Shown here in pieces: positions 1 to 64,000 of a DNA stretch of 64,000 nt (its first letter is position 1; the number at the start of each line of letters is the position of its first letter). A program made the translations under genes and the position numbers. Source of the DNA: Octopus sinensis. Taxonomy: Eukaryota. The notes beneath the pieces were generated by a model. The model ran no database searches and was not told the origin of the DNA. It was given only the letters and a program-made list of their open reading frames with translations. The DNA lies in NCBI RefSeq assembly GCF_006345805.1, contig NW_021833026.1, positions 806,001 through 870,000 of the forward strand. Reading direction: 5' to 3'.

Positions 1-1234
<1,234 letters not shown>

Positions 1235-1368
1235 TCGTTATCCATTTAACTTGATTAACGTGAAATAAAGAATCGTTATTCGATTTATTTTGGAAAATCG
1301 TTATTAGTCCGATATTGATCAATAAGCTGTTAATTCATAATTCTTAGCTCCATATTTCCGTTTGTATT

Positions 1369-1935
1369 ATGTCGAGTAAGGGTTGATGTGTAAGCTGATT
1401 AGTCCTCCTCAATACATGTTTTGGTATAGTCGCCATAAGTAATTTCTTCCTCCGAATAGCCGAGTATGCCTATGGTTGTACAAGGTCGAATAACACACAG
1501 GAAATACCATGTTTGCGCAATGTCCCAGACAGCCTAAGGTCACAGTATATCTCCTCGTGTCCTCAGTCGTGGGGTTTCTATTTTGGCTCTACATAATGTA
1601 CGACGGAGGACACGAATTCGCCAAAAAAATAACTTCCCGATCCAAGTCGAACACATTCCGAGGAGTCATTTTGGTCCCACTACTTTTGACCTCGTTCGTA
1701 TGGCTAATCATGGGTGTTTTCTTTATTATATATCTTAGGGAATACGTGGGTCATTTCTATCAAACACGACCACGAACTTGCATCAGAAAGGTTTATAGAC
1801 GGCGTCCCCGCCAATCCAAAGTACTGCGCTCCTGAGTTGTACAATTTTGCTTTTGGGTCACTCGTGGCCGAATGGGTGTATCTTGTCCTGACGTCGTTCG
1901 TTATACTTTCTTTGGGATTTGCTCATATATGCTAA
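1369..1935 (+). CDS. small multi-pass membrane protein, TMEM272-like
   Basis: ATG 1369 followed by tiny GT-AG introns; hydrophobic segments with CPRQPKVTVYLLV, WLIMG|NTWVISI and YCAPELYNFAF, recalling the TMEM272 family. Confidence 0.6.
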
Positions 1936-2408
1936 TTACTAAAATCTAATTAATCACATAATTGGACTCTCTTTCAATAATATTTCCAACTGTATTCATT
2001 TTATATTTTCCTTTCGGCTTTCCTCTCCAGATAAGGAAAATTACTCATCTCCTTTAACTTTTATAACATTCAAAGTTTCTCTCCTTATGCATTCATAACT
2101 TAATTGCTGTAATTTTCAATTTTCAGCCCAATCCGTGATGTGTAGGACTTGATTACATGGCTTATCACGGTCTAGTCTTATGTTATTCGATACAGTCGAA
2201 TGAATTATTTATATTGTTTAGTTTTTTATTTTAATTTAAAACCAGATATGCATAAATTTCATAACTTCATTATTCGTCGCAAAACTTTTACTAAATCTTG
2301 TTTTATGTATTAAATTTAATTACCGTAAATGTGGTTTGTCTGACTCACCGTTATCCGAAAAAAAGGCCACCTTTTTCTGAAAAATGCATATTTACCAATT
2401 TCTTGTTG

Positions 2409-2642
2409 AGCTTTTATAATTGAAGGAAACAACTAACAATTAACACCGAAAATAGTTAAGTTCCAGCGGCGAGGACGCAGTGTGCGTTGCCCCGAACAAT
2501 GGCCAGGCCGATGCGCTGGCGGAACCAATTTGATACAGTCGACTGAATTATTTATATCGCCGCTGGAACTTAACTATTTTCGGTGTTAATTGTTAGTTGT
2601 TTCCTTCAAAAAAGAAAAAAAAAAAAAAGCTTTTATAATTGA
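2409..2642. mobile_element. short fold-back insertion made of a CRE-type retrotransposon 3' end
   Basis: 15-bp direct repeat AGCTTTTATAATTGA at 2409-2423 and 2628-2642; 52-bp perfect inverted repeat 2420-2471/2558-2609; poly(A) 2608-2628; minus strand 2527-2456 encodes WFRQRIGLAIVRGNAHCVLAAGT*, a CRE C-terminus. Confidence 0.85.
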
Positions 2643-2659
2643 TTCTGAATTTAAGAAAT

Positions 2660-3300
2660 TAATAATTGGGTTATATACAAAAACAAGAAAGAAATTAAAG
2701 ATAGCTAAGTTAATTAAAGGCCACACGAGGCACCCGGCCAGCCTTGCGAATGGCGAAGCCGTTCCCTCGGATCACAGCAATCGACAGACGTTCCAGGAGC
2801 CAAGAAAACTATCTTGGATCCTGGCTAGTCCTTGAAATCTGTCGACCGAGCGAGCGAAGGAAGCGGAGTGTCTTGGGGCCGAAGATCCCGGAGGACTCCA
2901 CGGCAATTGGAATAAAGAACAGCGAGTTGGAGAGGTGGCCGTACTTGAGAATCTTTCGCTCCTCGGCCTGCCTCGAAGCGTGCCCAGGATTGGCGGCGGA
3001 CAGAGCGAGATTTCCCAGCGAGAACGTGTCCGAACAGGTAGAATCCCAAATAAGGGATTTCCCCTGCTCGTATGGGAAGGTGGACATGCCGTCTGGGCGT
3101 TTGCCATCCCCTCTATCCAATCCAACAGGTTCAAGGATTGACGGGATGCCCGTTTAAGCGAGGGCTCTCTGCATGATCGAGTTGAGTTCACAGTGACGCG
3201 GGGCACGACCGGCACTCCGCCGGCAAGCGAGGGGATGCAAACCGTACTCGTCAACAGTTCCCCCACAACGGCATTTGTGCGTCTGGCAGATTTAAGAAAT
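2660..3300 (-). mobile_element. 5'-truncated CRE-clade non-LTR retrotransposon fragment (zinc knuckle + REL endonuclease)
   Basis: Minus strand gives HKCRCG...HCELNSIMQRAL and GDGKRPDGMSTFPYEQGKSLIWDSTCSDTF...PIAVESSG...ERLSIAVIRGNG, with frameshifts. Confidence 0.9.
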
Positions 3301-3405
3301 ATGCTGACAGGGAATGTTAATGTCTTATTAAAAACCGATCTAATCAAATTCTAGAATGAAATGAATAATTTATCAAAAACATTTTTGTATCCGTAGAAAC
3401 CAAAA

Positions 3406-6400
3406 ATGGTAAAAATATAGACCGTTTAAAAATAGAGTGAGAATTGTCCATCACAAGACTCAGTGGAGGACGAGCAATTCGAAAAAGAGCAGCTCTGTAT
3501 CAACAACGCCCTTTTTAAAGAACTCGAAAACGACTTTCAAGAAGTAAAAGTCACCTTCCTTCAGCGTAGGTTCTTAAAGAGTTATTCGGCGACTCCTCCC
3601 TCGACAAATTTCGCGTCGAATATGAAAAACTGCACACAACGCTGGTCAACTCGCACGAAAACGAAATTCGCCTTATGCAAAAATGTCGAGAACTGAACGC
3701 AGAATTGATAGGAAACACAACCAAAGTAGCTGATGCCATGCGAATCGCAAAAAACGACCAAGAAACGATTTCTTCTTTAAAAATGGTGGTCCCTTGACAT
3801 GAAAGTCCAGGAAATCGAGAAAGCCTGGAAGATCGTGGACGCTGCTCAACAACGGGAGATTGACAGTCGTGTTTTAATCAAAAATCTCGAGGACGAAATC
3901 AGCGATCTCAGCCACCAAATCGAGGAGTCGGGAATGGCCGTGGGACAACGAGTCAAGTTGGTTTTTAAGAACTAACCAGTGTTACCGACCTGATCAACGT
4001 CAAGACTGACTTGATCAACGAACGAGACGGACTCCTTACACAAATCGGGGACCTTCGAAAAAACGAAGAAAAGATTCGTCATGCGAATGAAACCTTGGAA
4101 AAACGGATTTTGGAGGTTCAGGATGAGTCCAATGAAGTACCCTCAACGGTCAATGTGTAGTTAAGACAAGACTTGCGGAACGCTGAGACGGAATTGCAGA
4201 ACGAGAAACGTCGCAAAGAAAAGACTGAGCGAGTTCTGTTGGAGAAAATCGAAACTTTGAATGACCAAGAAAAAGAAATAAAAGAACTCCAAACTGAAAT
4301 TGAGACTTTCAAAGCCAATTTAAAAGTCAAAGAACAGCTGGTCAATGATCAGAAGGTGACTGAATACACTCACTGTTAGCTGACACACGATCAACTCAAG
4401 AACGAGTCGGAGATCATGCACACGCGCTACAAAAAACTGCATCAGGAATCGGAGACTCAGCTGGTCATGTTGGAGAAGCTCTCCGCAGAAAACTCGTACA
4501 AAAACACGACTTTGAAGGTACACATTAAAATTGAGTGTTAGCAACTGACCGACGAGATGACCGGACTCAAAAGCGAGTTCAACAAAATCCGCAAAAATCG
4601 AGACAATGTCTGCAGAAAACTGCAAAACTTGGAAAAGGAAAAGGAGGAAGTCGAGGCCAGCAAGGCTCCACTCAAGTATCAGATCTCCACAATGGAAAAG
4701 GAGATTATCGAACACAAAAAGAAACTCGACTCTGAAAAAAAATTCATTGATGACGTGACCAAAGAACGGGAAATTTTGAAAAAAGTCGAAATTTGAATTC
4801 TATTAAAGAATTTGATAAAATCGAATACTTCGCTGGAAAAGTATGCCTCGTTGGTGCAAATCCACGACAAGCGGAAACGGTCCCTGGAACAGGAGGTCGA
4901 GGTGTACCGCGAAGAGGCAAACAAGCAAAGGAAAATAATATTTCAATTGGAGAAAGAGCGGGACCGATATATCAACGAGGCCTCTGACCTCACTCAGAAG
5001 GTCGAGTTGTGAATGATGAGGTCAGGTCTTGACTCAAATGGAGGAGATCAAAATGAAGGAGATGCAGATCTTTGATTATAAGAAGATGATTGCCGAGGGG
5101 GAAGTCAAACTAAAACAGCAAAAAAATCTCTACGAAGCAGTCCGCAGTGACCGAAATTTGTACAGCAAAAATTTGATCGAATCACAAGTCTCAGATGTGG
5201 ATAATATAGTAGGACGAAATCTCCGAAATGAAGAGGAAACTAAAAATCATGAACCATCAAATCGACCAACTGAAGGAAATGATCACCTTCAAGGAACAGG
5301 CCCTCATTGCCGAACACAACAATTACGTCAGAATCGAAAAAGAAAAAGAAGCCCAAAAGATTCAGCTGCAAAAACTGAAGGACACACTCAACGAAAACAA
5401 AGTCATCATCGAAGAGCAGGAGATTGAGGAGGCTCGTCTCCAGAAAATAATCAACGAGGCTGACTCAGAGTACCTCAGACAAAAGAAGGAACTTGACCAA
5501 GTTGATAAGTTTTTTACAAAAAGCAAAGGTCATTTCGGAAAGGGACATTTTGGGGTCTCAGCTTGTGAGGAGAAACGACGAATTGGCTTTGCTTTACGAG
5601 AAAATAAAAATTCAATCGTCGACGTTGCAGAAAGGGGAGGTTCAGTACACACAGAGGGTGGAGGACATCCGTGTCCTCAAACTGGAGATCATGCGACTGA
5701 GAAGTGAGCAGATCACTTTCAAAAAGACTTTGTCGAACTATGACGAAATAAGGCACTTTTTTCTATTCACGTGCAGAAACGAGGTGTTTGTCCTCCAGAA
5801 GCAGTTGGTGATGGAAAAAAACAGAGCCAGAGTGTTAGAGGAAGAGTTGGACAAGCCTCTCAACGTCCACCGTTGGAGAAAGCTTGAGGTCTGGCAAATC
5901 GATGACTTTTAGGGAAGTGACCCTGCGGCCTTTGAAATGATCAAAAAAGTTCAGTCCTTGCAAGTGAGACTCATCAAGAAGACCGAGGAAGTGGTCTGCA
6001 AAGAACAGCAAATTCGAGAAAAGGAAAAGCTTTATTTAGAACTTAAAAAAGTTTTGGCTCGTCAGCCTGGTCCGGAAATGGTCGAGCAAGTGCAACTGTA
6101 CCAAAGGTCTTTGAAGGAAAAGAGCAAGCAACTCAAAGTAGGGATCTCCTCTGACTTTAGTCGCTGACCGGGGAACTCAACATGTACGAATCGCAAGTGC
6201 AGGAGTACAAATATGACATTGACAAGTTGGGAATGGAGTTGCAGACTATCAAAAAAAAGTACTACAGTCAGCGCAAAAAAGAACAGGAAGAAAAGTAATT
6301 TATTTATATTTTTGGGTAGAGAAAAAGAGACGCTGATTGCCAGGATTAGCAACAAAAACAACATTATGCCGCAGATCAACGAACGGGCTAAATTCGTGGG

Positions 6401-6449
6401 AGGAGGCTTCAGCATGAACCCTCAACGTTCTACAGCAGCTACTCATTAA
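3406..6449 (+). CDS. CFAP58: cilia- and flagella-associated protein 58 (CCDC147), long coiled coil
   Basis: Spliced reading VLKELFGDSSLDKFRVEYEKLH...KCRELNAE...EIEKAWKIVD, YEAVRSDRNLYSKNLIESQ, ERDILGSQLVRRNDELALLYEKIK, PLNVHRWRKLE, C-terminal KFVGGGF; many ~20-28 nt introns. Confidence 0.9.
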
Positions 6450-7699
6450 TATCACTTAATAATCCTAACAAATCATAAATAATACAAAATAGACTATATT
6501 TGTCTGTTGACTTATCCTAGGAGGTAGACATTATGCATTCTTTAGGTTGGACATGCTCATGAAGAGACACAGGTGGGTCATACAGATTTCCAGAAGGTAG
6601 GTTGACTGATCAATACCTTCATTATTTGTACAATCAAAAGATTGGGTACTTTTAAAACTTATCATTTTAGTACTCAATCCGTGTTTCCAAACATTATTTT
6701 CATTGTAGTTTATATCATTTATACCGTCTTTTTTGCATTAAATATATTTCGCCTTCTTCTGCAATATATGCGCACTCGAAAATGTAAATAACGTCGAGAT
6801 TGTTGATATATTTGTTGGCATTTATTGAAATTCTATTACATTTATGGTCCACTGTTTTATTTGACGACTTACATCGAAGGTACTTTTAAGAACTCTACAA
6901 AATATGTTTCTGTTTTGGGAAGCATGATTAGGGATGTAGAAATATTTCGCGACTAAAATTTATCAAACAACATTTTTCTGCTTTGAACTCAAGACATAAT
7001 TTTTTGATAAAAAGTGTTTATTTGTCTATTAAAGACATTTATGAACGTTTAAAAATTAATTTTATAGTTTAAAATTTATTGTTAGATTCCAGCAGAGAGA
7101 GATCAAGTCAGAAAGCAAACTTGGTGCAACCCCTGGATATCGTCCTGTCCAAATGGATGTTGTAGATCTGCAAATCAGGAATCTCAATTCCCTTTCGACT
7201 CGACGATTTGATTGAAAGTAATCAACCTGAATGACAGTTTAGCCTTCAAATAAGGAATGCGAGGACCCAATGACCCACAAACAAAAACCTGGAGGGGCCT
7301 TGTAGCATCGGGAGTCTGTACTTCTGGTACATGGGTAGTACTCCCAGCCAAAAGTCAAGGTAGGGAAAGAGACTAGAGAGAATTGTTTGGTTATTTCTAC
7401 ATACAGATTACTTCCAAAGTGGAAACCGACGACCCCAAAAGAAAGTTTATTTAATTCAGATTCGATATTTTTAATTCATTTACATTTCCATTCTGTTTTC
7501 TTGCGGGCAATATTCCTGTACACTATCGAATTCACTTGAACCCTATAAACAAACAAAGGCTTTACCTTTTAAGAGGTCAACTTCAAAGAGGACCTGCAGG
7601 ACTACTTTTCCAATTCTTCCGTGATCATGAAAAGAACTCTTGTTATTGCCAGAGGAAAGATGGGATTCTGAGAGGTGTTAATTCAAAAACACATTTGGC

Positions 7700-7855
7700 C
7701 ACAATCGCGAAATACATCACGCGAAAATCCACCATCCTAGAAATTGGGAACTTTGACTTGAACATCCTGAGAGAATTGCAAAAGAAACCCTTTGATTGAG
7801 CAAATAAAAAACCATTGAATGCAATTCGTTTTGATTCTTTAAATGATCCCAGACG
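7700..7855 (+). repeat. dispersed repeat, similar to 12760-12916
   Basis: Shared blocks such as TTGATTGAGCAAATAA...ATGCAATTC...TTTAAATGATCCCA at both sites; probably the end of a degraded retroelement. Confidence 0.55.
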
Positions 7856-9010
7856 CTTTATTTAAAAACTTCTTTTATTTGGACTTTTAATTTTAAATTT
7901 TCGGCGCCTTTGAGCTGACCCTTAGACTCTCGACTAGCCACTCACCCTTGCTAGCATTTAATCTTTTCTATTAAATGAATTCATGAATAATGTATCAATT
8001 ATAGTTTTGACAATGATAGAACATACAAAGGCTTCAGTACTATGCAGAATACTTAGTGATCGGGACTAATTGATTACATTTAAGAATGAAATTGTGTGGA
8101 AATTGACCAAAACCAAAAATCAAATCACAAAAATAAAGCTTTAGAAATATTGTTTCTGATTTACCTTTTTCACATTAAGTTTAATTTTGTCTATATGTCG
8201 TATCTATATAAGTAATTTTTTTGTCTTTATCTTCAGATTGCACCACATTGTTTTTTTAATTTTATTTGTTGAAATTATTCCCATCTTTATCTCTTATCCA
8301 TTCTTTGAAATATTTGAGCTTATGAAATTAGTTAAAAATGCTTTCTTAAATTGTAATTCTTTTAAAGTAATTTTTCAAATTAATTTTAAATTTTAATTGG
8401 TATAATCAGCGACAAAGTTCAAGTAAAGGTCATTCAATTAAAAAAACAAACTAATTATGACGTCTTTTTTCTTTATTATTGCTAATTCTCACTTTCTTAA
8501 TCCTTTTGTTTTTATTGATATTTTCCTTCGAAACTTTGTTCATTTCTTAAACAATGATTTGTCCCTCCATTAAAAGTCAAAATTCAAAGCACAGCTGCCA
8601 AATAGATTGACTGCAATTGCCCCATCCGTGTCCCGACAATGGATACAGAGAAAAAGAAGAAAGCATATTTTGATTTCTCTCCCGGAGAATGAATATTATT
8701 TAGTCACACTAGATCAGTTCGAAAATGTGTCCCCGCGTGTTCCGCCCCAAAAACGACTTCCACCCTAATAGTCATTCCATCTGGGTGTTTCCAGTCGTAA
8801 GTCTCCCAACTTGTACTGTGATTAGGACGTTTATAATGTAAACTGGGAAGGAACATTTATTTATGGACACGTTTTTGCAATTACCGACTTTTCAGACAGT
8901 GAAAAACAACATCCTTAGAACATTAGGAAATAAAATTAAAATATTATTTGTATACTTTTTCTTAAGTTTATGATTAATTGAATAAATTGTAATTTGTGTT
9001 AGTTGTGGTG

Positions 9011-9802
9011 ATGGACTTCCAACATCGTCCTGGAGCGAAGACAGGGTCTGGTGGAATAGCCTCTGCAGCAGATGCCAATCGAGATCGACGAGAAAGACTG
9101 CGTCTGCTTGCCTTGGACACAATCGACCTGGACAAGGACCCCTACTTCATGAAGAATCACAATGGCAAGTTTGAGTGCAAACTGTGCCTCACTCTCCACG
9201 AGAACGAAGGCAGTTATTTGTCCCACACACAAGGAAAGAAGCACCAAGCCAACTTGTAAGACCCCCTTTAATTTCAGAGGAGAACGTGCAGCCAAGGAGT
9301 CCCAACAAGAGGTCCGTGCCCCCGTGGCAGTCCAGCCCCAAGTGGAGATCAGAAAGTTCGTGGCGATCGGCCGTCCTGGCTATAAAGGTACTTCTCTGTG
9401 CTCACCCAGTCACCAAACAACGGGACCCCATGACTGGCCAGCAGAGTCTGCTCTTTCAGATTGATTACCCCGAAATAGCACAGGGCATTTCCCCCCGTCA
9501 CCGATTCATGTCGGCCTATGAACAGAGAATTGAGGTGCCGGACAAGGCATGGCAGTACGTGCTGTTTGCAGCTGAGCCTTACGAGACGATTGGCTTTAAG
9601 GTGGCAGTTGGGTGGGCTAAATTAGATTCCTAGTAGGGAAGTGGATAAAGGACAAAAGACGTTCTGGACTCACTGGAATTCCAATTCCAAGCAACTGTTT
9701 TTCCAGTTTGCCTTCAAGTTGGAGATGTACGGGAGGGAGGAGTTGGCCTATCAAATGGCCTATGCCCCCAATCAGTTAATGCATAGTGCTTACTATTCTT
9801 GA
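9011..9802 (+). CDS. SF3A2: splicing factor 3A subunit 2 (SF3a66/Prp11)
   Basis: MDFQHRPGAKTGSGG...DPYFMKNHNGKFECKLCLTLHENEGSYLSHTQGKKHQANL, IGRPGYK, LLFQIDYPEI, PRHRFMSAYEQ, FAAEPYETIGFK|IPSREVDK; 22-25 nt introns; stop TGA 9800-9802. Confidence 0.95.
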
Positions 9803-10380
9803 TTTGATGTCTTTTTGTTTTTTTCTTTGAGTATATTTTAAAAAGATTACTCAAAACGGCCAGGGAGACTTTTTGGAGATTTCTTTTCAAGCCAAATGAC
9901 AACTTGATTTAGCCTAAAAATTCTTTTTGCTTAAAGAAATGATATTTTTTATTAATCATTGGCGACAACATTAGGACTTTGAACCGTCGAGATGTCCTGC
10001 CTCGAAAAGTGTGGTACGTATTTGTTTGTGGGAGAGAAGCAATGTTAGTACATCGAGGATGAAGAGGCAGGTGTAGATTGGACTTGTAAAAAAATATCTC
10101 CATTCTAAATGTCATTGCAGTAAACACGCTTCTGTCCACACCTTAGGATGAATAGTTCTGCGTAAAACTACAATTTTCCTGTTTTGAAATTAGTCACTAC
10201 GGAATACACCAATTCGTGTGTACCAGTGGTTTATTGTGGATACAAAGCAGTTGGGTAGACCAGCGAAAGCTGCGGGATGTAATCTAAGAATTTGTGTATG
10301 ACAGGTCATAGAATGCGACCAAGTGAATAGAGACCTTGCCTATTTTAGTAGTAATCAGAGGCTAAGCCTACTGTTTAAAG

Positions 10381-11209
10381 CAGGGGTTCTCAACCTTTTT
10401 AGCTCAAGGGCCAAATCGGTTATTAAGATTAGCTTCGCGGGCCGCACAAAAAATATATTATATATTTTTATATTTTCTAAGAGCCTCGGAAATGACGCCG
10501 GCCAATCAGAACATGGAATCCTACTTCTGCTCATTAAATAAAACGGCATATAGGGGCCGACAAAGAACAACATTACCGACTACGCTCGACCATGATCTCA
10601 CGTCGATTGGAAGGAAACTGAAATCGGCCGATGATCTGGACGAACTGAGATACCTCGCACGTAACAGGGAAGCGTGGATACGACTAACAGAGCGTATCCT
10701 GAGTCGGATGGCAAAAGTGGAATCTTAATTAACTTTTTGATTCCGCAAGATTGCTTTAACAATAATAATTTTCCATTTTACTAAATATTGATTCGCATAA
10801 ATATGTAGATTCATATATGCATTGTGTGTTATATTTTGAAATTTGTCTTGAGGAATTAATTCGTAAAAATTAATAATGGACGCATTTTTGAACAATGCCG
10901 CCAGTTCTATATCATGTTGTAAATTAATGAGTTCTAGTTGAAACTTTGCAGGCGGATCCTTAATTTCCACGCTGAATGGAGTTGCGAATATTTTCATTAA
11001 AGGAATGAATTTTTTAAAATTCTAAAAATTAAATTTATATAAATGTACCTTAAAACGTGCTTCAAATTGATTAATGAAATCACCAATTATGGACATGTTT
11101 AACCTTAAGAATGAATAATTAAATTTAAACATTATTAAAAAATTAAAAAAGTTAGTTACTCTAGAGGGGCCGCAAAAAAAATCTTGGGGGCCGCATTTGA
11201 GAACCGCTG
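10381..11209 (-). mobile_element. non-autonomous hAT (Buster/Charlie type) DNA transposon
   Basis: Ends CAGGGGTTCTCAA / TTGAGAACCGCTG; 8-bp TSD GTTTAAAG (10373-10380, 11210-11217) with central TA; internal transposase relic FATPFSVE...QLELINLQ at 10725-10997 (-). Confidence 0.9.
10483..10728 (+). mobile_element. RTE-clade LINE 3' fragment nested inside the hAT element
   Basis: YRGRQRTTLPTTLDHDL...LARNREAW, homologous to the fragment at 25027-25407. Confidence 0.7.
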
Positions 11210-11241
11210 GTTTAAAGCCTACTGGGAGTTGGAAAATAATA

Positions 11242-12200
11242 TGTCGCGCCCCACGCTGGCGACCAAGGTGACCTACATAGTTGACAGCGTGACCTACATG
11301 GTTTGACATTCAATTAAAAACGAAAATAATTTATTATAAAAAGGTTTTAGCGTCATTTTAATTAAAAAAATGGAATCTTCCAAAAGATGTTGTATTAGTA
11401 TAGTCTCAATCCTTAGGTTACGTGAAAAATGACAGTGAATACCAAAATATTGTAAATGCACTACTCCAAATACCCAATTTATGATAATTGATGATCGGTA
11501 TATTGATATTCCTAATTCATAGTCTCTAATTAAAAGACGATAATAATCAAAAACACGAATTGGTTATCTGTTTGGAGAATGAAATGGAGATGAAGACACT
11601 GGCATTCGCTATTCACCAAGAATGCCACTGGGGAATACTAAAGCTTCATAAGAATTGCTGTGAATTTTATTTTATTGTGAAACGCCTTATTATCGGACAA
11701 ATTATAAAAGACTGCGAAATTTGTAAATTTGCTGCGCCTTTGAAAGTATTTTTCATTAAATTTAACACTGTGATTCATGAAATACTTGGTTATAATCTTA
11801 TTTATAATTTAAATGAAAATATTGAGGCATCGTTTGTCCAAGATGAACTTAATGGTAAATTTACGATGTATTTATTTTTAGAAACAAATAATAAAATTTT
11901 TAATTTCACTCCTCCAGACATGAATTCATCTTATTTTAAAAGAATGAATAAAAAGATGGGAGTACACAGGTCAAAATATGATTTTGAAATTCACTTAATT
12001 AACACTCGAACTAAAAAAAAGTAACTAATTAATTCAATTTTGAAATAGGGAATGAGGTATAATTGAATAATAACAGTTTAGGTTCGAATCTTAAAAGATT
12101 GTGGGACAAATCCGTCATTGAATCTCCATATGAAGAAAAGGGAAAAGTAAAAAATATAATGTCTAATAACAGATTAATTGTTGGTTGTCTTTCCTAACAT
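11242..12200 (+). mobile_element. internally deleted Ginger2-like element (DDE core missing)
   Basis: Starts TGTCGCG like the element at 26412; HHCC motif IHQECH...CEICK joins almost directly to FNTV; KRMNKKMGVHRSKY and VRILKDCGTNP match the intact copy; no right TIR seen. Confidence 0.75.
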
Positions 12201-12382
12201 TCAGATCGAATTACCTATTCTAGTAGTAATCAGAGGATAAGCTTACTGGGAGTTGGAAAATAATAAATTGCAAACGATGGTTAGTGTAACACGGGAAAAA
12301 TGTAGATTGAAGCTTTACTGCAATACTTAATAACAGCAGCTTTAAATGCATATTCTTTGATAAAAGATAACTGAAATTATAA

Positions 12383-12560
12383 TTTTTTTAAGCTTTAAGT
12401 GAATTCGTATGCAAGTTATGTGCAAGCGGCGGACGCAGTATGCGTTGCCGCAAACGATGGCCAGACCGATGCGCTGGCTACGGCTTGTCGACCCGGTTCG
12501 TCGGATCCCTAGGCCTGCTCCCCGATGGACTGCCTAATTTTATTTAAAATTAAGAAACTG
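12383..12560 (-). mobile_element. CRE-type retrotransposon 3' end with short poly(A)
   Basis: Minus strand encodes QRIGLAIVCGNAYCV; A7 tail (T7 at 12383-12389); same subfamily as the 2424-2527 fragment. Confidence 0.7.
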
Positions 12561-12572
12561 ACGACAATAAAA

Positions 12573-12653
12573 TACCCCGGACGGGATTCGAACCCGCAAC
12601 CTTCGCATTTCTGCTATATAAGTACGACGCGCTAACCATTGCGCCACCAGGGT
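12573..12653 (-). tRNA. tRNA-Ile(UAU) with 8-nt intron
   Basis: ACCCTGG/CCGGGGT acceptor stem, D arm TGGCGCAATGGTTAGCGCG, anticodon arm TCGTA-CTTATA[tagcagaa]A-TGCGA, T arm GCGGGTTCGAATCCCGT; TTTT terminator directly downstream. Confidence 0.92.
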
Positions 12654-13159
12654 CTTTTCTTAAAAATACCTCTCCTCACGAATTATTTCCATTCTCTGCT
12701 GGTTCTCTATCAACTTCGCCACACCGGGAATTCTACTTGACCACTTTTTCCAAATATATATTTAAGGGAACGTTTTTGAAAGTCAATTCATCAGGCGAAC
12801 TCTATTTTTTTATTAATATTCTTTTTGAGCATGCTGAGAGAAGTCCAGAAAAACCGCTTGATTGAGCAAATAAGGAATAAACCATGCAATTCTCTTCGAT
12901 TTTTTAAATGATCCCAAAGTAGATATTAATGAGTCACCTCTTTGTTATCTCGTGGAAATAACTCCCCGAGAATGAAAGGCTTCTGTGTTTAATACATGAC
13001 CGTAACCTATTTTTTGACAATGCTAGCATTGTGTAGTCACTGTAACTCAACCCTGAAGACAGTTGATCATTTAACGAGGTGTAGTTGAATGCTAAATAGT
13101 GACTACTTGGGAAGACACAACGAAGTAGTGAAGTGTATACATCTGCATTTATGAACAAA

Positions 13160-13340
13160 ATGTGGAATTACAAAATCCAGGAGGTTGAAAACTTATTCTG
13201 GTCAGTCAGTGGTTGCGAATAGCTTCGGAAATTTGTGTTGACACGACAATAAGTACGGATCTGAGGGTCGAGAATAACAAGCCGGACATCTTCGTACTCG
13301 ACAAAATAGAAACACAATCACACTTATTGAGATGCAACCC
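13160..13340 (+). mobile_element. R4/NeSL-like REL endonuclease relic
   Basis: DTTISTDLRVENNKPDIFVLDK matches the I-x-TD...N-(R/K)-PDI signature of R4-type elements. Confidence 0.55.
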
Positions 13341-13342
13341 AA

Positions 13343-14450
13343 ATGCTGGAATCTTATGATTCCTTGGTTCGGAGGTCTGCGGAGAAAATTCTCAATGTGC
13401 ATTTCGACGATATTGCCTGGTGTCAGGCTAAACTTCCTGTGAGTCACGGGGGTCTGGGCCTCCATTCTAGTATGGATTTGGCTCTTCCTGCCTTTCTTTC
13501 TTCGGCGTCTGGATCATATCTTCTTGTCCAAAAGATTCTGGAAAAAACTACTGAATCATCGTTGGACTCTGATATTGATTCGGCCCTCGCTTTTTGGAAA
13601 CGCAATTTCTCTGAAGTCCCTTCCGATGTCTTTTCTCAGCGAGACTGGGACAAAATTCTTTGCCATCGATCTTCAACTGACTTGGAACCACTCCTCGACC
13701 AACACAGACTGGCTTGTTTCCGTTCCGCCTGTCAGCCATACTCAGGCTCCTGGCTGAATGTACTCCCTTCTCCGCTTTTGGATACTGTCCTCGATAGGGA
13801 TTCACTCCGTCTGGGTATCTGTAATCGCCTTGGACTCCCTGTCTGCAGACCTCACCCATGTCGTTGTGGGGATAAAGTTGACGCCTTTGGGCTACATCCT
13901 CTGTCTTGTCAAATGAGCGCCGGCCGATTTCCTCGGCACACCGAAATCAACAATCTAACTCAGAAAGCTCTGGAAAGAGCTGGTTTCCCTTGTATTCTGG
14001 AACCGACGGGCCTTGTTCTTGAAGATGCAAAACGTCCAGACGGCTGTACGCTGTTCGCTTTTGAATCCGGGAAGCAGCTCGTTTGGGATGTCACCTGTTC
14101 CGACTCTTTCGCCAAGGGTGCCTTAAATGCTACGGCTTGTCGACCCGGTTCGTCGGCTGAGAAGGCCGAATTCGCAAAACTAACGAAATATGAGGATTTA
14201 CTCGTTCTATTTTGCTTTTGGGCAATTGCCGTCGAAACTTCCTGTGTTTTTGGGGCCAAGACGCTTGCTCATTTCAAGAAACTTGGCCGCCTGTGCACCC
14301 ACCGCTCCAGAGATCCGAGGGAATTTATATTCCTTATTCAGAGGATCTCGCTGGCTGTTTTACGCGGGAATTGTCTTTCAATCCTGCGAGCCAGTTCATA
14401 GTAGCTAGATTTTTTTTTGACGATTTCTCTTATTCAATCAAATAATATTC
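13343..14450 (+). mobile_element. 5'-truncated CRE-clade non-LTR retrotransposon (open 352-aa C-terminal frame)
   Basis: QAKLPVSHGGLGL, SGSWLNVLP, CRPHPCRCG...HPLSC...RFPRH, KRPDG, WDVTCSD, KLTKY, AVETS, QRISLAVLRGNC. Confidence 0.92.
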
Positions 14451-14689
14451 CTCTTATTGAGATTGGAATCATTTCCCGAAAAAACCTAAAGCAAGTTGAA
14501 ATGGAAAAACTTCATAAATGCGATTTGCTTGGCAGTGAACTGGGAGTAATCCACAAAGCCAAGGTAACTATAGTACCGCTTGTACTAACGTGAGGCGGTG
14601 CTAAGAGCAAATTCTACAAACATCAATTGGTCTTGAAAGACTCACACGAGATTACATCCAGTTTGTGGTCATCCGGAAAATTTTAGAAA

Positions 14690-14850
14690 GCATGCGGACA
14701 GAATATAAGCTTGGGATGTATTCACCCGAAGATCGTCAAATGACTCGGTTTGCAAAGGCAACGACGGAGGAAGCTCTCCGGACTGAGACCATAGAATCGA
14801 ACTTGATTACAACCACAAAAGTGGCCTGCTCTGTAAAACGAATAACTGTC
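14690..14850 (+). repeat. dispersed repeat of unknown origin, similar to 44060-44215
   Basis: Shared CCCGAA.ATCGTCAAATGAC.CGGTTT.CAAAGGCAACG...ACCATAGAATCG; both read HR/DRQMTRF(A/P)KAT.EE...ETIES in one frame. Confidence 0.6.
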
Positions 14851-15054
14851 CCCGTCAAAAACATTGAAGAGGAGGAGAATCGACTGAAAGCAGACGCACT
14901 AATTAAAACTAATTTTATCTGAACATTTCAACTTCTTAGTGAGAGTGCACACTAACTAGTGAACCCGGGTTACTCATATTAGTCAACTGGGTTACATGAG
15001 GACTGACAATGCATACTAAAGGGAATCAAATAAACTGTTTAATAGGAAAAGGAA

Positions 15055-16756
15055 TCAAGGGGTAATAGTCACCAAGTCCTCATTAGGACGCTTGTACACG
15101 AAAATGGAAGACTTGTTGGGGTCTTTGACAATGTGATAAAGCCCATCTTCATAGGCAGAAAACAACTTGAGAATACACTTGAGGATTGCCCAACAATTGT
15201 CGACATCGAGAGACACCTGTCGACACAACTCCCCCACATCCAGTTTGTGAGTCCCCAACACGACATGTTCAGAGGGAGACCTCATATTCCGACGGGATGC
15301 CATTCTACGCTCAGAATAGTGGCTTACCCGAACTTGACCGAGTCAAACCCCCCCAAATTAGCAGTAAGAGCCCATCGTGCGACAGAACAAGTATTGGAGG
15401 CCACACAATTCATGACGACTGATGGCTTGTGTGTCTCCATAAGATGTCTCCAATTCATTTCCTGACTCTAAAAATGACTGGAAAACACGACCGAATGCCA
15501 CTCGAGGAATGTCCTGACCAGAGAATACGATTTGTTAGAGTTTTGGGCATCCAACTGGAACCTGACGACGACGGAAGTATTCTCGTCGACGGTGAACAGT
15601 CGATAACTAGTGAGTGCTCAATATTCACTACCGATATCCTTCATCCGACGAACACGTCTACAATATGACAGGAATAGTGCCTGGCGAATCATTTGGGACA
15701 AAAACGACCACTGCACACGGAAGGACTCCTCATACAGACTCTGCACGGAATTATTCCCCGTCAACTCGAAGGGGACAGTCGTCGGGAGGTTGAATGTCTC
15801 ATCCACGGGGGTCTTGTCTAAAATAAACGTGGGGAAATACATGGATTCATCTGAGAGAACAGATAAATGACATTCTCCCATTTGAGCACTTGAATGTCCC
15901 ACGTAGATGTCGAACGAGGAGAGCACATGAGAAGACTCAATGCCAGGTCAGTGGCGAACACATTGGCTGTCTTATCCTCACTTAACTAAGCCATATCCAC
16001 ACTCAGTCTACAGTCTGAATCATTCGGTCCTCGATTATACTCCCCGGCGAGTACACTTTACTGCTCGCCCGCAGAGTCACTGGCTTCTTGCAGGTTATTC
16101 GGTCAAAGGCAGGGTCGAGGACACCCACAGTCCCCACAAACCCTCTAAAATCACGTGGAATACCAACATGTCAACAGGAGGCGGCACTTTGTGGGTCACA
16201 CTCAGTTTGGAGAGGAAGGAGAACTCCAACTCGATCATTTTGTCCCAATTGGCACCCACCTTCAGGGAGGCCTCCAATTTGGAGTAAATCTGCCGTGTTG
16301 GGGGGGACTTACTCGGCGTATTTTCACCTCGTTCTTCCTGGTGGGGACACGCTGTTTGTGGGTGTACATGTTCTTCTCCTTCGACTTTTGCTCCAATTTT
16401 GTTTTCTTGAGGTCTTTTTTGTGAATCGGGGAATGTCCGCTTGTTGTTGGGCCTCCCCCAGTGATTGAAAGTCCTTCCGAGTCTGTGTCTCAGATGTCAT
16501 TAGTTTACATATTGAGCTCGCCTCCTCATTCCTCGCTGAGTGTCCTCAGTCCCCTCAACGTGATGTGGAGTCCTCTTGTCCCCAATGTCCGCCAAGAACG
16601 AATCCGCCACCTGGCTATTTATTTATGTTTTGCCTTATAAAGTGTGTTTTTTGTGAAACACAGGTAAGGAATTGTGTCTAGATCTTCAGGGACTGAGTTG
16701 GGTCCCCAAATGTCGTTGGTTGAACATAGTTTTGGCAGAGTAAAGCTTTGGCTCAT
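15055..16756 (-). CDS. EIF3D: eukaryotic translation initiation factor 3 subunit D
   Basis: MSQSFTLP...IWGPNSVP...IPYLCFTK...YK|VADS; EASLKVGANWDKMIELEF; C-terminal HVVLGTHK...DNCWAILKCI...YHIVKDPNKSSIFVY. Confidence 0.9.
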
Positions 16757-17543
16757 TCAATGTGAGGAAAGTCACACAAGAAACAATCCAAACACGTGGT
16801 AAACTATTTTTTATATATTAAAAAAATGTTAATATCTATTTAATTGTTTTTTCTCTTACTATTTAAATAAGGCAATAAGCATTTCCAAAAGGACCGTCGT
16901 TTACTGGTTTTCTAGTTGAAAATGAAACTTAAAAATCGACTTGACCAAGGCAATTAGACCAAACAATCTTTTTTCACAATTTGATTTCCTATTGCACAAA
17001 ATAATAAGAGGGAATGTTACCCCAACATTAGGCGGCAGCATCCGACCTGTCTTGACTCGCCTGTTCGGAAATATTTTTGAGGAAACTGGATAGACCAAAA
17101 AGGGAAATTAGGTTAAATATTTGTTCCTGAATTAACGTTCTATATTTGTTGGATTGCTACCTGCAGAGTATACATTCCCAAACATTCTACTTTTCTGAAC
17201 TTTTGCCTTATCGTAAAAACAAATTTGAATACACCGTCTGAGGCAGAGTTAATTAAAATGGTCTTTTCTCGGTGGTTACAGGACACGTTTTCAGAACTCT
17301 ATCGACTTGATGTGGTACGCTGAGGCGACCTGATCGATGAGAAGTATGGAATGTCTAAAGAGATAAGGGGACAAGAGTCTCAGCCGAGGGTAAACGAGTT
17401 TTAACTCAAGAAGTGTTAGTTGATAAAGTGAATGCTCGGAATGTTAGATTATATGTCGTAGTAATAATTGCAAAAGTTTAGCCATTCAAGAGTGGAAGCG
17501 GGAATGAACAGACGACCAAATATAAATAAATTAAGTACGATTT

Positions 17544-20500
17544 AATTGTGGTGGTCCTTGTTGGTCAGAATATTAACAATCCACATTGGTCAAAAACAAC
17601 TCAAATAGTCAGTATATTTGTCAACCTATCTTATCTTTTTCTTTCATTTTATCTCTCCATCTATCATTTCCTTTTCTTTCATTTTATTTGTCCTTCTATC
17701 TCTTCCATTTCTTTATTTCATTTCTTTCTGTCCATCTTTCTTTTCTATTTCTTTTTTATACCTTTCCATCTTTCTTTTCTATTTCTTTCCTACGATGGCT
17801 ATTTGCTCTTCGTGCAAAACTAGCAACGATCGGAAGAAAGGTAGATACTGTTCTGGCTGCAACAGTTTCTTCCACCTTTCGTGTGTTCGACTTTCCAGGC
17901 GCGTTTCAGCTTCTCTCATAACCTGGAACTGCCCTGTTTGTCGTTCTTGCAGGCCGGTCCCGGCCAACTGTCCGCTGGAAATCCCTGCTGAAAGTCCATC
18001 TCCGTCAGCCGAAGATGCTTTAAGATTCATCTATTCTTCTCGCTGTAACCGCCAAATTCCGGCACGGATACCGAAGGCAGCGAGGATTCAAGCTGCTCTC
18101 TCTTTGTCCACAGCTATAAACCGCGCTTTGTCATCTAATGACCAGTCTGACTGGTTACTCCTTTTTGGTTTTGCTGTTTTCGGTATTGGGATCCAACCCT
18201 CCCGGCCCGACAGCGAGTCTAAAAAACTTTCTCCCGCATCAATTATTAAACAGCAACTCGCCCTATTCGATCATTGTACTTCTCTGTTTCCCTCCCAGTT
18301 CGATTCCCTCCACTCTGACTCTCACAAATGTGTCGCCCCTTCTGTGGTTAACACTAAAACTTCCTCCGATTGCATTTACCTCCGTCGTAAGGTGAACAGC
18401 AAGCTGTTGGATGGCGATGTCCGTGGAGCTGTCAGACTTGTTGCCTCCTCTAACCGGCTTTTGCCCCCATCTCCTCCCGTTTTGTCTAATTTGAGATCCA
18501 AGCACCCCAGTCTTCCAGTAAACTCCCGCACCCAACCCGCTATCGATACGACCGCCCTTCCGCAACTGCTGGTTACCGCTTCACAGGTCGAGAAGGCACT
18601 GAAAAGTTTTTCCCCAAGCAGTAGTGGGGGTATAGATGGGCTGAAGCCCGGACACATTAAAGACTTGACTTCACCTCTTACTGCTGAGGCAGGCCGTCTC
18701 CTCTTGGAATCTATCACCAATCTCTGTAACCGTCTTATCGGTGGTAATTTACCGGATTTTGCCCGGGCGATTTTCTTCTCGGCTAATCTCACTGCTTTGG
18801 GTAAAAAAGATAACGGGGTCAGGCCGATCGCCGTGGGTAATGTTTTCCGCAGATTGGCCGGAAAGCTCGTTTGCCACGTTGTGATCCCCGAGTTGGTCCC
18901 GAAATTTTTGCCAGTCCAATTGGGCGTCGGCGTCAGTGGAGGGTGTGAATCGGCTGCCCATGCCGTAAGAGAACTTATGGATTCTTCATTGGAATATCTT
19001 TTAGTTAAACTTGACATATCAAATGCGTTTAACACAGTGAGACGGGATCATTTGCTCGAGACCTGCCTTTCTCTCGCCCCCTCCGCCTATCCTCTGGTCC
19101 ACCTTTCGTACTCACAACCCAGCCTCCTCCTTTTTGGCGATTCCTTTATCGTCTCATCGACCGGAGTGCAACAGGGAGATCCCCTGGGGCCTTTTCTATT
19201 TGCTATGTGTGTCAACTCCGTAGCTCATTCTGTCCGCTCTCCGGTAAATATCTGGTACTTGGACGACGCGACGATTTGTGGACCTCCCCGCTATGTCTTA
19301 GACGACCTGCGGAGCATTATCCCGGCCCTTTCATCCATCGGTCTGGAGATAAACTCAAGCAAGTCCGAAGTCCTAAATCTGAATATTCCTTCCGATTTTT
19401 TTGCCGAAACTCTGGATGCCCTGGAACCTATTCTAAAAGGCGCGCGGGTATCAGAAACAAAGGACCTTGTAATCCTTGGTTCGCCAATCGGTCACGAGGC
19501 CCTCTCACAAACGCTCATCGCCAAGGCAAGCAATCTGTCAAACATGATCGAACGGCTTTCCCTCATTGATGCCCACGTCTGGTTTTTTCTTCTGCGTAAC
19601 TATTTCTCAACTCCGAGACTTTTGTACACCCTAAGGAGTTCTCCTTGTTTTCGCATGCCTAATCTGTTATCCGATATCGATTCTATCTTGAAGTCTGGAG
19701 CCGAGTATCTGTGCAACATCCATTTCGACGCTCTGGGGTGGCTTCAATCTTCCCTGCCTGTTAATCTCGGGGGGATTGGCCTTCGTTCGCCCGTTTATCT
19801 GGCTCTTCCTGCCTTCCTCTCGTCCCTGGCATCATCCCGTGCCCTCACTGACATCGTTCTCAGAAACCTTCCCGAACGAAAAATGTCAGTTGATCACGTG
19901 GCCGCTCTGGACCTTTGGGATTCTGCGTATACCAAAAGACCTGCCGACCCATCCGTCCAGGGTCAGTGGGATTCGATCACTTGTGACACTCTCTCCTCTG
20001 TCCTGCTTCAGAGTTTCGACCAGCACAGGCTGGCCTGTCTTCGTGCGGGCTGCAGTCCGGGCAGTGGGGCCTGGCTTGACGCCCTTCCCCTACCGAACAT
20101 CGGGACACTACTAGACGGCGATTGTCTCAGAGTCGCTATTTCTCTGCGTCTCGGTTTGAAGATCTGTGAAATTCACAAGTGCCGCTGTGGGGCCATGATC
20201 GACCAGTACGGACTACACCCTCTTTCCTGCAGACGCAGTGCTGGGCGGGCACCACGCCACACAGCCTTAAATGACGTTGTCTTGAGGGGTCTCAATGCTG
20301 CCGGAATTCCATCAATCCTAGAACCGGCTGGGCTTGCTAGGGGAGACGGAAAAAGACCTGACGGTCTATCCACCTTCCCCTTTGAGTTCGGCAAGTCGCT
20401 GATTTGGGACGCGACATGTTCAGATACTTTCTCTGAACCTAATCTTCCCTTGTCAGCCGTCGCAGCCGGTTCGGTGTCCCTTAGAACAGAAAAGCTTAAG

Positions 20501-20776
20501 ATTGCGAAATATAGAGAACTCTCGGAGCGATATCTATTCGCCCCTGTTGCTGTCGAGACTTCAGGGGTCATTGGGGAAAAGTCTTTGACTTTCCTCTATA
20601 AGCTCGGGCGTCTGATCTCTCTGAAGAGAAATGACACACGCGAGACGGGCTGGCTCCTTCAGAGGATTTCCCTTGCCATCGTACGAGGAAACTGTTTCTC
20701 CATCTACGAAGCGGGGAAGTCCTCTAACTAACTTTATCACATTTAATTACATTGTATCTTGTTTCAAAAAAAAAAA
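17544..20776 (+). mobile_element. full-length CRE-clade non-LTR retrotransposon
   Basis: TSD AAGTACGATTT at 17533-17543 and 20775-20785; pyrimidine-rich 5' UTR; single open ORF; short 3' UTR; poly(A) 20766-20776. Confidence 0.95.
17795..20731 (+). CDS. PHD finger + reverse transcriptase + zinc knuckle + REL endonuclease (978 aa)
   Basis: C-x2-C-x11-C-x2-C-x4-H-x2-C-...-W-x-C-x2-C at the N-terminus; RT motifs VRPIAVG, KLDISNAFN, GVQQGDPLGP, YLDD; HKCRCG...HPLSC...H; KRPDG, WDATC, AVETSG, QRISLAIVRGNC. Confidence 0.95.
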   Translation: MAICSSCKTSNDRKKGRYCSGCNSFFHLSCVRLSRRVSASLITWNCPVCRSCRPVPANCPLEIPAESPSPSAEDALRFIYSSRCNRQIPARIPKAARIQAALSLSTAINRALSSNDQSDWLLLFGFAVFGIGIQPSRPDSESKKLSPASIIKQQLALFDHCTSLFPSQFDSLHSDSHKCVAPSVVNTKTSSDCIYLRRKVNSKLLDGDVRGAVRLVASSNRLLPPSPPVLSNLRSKHPSLPVNSRTQPAIDTTALPQLLVTASQVEKALKSFSPSSSGGIDGLKPGHIKDLTSPLTAEAGRLLLESITNLCNRLIGGNLPDFARAIFFSANLTALGKKDNGVRPIAVGNVFRRLAGKLVCHVVIPELVPKFLPVQLGVGVSGGCESAAHAVRELMDSSLEYLLVKLDISNAFNTVRRDHLLETCLSLAPSAYPLVHLSYSQPSLLLFGDSFIVSSTGVQQGDPLGPFLFAMCVNSVAHSVRSPVNIWYLDDATICGPPRYVLDDLRSIIPALSSIGLEINSSKSEVLNLNIPSDFFAETLDALEPILKGARVSETKDLVILGSPIGHEALSQTLIAKASNLSNMIERLSLIDAHVWFFLLRNYFSTPRLLYTLRSSPCFRMPNLLSDIDSILKSGAEYLCNIHFDALGWLQSSLPVNLGGIGLRSPVYLALPAFLSSLASSRALTDIVLRNLPERKMSVDHVAALDLWDSAYTKRPADPSVQGQWDSITCDTLSSVLLQSFDQHRLACLRAGCSPGSGAWLDALPLPNIGTLLDGDCLRVAISLRLGLKICEIHKCRCGAMIDQYGLHPLSCRRSAGRAPRHTALNDVVLRGLNAAGIPSILEPAGLARGDGKRPDGLSTFPFEFGKSLIWDATCSDTFSEPNLPLSAVAAGSVSLRTEKLKIAKYRELSERYLFAPVAVETSGVIGEKSLTFLYKLGRLISLKRNDTRETGWLLQRISLAIVRGNCFSIYEAGKSSN

Positions 20777-21624
20777 GTACGATTTTATTATGCACTTGAT
20801 CCGACTGAGTTCATCTCAGTTAGGCCACCCAAAATATTTTCATCGCAACTTCTTAACACGTCGGCCTAGACATGTCTGAAATATATCTACCAAAGAGTAG
20901 GGAGAAAGTTGTATTTGTTTGTCTCAGATTCCTCGTCATGTCAATTCTCAAGCTCGAGATTAGTCTATTTTGTAACCCAGAAAGGTCACTTGGTCTGCAT
21001 TTGAGTTGGGTGTTTAGAACTATATTTTCATAGCAAGAATTGGCAAATCGCAAAATTAGACAGTGTCTCAACGCAAAATTGAATCGTATTTCTGAAAGTC
21101 GTCATAAATTAGCACATTTGGTAATTAAATGAACCAGTGGCAAGAAAAGAGAACCGTAGTGTGTCTTAAATTTGGATCTTATTTGACTGCTTTAATAAAT
21201 TTAATATATCAAAAAATTAAAAATGCTTCCGTAAACATCTAAGAAATGATTTTCTCAATTCCTGATCAAATACATAATTGAGATACGCTAAATTGTCGAA
21301 ATATTCCACTTGATTGTTTAAAAATGAGTCCCGTCGTTCATAGTCTATATTGGTAGTCAAAATTTAACATATAAGGATCACAAAGACAAAGTTGATTGGC
21401 TATTTTGAATGCATTGGTCTGCTTTATGGAAAATTGGAAAATATGACACAAAATTGTTGAATTAAATCTACTAAACAGGATTATTCTTAACTGGATGCAA
21501 ATAAAACAGGTCACTGTTGTTGTCAAATAATAAGGAAATTACTATTTTTTAGAATTTTTATTTAGACATTTTATTTCACTTTACACTCACTATATGATTA
21601 CAATCGTCAAAGCAACAATCAAAA

Positions 21625-23507
21625 ATGTCTGGTTGTTTTTTCTTTAATATATCCACAGATGTCATGTCCGCCAAAAGTCTCGATTTGTGCCTCCAATGCC
21701 TGTCATCCGATTTGGTCGACCTTGACAATTCGGTCAAGGAAATTGCCAGTCGCTGTCCCGACTCCACAGAACACATTTCCTGGAAATTCCCAAACCTCAA
21801 ATCTCACCGCATTGACGTCTCAGCCCACGTGGACAGAACATTGGAAACATGCCAAGAAAAACTAAATCATTACATCCTTCTCCTCGAACTGGCAATTGAC
21901 CGGTTCACAGCAAATTTGACGATTCAGATTTGTTTATTTAATTAATCTGCTCACTGGGCACTTGGGCGGCCTCATCAAAGGAGATCAAAGTCCTCGACCG
22001 CCGGTCTTCACTTCGATTGGCCTCGTAGTCAAGAAGTACTGGGCACTCCTGGTCTTTCTAAACAACTACTTTGATCATGTCAACTCGCAGGTTCCTGGCT
22101 CCCGCATTCCTCCAGAGACTGACTTTCGCTAGGAGAATCAGTCAATTGGAGGATTCCGTCCAATGTCCTCAGACATCAAAACGTGAAAGCCAGGATGGAA
22201 TAGCCGCGGAATACTCCGTGAAGGCATCCCAGACAAACGAGACCAGTTTTGTCCCTTGTGAGGGGTGTCATCAAGTGGACTTGTGCGTCAAATCAGTTTG
22301 CATGTCTCTTCTCATAAAATAGCTGGCAAATGAAATCGTCGAATTCTACGACAAAACAGAACGTGAGTCTCTGCTAAAACAAGTCCTTGATTCTCCCCAA
22401 AAAGACCCCTCGGAAACAATTTCAATTCTGAGTGGAATGAGTGACGACATTTCAACTTTATTTTCACTTTTTCTGGACACCAAGTCGAAGGAAATGAGTC
22501 TGGCCAGACTGGTGAAAGGGAAGGAGGCCAATCACAGTTCTCAGAAAATCTCATTTGAGCACAAAATTGTCGAGTTGGAGGCACAGATCAAAGCAAAGGA
22601 GAGTCTAGAAGTGCAATTTGAGGCGGAACAGGCCAGATTGAGCTTGAAAATCGAACAACTGGAAGGAAAAGTAGTCGCTCTGCAGTCGGAAATTAATGAA
22701 AAAAATAAAAAACTAGAAAATATTTCAAATGAAATGAGCAAACTCAAAGTGGCCGACGAGGAGTGCAGTTTGGCCTAGTTTGGTGACATTTAGAGGCACA
22801 AAACTCTGATTTGAGGCAAAGATTGGAAGCCAGTGAGGAATATTCAAGCAAAAGAGACAACGAGTTTTTACAAGTCGAACAAAAATGCAAAGATTTGGCT
22901 TGTTCGGTGGAAAAGGAGAGAACTTTAAAATGCTCTTTTGAGTCCTGCCTGAAGGTGGAATTGTCTTGATATGCCTGTAGACAGTCCAGGACAAGCAAAT
23001 GGGGTTGTTGGACAGAATTGAGGCTTTGAGTGAGAAATGCCATGCCCTCGAGCAGGAGAACCTCGAACTGGCAGAAAAATGTCAACTGGCAGAGAATCAG
23101 GGACTAGCTAAGGACAAGTTGTTGTTCAACATGACACAGGAGAAGATCAATGTTGGATTACAGTTTAACCTCAGGCGGAAATGTCGGCACGTGCTTTGAA
23201 GTGTGAGAATGAACACAGTTCGGCACTCATCAAAGAGAATGAGGAATTGAAAAAAATAGCGTACGATAATTCAGAACAATTGAAGCGTGCAACGAAACAA
23301 TGCGGAGAATTGAATGAAAGGGTGAATCTGCTGTTACACTATCCTGATTTGAATGGGCCAACTGAGGTGTCGGGGATGGGGAATGTGCAGGAGGATATGG
23401 AGAATCAGATTCGGTCAAACGAGTTGAGAGTCCAGCTTTTAGAACAACAGAACAAAAAAATGAGGAATTCTGTGGCAAAAATGATTCAAAGCAAAAATCT
23501 TATTTAA
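21625..23507 (+). CDS. CCDC157: coiled-coil domain-containing protein 157
   Basis: N-terminal CLSSDLVDLDNSVKEIASR...SWKFP...LLLELAIDR; C-terminal LLHYPDL...DMENQIRSNELRVQLLEQQN; ATG TCT G followed by a 27-nt intron. Confidence 0.8.
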
Positions 23508-23606
23508 TGGATATATTTAATACTTGTAAAAATATATTCATTTTTAAAGATTAAGAATTAATTAAAATTAGAATTTAAATGTGCAATAAATGTTACACGT
23601 TTACTT

Positions 23607-24460
23607 ATGGTATCGAAGTTGGTCAAACAAAAAACAAAGAAAAATACTGAAAAAGTTGAAATTACGGAAACAGAGGATATAAATTCAAATTGGAAAAAAC
23701 TAAAAAAGGTCAAATTGAGACAAAACATTTACAGGAATTAAGTTCCAACACCACAAAAACTAAAAAGAAGAATAAAACCAAATCCACCCACAAAATCACA
23801 CAAATCAAACCTCAAAGCCCAACAACTGCTGCACTCCCTCAAGAAGTTCCCCGGAAAGTCTCAAACCTGACAAAACTAGTCGGCCTCGACTGTGAAATGG
23901 TGGGAGTCGGCCTGGAAGGGAGAGAGGATGCCCTCGCCCGCGTTTCTCTGGTCAATTCTCACGGAATCTGCATCTTTGACCGATATCTACAAATCCCCGA
24001 AGAAGTGGCCAACTACCGAACCCACGTGTCCGGCATCCGCCCCTCCGACATTGCCTGCGGTGGTCTCTCTTATATATTCGTAGGATGGGACTTTAATGAC
24101 GTGATGGCCGATGTGCACTGTTTGGTGAAGGATCGGATAATTGTGGGCCACGATTTGCGGAAGGACTTTAAGGTAGGTTATATTGGGGAGGATAGTTGCT
24201 GTACATTTCACATTCCAAGAGATATGTGCGTGATACGTCCACGTTTTATGTGTTTAAGCAAATGTTTGGGGGACGGAGGCCGTCGTTGAAGAAGTTGAGT
24301 AAACAACTGCTTGATTTGGACGTTCAGATGGGGGAACATGACTCGGTAGTGTTTGTGGGTGATTGAGGTGGCGGATGCGGCGGCGGCCATGAGGTTGTAC
24401 AAACTGTACAGGACTCAGTGGGAGGAACATGTCCGCAAGGCTTTCGGGCCGGCAAAGTGA
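23607..24460 (+). CDS. REXO4: RNA exonuclease 4 (DEDDh)
   Basis: NSNWKKL; VGLDCEMVGVG...LARVSLVN...YRTHVSGI...RIIVGHDLRKDFK; RDMCVIRP...SLKKLSKQLL...QMGEHDS; AAMRLY. Confidence 0.9.
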
Positions 24461-25026
24461 TTTATTCTGTGTGAATATATTTTCTTTTTATATATGCTCA
24501 CTGTATTATATATGCTACAGGGGATTGGGTCAAACATTGTTTCACTAAAAATTGTTTTTAGTTTATTAGCCGGTTTGAGAACAAGTTTATAAATTACTGG
24601 AGATAACTTGAAATTAAGTTTTCTGTGGCAATCCAAAGCAATTCCATTCGCGATCGAATTTTCAATAACCAACAAAAAGTACTTTTTTCCGGATTGTATA
24701 TTCAACAAACGATTTTTAGCATATAAACAAATTTTGTTGAAATTAAAAATATTTTCGAGAGTAACAATTCATTAGCCATTCATTCGATGCTCTTAAGTTT
24801 GTAAAGTTCATATTAATGAGAGACATATTTGCAATATTGTCCCATTGTAAATTTATAAGAAAAAGCATTTTTATTTTTCTTCACTGTAAGTACCATACAA
24901 CAATTCAGTAAAAAGTACTAATTTTTATAACAAGAAAAGCAGGAACTATAATATTGAGATCAGAATTGTTGAAAAGCGTCATTAACTTTACATTATTATT
25001 ATTAATAAGCACACCGCAAAATAACG

Positions 25027-25407
25027 TTAGTAAAGATATCTCGCTTGTGCCACCCTCTCCTGGATGCGTTTTGTTAATCGCTTCCCTCTGTTCCTCGATA
25101 GTTCTCTCAAGTGCTCAAGATTGTCTGCTGATTTCAGCCTTTTTCCAATCAAACTTAGGTTTTGGTGCAGGAGGGTTGGTAGAGTGATTCGTGGTCTTCC
25201 TCGGAAGTTTGTTCCCGGGTGGGGGGCGTAGTGGTGTTCCATTGCGAGATTTGCAGTTTTCCTGTCCATTCTTAGGATGTGACCGAATAAGCCCAATCTA
25301 TTACTTCTTATTTCTTCGTCCAACGGGTGTGCATTGTACCTGGAGTAGAGATGTTTGTTTGAAATTCGTTTTGGCCAAAAGATTCCTAGGATGTATTTTA
25401 GCTGCAT
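25027..25407 (-). mobile_element. RTE-clade LINE 3' fragment
   Basis: ILGIFWPKRISNKHLY...IRSNRLGLFGHILRM...RGRPRITL. Confidence 0.8.
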
Positions 25408-26411
25408 TAACTTTACATGGTTTTCAAAATATCGTCAGTTTTTGTTAGACAATTCGAAATAATGTTCCCACGCGTTATGTACGGCCTAATTGTTTTTTAT
25501 TCGAGCTACAATGGAACCCACGTTTCATATTGTACTCTGTGTGAATGATTTTGCAAGAGCAGTCAAACAGGTTATACGTTTTTATAGTGTCAAAATGTGC
25601 GGAGTTTTTTTGATTGCTTGGGATAACATTTTTTTCAAATTTGTTTTCTAATGACTGGCATATTGGCAATGTTTGAGCGAACAAAATATTCGAACAAGTC
25701 ACAATTTTTGTCAACTTCGTCGGATGGGATTTGCTTAAAAATAATTTCTCGAAAATCGCAAACGTAACCATTTAGCTATGGGATTTAAATGTAATTTATT
25801 ATACTTAATTATTAATTAATTTTGAAAACAATAAACAATCAATTATATTATCGTGTCCACAATTATTTTTTTTCTTGTGTTGCATTTTCCAATGTTGTAT
25901 CAATAAAAATTGAATATGTACATATCATGAACTATTTAACATATTTTCATTGATCTATATATTTACTGTTTATTTGTCACTATTCATTATTAATATGTTT
26001 ATTGGTTCTTTAAATCATTGTTTATTCGAAAGCAATCGATTTGAAGGCATCTATAAATGCTGATACTCATTATTAACACTGATTAGTGCATTTTATGTTT
26101 GTTTATTATATAAAGACACTATTGATGGACACATTTTGTTGTTTTGTATTTTTCTGACATTAATTTCGATCAATTTAATTTTTACAATACACTCAACCCT
26201 CTTAAATTTGCCCCTCTCAAATTGGCCCCTTTCAAATTGGCCATTTTTAACAATTTACCTCTGGAAAATTCAAAAAACTCTGCAAAATGGCCAATTCTTA
26301 AATTGGCCACAATTTTAATTTTCTTGTACTGTAATTTTGATTCTTCAGAATTTTTTTGTAATAAATTTGAATTTTATTAATAAAATTTGTCCATCCTGTC
26401 TTCTCGTAATA

Positions 26412-28017
26412 TGTCGCGAGCCGAGCGCGCGACCGAGCACTAGACGCGACCAATCAAATTTACTCAATGTCAATCAATGTCAAAATAACTTATTTTATTG
26501 ATTAGATCAAGGACAATTATTATTTCTGACTGTTATAACTTCTTAAGTCGTTTGGCATGAACTTTCATTACTGATCCATCACTATTTTCCACATTGACAA
26601 AATTGTTAGACAATTTCGCAACAATAGTGAATGGATCCCCGTATGGATGTTCAAACCTGGTTAATCTCAAGGAAGGATTTGTCCCATAATCTTTTTGAAT
26701 GCGAACCTTTTAAGTAATTATAAAATAAATACAATGTCTCCAATGTTTAATTCATATTTAGACACATGCACTCCCATCTTCCTGTTCATTCTCTTATAAT
26801 ATGGAGAATCCAAGTTAACTTTTGGGAAGTTGAATTCGAATTCATCTTTAGTTGAATTTAAAACATTTACTGTTAATTTCGGGAGTGTATTGAAGTTCAG
26901 CTGCCTCAACATCAGTATTTCCTAAAACAGTATTGAATCCAGGAATTCCACGATATCTCTCAAAGGGGCTAACGCCTGCAAAAAATTTAAGACAAATAAT
27001 TCACCTGTAGATGAATGAGGTGTTTGATTGTACAAAAACACAGTCTTTCTTATGTGTTTTACCCACTCTTTGGTGTCATCCAAACTCATAATTTTTGAAA
27101 GGCTCCTTGTGACCGTCTGATTAAATCGTTCAACAATTCCCTGACTCTGGGGATTGTTTGGTCTTCCATGTATTTGTCGAACACAAAACTCTTCACATAC
27201 TTTTGTCACATGAGAATTTTTGAATTCTGTTCCGTTGTCTGATTGGAGAAACTTGCAGGGACCAAAATCCATAAAAATATCATTCAGATTATTCGCCACC
27301 TCTACTCCACTTTTATTTTTAAGATTCCTTGTAAACGCATATTTCGAATATACGTCTATTACAGACATTAACCAAGAAAAATCATTGTTTTCATTTTTAA
27401 ATCTACAAAATAAGTTAATTTTATACCGTTTAAGATCAATTAAATCTACTTGAAATCTTTCATTAGGTAAATCAGCAACAATATGAGTTGAATCATCATA
27501 TTGTTTTAGTGGAACTGAAAATTTGCAAATATTGCATTCTTTAACAACTTGGCGAATGATCTCTCTTCTCAATATAAAAAATCTTCGCCTACATAAGGCT
27601 TCCAAAGCATTATGTCCGCAATGATTAGCTTCATGAATCTCACGTGCAATTAATTTCATCTCTTCTAAGCTCGTGGAAGCAATTACGAGCTTGTGTAGGC
27701 CGTTTACATCTTTAAGATATAGTTTCCCCTCTTTAATTAGGAAATTTTCTGCTTTCTTTTTGAGTCGATACTTCTTATGTTTGGAAAGATCGACCTCCTC
27801 ATTATTGAGTATAGATCTTAGGAAATTATATTCATCTTGATCTTTTACAAACAAACGCTGGCCCGACATAACAAAGTGTAGACAAAATTATGCTAGCGTG
27901 GATAATATTTTATCTGGGTGAGTATGGTACGCCGGCAATTAGACTGACAGGTGGATGACAGGTATGACAGGTGTCAAAGTCGCGTCTAGCGCTCGGTCGC
28001 GCGCTCGGCTCGCGACA
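26412..28017 (-). mobile_element. Ginger2/TDD-like DNA transposon (gypsy-type integrase), apparently intact
   Basis: TGT...ACA ends; 39-bp TIRs with 1 mismatch (26412-26450, 27979-28017); 5-bp TSD TAATA (26407-26411, 28018-28022). Confidence 0.92.
26533..27869 (-). CDS. HHCC + DDE integrase/transposase, 410 aa after removing four introns
   Basis: HEANH...CNIC; QVDLID, QSDNGTEF, PQSQGIVERFN. Introns 27403-27426 (24 nt), 26976-27004 (29), 26846-26870 (25), 26707-26732 (26), all GT-AG. 1337-104=1233 nt = 411 codons ending in TAA. Confidence 0.85.
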
Positions 28018-28229
28018 TAATATTTATACTCGTCTGAATTTTAATCAGAAAAAAGAAATTTTATGTTATAAAGAGGAGAATCCCAATTTTTCGTGTCAGC
28101 ATTTGGGCGAAAGATTTTCTTTTGTGTTTAATAAAAAATTTTCTCGAAAAACAATCAACACCATTCTTTTGAAAGAAGATCCTCTTCTCAAAGATAGCAA
28201 GATACACAATCTAGCCTCAAAAAAGTGTC

Positions 28230-30230
28230 GATTTTTGGGATGGTGCGTTCAGGAATGCGCAAATCCAAGCTCCACTGCCCGGGGATGCTGCCGAAAGAAG
28301 GCAAGCTCGGCGGTGTTGGTTGGACGACCCGAGCAGCTGATTGAAAGTTTGATGCATCCTATTCGATCCCAGGCTCGTTGATCATTCGATCTTTCGGAAA
28401 GTCAAGACATTGTTCCCTCCAGACTTTGCTGAAATGAGCCCAGGAAAATTCAGAAACATAGAAAAACGGGGAATGATAAGTCGGAATATAAGCAGATGCC
28501 AAAGGCAATCGCGAGAGTTTCCTGTCTCCAACCCCTATCGTTGAAGGGGGAATTGCACATGTTTTGAGTACATGTACGGATAAGGTGGTTAATGGCGGAA
28601 AGTCTCTCTCGAAAAGCAAAACACAGAGAAGAGCGTAGCAAATAAGAGAGCTTTTGGATTGAAAAGCAATTTTGTAGAAGGAATAATGCTGTGTGAGTCC
28701 AACTGACTGATACGTTCAAAAACTTCCTCGAGAAAGAGTTCTTTTTTGCGTAGGGCCACATCGATAGAGTTGCCAGCTACCGGGGCTCCGAGGATAAAAG
28801 TTCGTCAATGGGAGTAGATTGAACTCCCGGGATAAGATCGCAGAAAGAGGAAACAGCTTCTTCGAAAATAGATTGCGAGCATCCGAAGTTGGAAATTTCA
28901 CATTTGGAGAAATTTAAAATGAGGCCGATTTTCTCCAGAGCCGGAATAATTTTAATTATGTCCCAGAGGGCCCCCCTGTTGAACTCCAGAAGCAGACGGG
29001 ATAGTGTCGGAATCAAAGATAAGGGAGATGGTTGGCCGTATGATTGGAAAGTTACCCAAATAAAAAAGGACAATACTCAGAGCAGGCCTCCAAAACTCGG
29101 TCCCGTCGAATACTGTTGAATGCATTTCTGATGTCAAGCTTGATCAAAATGTTAGGACATTGTGATTTCCTGCACGCATCTGAGAAAGTGCGGATAGCAG
29201 GAACAGCAGATTCACATCCTCCAGTTGGACTGGACTGAGCTTTGCGGCAATGGTGGGGATAATTTTCTTGCATGCGATCTTGGCTGCAAGGCGACGGAAG
29301 ACAAAGCCGACCGCAATTGGGCGGATCCCTCCGCATTTTTTGCCAAAAGCGGTGAGATTGGCTGAAAAGAGAATGTGACGGATAGTATCTGGCAGATTTC
29401 CTTGGAGCAGTTCATCTAACAGGCAAGTGATAGATTTGAGCAGACGAGTGGCAGGCTCACCCACGATATGAGCGGTAAGGTCCTTCAAATGTCCCGGGCT
29501 CCTCCGCTGCTGCACGGAGAATTTCCAGCCACCGGGGCTCCGAGGATAGAAAGTTCGTCAATGGGAGTAGATTCCACTCCCGGAATAAGATCACGGATCG
29601 AGCAAACAGCGTCTTCGAAAGTAGATTGCGAACACCTTTATATTTTTCTCCTGTGTAACTGCAACACAAAAGAAGTGTCATACGTTCTTTTCTTATTTTA
29701 TGTCCGCTGTGTGACTCATTTCTTTCAACAAAACTCTTTTTGGAAACAGTTTTATACAATAATGCAGTTGTATCACAGTTGAAAATGTTTTGAAGTTTTG
29801 AAGCAAATCATTGAAGGTTGATCGGAAGTTTTCCGCACCTGCTTTATCAGTTGGTCGTGATTTGCCATGTTATTTTCCTATTTCTTGAGTCTGTAAAGCC
29901 ATCCATTAGAAGCAGTGAAATCATGATTCGAATTTCTATACGCAATTTGTTTGGACGTGGGGATTTCTTCCACGCATCTGAGAATGTACGGATAGCATGA
30001 ACTGCAGATTCACATCCTCCAGGCACGCCAACCACGAGTTGGACTGGGCTGAGCTTTGCAGAGATGGTGGAGATAATTTTCTTGCATGCGATCTTGGCTG
30101 CAAGGCGACGGAAGACAAAGTCGACCGCAGTTGGGCGGATCCCTCCACATTTTTCACAAAAGCGATGAGATTGGCTGAGAAGAGTATGTGACGGATAGTA
30201 TCCGGCAGATTTCCTTGGAGCATCTCCAAA
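28230..30230 (-). mobile_element. scrambled, partly duplicated CRE-clade RT fragments
   Basis: PGHLKDL, LFSANLTAFGKKCGGIRPIAVG, KLDIRNAFNSIRRD, GVQQGGPLG, ASPGSGAW; 28790-28900 repeats at 29520-29640 and 29170-29410 repeats at 29970-30220. Confidence 0.85.
29640..29800 (-). mobile_element. pogo DDE-domain fragment
   Basis: FNCDTTALLYKTV...SGHKIRKERMTLLLCC. Confidence 0.7.
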
Positions 30231-30329
30231 AATTATTTCCGACTATTTCTAACGACTTTTGTTGTCCAAGCTAATTTTGGTCTTTCTTCTTATATTTTTT
30301 AAATATACTCAATTTTTCCATAATCGTGG

Positions 30330-30500
30330 GATGGTGTTGTTGTTGAAAGATTCATTTAGTATCGATGTGAGATATTGTAATCCATGATCACTCAGCCCCT
30401 TGATGTGGAAACTACTAAAATGTCTAAATATTTTACACTGTCCATTTTTCCATTTATAATAACAAGATTACATATCTCTTCATATGAGAAACTTTATCGG
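30330..30500 (-). mobile_element. Tc1-like transposase relic
   Basis: NLVIINGKMDSVKYLDIL followed by an IFQQ-like segment. Confidence 0.5.
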
Positions 30501-31191
30501 AGTATTATTCTCTCTGCTCATTGCAAAATTAGTTCTTTTATCTTAATATTAACAGAGAGGATAATTGCTATGAACTGTACTAAAGCAGTCCATTGTACCA
30601 ATCCAGTTGGCTAAATTGTATTCTACGCTTAACAGGTGCTCGATAACATCGTGACCCAAACAGACAACGCATTAATAAAGATTCCTCTTCTATATCATTG
30701 TAAATAATGAAAATTTGCATAATAGTCAGTAACATTTAACCATCTGGCACATCTAGTTACAATGGGATCGGGTAGATATCCAATTTCTGTAAATAATTAA
30801 CTTCGTGAATTATTTTATTTGCAATTAATTCCAAAACAATCAGTTAAAAGTGTTTTAACAATCGTTTTTCTGTAAAACCTTATGATTTAACTTTAAATAT
30901 CCAAGAACCAAAAATAAAAAGATTAGTCATTGATAAACACTATCAATTTAATTAAGTGAATAAATTTTTAAAAATCGATGAGAAATACGGTTAAAAATAA
31001 TTTAGATGGGAAATATTTCGAAAATACAATTCAACAATTTTTTAAAATTAGTTAGTTTACATTACTTGGTAACTATAAGCGACAATTTAATCAAGAAATA
31101 ATAAAATGATAATTTGTGAAAATAGAATAAGTTTTATTAAAACATTATCGAATAAGAAAATGAATAAATAAACGTGCACGTTTGTTGTGTG

Positions 31192-31979
31192 ATGCCAAAA
31201 TCTAAAAGAAAAAATAAGAGTAGTGGTTGTAATTAATTATAGTTTGTCTGACAAACACAAAGAAGAAGGGCGCAGAACATAAGCAGCAGCTCATAGAAAA
31301 CGTGATTTGCGTAAACACAGCCTTCTTTAGATTCGAGAAGCAATTTTGAAATACGAGCGCCTGTTTGTGTTCTCAGCCCACAACTTTCTAAATTCTGCAA
31401 TGCACAATATTCGAGTGGGGCTGGCAGACTCGCGGTTGGTCTGCCTTCTTCACCTTCCAGCATTTTCTTTGGCAAAAGAAGGTGATGGCCATTGCCTTGT
31501 CCTCATTTCCCGACCTCCAAAAAATGGGCGATCTTTTATGCAGAGACAGGGGTCTCCTGTTTACCATCGATCCCAGGCTGACATTCTGAAGTAGTCCCTC
31601 ATCCATCTTCTAGTTATTTCACTGAAATGAGAGTCCCCAATTTCCCGCGTTCCGGATTTACCGCGGAAAGTCAAGTCACGTTAAAGGAGGGAATTTATGA
31701 TCAATTCCCCTCCTCAGTGGAAGCCTATTTGAGATCGCTCGGACTCCCCACGTCGCTGGAGAAGGGTTGCTTTGTCTGTAGAATGGCAGGGAAGGTGAGA
31801 CTGATGCCGACTATGAGTTGTGTTCCCCCGAGATGTCCTCACCCCCGAAAAGGCCAATCTTCTGGTATTTTAGTTCTCCCTCACTGCAGAAACAATTTGG
31901 CTACAAAATGGCCGAATTTTATATTTCCATGGATGCGGTGTGGTCAAAATCTGAGGGCAAGATTACCACGTTTGTCTAA
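31192..31979 (+). pseudogene. MRTO4: MRTO4 copy carrying four 1-nt deletions (pseudogene or sequence error)
   Basis: Nearly identical to the intact copy at 61276-62068 but missing one base near 31474, 31566, 31806 and 31830, each in a short homopolymer. Confidence 0.7.
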
Positions 31980-32796
31980 CGTGTTTTTATATTATTTTTT
32001 TAATTTGCAACTTGGATGTTTTTGTCATATTAGTCGTTGAATTAACTATTTGTCTTCTGTAAATGTGCTTTATAAAATCTGGGGAATAAATCTATTGGGA
32101 TATATAGTCCCAATAATGTAACACATCTTCATTACCCTTACTATCTGTACTTGAAAAGTTATAAAACTGTCATGATAATGAAGAAAACAGGCAGCGGTAT
32201 TTTAGAATCTGAACACATGTTTACATTGTACATTTAAAGTTCAATAACGCAAGAACTTGAATAATTAAAACAATTATTTGACATGATTATATGCTGTTTG
32301 ATGTATTCATTACGCACTGAATTTAGATTTATTACTGTGTAAAACATGACCAGAGCTAATAATAAATTACAAATACAAAACATATAAAGGCATTTTTAAT
32401 GAAAATAAGGCTAGTTTGTTTCAAAAACCAAACCCTCATTTTTAAATTTTTCAAGGGCATCAAGGTTCTGTTTTTAATAAAAGAGGACATTGAAAATAAA
32501 AAACTGTGTAATTATTTTTTTATGTATTTGAAAAAACTTGAAAACAAGCTTGTTGGAGATGATAGTGGTATGATAATATTTTCTGGTACTTCAATCATAT
32601 GGTTTTTAGTCTTTGGCAATTCAATCAGTGTTACACTCCATGTAATAAAAACCGGTTTTCAAGTTTGCATGTTTTTACTAGTTTTTTTTAAATGTATATC
32701 AATTTTTAATTACTTTTCAGCATCGTTTGTTGTATCTTTTTACTATTTTTAAAATTATAATGTATATTTAATATTGATCTTGATAAAATCTTAGCG

Positions 32797-33484
32797 TGTA
32801 TTAAAAAAAACCGGATTTTTTTTGATTAGTCTGTTGCTAAGGCCATTTTTAGGTATTTGAAAAAAATGCTTGATAAATTCACTAAAGGAAAGATCTAGCT
32901 CTCATTCAATTAAATTAAACACAAAAGAAGATTGTTGAGGAGCTGAATATTCCAACTCGATTCTCAATGATTTTCTGAATAAGTTAAATAAAAAGGGACT
33001 GTTGATCGTATAACCTGGTTCTGGAAGACCCAAAAACTCTCTAACTCAGATATTTGTAACTTGTCAACATTGTGAAAGAAAATCCAAAAAAACACTTGAA
33101 CATGTGTGGACTACATAAAGGAAGAATTGAGTAAAAAAATGCTGCATAGTAAAAAGGATTTATGCGAAATATCATATAAATTTGGGACGAAATACCAATG
33201 GAATTTGTGAGAAATTAACTGAAAGTATGCCAAGAAGAAGCATTGAGGCACATGGAAAACACATTAAGGCACCCATTATTAATCATTTGACTTTTTTTCT
33301 AATCCGTTTTTTTTACACAGAAAAAAATTTAATATAATCAGTTTAGCAGTACAAAAAGATTATTGAAAAATTATAAAAAGAAAGTTACGAGATTATCATT
33401 ATAAATTAAAAAAAAGTCTAAATTAAAAACAGAATATCAAAAAAATTAAGCATTCGAAATCCGGTTTTTTACTACATGGGTGTA
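32797..33484 (+). mobile_element. degenerate Tc1-like element
   Basis: Inverted AAAAAACCGGAT / ATCCGGTTTTTT end motifs; relics PGSGRPK and LTESMPRR. Confidence 0.5.
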
Positions 33485-34699
33485 TATTGCCGAAAATGAC
33501 AGTCATGAAATAATATAAAATCAGAAAATAAAAACCAGACAAAATTGCTCAAAATATTTTTAAACGTGTTAAATTTCAAATAATGTTAAAAAATGTTGAA
33601 AAAATAGAAGAAAAATCAACTGCAAAAGAATGAATAATAAAATCACTAATAAAAGTTTGTCGCGTTTTATTTCTATAAAACAAATTCAATGGAATTAAAA
33701 TTTATCTACAAAATAAATACAACTCTAAGCCGCCAGAAAAACTGTATTTAGTCAATCCACTTTTGTTAATTCAGTTGTGTGTTTGTGTACCTCCTTAGCT
33801 GACAGTGAGATTGTGTTTCTTTTTCATGGTATAAAGTGAAAATATGAATTAGCCAATTTACTTTTTGCTGGTTCGAAAATACTTTTAAACAGCTCAGTTT
33901 TTGTAACGTATCAAAAGGTGATTGACACTCACATGACTATTAAGTCGGACAAAGCTAGAAAGTCCATCCCGATTACACAAATGTTCAAATAGAAATTAGT
34001 ATTGATAAATGGAAAATTCATTTCCCATATTGTTTTCCTCCAGTAGTCCCTTATACTACTAAAGTGATATATGAAACGCAGCCCCGCTAACTTGTTGAAA
34101 GTCCTAAGCATCCTGCAGGCTGAAAATTTCATGAACTAATCTGGAAATTAACATTTTGACGACCTGTCTGCCTGGGAGTAACTCAGTGCTGAATTTATTG
34201 AAAGGTCCACCCATTGCTGCAGAATATCTAAAGACTGTCCGTCATTCTAATGACACCCTAAACACATCTGTTAGTGTGAGAATAAAAACATTTTTAGAAC
34301 AAAGAATGTGATAACAGAAGTGTTAATTGATTAATTGTTCAAATAACAATTTGTATAGTAAATTGAATTGTTACAATTAGGCTACTGTCACGCCAATCTT
34401 TTTAGGCAGGATTGTTATAGGTTATTCTTTATGTTCAATTTGTCATCCTGTCAGAGAGATTTTAACTGTCGTAAATCGATTTTTTATCACAAACAGATTA
34501 TGTCGAGTGATATATTCGTTTATATATTTCTTTCACCAGTTTTGACCATCCTGATATTAAATAAAAAACCGAGAGTAAAGGTAGTCACTTTATAGCCAGA
34601 AATCACTTATTGAACACACGAAGCAGCTATTTCACAAATCAGCTGTAATCAAATAACTCGAACAATTATTGATAACATGGATAAGGAATAAACCATCAA

Positions 34700-36157
34700 T
34701 TAATTTTTCCTAGAATATGACCTCCTCCCTCTCTCATCGACGGAAACCAGGTACCACGAATTGTCCCAGACCATGTCCAGTGAATGGATAGGCTCATAAG
34801 GAACTATTTTAATACCAATCCAATTACTCTTATCATAAGCCTCCTCACGATCCTTCATAATCCGAGTGTACTCCTCCGCCGACACCCTCATTCGGCCTGC
34901 CAACGTCGACTCCAAGTCCCGAGACCCAGTCCTCAGTGTAGCCAGCACGGTCTCATCCTCAGAAAACCTCATTTTAAAGAGGGAGGATGTATATCCCGAA
35001 CCATACGAGAACATGAGCACATTTTTCCCCACAAGAGCACTGTCCTCACACCTTACAACAATGACCCCACAAAACTCACAGCGAAAAGGCAGAAATCAAA
35101 CTAAAGTACAAGGAAGCCGTATATGCGTTGCCAATTATTTTGTTGAGTCTTAATCCCTCACTAACTTTATCCGCCATAACTTGAGCTGATTTTTTAACAT
35201 AGTATGACTCGACGGCCTTATCCCCAAAGACAGAACTGTCGACGACGAGTTCCCTGAGACTGACAAGGGAAAGGCGACTTGAATTGGTCAGGGAGGTCAT
35301 CGCGCTCGTCGAACATGCTCAGCAAGGCCACCGACTTGACTACCAGCTTGGTGAAGGGACAGTGCATGAGGACCACATCGACCGACCCCAGTGACCCTCC
35401 TTACATGAGTTATCACACACACCCTCAAGATTGCGGTAGCAGTCGAGGAGAGCCTCGTAATAACACTTTATAGAGAGTCCCCCGTCCACCGTCGGGTACT
35501 CGGAGGTCATGTTTGGTTTGTAAAAGTCGTAGGCATGGGCCATGCAGCTTGTCTTGGAATCTACGGTGAGAGAAGGAAGTACTATTCTCGAGGACAATGG
35601 CAGCATTGGGGCCCAAAAGCACAGCCACGGCCCCCGCCCCGCCCGTACAACGAGCATTCCCCGAGGAGTACACAGCAATGTCGACCATCACGACCAAGGC
35701 ATATCTCCGACCTACCCACGTGACATAACACGTGACCATCCCAGGCAGATGACTCGAGCCAATTAATAGAATTGAAAAGAGCAGCAGTCCCGCCATAGCA
35801 GGCATTTATGCAGTCCACTCCTTCCACGTTTCGGTTGCCACTTTCGGCAAAGAGAGCCATCAGGTAACTCTTCACGGACTTGCACTTGTCCACGATTGAT
35901 TCGGTCCCCACTTCCAGTCTTCCAATGTCTTTGTAGTCTATTTTGCACGTCCTCATTAGTTTGTCCACAGCGTTCATGGCCAGAGAGACCACGTCTTCCC
36001 GGTCGCTGCAGAATGCCATTTGTGATTGGCCTATTCCGATTGTGTATCTCCCGGTGGAGACTCCGTCCAGTCGCTCGAGGTCATCCTGGCCTACGTACAA
36101 CTTGGGAACATAGGCGCTCATTGACACTATTCCGAGATTTGTGCGATTGACAGGCAT
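34700..36157 (-). CDS. HMGCS1: hydroxymethylglutaryl-CoA synthase (cytosolic type)
   Basis: [19 protein letters not shown], catalytic [65 protein letters not shown]. Confidence 0.95.
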
Positions 36158-36339
36158 TGTGAGATGTGTTCGTTTATTTATTCCAATTTATTCCAATCGA
36201 GTCAAAAATGCTTCACGATTATTTTTAATTAATTTAACAAAAAATAAAACTCCAAGTTTTGTCTTTGATTCAGTAATTTTCCTAGGTATATAAGTTATTT
36301 AATTGCATCTTTGGTTAACCTCATTAAACCACAACAAAT

Positions 36340-38285
36340 ATGCCAAAAATTAGTGATAAATTTTTAAGATTATATCCCTCTAACTAAAAAATCAACTCGG
36401 TAAGTCTGGGACTTGTTCAGACAGGTCTGCTCTAGTCCGGGCAAAATGAAAGTGACTTTGGAAGTGAGGCAATAAGTGTGCTTAGGCATATTTGCCATTC
36501 CAATAGTGTCAGATAACAAAACAGTGACAGCTATATTTAGTATGGCTGTCAATCCTGGCCAATCTATTCGGATTTTCTCTCTAGGATAAGTCAGGAGTGC
36601 TCTTAGCATTTTCTTTGTTTGGGCGCAATTATTGACTGACAGATTGATTAATGCAGCGATGTGTCGAACTACATATAACCGCTTCTCTCAGGTCGTACAG
36701 AGTGCATGACTAGTCGGCAAGAGGAGGATAGGCCAAGTTGGACGTCCAGCAATGAGTTAGTACTCGACTTGATTGGAATAGTGATACAACTCAGTGTGTG
36801 ATTAAACTATCCCAAAACATACATTTGGCCAGAAAATATATAAACAAACTCTCACGTTGTCTTGCAATCAAGTTTTCTCTCTCCTAACTAATCCAAGTTT
36901 ATTTTAGGACGGAAAACGAGAACAGTCGACCCATTTCCGCACGAGAAACCCCCCAATCAAGTTTCCCCTCCCTTTCAGGGGCAGACGAATACGTGGATGC
37001 CAACATCCAGTCCATCATCCAACACCTCGACATTTCCAACAACCAGCTGACCAACCTTACTCGCTATTTGTCCACGAATATAAAGTGGTTGGTTGAGATC
37101 TTTCATTCCCAGCACAAAGATCTTCCACGAGGAGAGAGAGACCGTCAGACTGTCGGGAATACAACGACTTGTAAGGTGGGACATCACGTGTAGGACTCCC
37201 CCACCCTGGCCAGCTGGGACTTTGACGTCTACTCGAAGAAGGACACGCTGCCCGACTCGATTTTGACGACAATCTTCTACTCAATCTTTAAAGTGAGTTG
37301 TCTGACTGAGACAAAGCATCGAGAATTTGAGAGAAAACTAAATATTGGGCTGTCGAAGTTTGTCCGACTGATCCAGCGAGTGGAAAACAAATACCACAAG
37401 CAGAATCCATACCACAACAACTTCCACGCGGCCTTGGTGGTGCACTCACTCAACGCTATGCTCGACATGGCCTTCTTCGAGGTGTTGACGGGGTCATTTC
37501 CAGGGGTTCTTTTCTGACTTGCAAGTCTTTTCCGCGCTGTTGGCCGCAGCCATACACGACGTGGATCATCCGGGACTGAGCAACACATATCTGGTCAACA
37601 CAAGTAGGTCCCCTGGGCTATTCAGACTCCCAGCTGGCTCTGATCTACAACGACATTTCTGTGCTGGAGAATCACCACTTAGCCACCGCCTTCCAACTCA
37701 TGAGGAACCCGACAGCGAAATTCTCGTCGATTTCAGCACTCAGGACAAAATGCTGGTGAGGAAGCTCATGATTGAAATGGTCCCGTCTCGACTGACTTTC
37801 CAGGTCATGGGGACCGATATGAAAGCCCACCACAAACAACTGGCCGACATGGACCGACTCCTTCAGACCAGGGGAAACCAGTTCAAGGAGAATTGCACAT
37901 TCGAGGACCGAATCCAGGTCAGGGCCGTCTTTGATGCCAGATTCTGAAATATGCCCTTCATTGTGCAGACATTAGCAACACAGTGAGGTCTTTCGACCAG
38001 TACTGGGAGTGGTCGAGCAGACTGATGGACGAAAACTTTATTCAGGGGGACTTGGAAAGGACTAATTTGTCGCCAATTAGTCCACATTGTGACAGAAACG
38101 ACTTTGACTTTGCAAAATGGCAGGTTGACTACATTCCTTCATTTCCTAAGGTCAGTTTCATGGAGAACATTGCTGCTCCCCTGTGGAGTGGGTGGGACAG
38201 GCTGGTCTCCCCCGGTGATGACAAATTTTGTCAAATTATCAAAAGGAACTTGAGGCAAATGATTTCCAAACTGAAAAACGATTAA
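36340..38285 (+). CDS. cyclic-nucleotide phosphodiesterase, PDE4-like; 5' boundary uncertain
   Basis: WDFDVY, NPYHNNFHAA, AAAIHDVDHPGLSN, VLENHHLATAF, GTDMKAH, LHCADISN, ENFIQGDLE, ISPHCDR. Exons upstream of ~36990 are not resolved. Confidence 0.85.
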
Positions 38286-38711
38286 TTTAATAATTGAGAT
38301 AAATTGATTTTAATTAACAACGTTCTCAAAACAGTTCTGAACAACCCGTTTGGATGGCCATTAAAGCCGCTGTTTGCTTCCAATTAATGAATGGCAGTCA
38401 ATTGTAAAGATCTGGGGCTTTTTTGTTGTTTATCTTCTCACTAACACTACCCTTTGAGGCCAGTCGAGCAACGGGAATGATTAGATCATTCATAAAGTAG
38501 ACCAGACTGTTTTTTCAAAGAAACGTGGATTCTTTGTTGTGCTTTAAATCAAACAGTCTTAATAGTACCATAAAATTATCACAAGAGGATATCTTCAATG
38601 AGTAGACAATTTCTTATTAAATTGAAAAATATTAAATTAATCTGTAAAATACAAATTATAAAAACATGCAATTCCTAGTGTAGTTTAGTGTGGCCTTACA
38701 ACTCAAAGTAA

Positions 38712-40588
38712 ATGACAGACACAAAACCCACCAAATCCCACGTGAGATTCCTAACCGAGTCAGACGAAAAAAAGAGAGACAACAAAAAAACAACCAAAAC
38801 GAATATCGACCACGTACCACCAGAAAAACTAGAAAAGTACAGTCGAGGGCAGGAAATGCAACCAGTAAATCCAATCCATAACCCCAGCTTAAATTTAAAT
38901 CCAAACGCTTCACCTCCAAACTGCTCGAGCGTGAAAGACAGGCCAAATTCGCCCAAACTCAGTCAGCCAAGGCGGAGTCCCTGCTGACAGAAGGACACGG
39001 GTAGTCCCCCTCTCTACGACCAGATTCATCGAGCTGGAGGAAGGCGAGGAGTACTTCCGAATATCCCAACAAGACATCCTCAAGTCCTCCGCCATCTCCA
39101 CTGCCCAAAAGGTGTGTCTGACACTCCTACTGACAGAGCTTCGACCTTTCCCTCCCCCAATTCGGGCCCTATCGAGTTGCCTACACTCGGAATGGGCAGA
39201 CCATGGCCCTGGCGGGACAGAAGGGACACGTAGCCATGTTCAGGTGGCTATCCAAACAGCTATCGGCTGAATTCAACGTGATGGAGGGAATTAATTCAAT
39301 TTGGTAAGTTTGGGTTAACCATTCAGTTATCTCCACAACGAGACAATGCTGGCTGTGGCACAGAGGCAGTGGACCTTTATATACGACAATCAGGGACTGG
39401 AGTTGCACTGTCTCAAGGCTCTGGACTGTGTTCGGTGTCTCGAGTTTCTGCCATACCACTTTCTGTTGGCTGCGAGTGTTGGCTGTGGGTGGAGGAGTTT
39501 GTAGAGCTCGAAGGGGTTTCTGTCGTATTTGGACGTGTCTGTGGGGCAGATTGTGTCGACTATTCCCACCAGACAAGGAGTGTTGGATGTGATGACTCAG
39601 AACCCTGATAATGCTGTGATATTGCTGGGGCATCAGAAGGGTTGTGTTGTGTCTTATTTGGTAGGGTCTGTCACTATGTGGTCCCCTTCTCAAAAGGAAC
39701 CGTTGGTGAAGATGTTGTGTCACAAGTCGCTCGTCCACGCCCTTTCAGTTACCAGAGACGGCGGGTAATTTTATATTATTTTATTATTAATTACTAAATG
39801 GGGTTTCCCAGAGTGAAAAGTGTTAAAAGATTAATTACTAAATTAAAAATATTTATAAGGTTTTTTGCATCGTCTGGAGGAGACGGGATGGTGAGGATTT
39901 GGGATTTGCGAATGAACTACAAGCCACTCCACAACATCAGACAAGCGAATGGAGGACGGCAAAACCTCGACTTTTCCCAGCTGGGTCTGTTGGGAGTGTC
40001 GGGAGGGAATGTAGTGCAAGTAAGTGAGGTGACTGACCCAGATATACAAAGGACTGAGTTCTCGACTGTGTGAGGACTCGAAGCCTTATCTCCGCCATCG
40101 ATTCTCCTCGTTTGTGGAGAACATCAAATTCTGTCCATTCGAGGACGTGCTGGGCGTGGGGTTCAAAGGAGGGGTGTCCAGTCTCATCATTCCTGGTTTG
40201 CTTACTAAAGGGAGAGGCAGGGGCTGGGGAACCCAACATTGATGCCCTCGAGTGCAATCCCTACCGCACCAAAAAGCAGCGACAGAACACGGAAGTCCGC
40301 ATGCTGCTCGACAAGATTCAGCCCGACCTGATTGGGATTGACAACTGTCTGTTGGGGACTGTCCACACGGGGGAGGGGACGGTTATGACTGAGAAGGAGG
40401 CATTTGTGCCCAGACGGAAGACGAGGAACCAGTCTGGGGCAGTCGGGGTGCACAAAAGGAAGCAGTTGGTCGCGGAGTCACGGAAGATTGCGGCTGTGAG
40501 GTCTGCAAGGGCAGCCAAGGGTGGGACACTTCCAGAAAGGAAATTTGAACCAGTCGTCTATAGTGATCCATTGGACAGATTTAAATAA
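38712..40588 (+). CDS. WDR46: WD repeat protein 46 / Utp7 (SSU processome)
   Basis: [85 protein letters not shown]...[14 protein letters not shown]. Confidence 0.93.
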
Positions 40589-40658
40589 ATTTTACTTTTT
40601 TTAATTGTGTTTAAATTTATTAAAATAATAATTAAATTGTTAGTACACAACGTGTGTT

Positions 40659-41494
40659 ATGGTGCGACTGTCAATAGATATCTACAACCAGAGTCCCCAG
40701 TTCACCAACGCAGTGCGACAGCGTGAGATTACATTGAGAGGTGAAATTACAAACTAATTTCAGACCTGAACATATCCATAATAGAGAACACAGGAATAAC
40801 GTTAGACCAGTTTGACTATTTTGATTTGTGCAACAACGACATTGCCAAACTGGACGGATTCGCCCTCCTCAGACGCCTCAAGACAATTTTGGCAGCCAAT
40901 AACCGAATAAGGTGTGTCTTCCACTCACTCTAGTCGTTTCGGGGACGACCTAGAACAGACTATTCCCAATCTGCGTTGTCTCATCCTCAACAACAACTCA
41001 GTCCACGATTTCTCCGACATCAACAAGCTCTCAAAGTTGAAAAGACTGTCTTATTTGTGGTATCGAGTGAGTAGTAGTGTCTAGTCTGGTGGGGAATCCC
41101 ATTTTCAGTCGCAAACATTACAGGAGTTACGTAATATATCGACTTCCTCAACTGAGGGTCCTCGACTTCCAGAGAATATCGCGGACGGAAAGACTGGAGG
41201 CAGCCAAACTGTTCAAGTCCAAAAAGGCCGTCCGGGAGGCTGAGACAGAGGACAGTGCCCCGCCCGTGGTGTGTGACAGACCCACTCTCGGATACCTCAC
41301 CACCAACGAACGGGAGGCTCTCAAAGTTGACTGAAATGTGTCATTCTCAGAGGGCTATTATTTTCTCGACTAGTCTTGAAGAGATTGCGAAATTCCAGGA
41401 GATACTCGACACAGGGAGACCCCCCGATGGCATATCTCTGGGAGAACTGTTGCGTCATTCCGCTGGACCAGAGAAAACTGAGGATGTTCAGTGA
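40659..41494 (+). CDS. SNRPA1: U2 snRNP A' (leucine-rich repeat)
   Basis: MVRLSIDIYNQSPQFTNAVRQREITLRG, LDQFDYFDLCNNDIAKLDGFALLRRLKTILAANNRI, NPIFSRKHYRSYVIYRLPQLRVLDFQRI. Confidence 0.93.
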
Positions 41495-41561
41495 AAGTCC
41501 CTGATTTCCCCATTTTGATTAATAAACATTTTTGGGATATCATTTATTAAGATGTTTATAG

Positions 41562-42410
41562 TCAACTCGACTGAGAGCCGTAGCCACTGCTGTTGGAGAA
41601 GGCCGAATGATTAAAAAAGTCTTTGAGTTCTAACTTGAGTTGCCTGCATTCCAGAATGTCGTCAATCTGCCAATATGCACAAGAATACGACCAGTGACGC
41701 ATCATCAGGCTTGCACGGATTGCTCACATTCGTGGAATCGAAGGAAGGCAGATCGGGGAGTTTGGACAGTAATTTTTGGTCGGAGTTTTTGTATTTTTTA
41801 TATTTGGAAAATGCGTTCTTTATCGCCCAAGCACGTTGGTTTGTCTCTTTTTTGTCGACCTTTAAATATCAGGAACAGGAGACTTTAATCAAGAAGAGAT
41901 CAAATGTGTTTATTTTGAGAGCACACCTGTACACATTCGAGTTATCCGGACAGATATTCTCATAAGGGAAATCTCCGGACACAATCGTCACTTGAGTAAT
42001 GCTAATCAACTCATACACTTCAGCGGGGTGGGAGACACAACTCTTATTTCCACCAACAGATTCCCTGCGCTGAGTGTCCAATATTCAAAGATGAGGTCAG
42101 GAAGGCAGGCCGGTTTGGCTTTCTCCGTGACTGAAGATGTCTCCAGTACTTGCCCACTGTTGTCCCCGATAGCTGGAATATAAGCCTGATCTGTTACGGA
42201 GTAGTTTAATCGACGACACTCTTGTTTGACCACACAGACATTTTGTAATCACATGTTTAAAGATGTCTTTTCTATTCGAAGGCACTATGAGACATGTGTT
42301 TATTCCATTTTGGATAATGTGAGACAGAGTTGTGGAGACTGGATAAGACGTCTGAATGAGACTGGATTCTGATTCTTTCAATAAATTAGCAGGCATCTGG
42401 AAACAAGTCA
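41562..42410 (-). CDS. uncharacterised multi-exon protein
   Basis: Exon-like GC content; GT-AG introns of 24 and 25 nt join frames into ...FDLFLIK|VDKKETNQRAWAIKNAF...PDDASL|IDDILECRQLKLELKDFF...SS*. No family recognised; 5' exons uncertain. Confidence 0.5.
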
Positions 42411-44369
42411 TTTGAACGCAAATTTGGTTATATTTGTCGGAGAGCGCCAAAATAAATCGAATTTACACTTTCAAAAACGATTAGCGGATATTGTTTATTT
42501 ACGGTTTGATGTTAATTACTGTCAAAACAAGTGTTTAGATAAGAGATTTTGCTTTGATTTGACATTTACATATATTTTGGCTGGTAATTTAAATTATAAG
42601 TTATTCAAAATTGGATTTGTGAAGCAAATTTTTAATCCCAAGCATTGATTGATAGACAAAGGCATAAATAATTTGAAATTAAATATTAATCATTCCTGTC
42701 AATATAATACAAATTTACTTATCCAGACATGTTACGATTTCTGACTCACTTCGTTTTATAAAAAATCAATAGGTTCTTTCACTGATGTTTATTTTACGGT
42801 TTTCTTTGTTTTCTGGGGTCTGCAAAAAAATCCTGAGGTACGAGAAATTTTTAAATGTCTACCATCCAACTCGTTATATTCATCTACTGTCTAGATTTCT
42901 GGTAAGACTTTATAGGAGAATTCATCGTGGAGAATGGATGTTCATAGCCGAATGTTTTGTTTCCATACAATAAAGAGTGTCTGTCTGTGATAGAGTGAAA
43001 AAATTTCTGAATATAAGCCCTAAGCTGTGCTAGTCAAAAAAGACTTCAAAAAGCTTGATAAAAAGGCACAACTTTCTATTTGTGGTAAAATTTACAAATT
43101 GTAGAACAGGTCAATCCCACTGTAAAGGATACACTAGTTTGGATGTCAAAGATACAAATGTCTGAATAGCTGTGCTGGGTTTTGATAGAGTAAGCAATCA
43201 AAATGAAGAATGGAAAACAATTGCTCAAACTGTTACAGAAAAAATTGTTAATAACATCAGTAAATCTGTTTAAAGCAGTAAATAAATACGCGCTATAGTA
43301 TTTTACTTGACCTTCACTGCACACTTGTAAAATACAGAAAAATTGATTAATTCTCAATCTTCATAATTCCGTACAAGTTATTACAAGATTATCCTGAAGG
43401 ACAAAAATAATTCGTCTCTCTAAAAACAGTTCAAAAAATAGTTGAATTTAATAATGTTTCTAAAATAGTATTTGACATTAAAAAGCTCAAAGCAACTCCA
43501 CTAAGAGATTATAAGTTTAACGACGACGAGTTTAGATCGAACTGAAACCCCTTTCCTAATCAAAATTAACAGTTATTATATTAATGACTGCTAGAACGCT
43601 GTTCAATTTCAAATTTATCTTCAAATGCTTATTTTTTTGCTCTCTTGTGTCTAATTCTTGTTTAAGCATCCGAGTTTCACTTTATTAGAAAGCACCAAGT
43701 TGTGTCAACGGACCATGTGAAAAGATCGGCCAATTCTTGGCGATAATTTGATTTATTGGGATATCTCACGAGTCACCATTTTGACGACGTTCCAGAATCA
43801 AATTTTGGAAAAGTATATAAGGCACGTAGAGAGATATTGAGTTATTAAATTTTAATTTGTTTCATAACCTTTTCAAAATTAAAATTCAACGTCTGTTTTG
43901 GCTTGTTTTATTTAATGGGTTGATTAAACGGTAGGAAGCTCGACAGACCATTTTGAGACCCGTTTTTTCCGGAGTCCGTATATGATGAGATATCCATGAC
44001 GTCGTTACGCGTAAAACTCGAACGGAGTTTAAAGCAGAGGCAGCCGGTTGGATTTGAACCCAAAACCATGTACCCACCCGAACATCGTCAAATGACCCGG
44101 TTTCCAAAGGCAACGAAGGAAGAAACTTCCCTGAGTGAAACCATAGAATCGGACTCGAGAACAACCATAAAAGTGCCCTGCACAGTAAAATGGATAAATG
44201 TGCCCGGATGTTGTTAATGAGGACGACAAATGTATCGGAATCATGTCCGATGATCTTCTCATTGTATACATTGTCATCTTGAAAATATAAAAATTATGTT
44301 CTTTCCTAAAATGCAGCAGGAATAATTCAACCATTGGACTTGGGAATTATCAAAACATTTAAAGTGCAC

Positions 44370-45206
44370 TTTAATAAACACAAATTATTTTATCTCACTA
44401 AAATTTTGCAAACAGACAAAGTTTCGGTTTATGAATCCTATAAACATTTAAATCTTAAGGACACTGTTTTTTATAAAAATGGCTTGGAAAGACGTATGCT
44501 CGAAAACTATTGAAAATTGCTTTAAAAAAACTGAAAAATAGATTTTTATGAACAATCTACAGATAAAATTTTAATTGATGAAGTGATCATTAAAAAAAAG
44601 ATATTTATAATCCTATTCAAATTGAAGAATTCATTTCTATAAATTTTTAGAAGAAAATGCAATTAGCGAAGAAAATAATTTCGATAATGAAGATCAAGAA
44701 CAACCTCAGATCAAAATTTTCCTTCAAATGAACAAACATAGTCATCTCACTAGAATGAAATTGGTGTAAAATAAGAGAATTGAGACGTCACAATCAAAAT
44801 TGTCGAAAACGAAGAATATGTGCGTCTAATTACTTCAATGATTATTTAAAATTTAAAAAACTGAAAAGACATTACTTCAATTTGAAGATTTGGAGAAAAA
44901 ATCAAAATATAAAGAGACACAAATGGGACTGGAATATACTTTGATAAAAAAGCATAATTCTTTGTTAAAATAAAATTAATTTTTTCAATTACGTCAATTT
45001 TGGCTATTTTGAATTATTAAACAGTTTTTTTAAAAAATAAACAGTTTACTCACATTCAAAAATTATTGATTATATTCTGAAATTCGCTATTTCTCAAATT
45101 CGCCGCAAAAATGACGGAACCAAAAATAGCGAATTTGGGAGTATTCGGTAAATTTCATAAGATTTTCCGTGGACAAATGTTATGCAATTAACCGATTTCT
45201 ACTGTA
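44370..45206 (+). mobile_element. pogo-type transposon 3' remnant
   Basis: LNLKDTVF...MAWKDVCSKTIENCF relic; ends ...TTTCTACTG-TA. Confidence 0.55.
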
Positions 45207-45319
45207 CATGTTAATTTTAATAAGGTTTCAGATTTATTAATATTTCTTCTATAGTGTTTATCCTTAAATTTTATATTCAAAATAGCACGCCTTTTTTTAC
45301 ATTCTTGTTTGATATCTAA

Positions 45320-45725
45320 GATGTCTTCTCGCTCAAATAAGAATAGTCATCATTACCAAAACGAATATTTAAAATATGGGTTTATTCAAAGTACTGAAGA
45401 AACAAAACAGTCTTAATGTCTTATTTGTTAATGTTCTTTCTCAAATGAGGCGATGAAGCCATCAGGATTACAGGATTATTTAAAACGCAAGCACCCGGAT
45501 AAAATGTCAAAGCCGATTGAATATTTTCAAACTTTAAAATAAATTTTGAAAATAAGAAAACGATCTAATCGTTATTTACATTTGATTTATTGTTTTATAT
45601 TTTGATTTTTAAGTTATATACAAAAAAACAACAAATTAAGGGACAATGCACAAAAATTTTGTAATTGTACGTGGACAGGTGGCGATAAAATATCTAAGGG
45701 GGCGATGAACAAAAAAAGGTTGAGA
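45320..45725 (+). mobile_element. Buster/ZBED5-like hAT remnant (N-terminus and right end)
   Basis: EYLKYGF...CLIC...SNEAMKPSGL...KRKHP with stops; AAAAAGGTTGAGAATGCC end motif. Confidence 0.6.
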
Positions 45726-45959
45726 ATGCCTAAATTATATAATGAAGACAACGCTCATATGCAAATACTAGTTTTGTTCTGTTTTTTTTTAAATATTATA
45801 GGAATCAGTACATATGAAAGCATACGACCTGATAGATGCTTTAACACGCTTTTTGAAATCACGCGGATACTTTATTTGGCAACGCTACTTTAATTATATC
45901 GATAATTTCTCGATAATCCGGAGCTTACTATAATCTGTTGATAAAGTTTTTGGTGAAAA

Positions 45960-47335
45960 GGAACTCAAGAAAGCGTGGACCTGACTGTTCATAGTCATCT
46001 TGATGCCTCGGGCAATTGCAATTACAATAATGGACCCCCACAGACCCCTTCAACTTTGATTCCCATGAAAGCTATCTGCGAGTCGATTGACTCTTAATTC
46101 AAGTTGATGCAAATAATTGTAAACCAATCGATGCGAGACAACAGACAAGAAAGATATCTTCTCAATATGTAGAATTTGAAAGAATCTCAACAACAATCAC
46201 AGACCAGATTCGAATTCTAAACAAAAAGATGTCTATTGCAAATTCAAGACGACAATATGGAATTGATCATCGGAAGTTTGAGTTGAATTGAAGGTCGTTC
46301 TACAGAATTAAAACCTACATTCTAACTCTGATAATGCTCAGATTGATTGTTTCGACACATCTGATTGTCTCAAATTTTGGATGGACGTTTGGAAGAAAAA
46401 GGATAAAAATGATTTAAGTTTTGGAGTGAATAAAAGAGTTACTGGAGCTGAACACCACGATTCCAACATCAATGACGAGTTTTAATTTAATTGAATCCCT
46501 TTCTAACTGGAGAACTCCGAGATGTGATTGTGTATACAACTTTTTCATCAAAAAATTGGATTCTCTTCACAAATTCCTATTTCAAGAAATCATAAATATT
46601 ATTAACGGAACTATACCATTTACAACTCTATTTTGCAAGTACGAAATTTAATTTGCGGCTAGGAAAATCAATTTTGCAAGTAGGAATATTACTTTAGCAA
46701 ATTAGTCACAAATATATAATTTTAAGTGCAGAAGAAGCTCATATACAGGGGAGTCCTGTAAAACATGGTTTAAGCAACTTATTAATGAAGTGATGCATCA
46801 GGAGTTACAATCCTCATTCGTAATTGATAATGCTCTTATTCACAGTTAACTTGAATTTTCCCAGTCGCAAAATTCATTACTATTTACAAAAATGATTTTC
46901 TAACGCAAAACCAGATTCTTACATGCAAAATTGACATCTTGACTGCAAATTTAATTTCCAGATTGCAAAAATGATATTCTCAGCTGCAAAATTGACTTGT
47001 AAATGGTATAGTCACCCGCAAAATTGATTGACCCAATGAACTCAGACCGATTACATGTATGCCATGTTTGTACAAACTGGTTACAAATGTGTGATGAAAA
47101 ATTTGCCATATATACTTACAACTTGATAACAGAGTACCAGCTTGGAACTAAACGACATTGTCAAGGAGCAAAAGAACTCGCACTTTTGGAGAGATGCATC
47201 AACAGAGCACACAATAATAAATTATTTTGCGCATGGATCGACGTCAAGAAAGCATTTAACTCAGTTAGTCATGACTTTTTTGTCGAAATCCTGGAAAACT
47301 CTGAACTGCCTAATTGGATAATTTTTTTTTGATGA
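45960..47335 (+). mobile_element. degenerate R4-like non-LTR retrotransposon RT
   Basis: YQLGTKRHCQGAKELALL...WIDVKKAFNSVSH...LPNWI. Confidence 0.65.
46610..47012. mobile_element. MITE-like element with 28-bp TIRs
   Basis: ACTATACCATTTACAACTCTATTTTGCA (46610-46637) versus the inverted TGCAAAATTGACTTGTAAATGGTATAGT (46985-47012); internal VIDNALIH relic of IS630/Tc1 type. Confidence 0.65.
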
Positions 47336-47429
47336 TAAATATTTTTATTACGAAAAAAGAATTCGGTCAAGTGTTGAATTGAAAAAATTGCGCAAATGCA
47401 AACGGACTGGGATGTATTGGTTGATTTTG

Positions 47430-48230
47430 AGTGATGGCTCGCCAGTCTGAATGACACAACACCACCACCTTCCTTTATCAACTGCTTGAGTAGGGAGGAC
47501 TACTTGATTTTTGAACGTCATTAATGGGTCGAATGTAACTCCAAGGATTGAAGGGTTCCCTTTAACTGGGATTAGTTCCCAGAAAATTTTGATGCTAAAG
47601 TTTTCCTCGGTATTGAATCGAATGCTTTTTCGATATCCAGAGCGACTAACAGTGTTCTTTGATGTGGTTTTGAATAGTTCAGTCAATCTGAGATGAACAT
47701 CGTAAGATATGTACAAGTTGAACGATCTCTTCTGAATCCATGTTGAAAACTGGGTAATTCTAACAAAAGAGTAATTTTGTTGAGAATTAGTTTTTCCAAT
47801 GTTCTTGAGAATCCACAAAGAATTGATACAGGACAATAACACCGTGGAATGTTCAGAGATTTGTCCTTTTTGGTATCGGGTGTATGAGTGATTTTTTCCA
47901 TAATGACGGAGTAATTGAAAACTTGGGTAAAGGCTTCGATTCCCACCGGCCCCAAGTGTTTTAATTCATTAATTGAAATATCGTCAGCTCCTATTGACCT
48001 TGTATTCTCATGTATTCAATTACATGAAAAGTATCTAAGAGTTTAAAGTATTCATTTTATTGATATTTTGTCTTCTTGTGTTTCGGTTCATGTTCCATTT
48101 CAAATACGGTTTGTGACTGATGCTAGCATAAAATTTCATTAGTGTGTCAGGGGTGACACTTGGTGTATGGTGGCTGGGTATCTTTTTGAGTTTCCGTAAG
48201 GTTTTCCATAACGACGATGTTCGGTCATAA
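47430..48230 (-). mobile_element. I/Jockey-group LINE RT fragments
   Basis: PVSILCGFSRTLEKLI...FQHGFRRDRST and PSILGVTFDPLMTF; 47878-48000 recurs at 50080-50235. Confidence 0.7.
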
Positions 48231-48293
48231 AATAGAATTACGCTGAGAATCGAATATTTGAAAGAAAAATTGCGCAATTGCAAACTGACTGGG

Positions 48294-49660
48294 ATGTATT
48301 GGCTGCTTTTGAGTATTGCCTGTTCAAGTTAATTATAAATACGCAATTTAGTCGGTGCCGATGTGACCATAATCAGTTATTCGAACGACATTAAGATAAA
48401 TGAAAGCTTTTCAGCCACCTGCAAGTCGAGCACTGACAAAATGACTTACTGGCAGTTCAAAGGACAAAACATAAGCAACTACAAGGACATTTACTCGTTC
48501 CCAGTTGAGGACAATGAAATCATTTTCATTCCCAAAATGAGAGAAGACTTGTTTGGAAATTACACGTGCAAGGACGGACAATCACAGAAAACAATAGAAT
48601 TATACAACTATGGTTGTACTTTTTATAATCAATATTATTAATTAATAATTGGTAGACGAGACATTCGGAATATTCGGATGTGTTGACACAGTGGTGACTG
48701 CCCGACTCCGGGACCATTTGATTCCCTGCAGAATAGAAGTCCGTCATAATCTCGAAGGTCGAATTTTTTGGATTAAGGACATCCAATTATTGAGTGAATT
48801 ATATCCTTGCAATACTCACAGACAACACGGCCAAAATAAGCATAAACGACGACGGAATTGTCATCAAAGACTTTACTTGGGAAGATCAAGGGCTATACCA
48901 AGTCTCAGTGTACACTAATCGGAACGTCAATCTCCACCTGAAAGTACGAGTCACTCTCGCTAGTAAGCCCTCGTGAGCTCAAATATGCAGTTGTACCCGA
49001 AGTCTCAATAACTGGGATTGAACTGCTGGTTGGAAGGACGCAGTTGCTGAACTGTATTATCAGATCGCCACGGGAAGTGCAGTTCGATTTTGTTAGCCCT
49101 TTTTGGATTACAGTAAGTCAGTGGCTTGACGGGTAGAGAAATAAAGTTTCAAAATGTGAGAAATATTTTGGATTAGTCGAATGCCGAACGACACTCACAT
49201 TGTTTGCTAAAAAACTGGATGCTTATGAAATCAGGTGTAATGCCTCGAACATGTACGGAAGTGAGTCAGAGTCTCATGTGCTTCACCATGTGTGTATGTT
49301 CTCCATTGTTATTGTAGCAATTCCTTCCATGCCGCGTCTGAAGACAAAAAACGGGAGATTGTTCTGGGGCTCCCCCGGGCAGTACTCGTCGAACTTCAGT
49401 TCACCGAACTACACTTCCTCGACATTGGTCCACGTCGAAGTTTTCTAACATTGTGATTGTGCTAGTCACTCTGCTACTCCATGGACTTAATATTCCCGTC
49501 GGGTGTGAGCAGTGCCCTATTCTGTGATTTGGTAAAGTATACGGACGTGTACCTTGTATCAGTGAAAGTATATAACTGGGAGCTTTCGTCTGGCGTGGTG
49601 CATGGGGCATTTGAACTGATATGCAAAGATCTTGACCCCTGCAACAACACTATTTTTTAG
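48294..49660 (+). CDS. secreted Ig-superfamily protein (signal peptide + 3 Ig + FN3-like), paralog 1, 382 aa
   Basis: MYWLLLS IACS|IGAD signal peptide; Ig1 ATC..YWQF..GNYTC; Ig2 IPC..FWIK..DQGLYQV; Ig3 LNC..IRCNASNMYG; FN3-like PSMPRL..LFWGSP. Eight introns (24,43,28,28,24,21,24,26 nt) give an open 383-codon frame. Confidence 0.8.
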
Positions 49661-50307
49661 GACGTCGAAACTATGTTGTTTGATTAAGAAAGATGCTAAT
49701 TTCTTTTTACGTTAGACTAAAATATGATTACTTTAAACGATATTTAAGTACTTTGCGAGTTTTAGACGAATTTTAATTTCCACGGGGTTTTAAGACATGA
49801 ATGTCCTTCAAGATAAGTAGTGAATCTGAATGGCCTTCACAGCCAGAAGATGACTTTCCAGAACAATTTATGGCCTTTCCATTCTCTGTAAAACATAAAA
49901 CTAAATAAAATGGTTAAATGCCACATATTTCGCTCGGAAAAGTCAATCAATGTTTTAGTTTCGAGAACTATCAAAGAAATGATTTTTTAAAGTACATGTG
50001 GTTGGACTCCGCAAGTCATGTTGCACCAGAACCAACGGTCTTGGAGAGATTGTTAAGATTAAACATGCATTTAATCATATCGGGTGTATGAGTGATTTTT
50101 TCCATAATGACGGAATTTCATTTTTGTTAACTGAGTAATTGAAAACTTGGGTAAGGGCTTCGATTCCCACCGGCCCCAAGTGTTTTAATTCATCAATTGA
50201 AATATCGTCAGCTCCTCTTGACCTTATATTTTTCATGTATTTAGTTATGAATTACGCTGAGAATCGAATATTTGAAAGAAAAATGGCGCAAATGCAAACT
50301 GACTGGG

Positions 50308-51679
50308 ATGTATTGGCTGCTTTTGAGTATTGCCTGTTCAAGTTAATTATAAATACGCAATTTAGTCGGTGCCGATGTGAACATAATCAGTTATTCGAAC
50401 TACATTAAGGTAGATGAGAGCTTTTCAGCCACCTGCAAGTCGAGCACTGACAAAATGACTTACTGGCAGTTCAAAGGACAAAACATAAGCAACTTCAAGA
50501 ACATTTACTCGTTCGTTGTGAAGGGCCAAGAAATCTTTTTCATTTCCAGACTAAGAGAAGACTTGTTTGGAAATTACACGTGCAATGACGGACATTCACA
50601 AAAAACAATAGAATTATACAACTATGGTTGTACTAATTTTATAATCAATATTATTAATTAATAATTGGGAGACGAGACATTCGGAATATTCGGATGTGTT
50701 GACACAGTGGCGACTGCCCGACTCCGGGACCATTTGATTCCCTGCAGAATAGAAGTCCGTAGTAATCTTGAAGGTCTGGTTTTTTGGAAGAAGGACAACC
50801 AATTATTGGGTGAATTATATCGTTGCAATACTCACAGAAAATACGTCCAAAATAAGCATAAACGACGACGGAATTGTCATCAAAAACTTTACTTGGCAAG
50901 ATCAAGGCTTATACCAAGTCTCAGTGTACACGAATCATAACGTCAATCTCGACCTGCAACTACGAGTCACCCTCGCTAGTAAGCCCACGTGACCTCGAAT
51001 ATGCAGTTGTACCCGAAGTCTCAATAATTGGTCACAATATGGGGATTGGAAGGGGACAGGCGTTTATCTGTAAGATCAGTTCGCCACTGGAAGTGCAGTT
51101 CGATTTTGTATCCCCTATATGGATTACAGTAAGTCAGTGACTTGACGGGTAGAGAAATAAAGTTTCAAAATGTGAGAAATATTTTGGAGTAGTCGAATGC
51201 CGAGCGACACTCACCTTGATATCTTCAGAAGAGGATACTTATAATATGACGTGTAATGCCTCGAACGTGTACGGAAATGATTCAACGTCTTTTTTGGTTT
51301 CCACTCTGCGTATGTCCTCCACTCTTGTTTTAGCAATTCCCTCCATGCCGACACTGTGGTTAGAAAACGAGAGACTCTTCTGGGGCTCTTCCAGTCAGTA
51401 TTCTTCGAACCTGAGTTCACCGAACTACACTTCCTCGACATTGATCCACGTCGAAGTTTGCTGACATTGTGATTGTGCTAGTCATTCTGCCCTTACTCCA
51501 AGGACTTTATATTCCCATCGGGTGTGATCAGTGCCAGATTCTGTGATCTGGTTTACTATACGGACTGGTACACTGTAGCAGTGACTGCATACAAGTGGGG
51601 GGTTGCGTCTGAGGTGGCGTATGGGTATTATATGCTGTCATGTGTTGATCGTTCTTATCCCTGCCGCTACCCACTCTAA
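50308..51679 (+). CDS. secreted Ig-superfamily protein, paralog 2, 383 aa
   Basis: Same nine-exon structure as paralog 1 (introns 24,45,28,28,24,21,24,26 nt); open 384-codon frame ending ...PCRYPL*. Confidence 0.8.
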
Positions 51680-51797
51680 GAGGACCTTGGTTATTGATTC
51701 CGTGGTTAAGATTCTTTTTTACTTTGGGCTAAAATATGTTTACTTTAAACGATATTTAATCAAACAAAACTCAATGAAAAAACTCGATGTTAAGTTA

Positions 51798-53400
51798 TTA
51801 TTTTACCATAAATCTATAATAAATAACAATTAAATACCAATGGGACCTCTGTGACTGATGTTTTTTGACCAAAGATTTGATATCTAGCTCTATTTGTGTT
51901 ATTTTTAAACGAATATCTCCTCTAATGGACACATCCAATCTGTTTCGTTCTTTATTTACAATTCGATATAGAATGCTAAATCCACGTTCAACACCGTATG
52001 GTGTCGGAAAATAGAGTAGCAATTGTGCTATTTCGTTCCACAATTTTGGATAAGTCTCTTTCACTTTGATATTTTGACAAAAAATAACTGACGTTTTTGA
52101 ATCTTCATAGTATAGTTTTAATTCTGGATTGAATTATAAAGTAATTAATTCCTCTTGAATATTTTCTTTTTCTTCTGGCTTCGACAAAAATAGATTAATC
52201 ATCTAAGATGGAATTTCTAATTCAAGAATATTTTGGAATCGGCGAATAAATCTTTTTCTATAGTGAATAAACGTTGCAAAAAGTTGTTAATATCTTTATC
52301 ATCAAATGTTTGATAAATTGATTGGAATTCGGAAATGTTATAATAATTTATTTTTTTCAAGTTGTATTTATATAACTCATTTTTTCGATAAATATTTGAA
52401 TAATTCTTTTGCAATCTATTAACGTGAAATACTTTCCCTGAAGTCCTAATGAAATTTCATTAGATTTTCAAAAAATCCACGACAAATAAACAATTTCTTT
52501 CTTTTTCGATACAATTAAATCTGCTAAATTTTTGTCACCCTCAGAAGTTAGAAAATTCACGATTGTGTCAAATAATATTAAAAATCGTTCTAATGCATTT
52601 TCCTTTGATAACCATCCCACCTATAAAATTGGAAACTATTGTGAAGCACAAGATTTTTTAGCCTCATAGCAAATTTTCTAAGACGATCATAGCTATTTGC
52701 TTAGGTTGATGAAATCATTCAACATTGTTTTTTTGTCAAAAATAAATTAATATGAAAAAATCGTTCATACATAATTGTGATTAATTAATCATTGACTTTA
52801 CATATACATAGCCAATGAAATATTTGACTATATAAATAGAAATGCAAAGTTTCATAATATTATTTTAATGTGAATGCACAGAATGCGTATTATTAATTTC
52901 GAATTATGTTTTACGAATTGACAAGGAAAAGAAATAAGCTAGACAACTAATTTCTATGTATAAACAATGCATATTATCATTTGCATTTGATTGAGTTTTT
53001 TTTATATATATGAACTTTTATCGATTTCCCAATCCTGGTAATAGACATGTAGAACACTTTTGAAACCTAATGTTGTCTATGTAGAGCGCAATGTATATCA
53101 ATCACATTAGGCAAATTTTTTTCAAATATGCTGCAAATCCTTTATACTTCCCAACCATAGACATTACGCAAGAAACTAAATTTTCATATTGAATCTTTTT
53201 CTCATCCAAAAATAATTTGACTACAGAAAAAATAGAAAATCCAGTAGTATCAGTTTCTAAATATTTGACGAATAATAAATCTTCTGTAAGAAGAGCATGA
53301 TCGTCAAAATATCTTTTAGCACGAAATAGTTTTTGCTAAATAGTTTAACTAGAAAATATTAATTCGTTGAACAACGCATAAAATTCAAACCACAGTAATA
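51798..53400 (-). mobile_element. degenerate Buster-type hAT transposase
   Basis: EDLLFVKYLETDTTG...IHCALHRQH (53050-53300), RWLSK relic, and dimerisation domain YPKLW...FPTPYGVERGFS...RNRL...GDIRL...HQSQRSH*. Confidence 0.75.
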
Positions 53401-53437
53401 ACAACACCCAATGGTTTAACGAGTAATTTAAAAGGGA

Positions 53438-54370
53438 TTATAATTCATTGTATAAAATCCGATGACGAGGGTTTCGTAATATGTTCTTATTTTTACTGAG
53501 AATGTTAAGCAAATTGGCCTTGACTATGAGTATGAACATTACATAATAATTCCTGGTAAGCTGCAGAATCAAGAACTGATTAACCGTGTACATGCTGTCG
53601 ACATGAGTCAAATCTTTGTTGGCGTCTTCCTGCAATGAGGCAGACGAATACAATATATAAATCCGAGCACAGTCTCCTTAGGACGTGTCCCCGATACGTG
53701 TGGTAGTTAATGAGTGATTGGTAGCATATGGTAGACAGTCGCTGAATCAAGGACAGTTTATCAATCACCTTCGTCTAAACTAAACAACCATTTCTGATAC
53801 TTGCGTCCAGTAGCCAAAATTATCGCCTGTCTGGAAGGCTGGGTAGCAGAGTTGGACCCACATCATGACCTGCCAAAGTCACTCTACAAGATACATTCAT
53901 CACCTGCCTGTTTAATTTAAGCAGAATGTCGTAAAGAAGATTGTTGATTTGACTAATGCGGGTGTTCATCGGGACCATCCGTCGGTAAGGGGCAGCTTGT
54001 ATTTCCCATCCCCTCTTGTTGGATTTCCAGTCTGATCAGTCCGTCGGGGTCTTTGGAATGGAGACAGTCCATGACTCGCTGAGTCACTTAATGATTATCG
54101 TGTCAAATCAAACAATCGTCGTCAATCTCTTCATTCGTCTGAATTATGTTAAATTGACAAAACCGCCAAGTTGTCTTGAATGATGCGACTGATTTCCAAA
54201 TTGGAGGAAAAATCCGAGAAGTAGGTCTAGTCTCATTTTGTCCCTAAACCTCAATTTTGTTGGAAATGTCGTCGATTCGATCCCTTATTTTGTATTCCAA
54301 GTATATTTCCATCTCGAGAGTGACTGACCAATCATACTTTTTTGTCAAGTTTTTGCAATGTAGTTGTCAT
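53438..54370 (-). CDS. PSME3: proteasome activator PA28 family (PA28gamma-like)
   Basis: Spliced reading VMMWVQLCYPAFQTGDNFGYWTQ (cf. KMWVQLLIPRIEDGNNFGVSIQ), NYHTYRGHVL and C-terminal KNKNILRNPR; introns ~20-27 nt. Confidence 0.7.
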
Positions 54371-54523
54371 GTAATATAAACACAATACTACTTAATTAGT
54401 ATTTTATTCATATTATGTCACCTAAAACAAGTTTATACAAAATTATTATAAAAAATGTTCCGATTATGAGATTCACTAAATAGACTCGTACAATGAAAGA
54501 ACACATTAAAAAAGACAGAATAA

Positions 54524-57033
<2,510 letters not shown>

Positions 57034-57351
57034 TCTATGTGTCCACGAGGATGTAAATTGGTTTTAGTTTTTTTATTTATTAATTTATTTAATAAATATA
57101 ACATACCCGAACAATAAGAATTATTTTTCTACTAATTTTTACTACTTCTCTTTGTCTCCCTTTCCTTGGTGGACACATTTGAAGGGTTTTGTCTTCACCA
57201 GTGATGTTATCCCTACTTGTTAAACCGGGACAGATCTCTGTTTTTTATTTGATTAACATTATTTTATTTGAATATTTAATTGGTTTAATAAAACATATAA
57301 ACATTAAAAGTAAGCGCGATTATTAATTAATTTAGTTGTGTGCACTTAAGA

Positions 57352-58931
57352 ATGCCGAAAGAAAGCACTTTGAACAGTTTCACATCAATATCCACCAAAT
57401 CCCAGTCCTCAATAAAAGAAAGATCCACAACAAAACTAAGACCTCAAGACAGGGCCTTCCTTTCCTCCCTCTACCGACGAATGAACTCCAGATTAACCCC
57501 CACAGCAGACTCTGTGGCACTCTCCAACATCTTCAAAAACTTTTCTGACTCGGATTTGAAGGACCTGGCCCAAAAGGACGCGATGGGCAGACGCCTGGAC
57601 ACTGCTGAGGGCGATTTCCTCATCCCCGACCGACAACGCACAAACACGGCCATTCTGGAGACCAAAATGTCGATGGGCCACACCTCAATGCGGGAAATGC
57701 TGCCCAAGAATGCCTACGAGGAAAGACTCAACCACATCCTCTTCAATGGACAGCTCGGGGACAACAATGTGTTCAGATATGGCCATCCCTCCAAAGACAG
57801 AGGTCCCCTCCCTCCACCAACATAGATCCCTATATCAGAATGACACAGGCATTGGACAGCATTGTGGATGAGAAGTGTCCGAAGAGTAAGTTGGAGACAA
57901 TCGAGAGGGAACCCAGCTGTGTGTTCAATTGTCCGGGACTGGCGGATGACTACTGTTGGGTGGCCTAATCGATGGTAGATTTGAACGTGCTGGACTGTTC
58001 GATCAGCACAAAAGTGGCGGTGGGGTTGCAGGACTATGTGTATATATGGGACAACTCCACCCGAAGGACGACTCGTCTGTCCACGTCCTCCCAGAATGAC
58101 AAGACGCTGTGTTCTGTCCGGTGGAGTGTGAGTGGGAGTAGTCTGGCAGTCGGACTGTCGACGGGGAGTGTGGAGATATGGGACATTGCCACATCCCGAG
58201 TGGTCCGCTCGATGTGCATGCGGATGGGCAGGATTGCTTCCCTGGCCTGGAATGGCATTGGCCTCACCAGTGGGTCCCGTTCTGGCATGATGTTCAACCA
58301 CGACCTGAGAGTACGGGACCACAAAGTCCACACCTATTCAAGACATTCCCTCGAGGTGTGTGGACTCAAGTGGGCGGGTGATGGCAGGAGGCTCGTCTCC
58401 GGGGGGAACGACGACATTGCCTGTGTGTGGGATGCCCGCAATCTCAATGTCCCCGCCAACGTCTTTGTCCACCAAGCCGCGGTCAAGGCTGTCGATTGGA
58501 GTCCTCAAAACACTTCTTTGCTGGCCACGGGAGCAGGGTCAGACGATAAGAAGATTCGTTTGTTCAATGTGTCCCTGGGAAGTGAGATTGCTCAGCACGA
58601 CACAGGGGAACAGGTGGGATAGGATGGATTGTGTGTTAGGTCTCCGCCGTTGTGTTTTCCAAGGTCAGCAACGAGTTGTTTAGTTCGCATGGATCCCCCG
58701 GGAATGAAATAAATGTGTGGAGTCTGCCCAAATTGAAGAATTCCTACAGTATTCCTGGTTGTCTTTCCTTGGTTATTCGTAGCTCACTCTGCCAGGATTC
58801 TGGGGATGGTGATGTCCCCCGATGGAAAGATTGTGGCCACTTTATCCTCCGACTGTACTCTAAAGATGTGGGACTGTGTTAGTAGAACTAAGCCCAAAAT
58901 ATCTGCCTTTACAAATCCATTCATTTATTGA
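57352..58931 (+). CDS. fizzy-family (CDC20/FZR1) WD40 APC/C activator, divergent
   Basis: PGLADDYY|LNVLD, LAVGL..G.VEIWD, HSLEVCGLKW..DG..LVSGGND, HQAAVKAVDWSP...LLATGAGSDD, MSPDG...D.TLKMW. Confidence 0.88.
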
Positions 58932-59199
58932 CGTTTTTATTCATTTTGTGTGTCATTCTAATTGCTACTTTAATTTATTGTTACGTGTGTCTGATTCTTT
59001 GTGTCAATAGATTTGCAGGCTAGATTTAATTTTCAATTCCTAAGTTTATTGTTGACGTGAGTTCACTTTTTTAACTTACATTGAGCTGCTCCCTTTTATA
59101 TTCGATAAAAATTTTGTCTAATGGAGTCTATATCCCAAGAGGGAAAATATCTAGTCGGTCGTGCGCTGGAAGACCCATGCGGGTGGATAATAAGTATGG

Positions 59200-60273
59200 A
59201 TCATCCATTCCACTTTACGAAGAAAAGAAGCCTGTTTATTGTTGTTTTCATGAAACGTAACTGTTCACGATTAAAAAACAAGCAAAAATTGCCATTTTGA
59301 AGTTCATTGAATCGAATATTGAAGTGCCTTCATAAAAATTTCAGAAATTTTTTTCCGAAAAATATAATGTATCTATTTCTCTTAGATTTATTTATGATTT
59401 GAAAATCAGAAAGGAAATGTGTTGAATAACTTAGGATCTGACATTTCTCTTAAAGAATATTTAAAGTTTAGTGAAATCAATAATGATACGATTTCTTTGA
59501 TTAATTTAATGGATGCTAAAAGAGCCATTTTGAACGATGAAATTATTACTGGGAAGGCCAAAATATTTGATTCGAAACGGTTGCAAAAACACGAAAACAA
59601 CGTCGTTTTGCACCCACTGGATCAGGGTATAATTAATTGGTGCAAATGCAATTTCATTTCTCTTAACTTTCCAATATTATTCAGAAAATGAAATCTGGGA
59701 TAAATCTCCATATTGCATACAAAAAATTAAACTTAAAAGATGCAATATTATTCACACATGATGCATGGAACAAGATTGATAATTCCTGAAAATTCAAATT
59801 CTTCACACGCGCAAAATGGATTCAAAACATTGAAAGTATAAATCATGAAAATCCTATGATTGAAAATTACAAATATATTCTATAAAAAATAAACATAAGT
59901 GATCCTTTAGAAGCGAGACTTTATGTCGAAATGAACTACACTGAAAACAAAGAATTTGATTTGAGTGATTTAAAGACAATAGAACAAGAAATTGATAGTG
60001 AAGAACCCCTAGAGAAGAATCAGAAAGGTGTAACTTTTAACAAGGCTTCAGTCTTAAAGAAGAATTCTTCGATGCTGAAAATCTAGAATTTATTGAAAAG
60101 CTTGGATATTCAATGATCCGAACTCTAAAAAAATAAATTCAAAAATTAGTGATTTTTTTGTTATAAATAATTTTTGCTTTACATTATTAGTGGATGAAAA
60201 ATCCAATAAGTTTCTCGAATCCCCCAGATTTTGCCGATTCCCGAAATTGGTGGATTCGAAAGACTATACTGTA
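59200..60273 (+). mobile_element. pogo-type transposon remnant
   Basis: VLHPLDQGII, NLKDAILFTHDAW; ends ...ATACTG-TA. Confidence 0.6.
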
Positions 60274-60420
60274 TTCATTTTTTAATTTTGGACCTTCTTA
60301 AAAAGTATAATCCGACAATGATAAAGAATTCAAAAATGAAATAGTTATTTTATTATGCCAAGAATTCAACATTTCACAGAAGTTTAGTCGCCAAAAGCAC
60401 CATCAAAAATAGGGTCAAAT

Positions 60421-60855
60421 TTATTTATTTATTTAAAGACCAAACACGGGTAAGCCAGTTAATTATTATAATCCCCGTGGTCCCCGATTCAAGCGAGGGA
60501 GATCCTACTGATAGGTTCGAACCTGCCCACATGAACGGCCTGAGACGACGATGTCCCAGGGTCAGAGATCTAGAAGTCCTTTTTCAATTAGGCCTTGAAG
60601 TGCCTCCTGAGCGTTGCCATATCAGATTGGAAGTTCCAACTGACATGGTGGACCCCATAACGCCACGCTAAGACCGGAAGGAAGGTAAGAGATCCCCATT
60701 TCCAACTGTGTCGTGCCAGAAGTACTCGTTGCCTCACGGGCAGGGGAACGATAACGAGAATTGACCCCCGGATGAAAACTAGCCTCCTTCGGAATCGAAC
60801 TCACGACTGTCCAGATCCATTATCCATAGCTTAGTCTTCAGCCAAGGGTCAAATT
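60421..60855 (-). mobile_element. SINE-like or non-LTR 3' element with (AAAT)n tail
   Basis: GC-rich ~430-bp island; minus strand has TGGCTGAAG (A-box-like) and GTTCGATTCC (B-box-like) at its 5' end and (AAAT)4 at its 3' end. Confidence 0.4.
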
Positions 60856-61275
60856 GAAAGGTGGAACCAAAACCTAACGTGTTGATTAAAAAACGATTTA
60901 AAAAGAAAATCACAAATGGTCTACAGGGCTTAATTCAGTTCTCAAATAACTAAAAAAAGTCACGGTTCAACCTATTCCAAGTTACTAATAAGAACTAATG
61001 AAACTAATACCATTCAAATTATTAAGAAATCTTGAAAAAAATTGAATCAAAAACGCAAACAAGTGATAAGGAATATAAAAAGAGTACATCATAAATTAAA
61101 TTTAAAAGAATTCCTAAATAGAGTACTCATAAAAGGGATTACTGTTGTATATACCAATAAAAATTTATTCCCCCAGATTTTATAAAGCACATTTACAGAA
61201 GACAAATAGTTAATTCAACGACTAATATGACAAAAACATCCAAGTTGCAAATTAAAAAAATAATATAAAAACACG

Positions 61276-62068
61276 TTAGACAAACGTGGTAATCTTGCCC
61301 TCAGATTTTGACCACACCGCCTCCATGGAAATATAAAATTCGGCCATTTTGTAGCCAAATTGTTTCTGCAGTGAGGGAGAACTAAAATACCAGAAGATTG
61401 GCCTTTTCGGGGGTGAGGACATCTCCGGGGGAACACAACTCATAGTCGGCCATCAGTCTCACCTTCCCTGCCATTCTACAGACAAAGCAACCCTTCTCCA
61501 GCGACGTGGGGAGTCCGAGCGATCTCAAATAGGCTTCCACTGAGGAGGGGAATTGGTCATAAATTCCCTCCTTTAACGTGACTTGACTTTCCGCGGTAAA
61601 TCCGGAACGCGGGAAATTGGGGACTCTCATTTCAGTGAAATAACTAGAATGATGGATGAGGGACTACTTCAGAATGTCAGCCTGGGATCGATTGGTAAAC
61701 AGGAGACCCCTGTCTCTGCATAAAAGATCGCCCATTTTTTGGAGGTCGGGAAATGAGGACAAGGCAATGGCCATCACCTTCTTTTTGCCAAAGAAAATGC
61801 TGGAAGGTGAAGAAGGCAGACCAACCGCGAGTCTGCCAGCCCCACTCGAATATTGTGCATTGCAGAATTTAGAAAGTTGTGGGCTGAGAACACAAACAGG
61901 CGCTCGTATTTCAAAATTGCTTCTCGAATCTAAAGAAGGCTGTGTTTACGCAAATCACGTTTTCTATGAGCTGTTGCTTATGTTCTGCGCCCTTCTTCTT
62001 TGTGTTTGTCAGACAAACTATAATTAATTACAAACACTACTCTTATTTTTTCTTTTGGATTTTGGCAT
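61276..62068 (-). CDS. MRTO4: mRNA turnover protein 4 homolog (pre-60S factor), intact copy
   Basis: MPKSKR, YERLFVFSAHNF.NS, FFGKKKVMAIAL, GLLFTN, QFPSSVEAYLRSLGLPT, DYELCSPGDVLTPEKANLL|KQFGYKMAEF. Confidence 0.93.
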
Positions 62069-62784
62069 CACACAACAAACGTGCACGTTTATTTATTCAT
62101 TTTCTTATTCGATAATGTTTTAATAAAACTTATTCTCATTTCACAAATTATCATTTTATTATTTCTTGATTAAATTGTCGCTTACATTACCAAGTAATGT
62201 AGACTAAATAATTTTAAAAATTTGTTGAATTGCATTTTTAAAATATTTCCCATCTCATCTATGTACAATTTTTAAAAATGTTTTAATCTTCTATTTTTAT
62301 CATTAAAACTCTAAAATACAAACCGGTCTACGAATATTTTCCCCTATGCGGCCTTTGCCCGCGGATCATTTGTAACAATGGTACAATTATTTCATAATTA
62401 AGTAAATATGGAACAATAAAAAACTCAGTACCAACTCAATAAATATTAGCAGTTAAAATTTTTTTACTCTGCTACCCGGGTTTGCATCCTCATCATGGCG
62501 TATTAATACTCATTGGCACTTTCTATTTCGTTTCCCCAATCAATGCCGAACAAGAGGTCAAAAGGCCTTTGTTTTGTAGTTTCGTGGACGGATTTATATG
62601 AGTCGTCTAATTAGTGTTTATACTTGATGTTCTTTTCATTGTTTTGTTATAAATTTTACAATTTTAAATGCTAGATTTGATCATTTTAAGTGCTAATTTT
62701 GTAATTATAAATGCTAGATTTTGTGATTTTATGGCTAAAAAATTTTTTTAATTGCTAGAAAAAACTTGCCCTTATTAGTAATAA

Positions 62785-64000
62785 CTAGGGCAACCAAAAG
62801 TCAATAAAGTCAACTCAACAATAAATAATTATTCTTTCATAAAAATACTAGAAATACAATTTTTATTTTAAAAAAACTTTTATTTTGAAAGTTTTTTTAG
62901 GTCAACTTTGTCAATTTTTTCATTTTTAGGTCAACTTTGTCAATTTTTGTGTCATTTTCAGCCACGCTGACTATTATTTCATTGTTGTTGTGATGACAAA
63001 GTCGAAAAAATCTATCTACTCGAAAGCCTTGAGAATTATCCAAGAATTTCCCAATGAATTTTCAATTACCCCGGGTGGAGCATTATATTGTAATTTATGC
63101 GATATTTGTGTAACATGCCATAAAAAATGGTTTGTTGATAAACACAGATTTACACAGAAACATATTTCACATATAAACGAATCTAAAAAGACGATTCAAA
63201 CGTTTCTTCCCACCACTGTTAATACGAATGATTTTTCACTAAATCTGACTGAAGCATTTGTTTCAGCAAATATTCCTTTATATAAACTAAGGAACCCTGC
63301 ATTAATCAATTTTTTCAATACTATCGGATTCGAGTTACCCTCAGAATCCAAATGCCGAAATAATGTCAAAATTTTGGCCGAAAGACGTGTCGATGAGATA
63401 ATCAGCTTGTTAATTAATGAAAAAATTTTTTTAATCGTGGATGAGACTGACGCTGGTAATGAAAAATATGTAAATATTCTTATTGGGAAAATAACGGATC
63501 CCCAAATCAGCTATCTTATTGGTTGTGTACCATTAAATTCTTCGCTTAATGCATCAATTCTATGTCAGATTGTGGATGATACGATTCGATGTGCAAATGT
63601 TGAGAGGAAAAATTTTTATTTTTTATTAACCGACGCGGCAAAGTATATGATTTCAGTCGGAAAACACTAAAAAATTTGTATCCTAATTTATTCCACGTAA
63701 CATGTATTGCACATTTAATTCACAATTGTGCATTAAGGATAAAACTAAATTATCCTGTAGTGGATAACTTAATTGCCTCTATAAAAGGACTTGTTTTGAA
63801 AAATAATAGTCGAAGGCAACTATTTGCTGAAATAGGACTACCTCCAGAACCTATTGTTACTAGATGGGGAAGCTGGCTCCGAGCAATCAAGTACTACGCG
63901 GAAAATTTTCCCAGAGTGTTGGAAATATGCAATTCGCTAAAAGGAGAATCCATATTGATTCGGAGAGCAATGGAATCAATAAAAAATGAAGGACTTCTTA
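62785..64000 (+). mobile_element. hAT-related (CGGBP1-like) transposon, runs off the window end
   Basis: TAGGGCAACC left end; ATG 62993; LYCNLC...KH...KH zinc finger; IVDETD, LLTDAAKYM, HVTCIAHLIH, PEPIVTRWGSWL; 1-nt frameshift at 63661-63664. Confidence 0.8.

What the first reader, a model, noticed from the sequence alone, without database searches (positions are those of the whole stretch)
48294..51679. Tandem secreted Ig-Ig-Ig-FN3 paralogs with exons diverging faster than introns
Both genes are intact, with a signal peptide and no visible TM or GPI tail. In the 83 codons of the Ig1 exon I count 16 amino-acid-changing versus 3 silent codon differences, clustered in FPVEDNEIIFIPKMR versus FVVKGQEIFFISRLR. 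Intron 1 is identical and introns 3, 5 and 6 differ by one base each. Ig3 and the FN3 tail differ even more. This pattern fits diversifying selection on a secreted recognition, adhesion or decoy family, plausible at a parasite-host interface (inference).
Basis: partly seen in the sequence, partly recalled or inferred. Interest (0 to 1): 0.7.

Follow-up and report, generated by a model that had tools for sequence, protein, structure and literature searches.

The report
Mosaic tandem Ig genes in dicyemid
Two neighbouring genes for secreted immunoglobulin-like proteins, on what is almost certainly dicyemid-parasite DNA inside an octopus genome assembly, differ in sharply bounded stretches of their exons while introns and flanks stay alike; this suggests selection for different binding surfaces, but two copies cannot prove it.

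Summary
Both genes are real and intact: A 48294-49660 (377 aa) and B 50308-51679 (378 aa), each with 8 exons and introns of 24-60 nt. Exons differ at 179/1131 sites (15.8%) and introns at 14/233 (6.0%). Its intron counts are only partly right, since intron 6 differs at 5/24.

The contrast is really one of tracts against background. Six hypervariable tracts (31% divergent, almost all exonic) sit on a uniform ~5% background shared by the remaining exon sequence, introns, the 5' flank and an upstream retrotransposon remnant. Allowing for this clustering, the depletion of differences in introns has p~0.02-0.03.

Overall omega is 1.0-1.25 and not significant. Only Ig3 exceeds 1 (2.9, p=0.015, uncorrected). 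Silent sites are also elevated inside the tracts, so point-mutation diversifying selection alone does not fit. Segment replacement, or gene conversion that spares selected patches, fits at least as well.

The copies are not pseudogenes: there are no stop codons against ~8 expected, and all 19 Cys/Trp are conserved. Ig1 and Ig2 are supported by Pfam and Ig3 only weakly. The "FN3" call is unsupported.

The contig belongs to the Octopus sinensis assembly but has 22-28-nt introns, so it is most likely dicyemid. No homologues were retrievable.

The parts
48294..49660 (+). Gene A, 377 aa: signal-like leader, Ig1, Ig2, Ig3 and a C-terminal ~105-aa beta-type domain. Exons 48294-48327, 48352-48612, 48656-48793, 48822-48962, 48991-49116, 49177-49293, 49318-49439, 49466-49660. 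Introns are 24, 43, 28, 28, 60, 24 and 26 nt. Alternative intron 5: 49113-49160 (48 nt).
   Evidence: Manual GT..AG model giving an uninterrupted ORF. Pfam I-set 27.0 bits against cut-off 23.7 (residues 130-175) and Ig_3 24.9 bits (25-85). PDB profile match of residues 196-270 to titin I-set domains, E=7e-4.
50308..51679 (+). Gene B, 378 aa, same architecture. Exons 50308-50341, 50366-50626, 50672-50809, 50838-50978, 51007-51132, 51193-51309, 51334-51455, 51482-51679. Introns are 24, 45, 28, 28, 60, 24 and 26 nt.
   Evidence: Same model transferred by alignment; the ORF is intact. Pfam I-set 30.6, Ig_3 30.3 (cut-off 30) and Ig_2 27.1 (cut-off 27) bits. 73% aa identity to A.
48501..48539 (+). 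Hypervariable tract 1 (Ig1 exon): 13 differences in 39 nt. Peptides PVEDNEIIFIPKM versus VVKGQEIFFISRL.
   Evidence: Two-state HMM segmentation of the A/B alignment; difference track.
48745..48774 (+). Hypervariable tract 2 (Ig2, exon 3): 8 differences in 30 nt.
49012..49103 (+). Hypervariable tracts 3 and 4 (Ig3, exon 5): 49012-49064 (22/53) and 49094-49103 (5/10).
   Evidence: The Ig3 domain has ML omega 2.86, p=0.015.
49199..49397 (+). Hypervariable tract 5: exon 6, intron 6 and the first two thirds of exon 7 (54/199). It is the only tract that includes an intron.
   Evidence: Intron 6 differs at 5/24.
49469..49660 (+). Hypervariable tract 6: nearly all of exon 8 (61/198 alignment columns, including three 3-nt indels).
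47874..48022 (.). Upstream block shared with 50078-50247. It is part of a reverse-strand sequence that I read by eye as a non-LTR retrotransposon remnant. It marks the 5' edge of the duplicated unit and differs by only 3-4 mismatches in ~120-130 aligned nt, plus a 20-nt indel. Copy A then carries ~210 extra nt (48023-48234).
   Evidence: Global alignment, blastn, re-alignment. The RT-like reading of ORF 47348-47842(-) is by eye only; Pfam gave no hit.
48235..48293 (+). Conserved 5' flank/5'UTR of gene A (counterpart 50249-50307): 2-3 differences in 59 nt.
47375..47432 (+). Remnant of a third copy: 5'UTR plus the first ~7 codons (92% identity to 48265-48314 over 50 nt). It is truncated and abuts the retrotransposon-like sequence.
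   Evidence: blastn; sequence read.
49700..49747 (+). Conserved 3' block after the stop codon (counterpart ~51712-51759), ~4 differences in 44 nt. It is the 3' edge of the duplicated unit and a likely 3'UTR/processing signal (inference).

Best explanation
These are two functional, tandemly duplicated genes of a dicyemid parasite, carried as a contaminant contig in the Octopus sinensis assembly. Each encodes a soluble, N-glycosylated secreted protein made of three Ig-like domains and a C-terminal beta-type domain.

The duplication is young, with about 5% divergence everywhere outside the tracts. Six sharply bounded exon segments have been remodelled to about 31% divergence, while the fold-determining residues, introns, exon ends and flanks stayed alike. 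Remodelling hits all three codon positions equally and often changes charge. It is most plausibly segmental: multi-nucleotide or templated replacement of the kind described as 'accelerated segment switch in exons' (ASSET). Selection would retain such changes because they give the two proteins different binding surfaces.

Shown here: gene structure, intactness, the mosaic pattern, omega values, and conservation of the framework residues. Inferred: secretion, young age, the segmental mechanism, positive selection, and any role in adhesion or recognition (host renal epithelium, the parasite's own cells, or gametes).
For: Both ORFs are intact with identical exon phases.

A simulation of 179 random substitutions gives a mean of 8.1 stop codons, with no stop-free outcome in 4000 runs. 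It leaves 11.6 of 19 Cys/Trp conserved, against 19/19 observed. All exon indels are 3 nt.

Background exon divergence is 30/635 (4.7%), intron background 11/211 (5.2%), and tracts 163/529 (31%). The 5' edge of the duplicated unit, a retrotransposon-like remnant, differs at only ~3% despite large indels. This argues for a young duplication rather than homogenisation.

Differences by codon position are 75/50/54. There are 45 multi-hit codons among 126 differing codons. 40 of 103 replacements change charge.

Ig3 has omega 2.86 with LRT p=0.015 and Fisher p=0.015. Amino-acid differences are clustered (p=0.003).

The N-terminal leader is the only hydrophobic segment. There are 8-9 N-glycosylation sequons and 12 conserved Cys.

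The same pattern of conserved introns with switched exon segments is described in PMC2474615.
Against: There are only two sequences, so changes cannot be polarised and no site model can be fitted.

Overall omega is not different from 1 (p=0.30-0.48). The Ig3 result is nominal.

Silent divergence is also high in the tracts (4-fold 23.5% against 6.8%). This needs a mutational or historical explanation rather than selection alone.

No donor sequences or further paralogs could be found. No expression or splice evidence was accessible. The tract definition is post hoc. Secretion rests on hydropathy only.
Confidence: 0.42

Rival explanations
1. This is an old duplicate pair kept alike by repeated gene conversion. 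Conversion homogenises introns, flanks and the conserved exon parts. Selection removes conversion events that would erase functionally diverged exon patches, so these patches keep the true, old divergence. From memory, this is the same logic used to explain introns being more alike than exons in the human red/green opsin genes.
For: Silent sites inside the tracts are about 4 times more diverged than outside (8/34 against 5/74, p=0.023; pS 0.26 against 0.07). Silent changes are enriched near amino-acid-variable neighbourhoods (14/103 against 9/170, p=0.023). Conserved stretches run across exon/intron boundaries and include exon ends (8.7% within 15 nt of junctions). Divergence rises from 5' to 3'.
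Against: The outer 5' edge of the homology should escape conversion most easily. It is a retrotransposon-like remnant differing at only ~3%. Tracts show no third-position excess (61/44/42) and have pN/pS of 1.19, so even here the patches lack purifying selection. Several separate conversion tracts would each need to be centred on a short intron.
Confidence: 0.28
2. There is no adaptive divergence. After duplication the proteins drift under relaxed constraint (omega near 1) apart from a structural core. The ultra-short introns and adjacent exon ends are held constant by splicing requirements, so introns are a poor neutral yardstick.
For: Overall omega is 1.0-1.25 and not significant. Exon ends near junctions are as conserved as the introns. 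Dicyema introns are at the lower size limit and have reduced splice-site motifs (PMC13644364), so other intron sequence may matter for recognition. Whole-gene 4-fold sites against introns give only 12% against 6% (p=0.08).
Against: The non-intronic, indel-ridden upstream remnant and the 5' flank are equally or more conserved (~3-5%). The 14 introns share little consensus beyond GT..AG. The 60-nt intron 5 is not length-limited, yet it differs at 2/60 between exons that differ by 22-26%. Differences are clustered rather than spread. Ig3 has omega of 2.9.
Confidence: 0.22
3. Assembly artefact: the two 'copies' are alleles, or versions from different co-infecting dicyemid species or individuals, wrongly laid in tandem when long reads from a mixed parasite population were assembled together with the host.
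For: The DNA comes from an uncontrolled parasite population inside host tissue (inference). [quoted passage not shown]
Against: The copies are separated by a 330-nt unique spacer. They have different upstream structure (20-nt and ~210-nt indels), and a third truncated 5' remnant lies nearby. This looks like a locus with a real duplication history. The contig is 892 kb long.
Confidence: 0.05

Closest known systems
I-set/C2-type immunoglobulin-superfamily ectodomain modules (Dscam, contactin, titin-type Ig domains)
   Same: Ig1 and Ig2 match the Pfam Ig_3/Ig_2 and I-set models around their cut-offs. Ig3 aligns to titin I-set domains, including the ..TLT(L/V)...D.(G)xYxCxAsN.xG motif. The best library hits to the Ig1 exon are multi-Ig proteins named Dscam from a pseudoscorpion, plus tick Ig proteins.
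   Different: No orthologue or close family member was found in any database. The spliced protein found nothing at E<=0.01 in 5.8 billion proteins. The proteins are short, with no TM or GPI anchor. Ig2 lacks the F-strand cysteine. The C-terminal domain could not be assigned to any family.
[quoted passage not shown]
   Same: Paralogs have highly similar introns and conserved cysteines and fold. Discrete exon segments are radically different between isoforms (PMC2474615 abstract; PMC2711939 listed). Here six tracts are 31% divergent against a 5% background.
   Different: The protein fold and biology are unrelated, since this is not a toxin. Only two copies are available. The segments are still 69% identical rather than unrelated. 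The mechanism is unknown in both systems.
Intron homogenisation by gene conversion with selection keeping exon differences (human red/green opsin genes; recalled from memory, not checked here)
   Same: These are tandem paralogs whose introns are more alike than some exons. Silent sites in the differing exon parts are also diverged.
   Different: Here the edge of the duplicated unit is also nearly identical. The diverged parts show no purifying selection.
Fibronectin type III domain
   Same: The resemblance is by eye only: PxxP start, LFWGSP, and a YTDxYxVxV 'tyrosine-corner-like' stretch.
   Different: There is no fn3 hit in Pfam even at E<=10. No FN3 chain appears in the PDB profile search at E<=1. 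hhalign against two classical FN3 domains gives probability 0.2%.

Membership tests
Immunoglobulin superfamily (Pfam I-set PF07679, Ig_3 PF13927, Ig_2 PF13895) | Profile match at or above the curated cut-off | tested here: met
   I-set scores 27.0 (A) and 30.6 (B) bits against cut-off 23.7, on Ig2. For Ig1, copy B reaches Ig_3 30.3 against 30 and Ig_2 27.1 against 27, while copy A is just below (24.9, 19.1).
Immunoglobulin superfamily | B-strand Cys, C-strand Trp and F-strand Y-x-C core in each domain | tested here: inconclusive
   Ig1 has C35/W45/Y82-x-C84. Ig3 has C213 and Y250-x-x-x-C254, with Phe in the C-strand position according to the titin alignment. Ig2 has C123/W137 but Val in place of the F-strand Cys. 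All of these residues are identical in A and B. No usable 3D model was obtained: AF2 of the Ig1 exon gave pLDDT 48.7.
Third Ig domain (residues ~192-272) | Significant profile match | tested here: inconclusive
   No Pfam hit under either splice model. The PDB profile search finds titin I-set domains at E=7e-4 for the whole sequence, but the per-domain i-Evalue is 0.09-0.12.
Fibronectin type III (PF00041) | Profile or profile-profile match of the C-terminal ~105 residues | tested here: not met
   No fn3 hit, no FN3 chain in the PDB search, and hhalign probability 0.2%.
Secreted soluble protein | Cleavable N-terminal signal peptide; no TM segment; no GPI signal | tested here: inconclusive
   The highest 19-residue hydropathy is at residue 1 (1.6-1.75). 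There is no other hydrophobic segment, and the last 19 residues average about 0. There is no upstream in-frame ATG (sequence). The leader is short (11-14 aa). SignalP and NetGPI were not available.
Genes under diversifying (positive) selection | dN/dS significantly above 1 | tested here: inconclusive
   Whole gene: omega 1.25, LRT p=0.30; pN 0.160 against pS 0.155. Ig1 1.34, Ig2 0.70 and C-terminal domain 1.01, all not significant. Ig3 2.86, p=0.015 uncorrected. Site models need more sequences.
ASSET-like exon segment switching | Introns and some exon segments nearly identical among paralogs, other exon segments sharply different, structural cysteines kept | tested here: met
   This is a description of pattern only, based on two copies.
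Gene-conversion-homogenised paralogs | Identity tracts independent of exon/intron borders; old silent divergence in unconverted parts; homology edges more diverged than the interior | tested here: inconclusive
   The first two features are met. The third is not met at the 5' edge (~3%). The 3' edge is ~9%.
Dicyemid (Dicyema) genome | Animal genes with spliceosomal introns mostly under 30 nt; association with Octopus sinensis | tested here: met
   Ten of the 14 introns here are 24-28 nt. HMG-CoA synthase in the same window has 25- and 22-nt introns. The record is VCDQ01001555.1 of GCA_006345805.1, the O. sinensis assembly. Among 51 animal genomes, only myxobolids and D. japonicum have such introns (PMC13644364). 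D. japonicum lives in O. sinensis (PMC6736024).
Dicyemid (Dicyema) genome | Direct sequence match to a Dicyema assembly or transcript | not testable with these tools
   No Dicyema data were reachable. The best non-self HMGCS hit is 65-66% identical, which also rules out an octopus origin for the gene.

The most novel reading that the evidence does not exclude
A dicyemid-specific, otherwise orphan family of secreted Ig-domain proteins diversifies by switching short exon segments on a constant intron/framework scaffold. This would be the first ASSET-like case outside venoms, in an animal that has otherwise lost almost all of its IgSF repertoire. The variable surfaces would mediate attachment to, or recognition of, the cephalopod host or of gametes.
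Probability: 0.15. Interest if true: 0.6.

Novelty: new member of a known kind. Interest (0 to 1): 0.35.

Why it matters
Dicyemids are about 30-cell parasites with only ~5,000 predicted genes. One survey detected Ig domains in only 6 sequences (PMC6543705). A duplicated, fast-changing secreted Ig protein is therefore a reasonable candidate for the almost unknown molecular interface between dicyemids and the octopus kidney, or for gamete or self recognition.

There is also a methodological lesson. A raw count of 'exons differ more than introns' plus a replacement:silent ratio overstates the case for positive selection when differences come in tracts and silent sites co-vary.

There is a practical point too. 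An 892-kb contig of the O. sinensis reference assembly appears to be parasite DNA, which matters to anyone using that assembly.

Tried and rejected
1. Homologue search with the spliced protein A found no hit at E<=0.01. No paralogs or orthologues were therefore available for codon site models.

I did not try to obtain those results another way, and submitted only the single-exon Ig1 sequence taken from the window.

3. AF2 of the Ig1 exon gave pLDDT 48.7. This is too poor to map variable sites or run a fold search, so neither was done.

4. A full HMMER scan with the Ig1 exon profile found only generic multi-Ig proteins.

5. Attempts to reach DNA beyond the window through ORFs at its ends failed because the ORFs are not on record.

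6. tblastn and blastn of the genes against the window found no further copies apart from a 50-nt 5' remnant.

7. The pseudogene or free-drift reading was rejected by simulation.

8. The FN3 assignment was tested three ways without support.

9. Possible RNA elements in the conserved intron 5 were checked. There was no Rfam hit over 46-53 kb, and the fold z-score was -1.1.

10. The transition/transversion ratio does not differ between tracts and background, so it does not discriminate between mechanisms.

11. No convincing ORFs or genes lie on the opposite strand of the locus.
Full report
**What is there.** Reading 47.5-52.5 kb and aligning the two halves shows a duplicated unit, about 47874-49747 and 50078-51759. 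Hand-built GT..AG models give two intact, co-linear genes.
- Gene A runs 48294-49660 (377 aa) and gene B 50308-51679 (378 aa).
- Each has eight exons with identical phases, and introns of 24, 43/45, 28, 28, 60, 24 and 26 nt.
- Intron 5 has two workable models. One uses donor GTCAGT with acceptor TTAG (60 nt, peptide ..WITVIECR..). The other uses donor GTAAGT with acceptor GTGAG (48 nt, peptide ..WITKYFGLVECR..).
- Both models keep both ORFs open, and both align acceptably to titin I-set D/E strands.

**Where the DNA comes from.** An ORF of the window's HMG-CoA synthase gene is on record on contig VCDQ01001555.1 (892 kb) of GCA_006345805.1. This is the Octopus sinensis assembly.
- The DNA is not octopus-like. 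The best non-self HMGCS hit is only 65-66% identical.
- That housekeeping gene has 25- and 22-nt introns.
- Ten of the 14 introns in the Ig genes are 24-28 nt.
- Among 51 animal genomes surveyed, introns this short occur only in myxobolid cnidarians and Dicyema japonicum (PMC13644364).
- D. japonicum lives in the renal sacs of O. sinensis. Its genome has a mean intron of 38 bp, about 6 introns per gene, 36.7% GC and 49% repeats rich in LINEs (PMC6736024). The window matches this description.
- I conclude, by inference without a direct sequence match, that the contig is dicyemid DNA co-assembled with the host.

**The proteins.**
- Pfam supports Ig2 as I-set (27.0 and 30.6 bits, cut-off 23.7). 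It supports Ig1 as Ig_3/Ig_2 around the cut-offs.
- Ig3 has no Pfam hit. In a PDB profile search it aligns to titin I-set domains at E=7e-4, with weak per-domain values.
- The C-terminal ~105 residues look FN3-like by eye. They have no support from Pfam, the PDB search or hhalign against two classical FN3 domains (probability 0.2%). I therefore call this region an unassigned beta-type domain.
- The only hydrophobic segment is the 11-14-residue N-terminal leader, and there is no C-terminal hydrophobic tail.
- There are 8-9 N-glycosylation sequons, five of them shared, and 12 cysteines, all conserved. A secreted soluble glycoprotein is a reasonable reading, but it was not tested with a dedicated predictor.
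- The spliced protein has no homologue at E<=0.01 among 5.8 billion proteins.
- A full HMMER scan with the Ig1 exon finds only generic multi-Ig proteins.
- One survey detected Ig domains in only 6 dicyemid sequences (PMC6543705).

**Checking the observation.**
- Exons differ at 179/1131 aligned sites (15.8%) and introns at 14/233 (6.0%). The naive Fisher p is 3e-5.
- Per intron the counts are 0/24, 1/43 (plus a 2-nt indel), 1/28, 3/28, 2/60, 5/24 and 2/26.
It was wrong about intron 6.
- The count of 16 replacement against 3 silent codons in the Ig1 exon is exact.

**The differences are strongly clustered**.
- A two-state segmentation finds six hypervariable tracts with 163 differences in 529 columns (31%).
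- Background exon sequence differs at 30/635 (4.7%) and background intron at 11/211 (5.2%).
- The 5' flank (about 3/59) and an upstream block at the very edge of the duplicated unit (3-4 differences in ~120-130 nt, despite 20-nt and ~210-nt indels) are equally or more conserved. I read that upstream block by eye as a retrotransposon remnant; Pfam gave no hit for it.
- Exon sequence within 15 nt of a junction (8.7%) behaves like intron.
- With circular-shift permutations that respect the clustering, the intron depletion has p=0.023-0.028. It comes from the 3' half.
- The true contrast is therefore tracts against background. The tracts are almost, but not entirely, exonic, since intron 6 lies inside one.

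**Selection tests.**
- By Nei-Gojobori counting, pN is 0.160 and pS 0.155 overall (p=0.48). For Ig3, pN is 0.268 against pS 0.124 (one-sided p=0.015).
- A pairwise GY94/F3x4 likelihood fit gives omega 1.25 overall (LRT p=0.30), Ig1 1.34, Ig2 0.70 and C-terminal domain 1.01, all not significant. Ig3 is 2.86 (p=0.015).
- Differences fall 75/50/54 on codon positions 1/2/3, so there is no third-position excess.

**Both genes are clearly maintained.**
- 179 random substitutions with the observed spectrum give 8.1 stop codons on average, and never zero in 4000 trials.
- The same simulation leaves 11.6 of 19 Cys/Trp intact, against 19/19 observed.
- Every exon indel is 3 nt.
- A purifying core combined with an average omega of about 1 implies that some sites exceed 1. 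This is an argument, not a formal site test.

**The complication.** Silent sites are also elevated in the tracts.
- Inside the tracts pS is 0.26 and pN 0.31. Outside them pS is 0.07 and pN 0.045.
- Clean 4-fold sites differ at 8/34 inside and 5/74 outside (p=0.023). The background 4-fold rate equals the non-coding rate.
- A test that does not use silent sites to define the regions also shows enrichment. Silent changes in conserved-residue codons occur at 14/103 in amino-acid-variable neighbourhoods and 9/170 in quiet ones (p=0.023).
- Selection on independent point mutations does not raise the silent rate locally.
- One possibility is that the tracts were changed by multi-nucleotide or templated events. 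This would resemble 'accelerated segment switch in exons' in snake three-finger toxin genes, where introns and some exon segments are nearly identical and other segments are replaced (PMC2474615).
- The other possibility is that the tracts are old divergence which escaped gene conversion because selection protects them.
The 5'-to-3' gradient and the boundary-crossing conserved stretches are compatible with conversion.
- Transition/transversion ratios do not discriminate between the two.

**Other rivals.**
- Relaxed drift with constrained mini-introns is supported by the non-significant omega and the conserved exon ends. It is weakened by the equally conserved non-intronic upstream sequence. 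The lack of any intron consensus beyond GT..AG also counts against it. So do the 60-nt intron 5, which differs at 2/60 between exons 22-26% divergent, and the clustering of differences.
- A mis-assembly of alleles or species is unlikely. There is a unique 330-nt spacer, the upstream structures differ, and a third truncated 5' remnant lies at 47375-47432.

**Dead ends.**
- AF2 of the single-exon Ig1 domain was too poor to use.
- ORFs at the window ends are not on record, so neighbouring DNA could not be fetched.
- There is no Rfam hit or unusual fold in or around the conserved intron 5.
- No convincing opposite-strand gene was found.

**Verdict.** This is a real, well-delimited tandem pair of lineage-restricted secreted Ig-domain genes of a dicyemid parasite, with a genuine mosaic of hypervariable exon tracts on a ~5% background.
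- The pattern is of a known kind: accelerated or segmental exon divergence, or conversion with selection.
- It would become more interesting if the family proves larger, expressed at the host interface, and diversified by segment switching.

Noticed in passing
window 1-64000 (record VCDQ01001555.1, about 806001-870000): The whole window, and probably the whole 892-kb contig of the Octopus sinensis assembly GCA_006345805.1, looks like dicyemid parasite DNA rather than octopus. It has compact genes, 22-28-nt introns, and housekeeping proteins only ~65% identical to any database entry. Users of that assembly may be counting parasite genes as octopus genes.
   Followed up: partly
window 34700-36157 (-): The HMG-CoA synthase gene has introns of 25 nt (GTCACG..GGTAG) and 22 nt (GTACTT..CGTAG). 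These are among the shortest spliceosomal introns known in animals.
   Followed up: partly
window 47375-47432 and 47433-48234: There is a truncated third copy of the Ig gene's 5'UTR and first ~7 codons (92% identity over 50 nt). It sits directly beside reverse-strand sequence that reads like the C-terminal part of a non-LTR reverse transcriptase, although Pfam gave no hit. Part of this sequence was duplicated together with the gene and now lies upstream of both copies.
   Followed up: partly
window 17618-20731 (+); also 13343-14401 (+) and 29144-29515 (-): There is a 1037-aa uninterrupted ORF with RVT_1 and a PHD finger, likely an intact or recently active non-LTR retrotransposon. The two other ORFs have by-eye similarity to its C-terminal or middle parts. 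This fits the LINE-rich dicyemid genome.
   Followed up: no
window 26922-27869 (-): A 315-aa ORF carries integrase zinc-binding and rve core domains, indicating an LTR-retrotransposon or retrovirus-like integrase remnant.
   Followed up: no
window 50627-50671 versus 48613-48655: Intron 2 of gene B ends ..TTGGGAG where gene A has ..TTGGTAG, and it carries a 2-nt insertion. The acceptor AG is kept but its context differs. Whether both are spliced equally well is unknown.
   Followed up: no
window 400-864, 23690-24289, 37519-37947, 57972-58622: Exon-sized ORFs of ordinary housekeeping genes surround the locus: a histidine-phosphatase/PFKFB-like protein, an RNase_T-type exonuclease, a cyclic-nucleotide phosphodiesterase, and CDC20/Fizzy. 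The Ig pair therefore sits in normal gene-dense, transposon-interspersed chromatin rather than in a special array.
   Followed up: no
window 49117-49176 / 51133-51192: Intron 5 is the longest intron (60 or 48 nt) and also one of the best conserved (2/60), between the two most divergent Ig3 exons. No Rfam family and no unusual fold was found, so its conservation remains unexplained beyond the general background level.
   Followed up: yes
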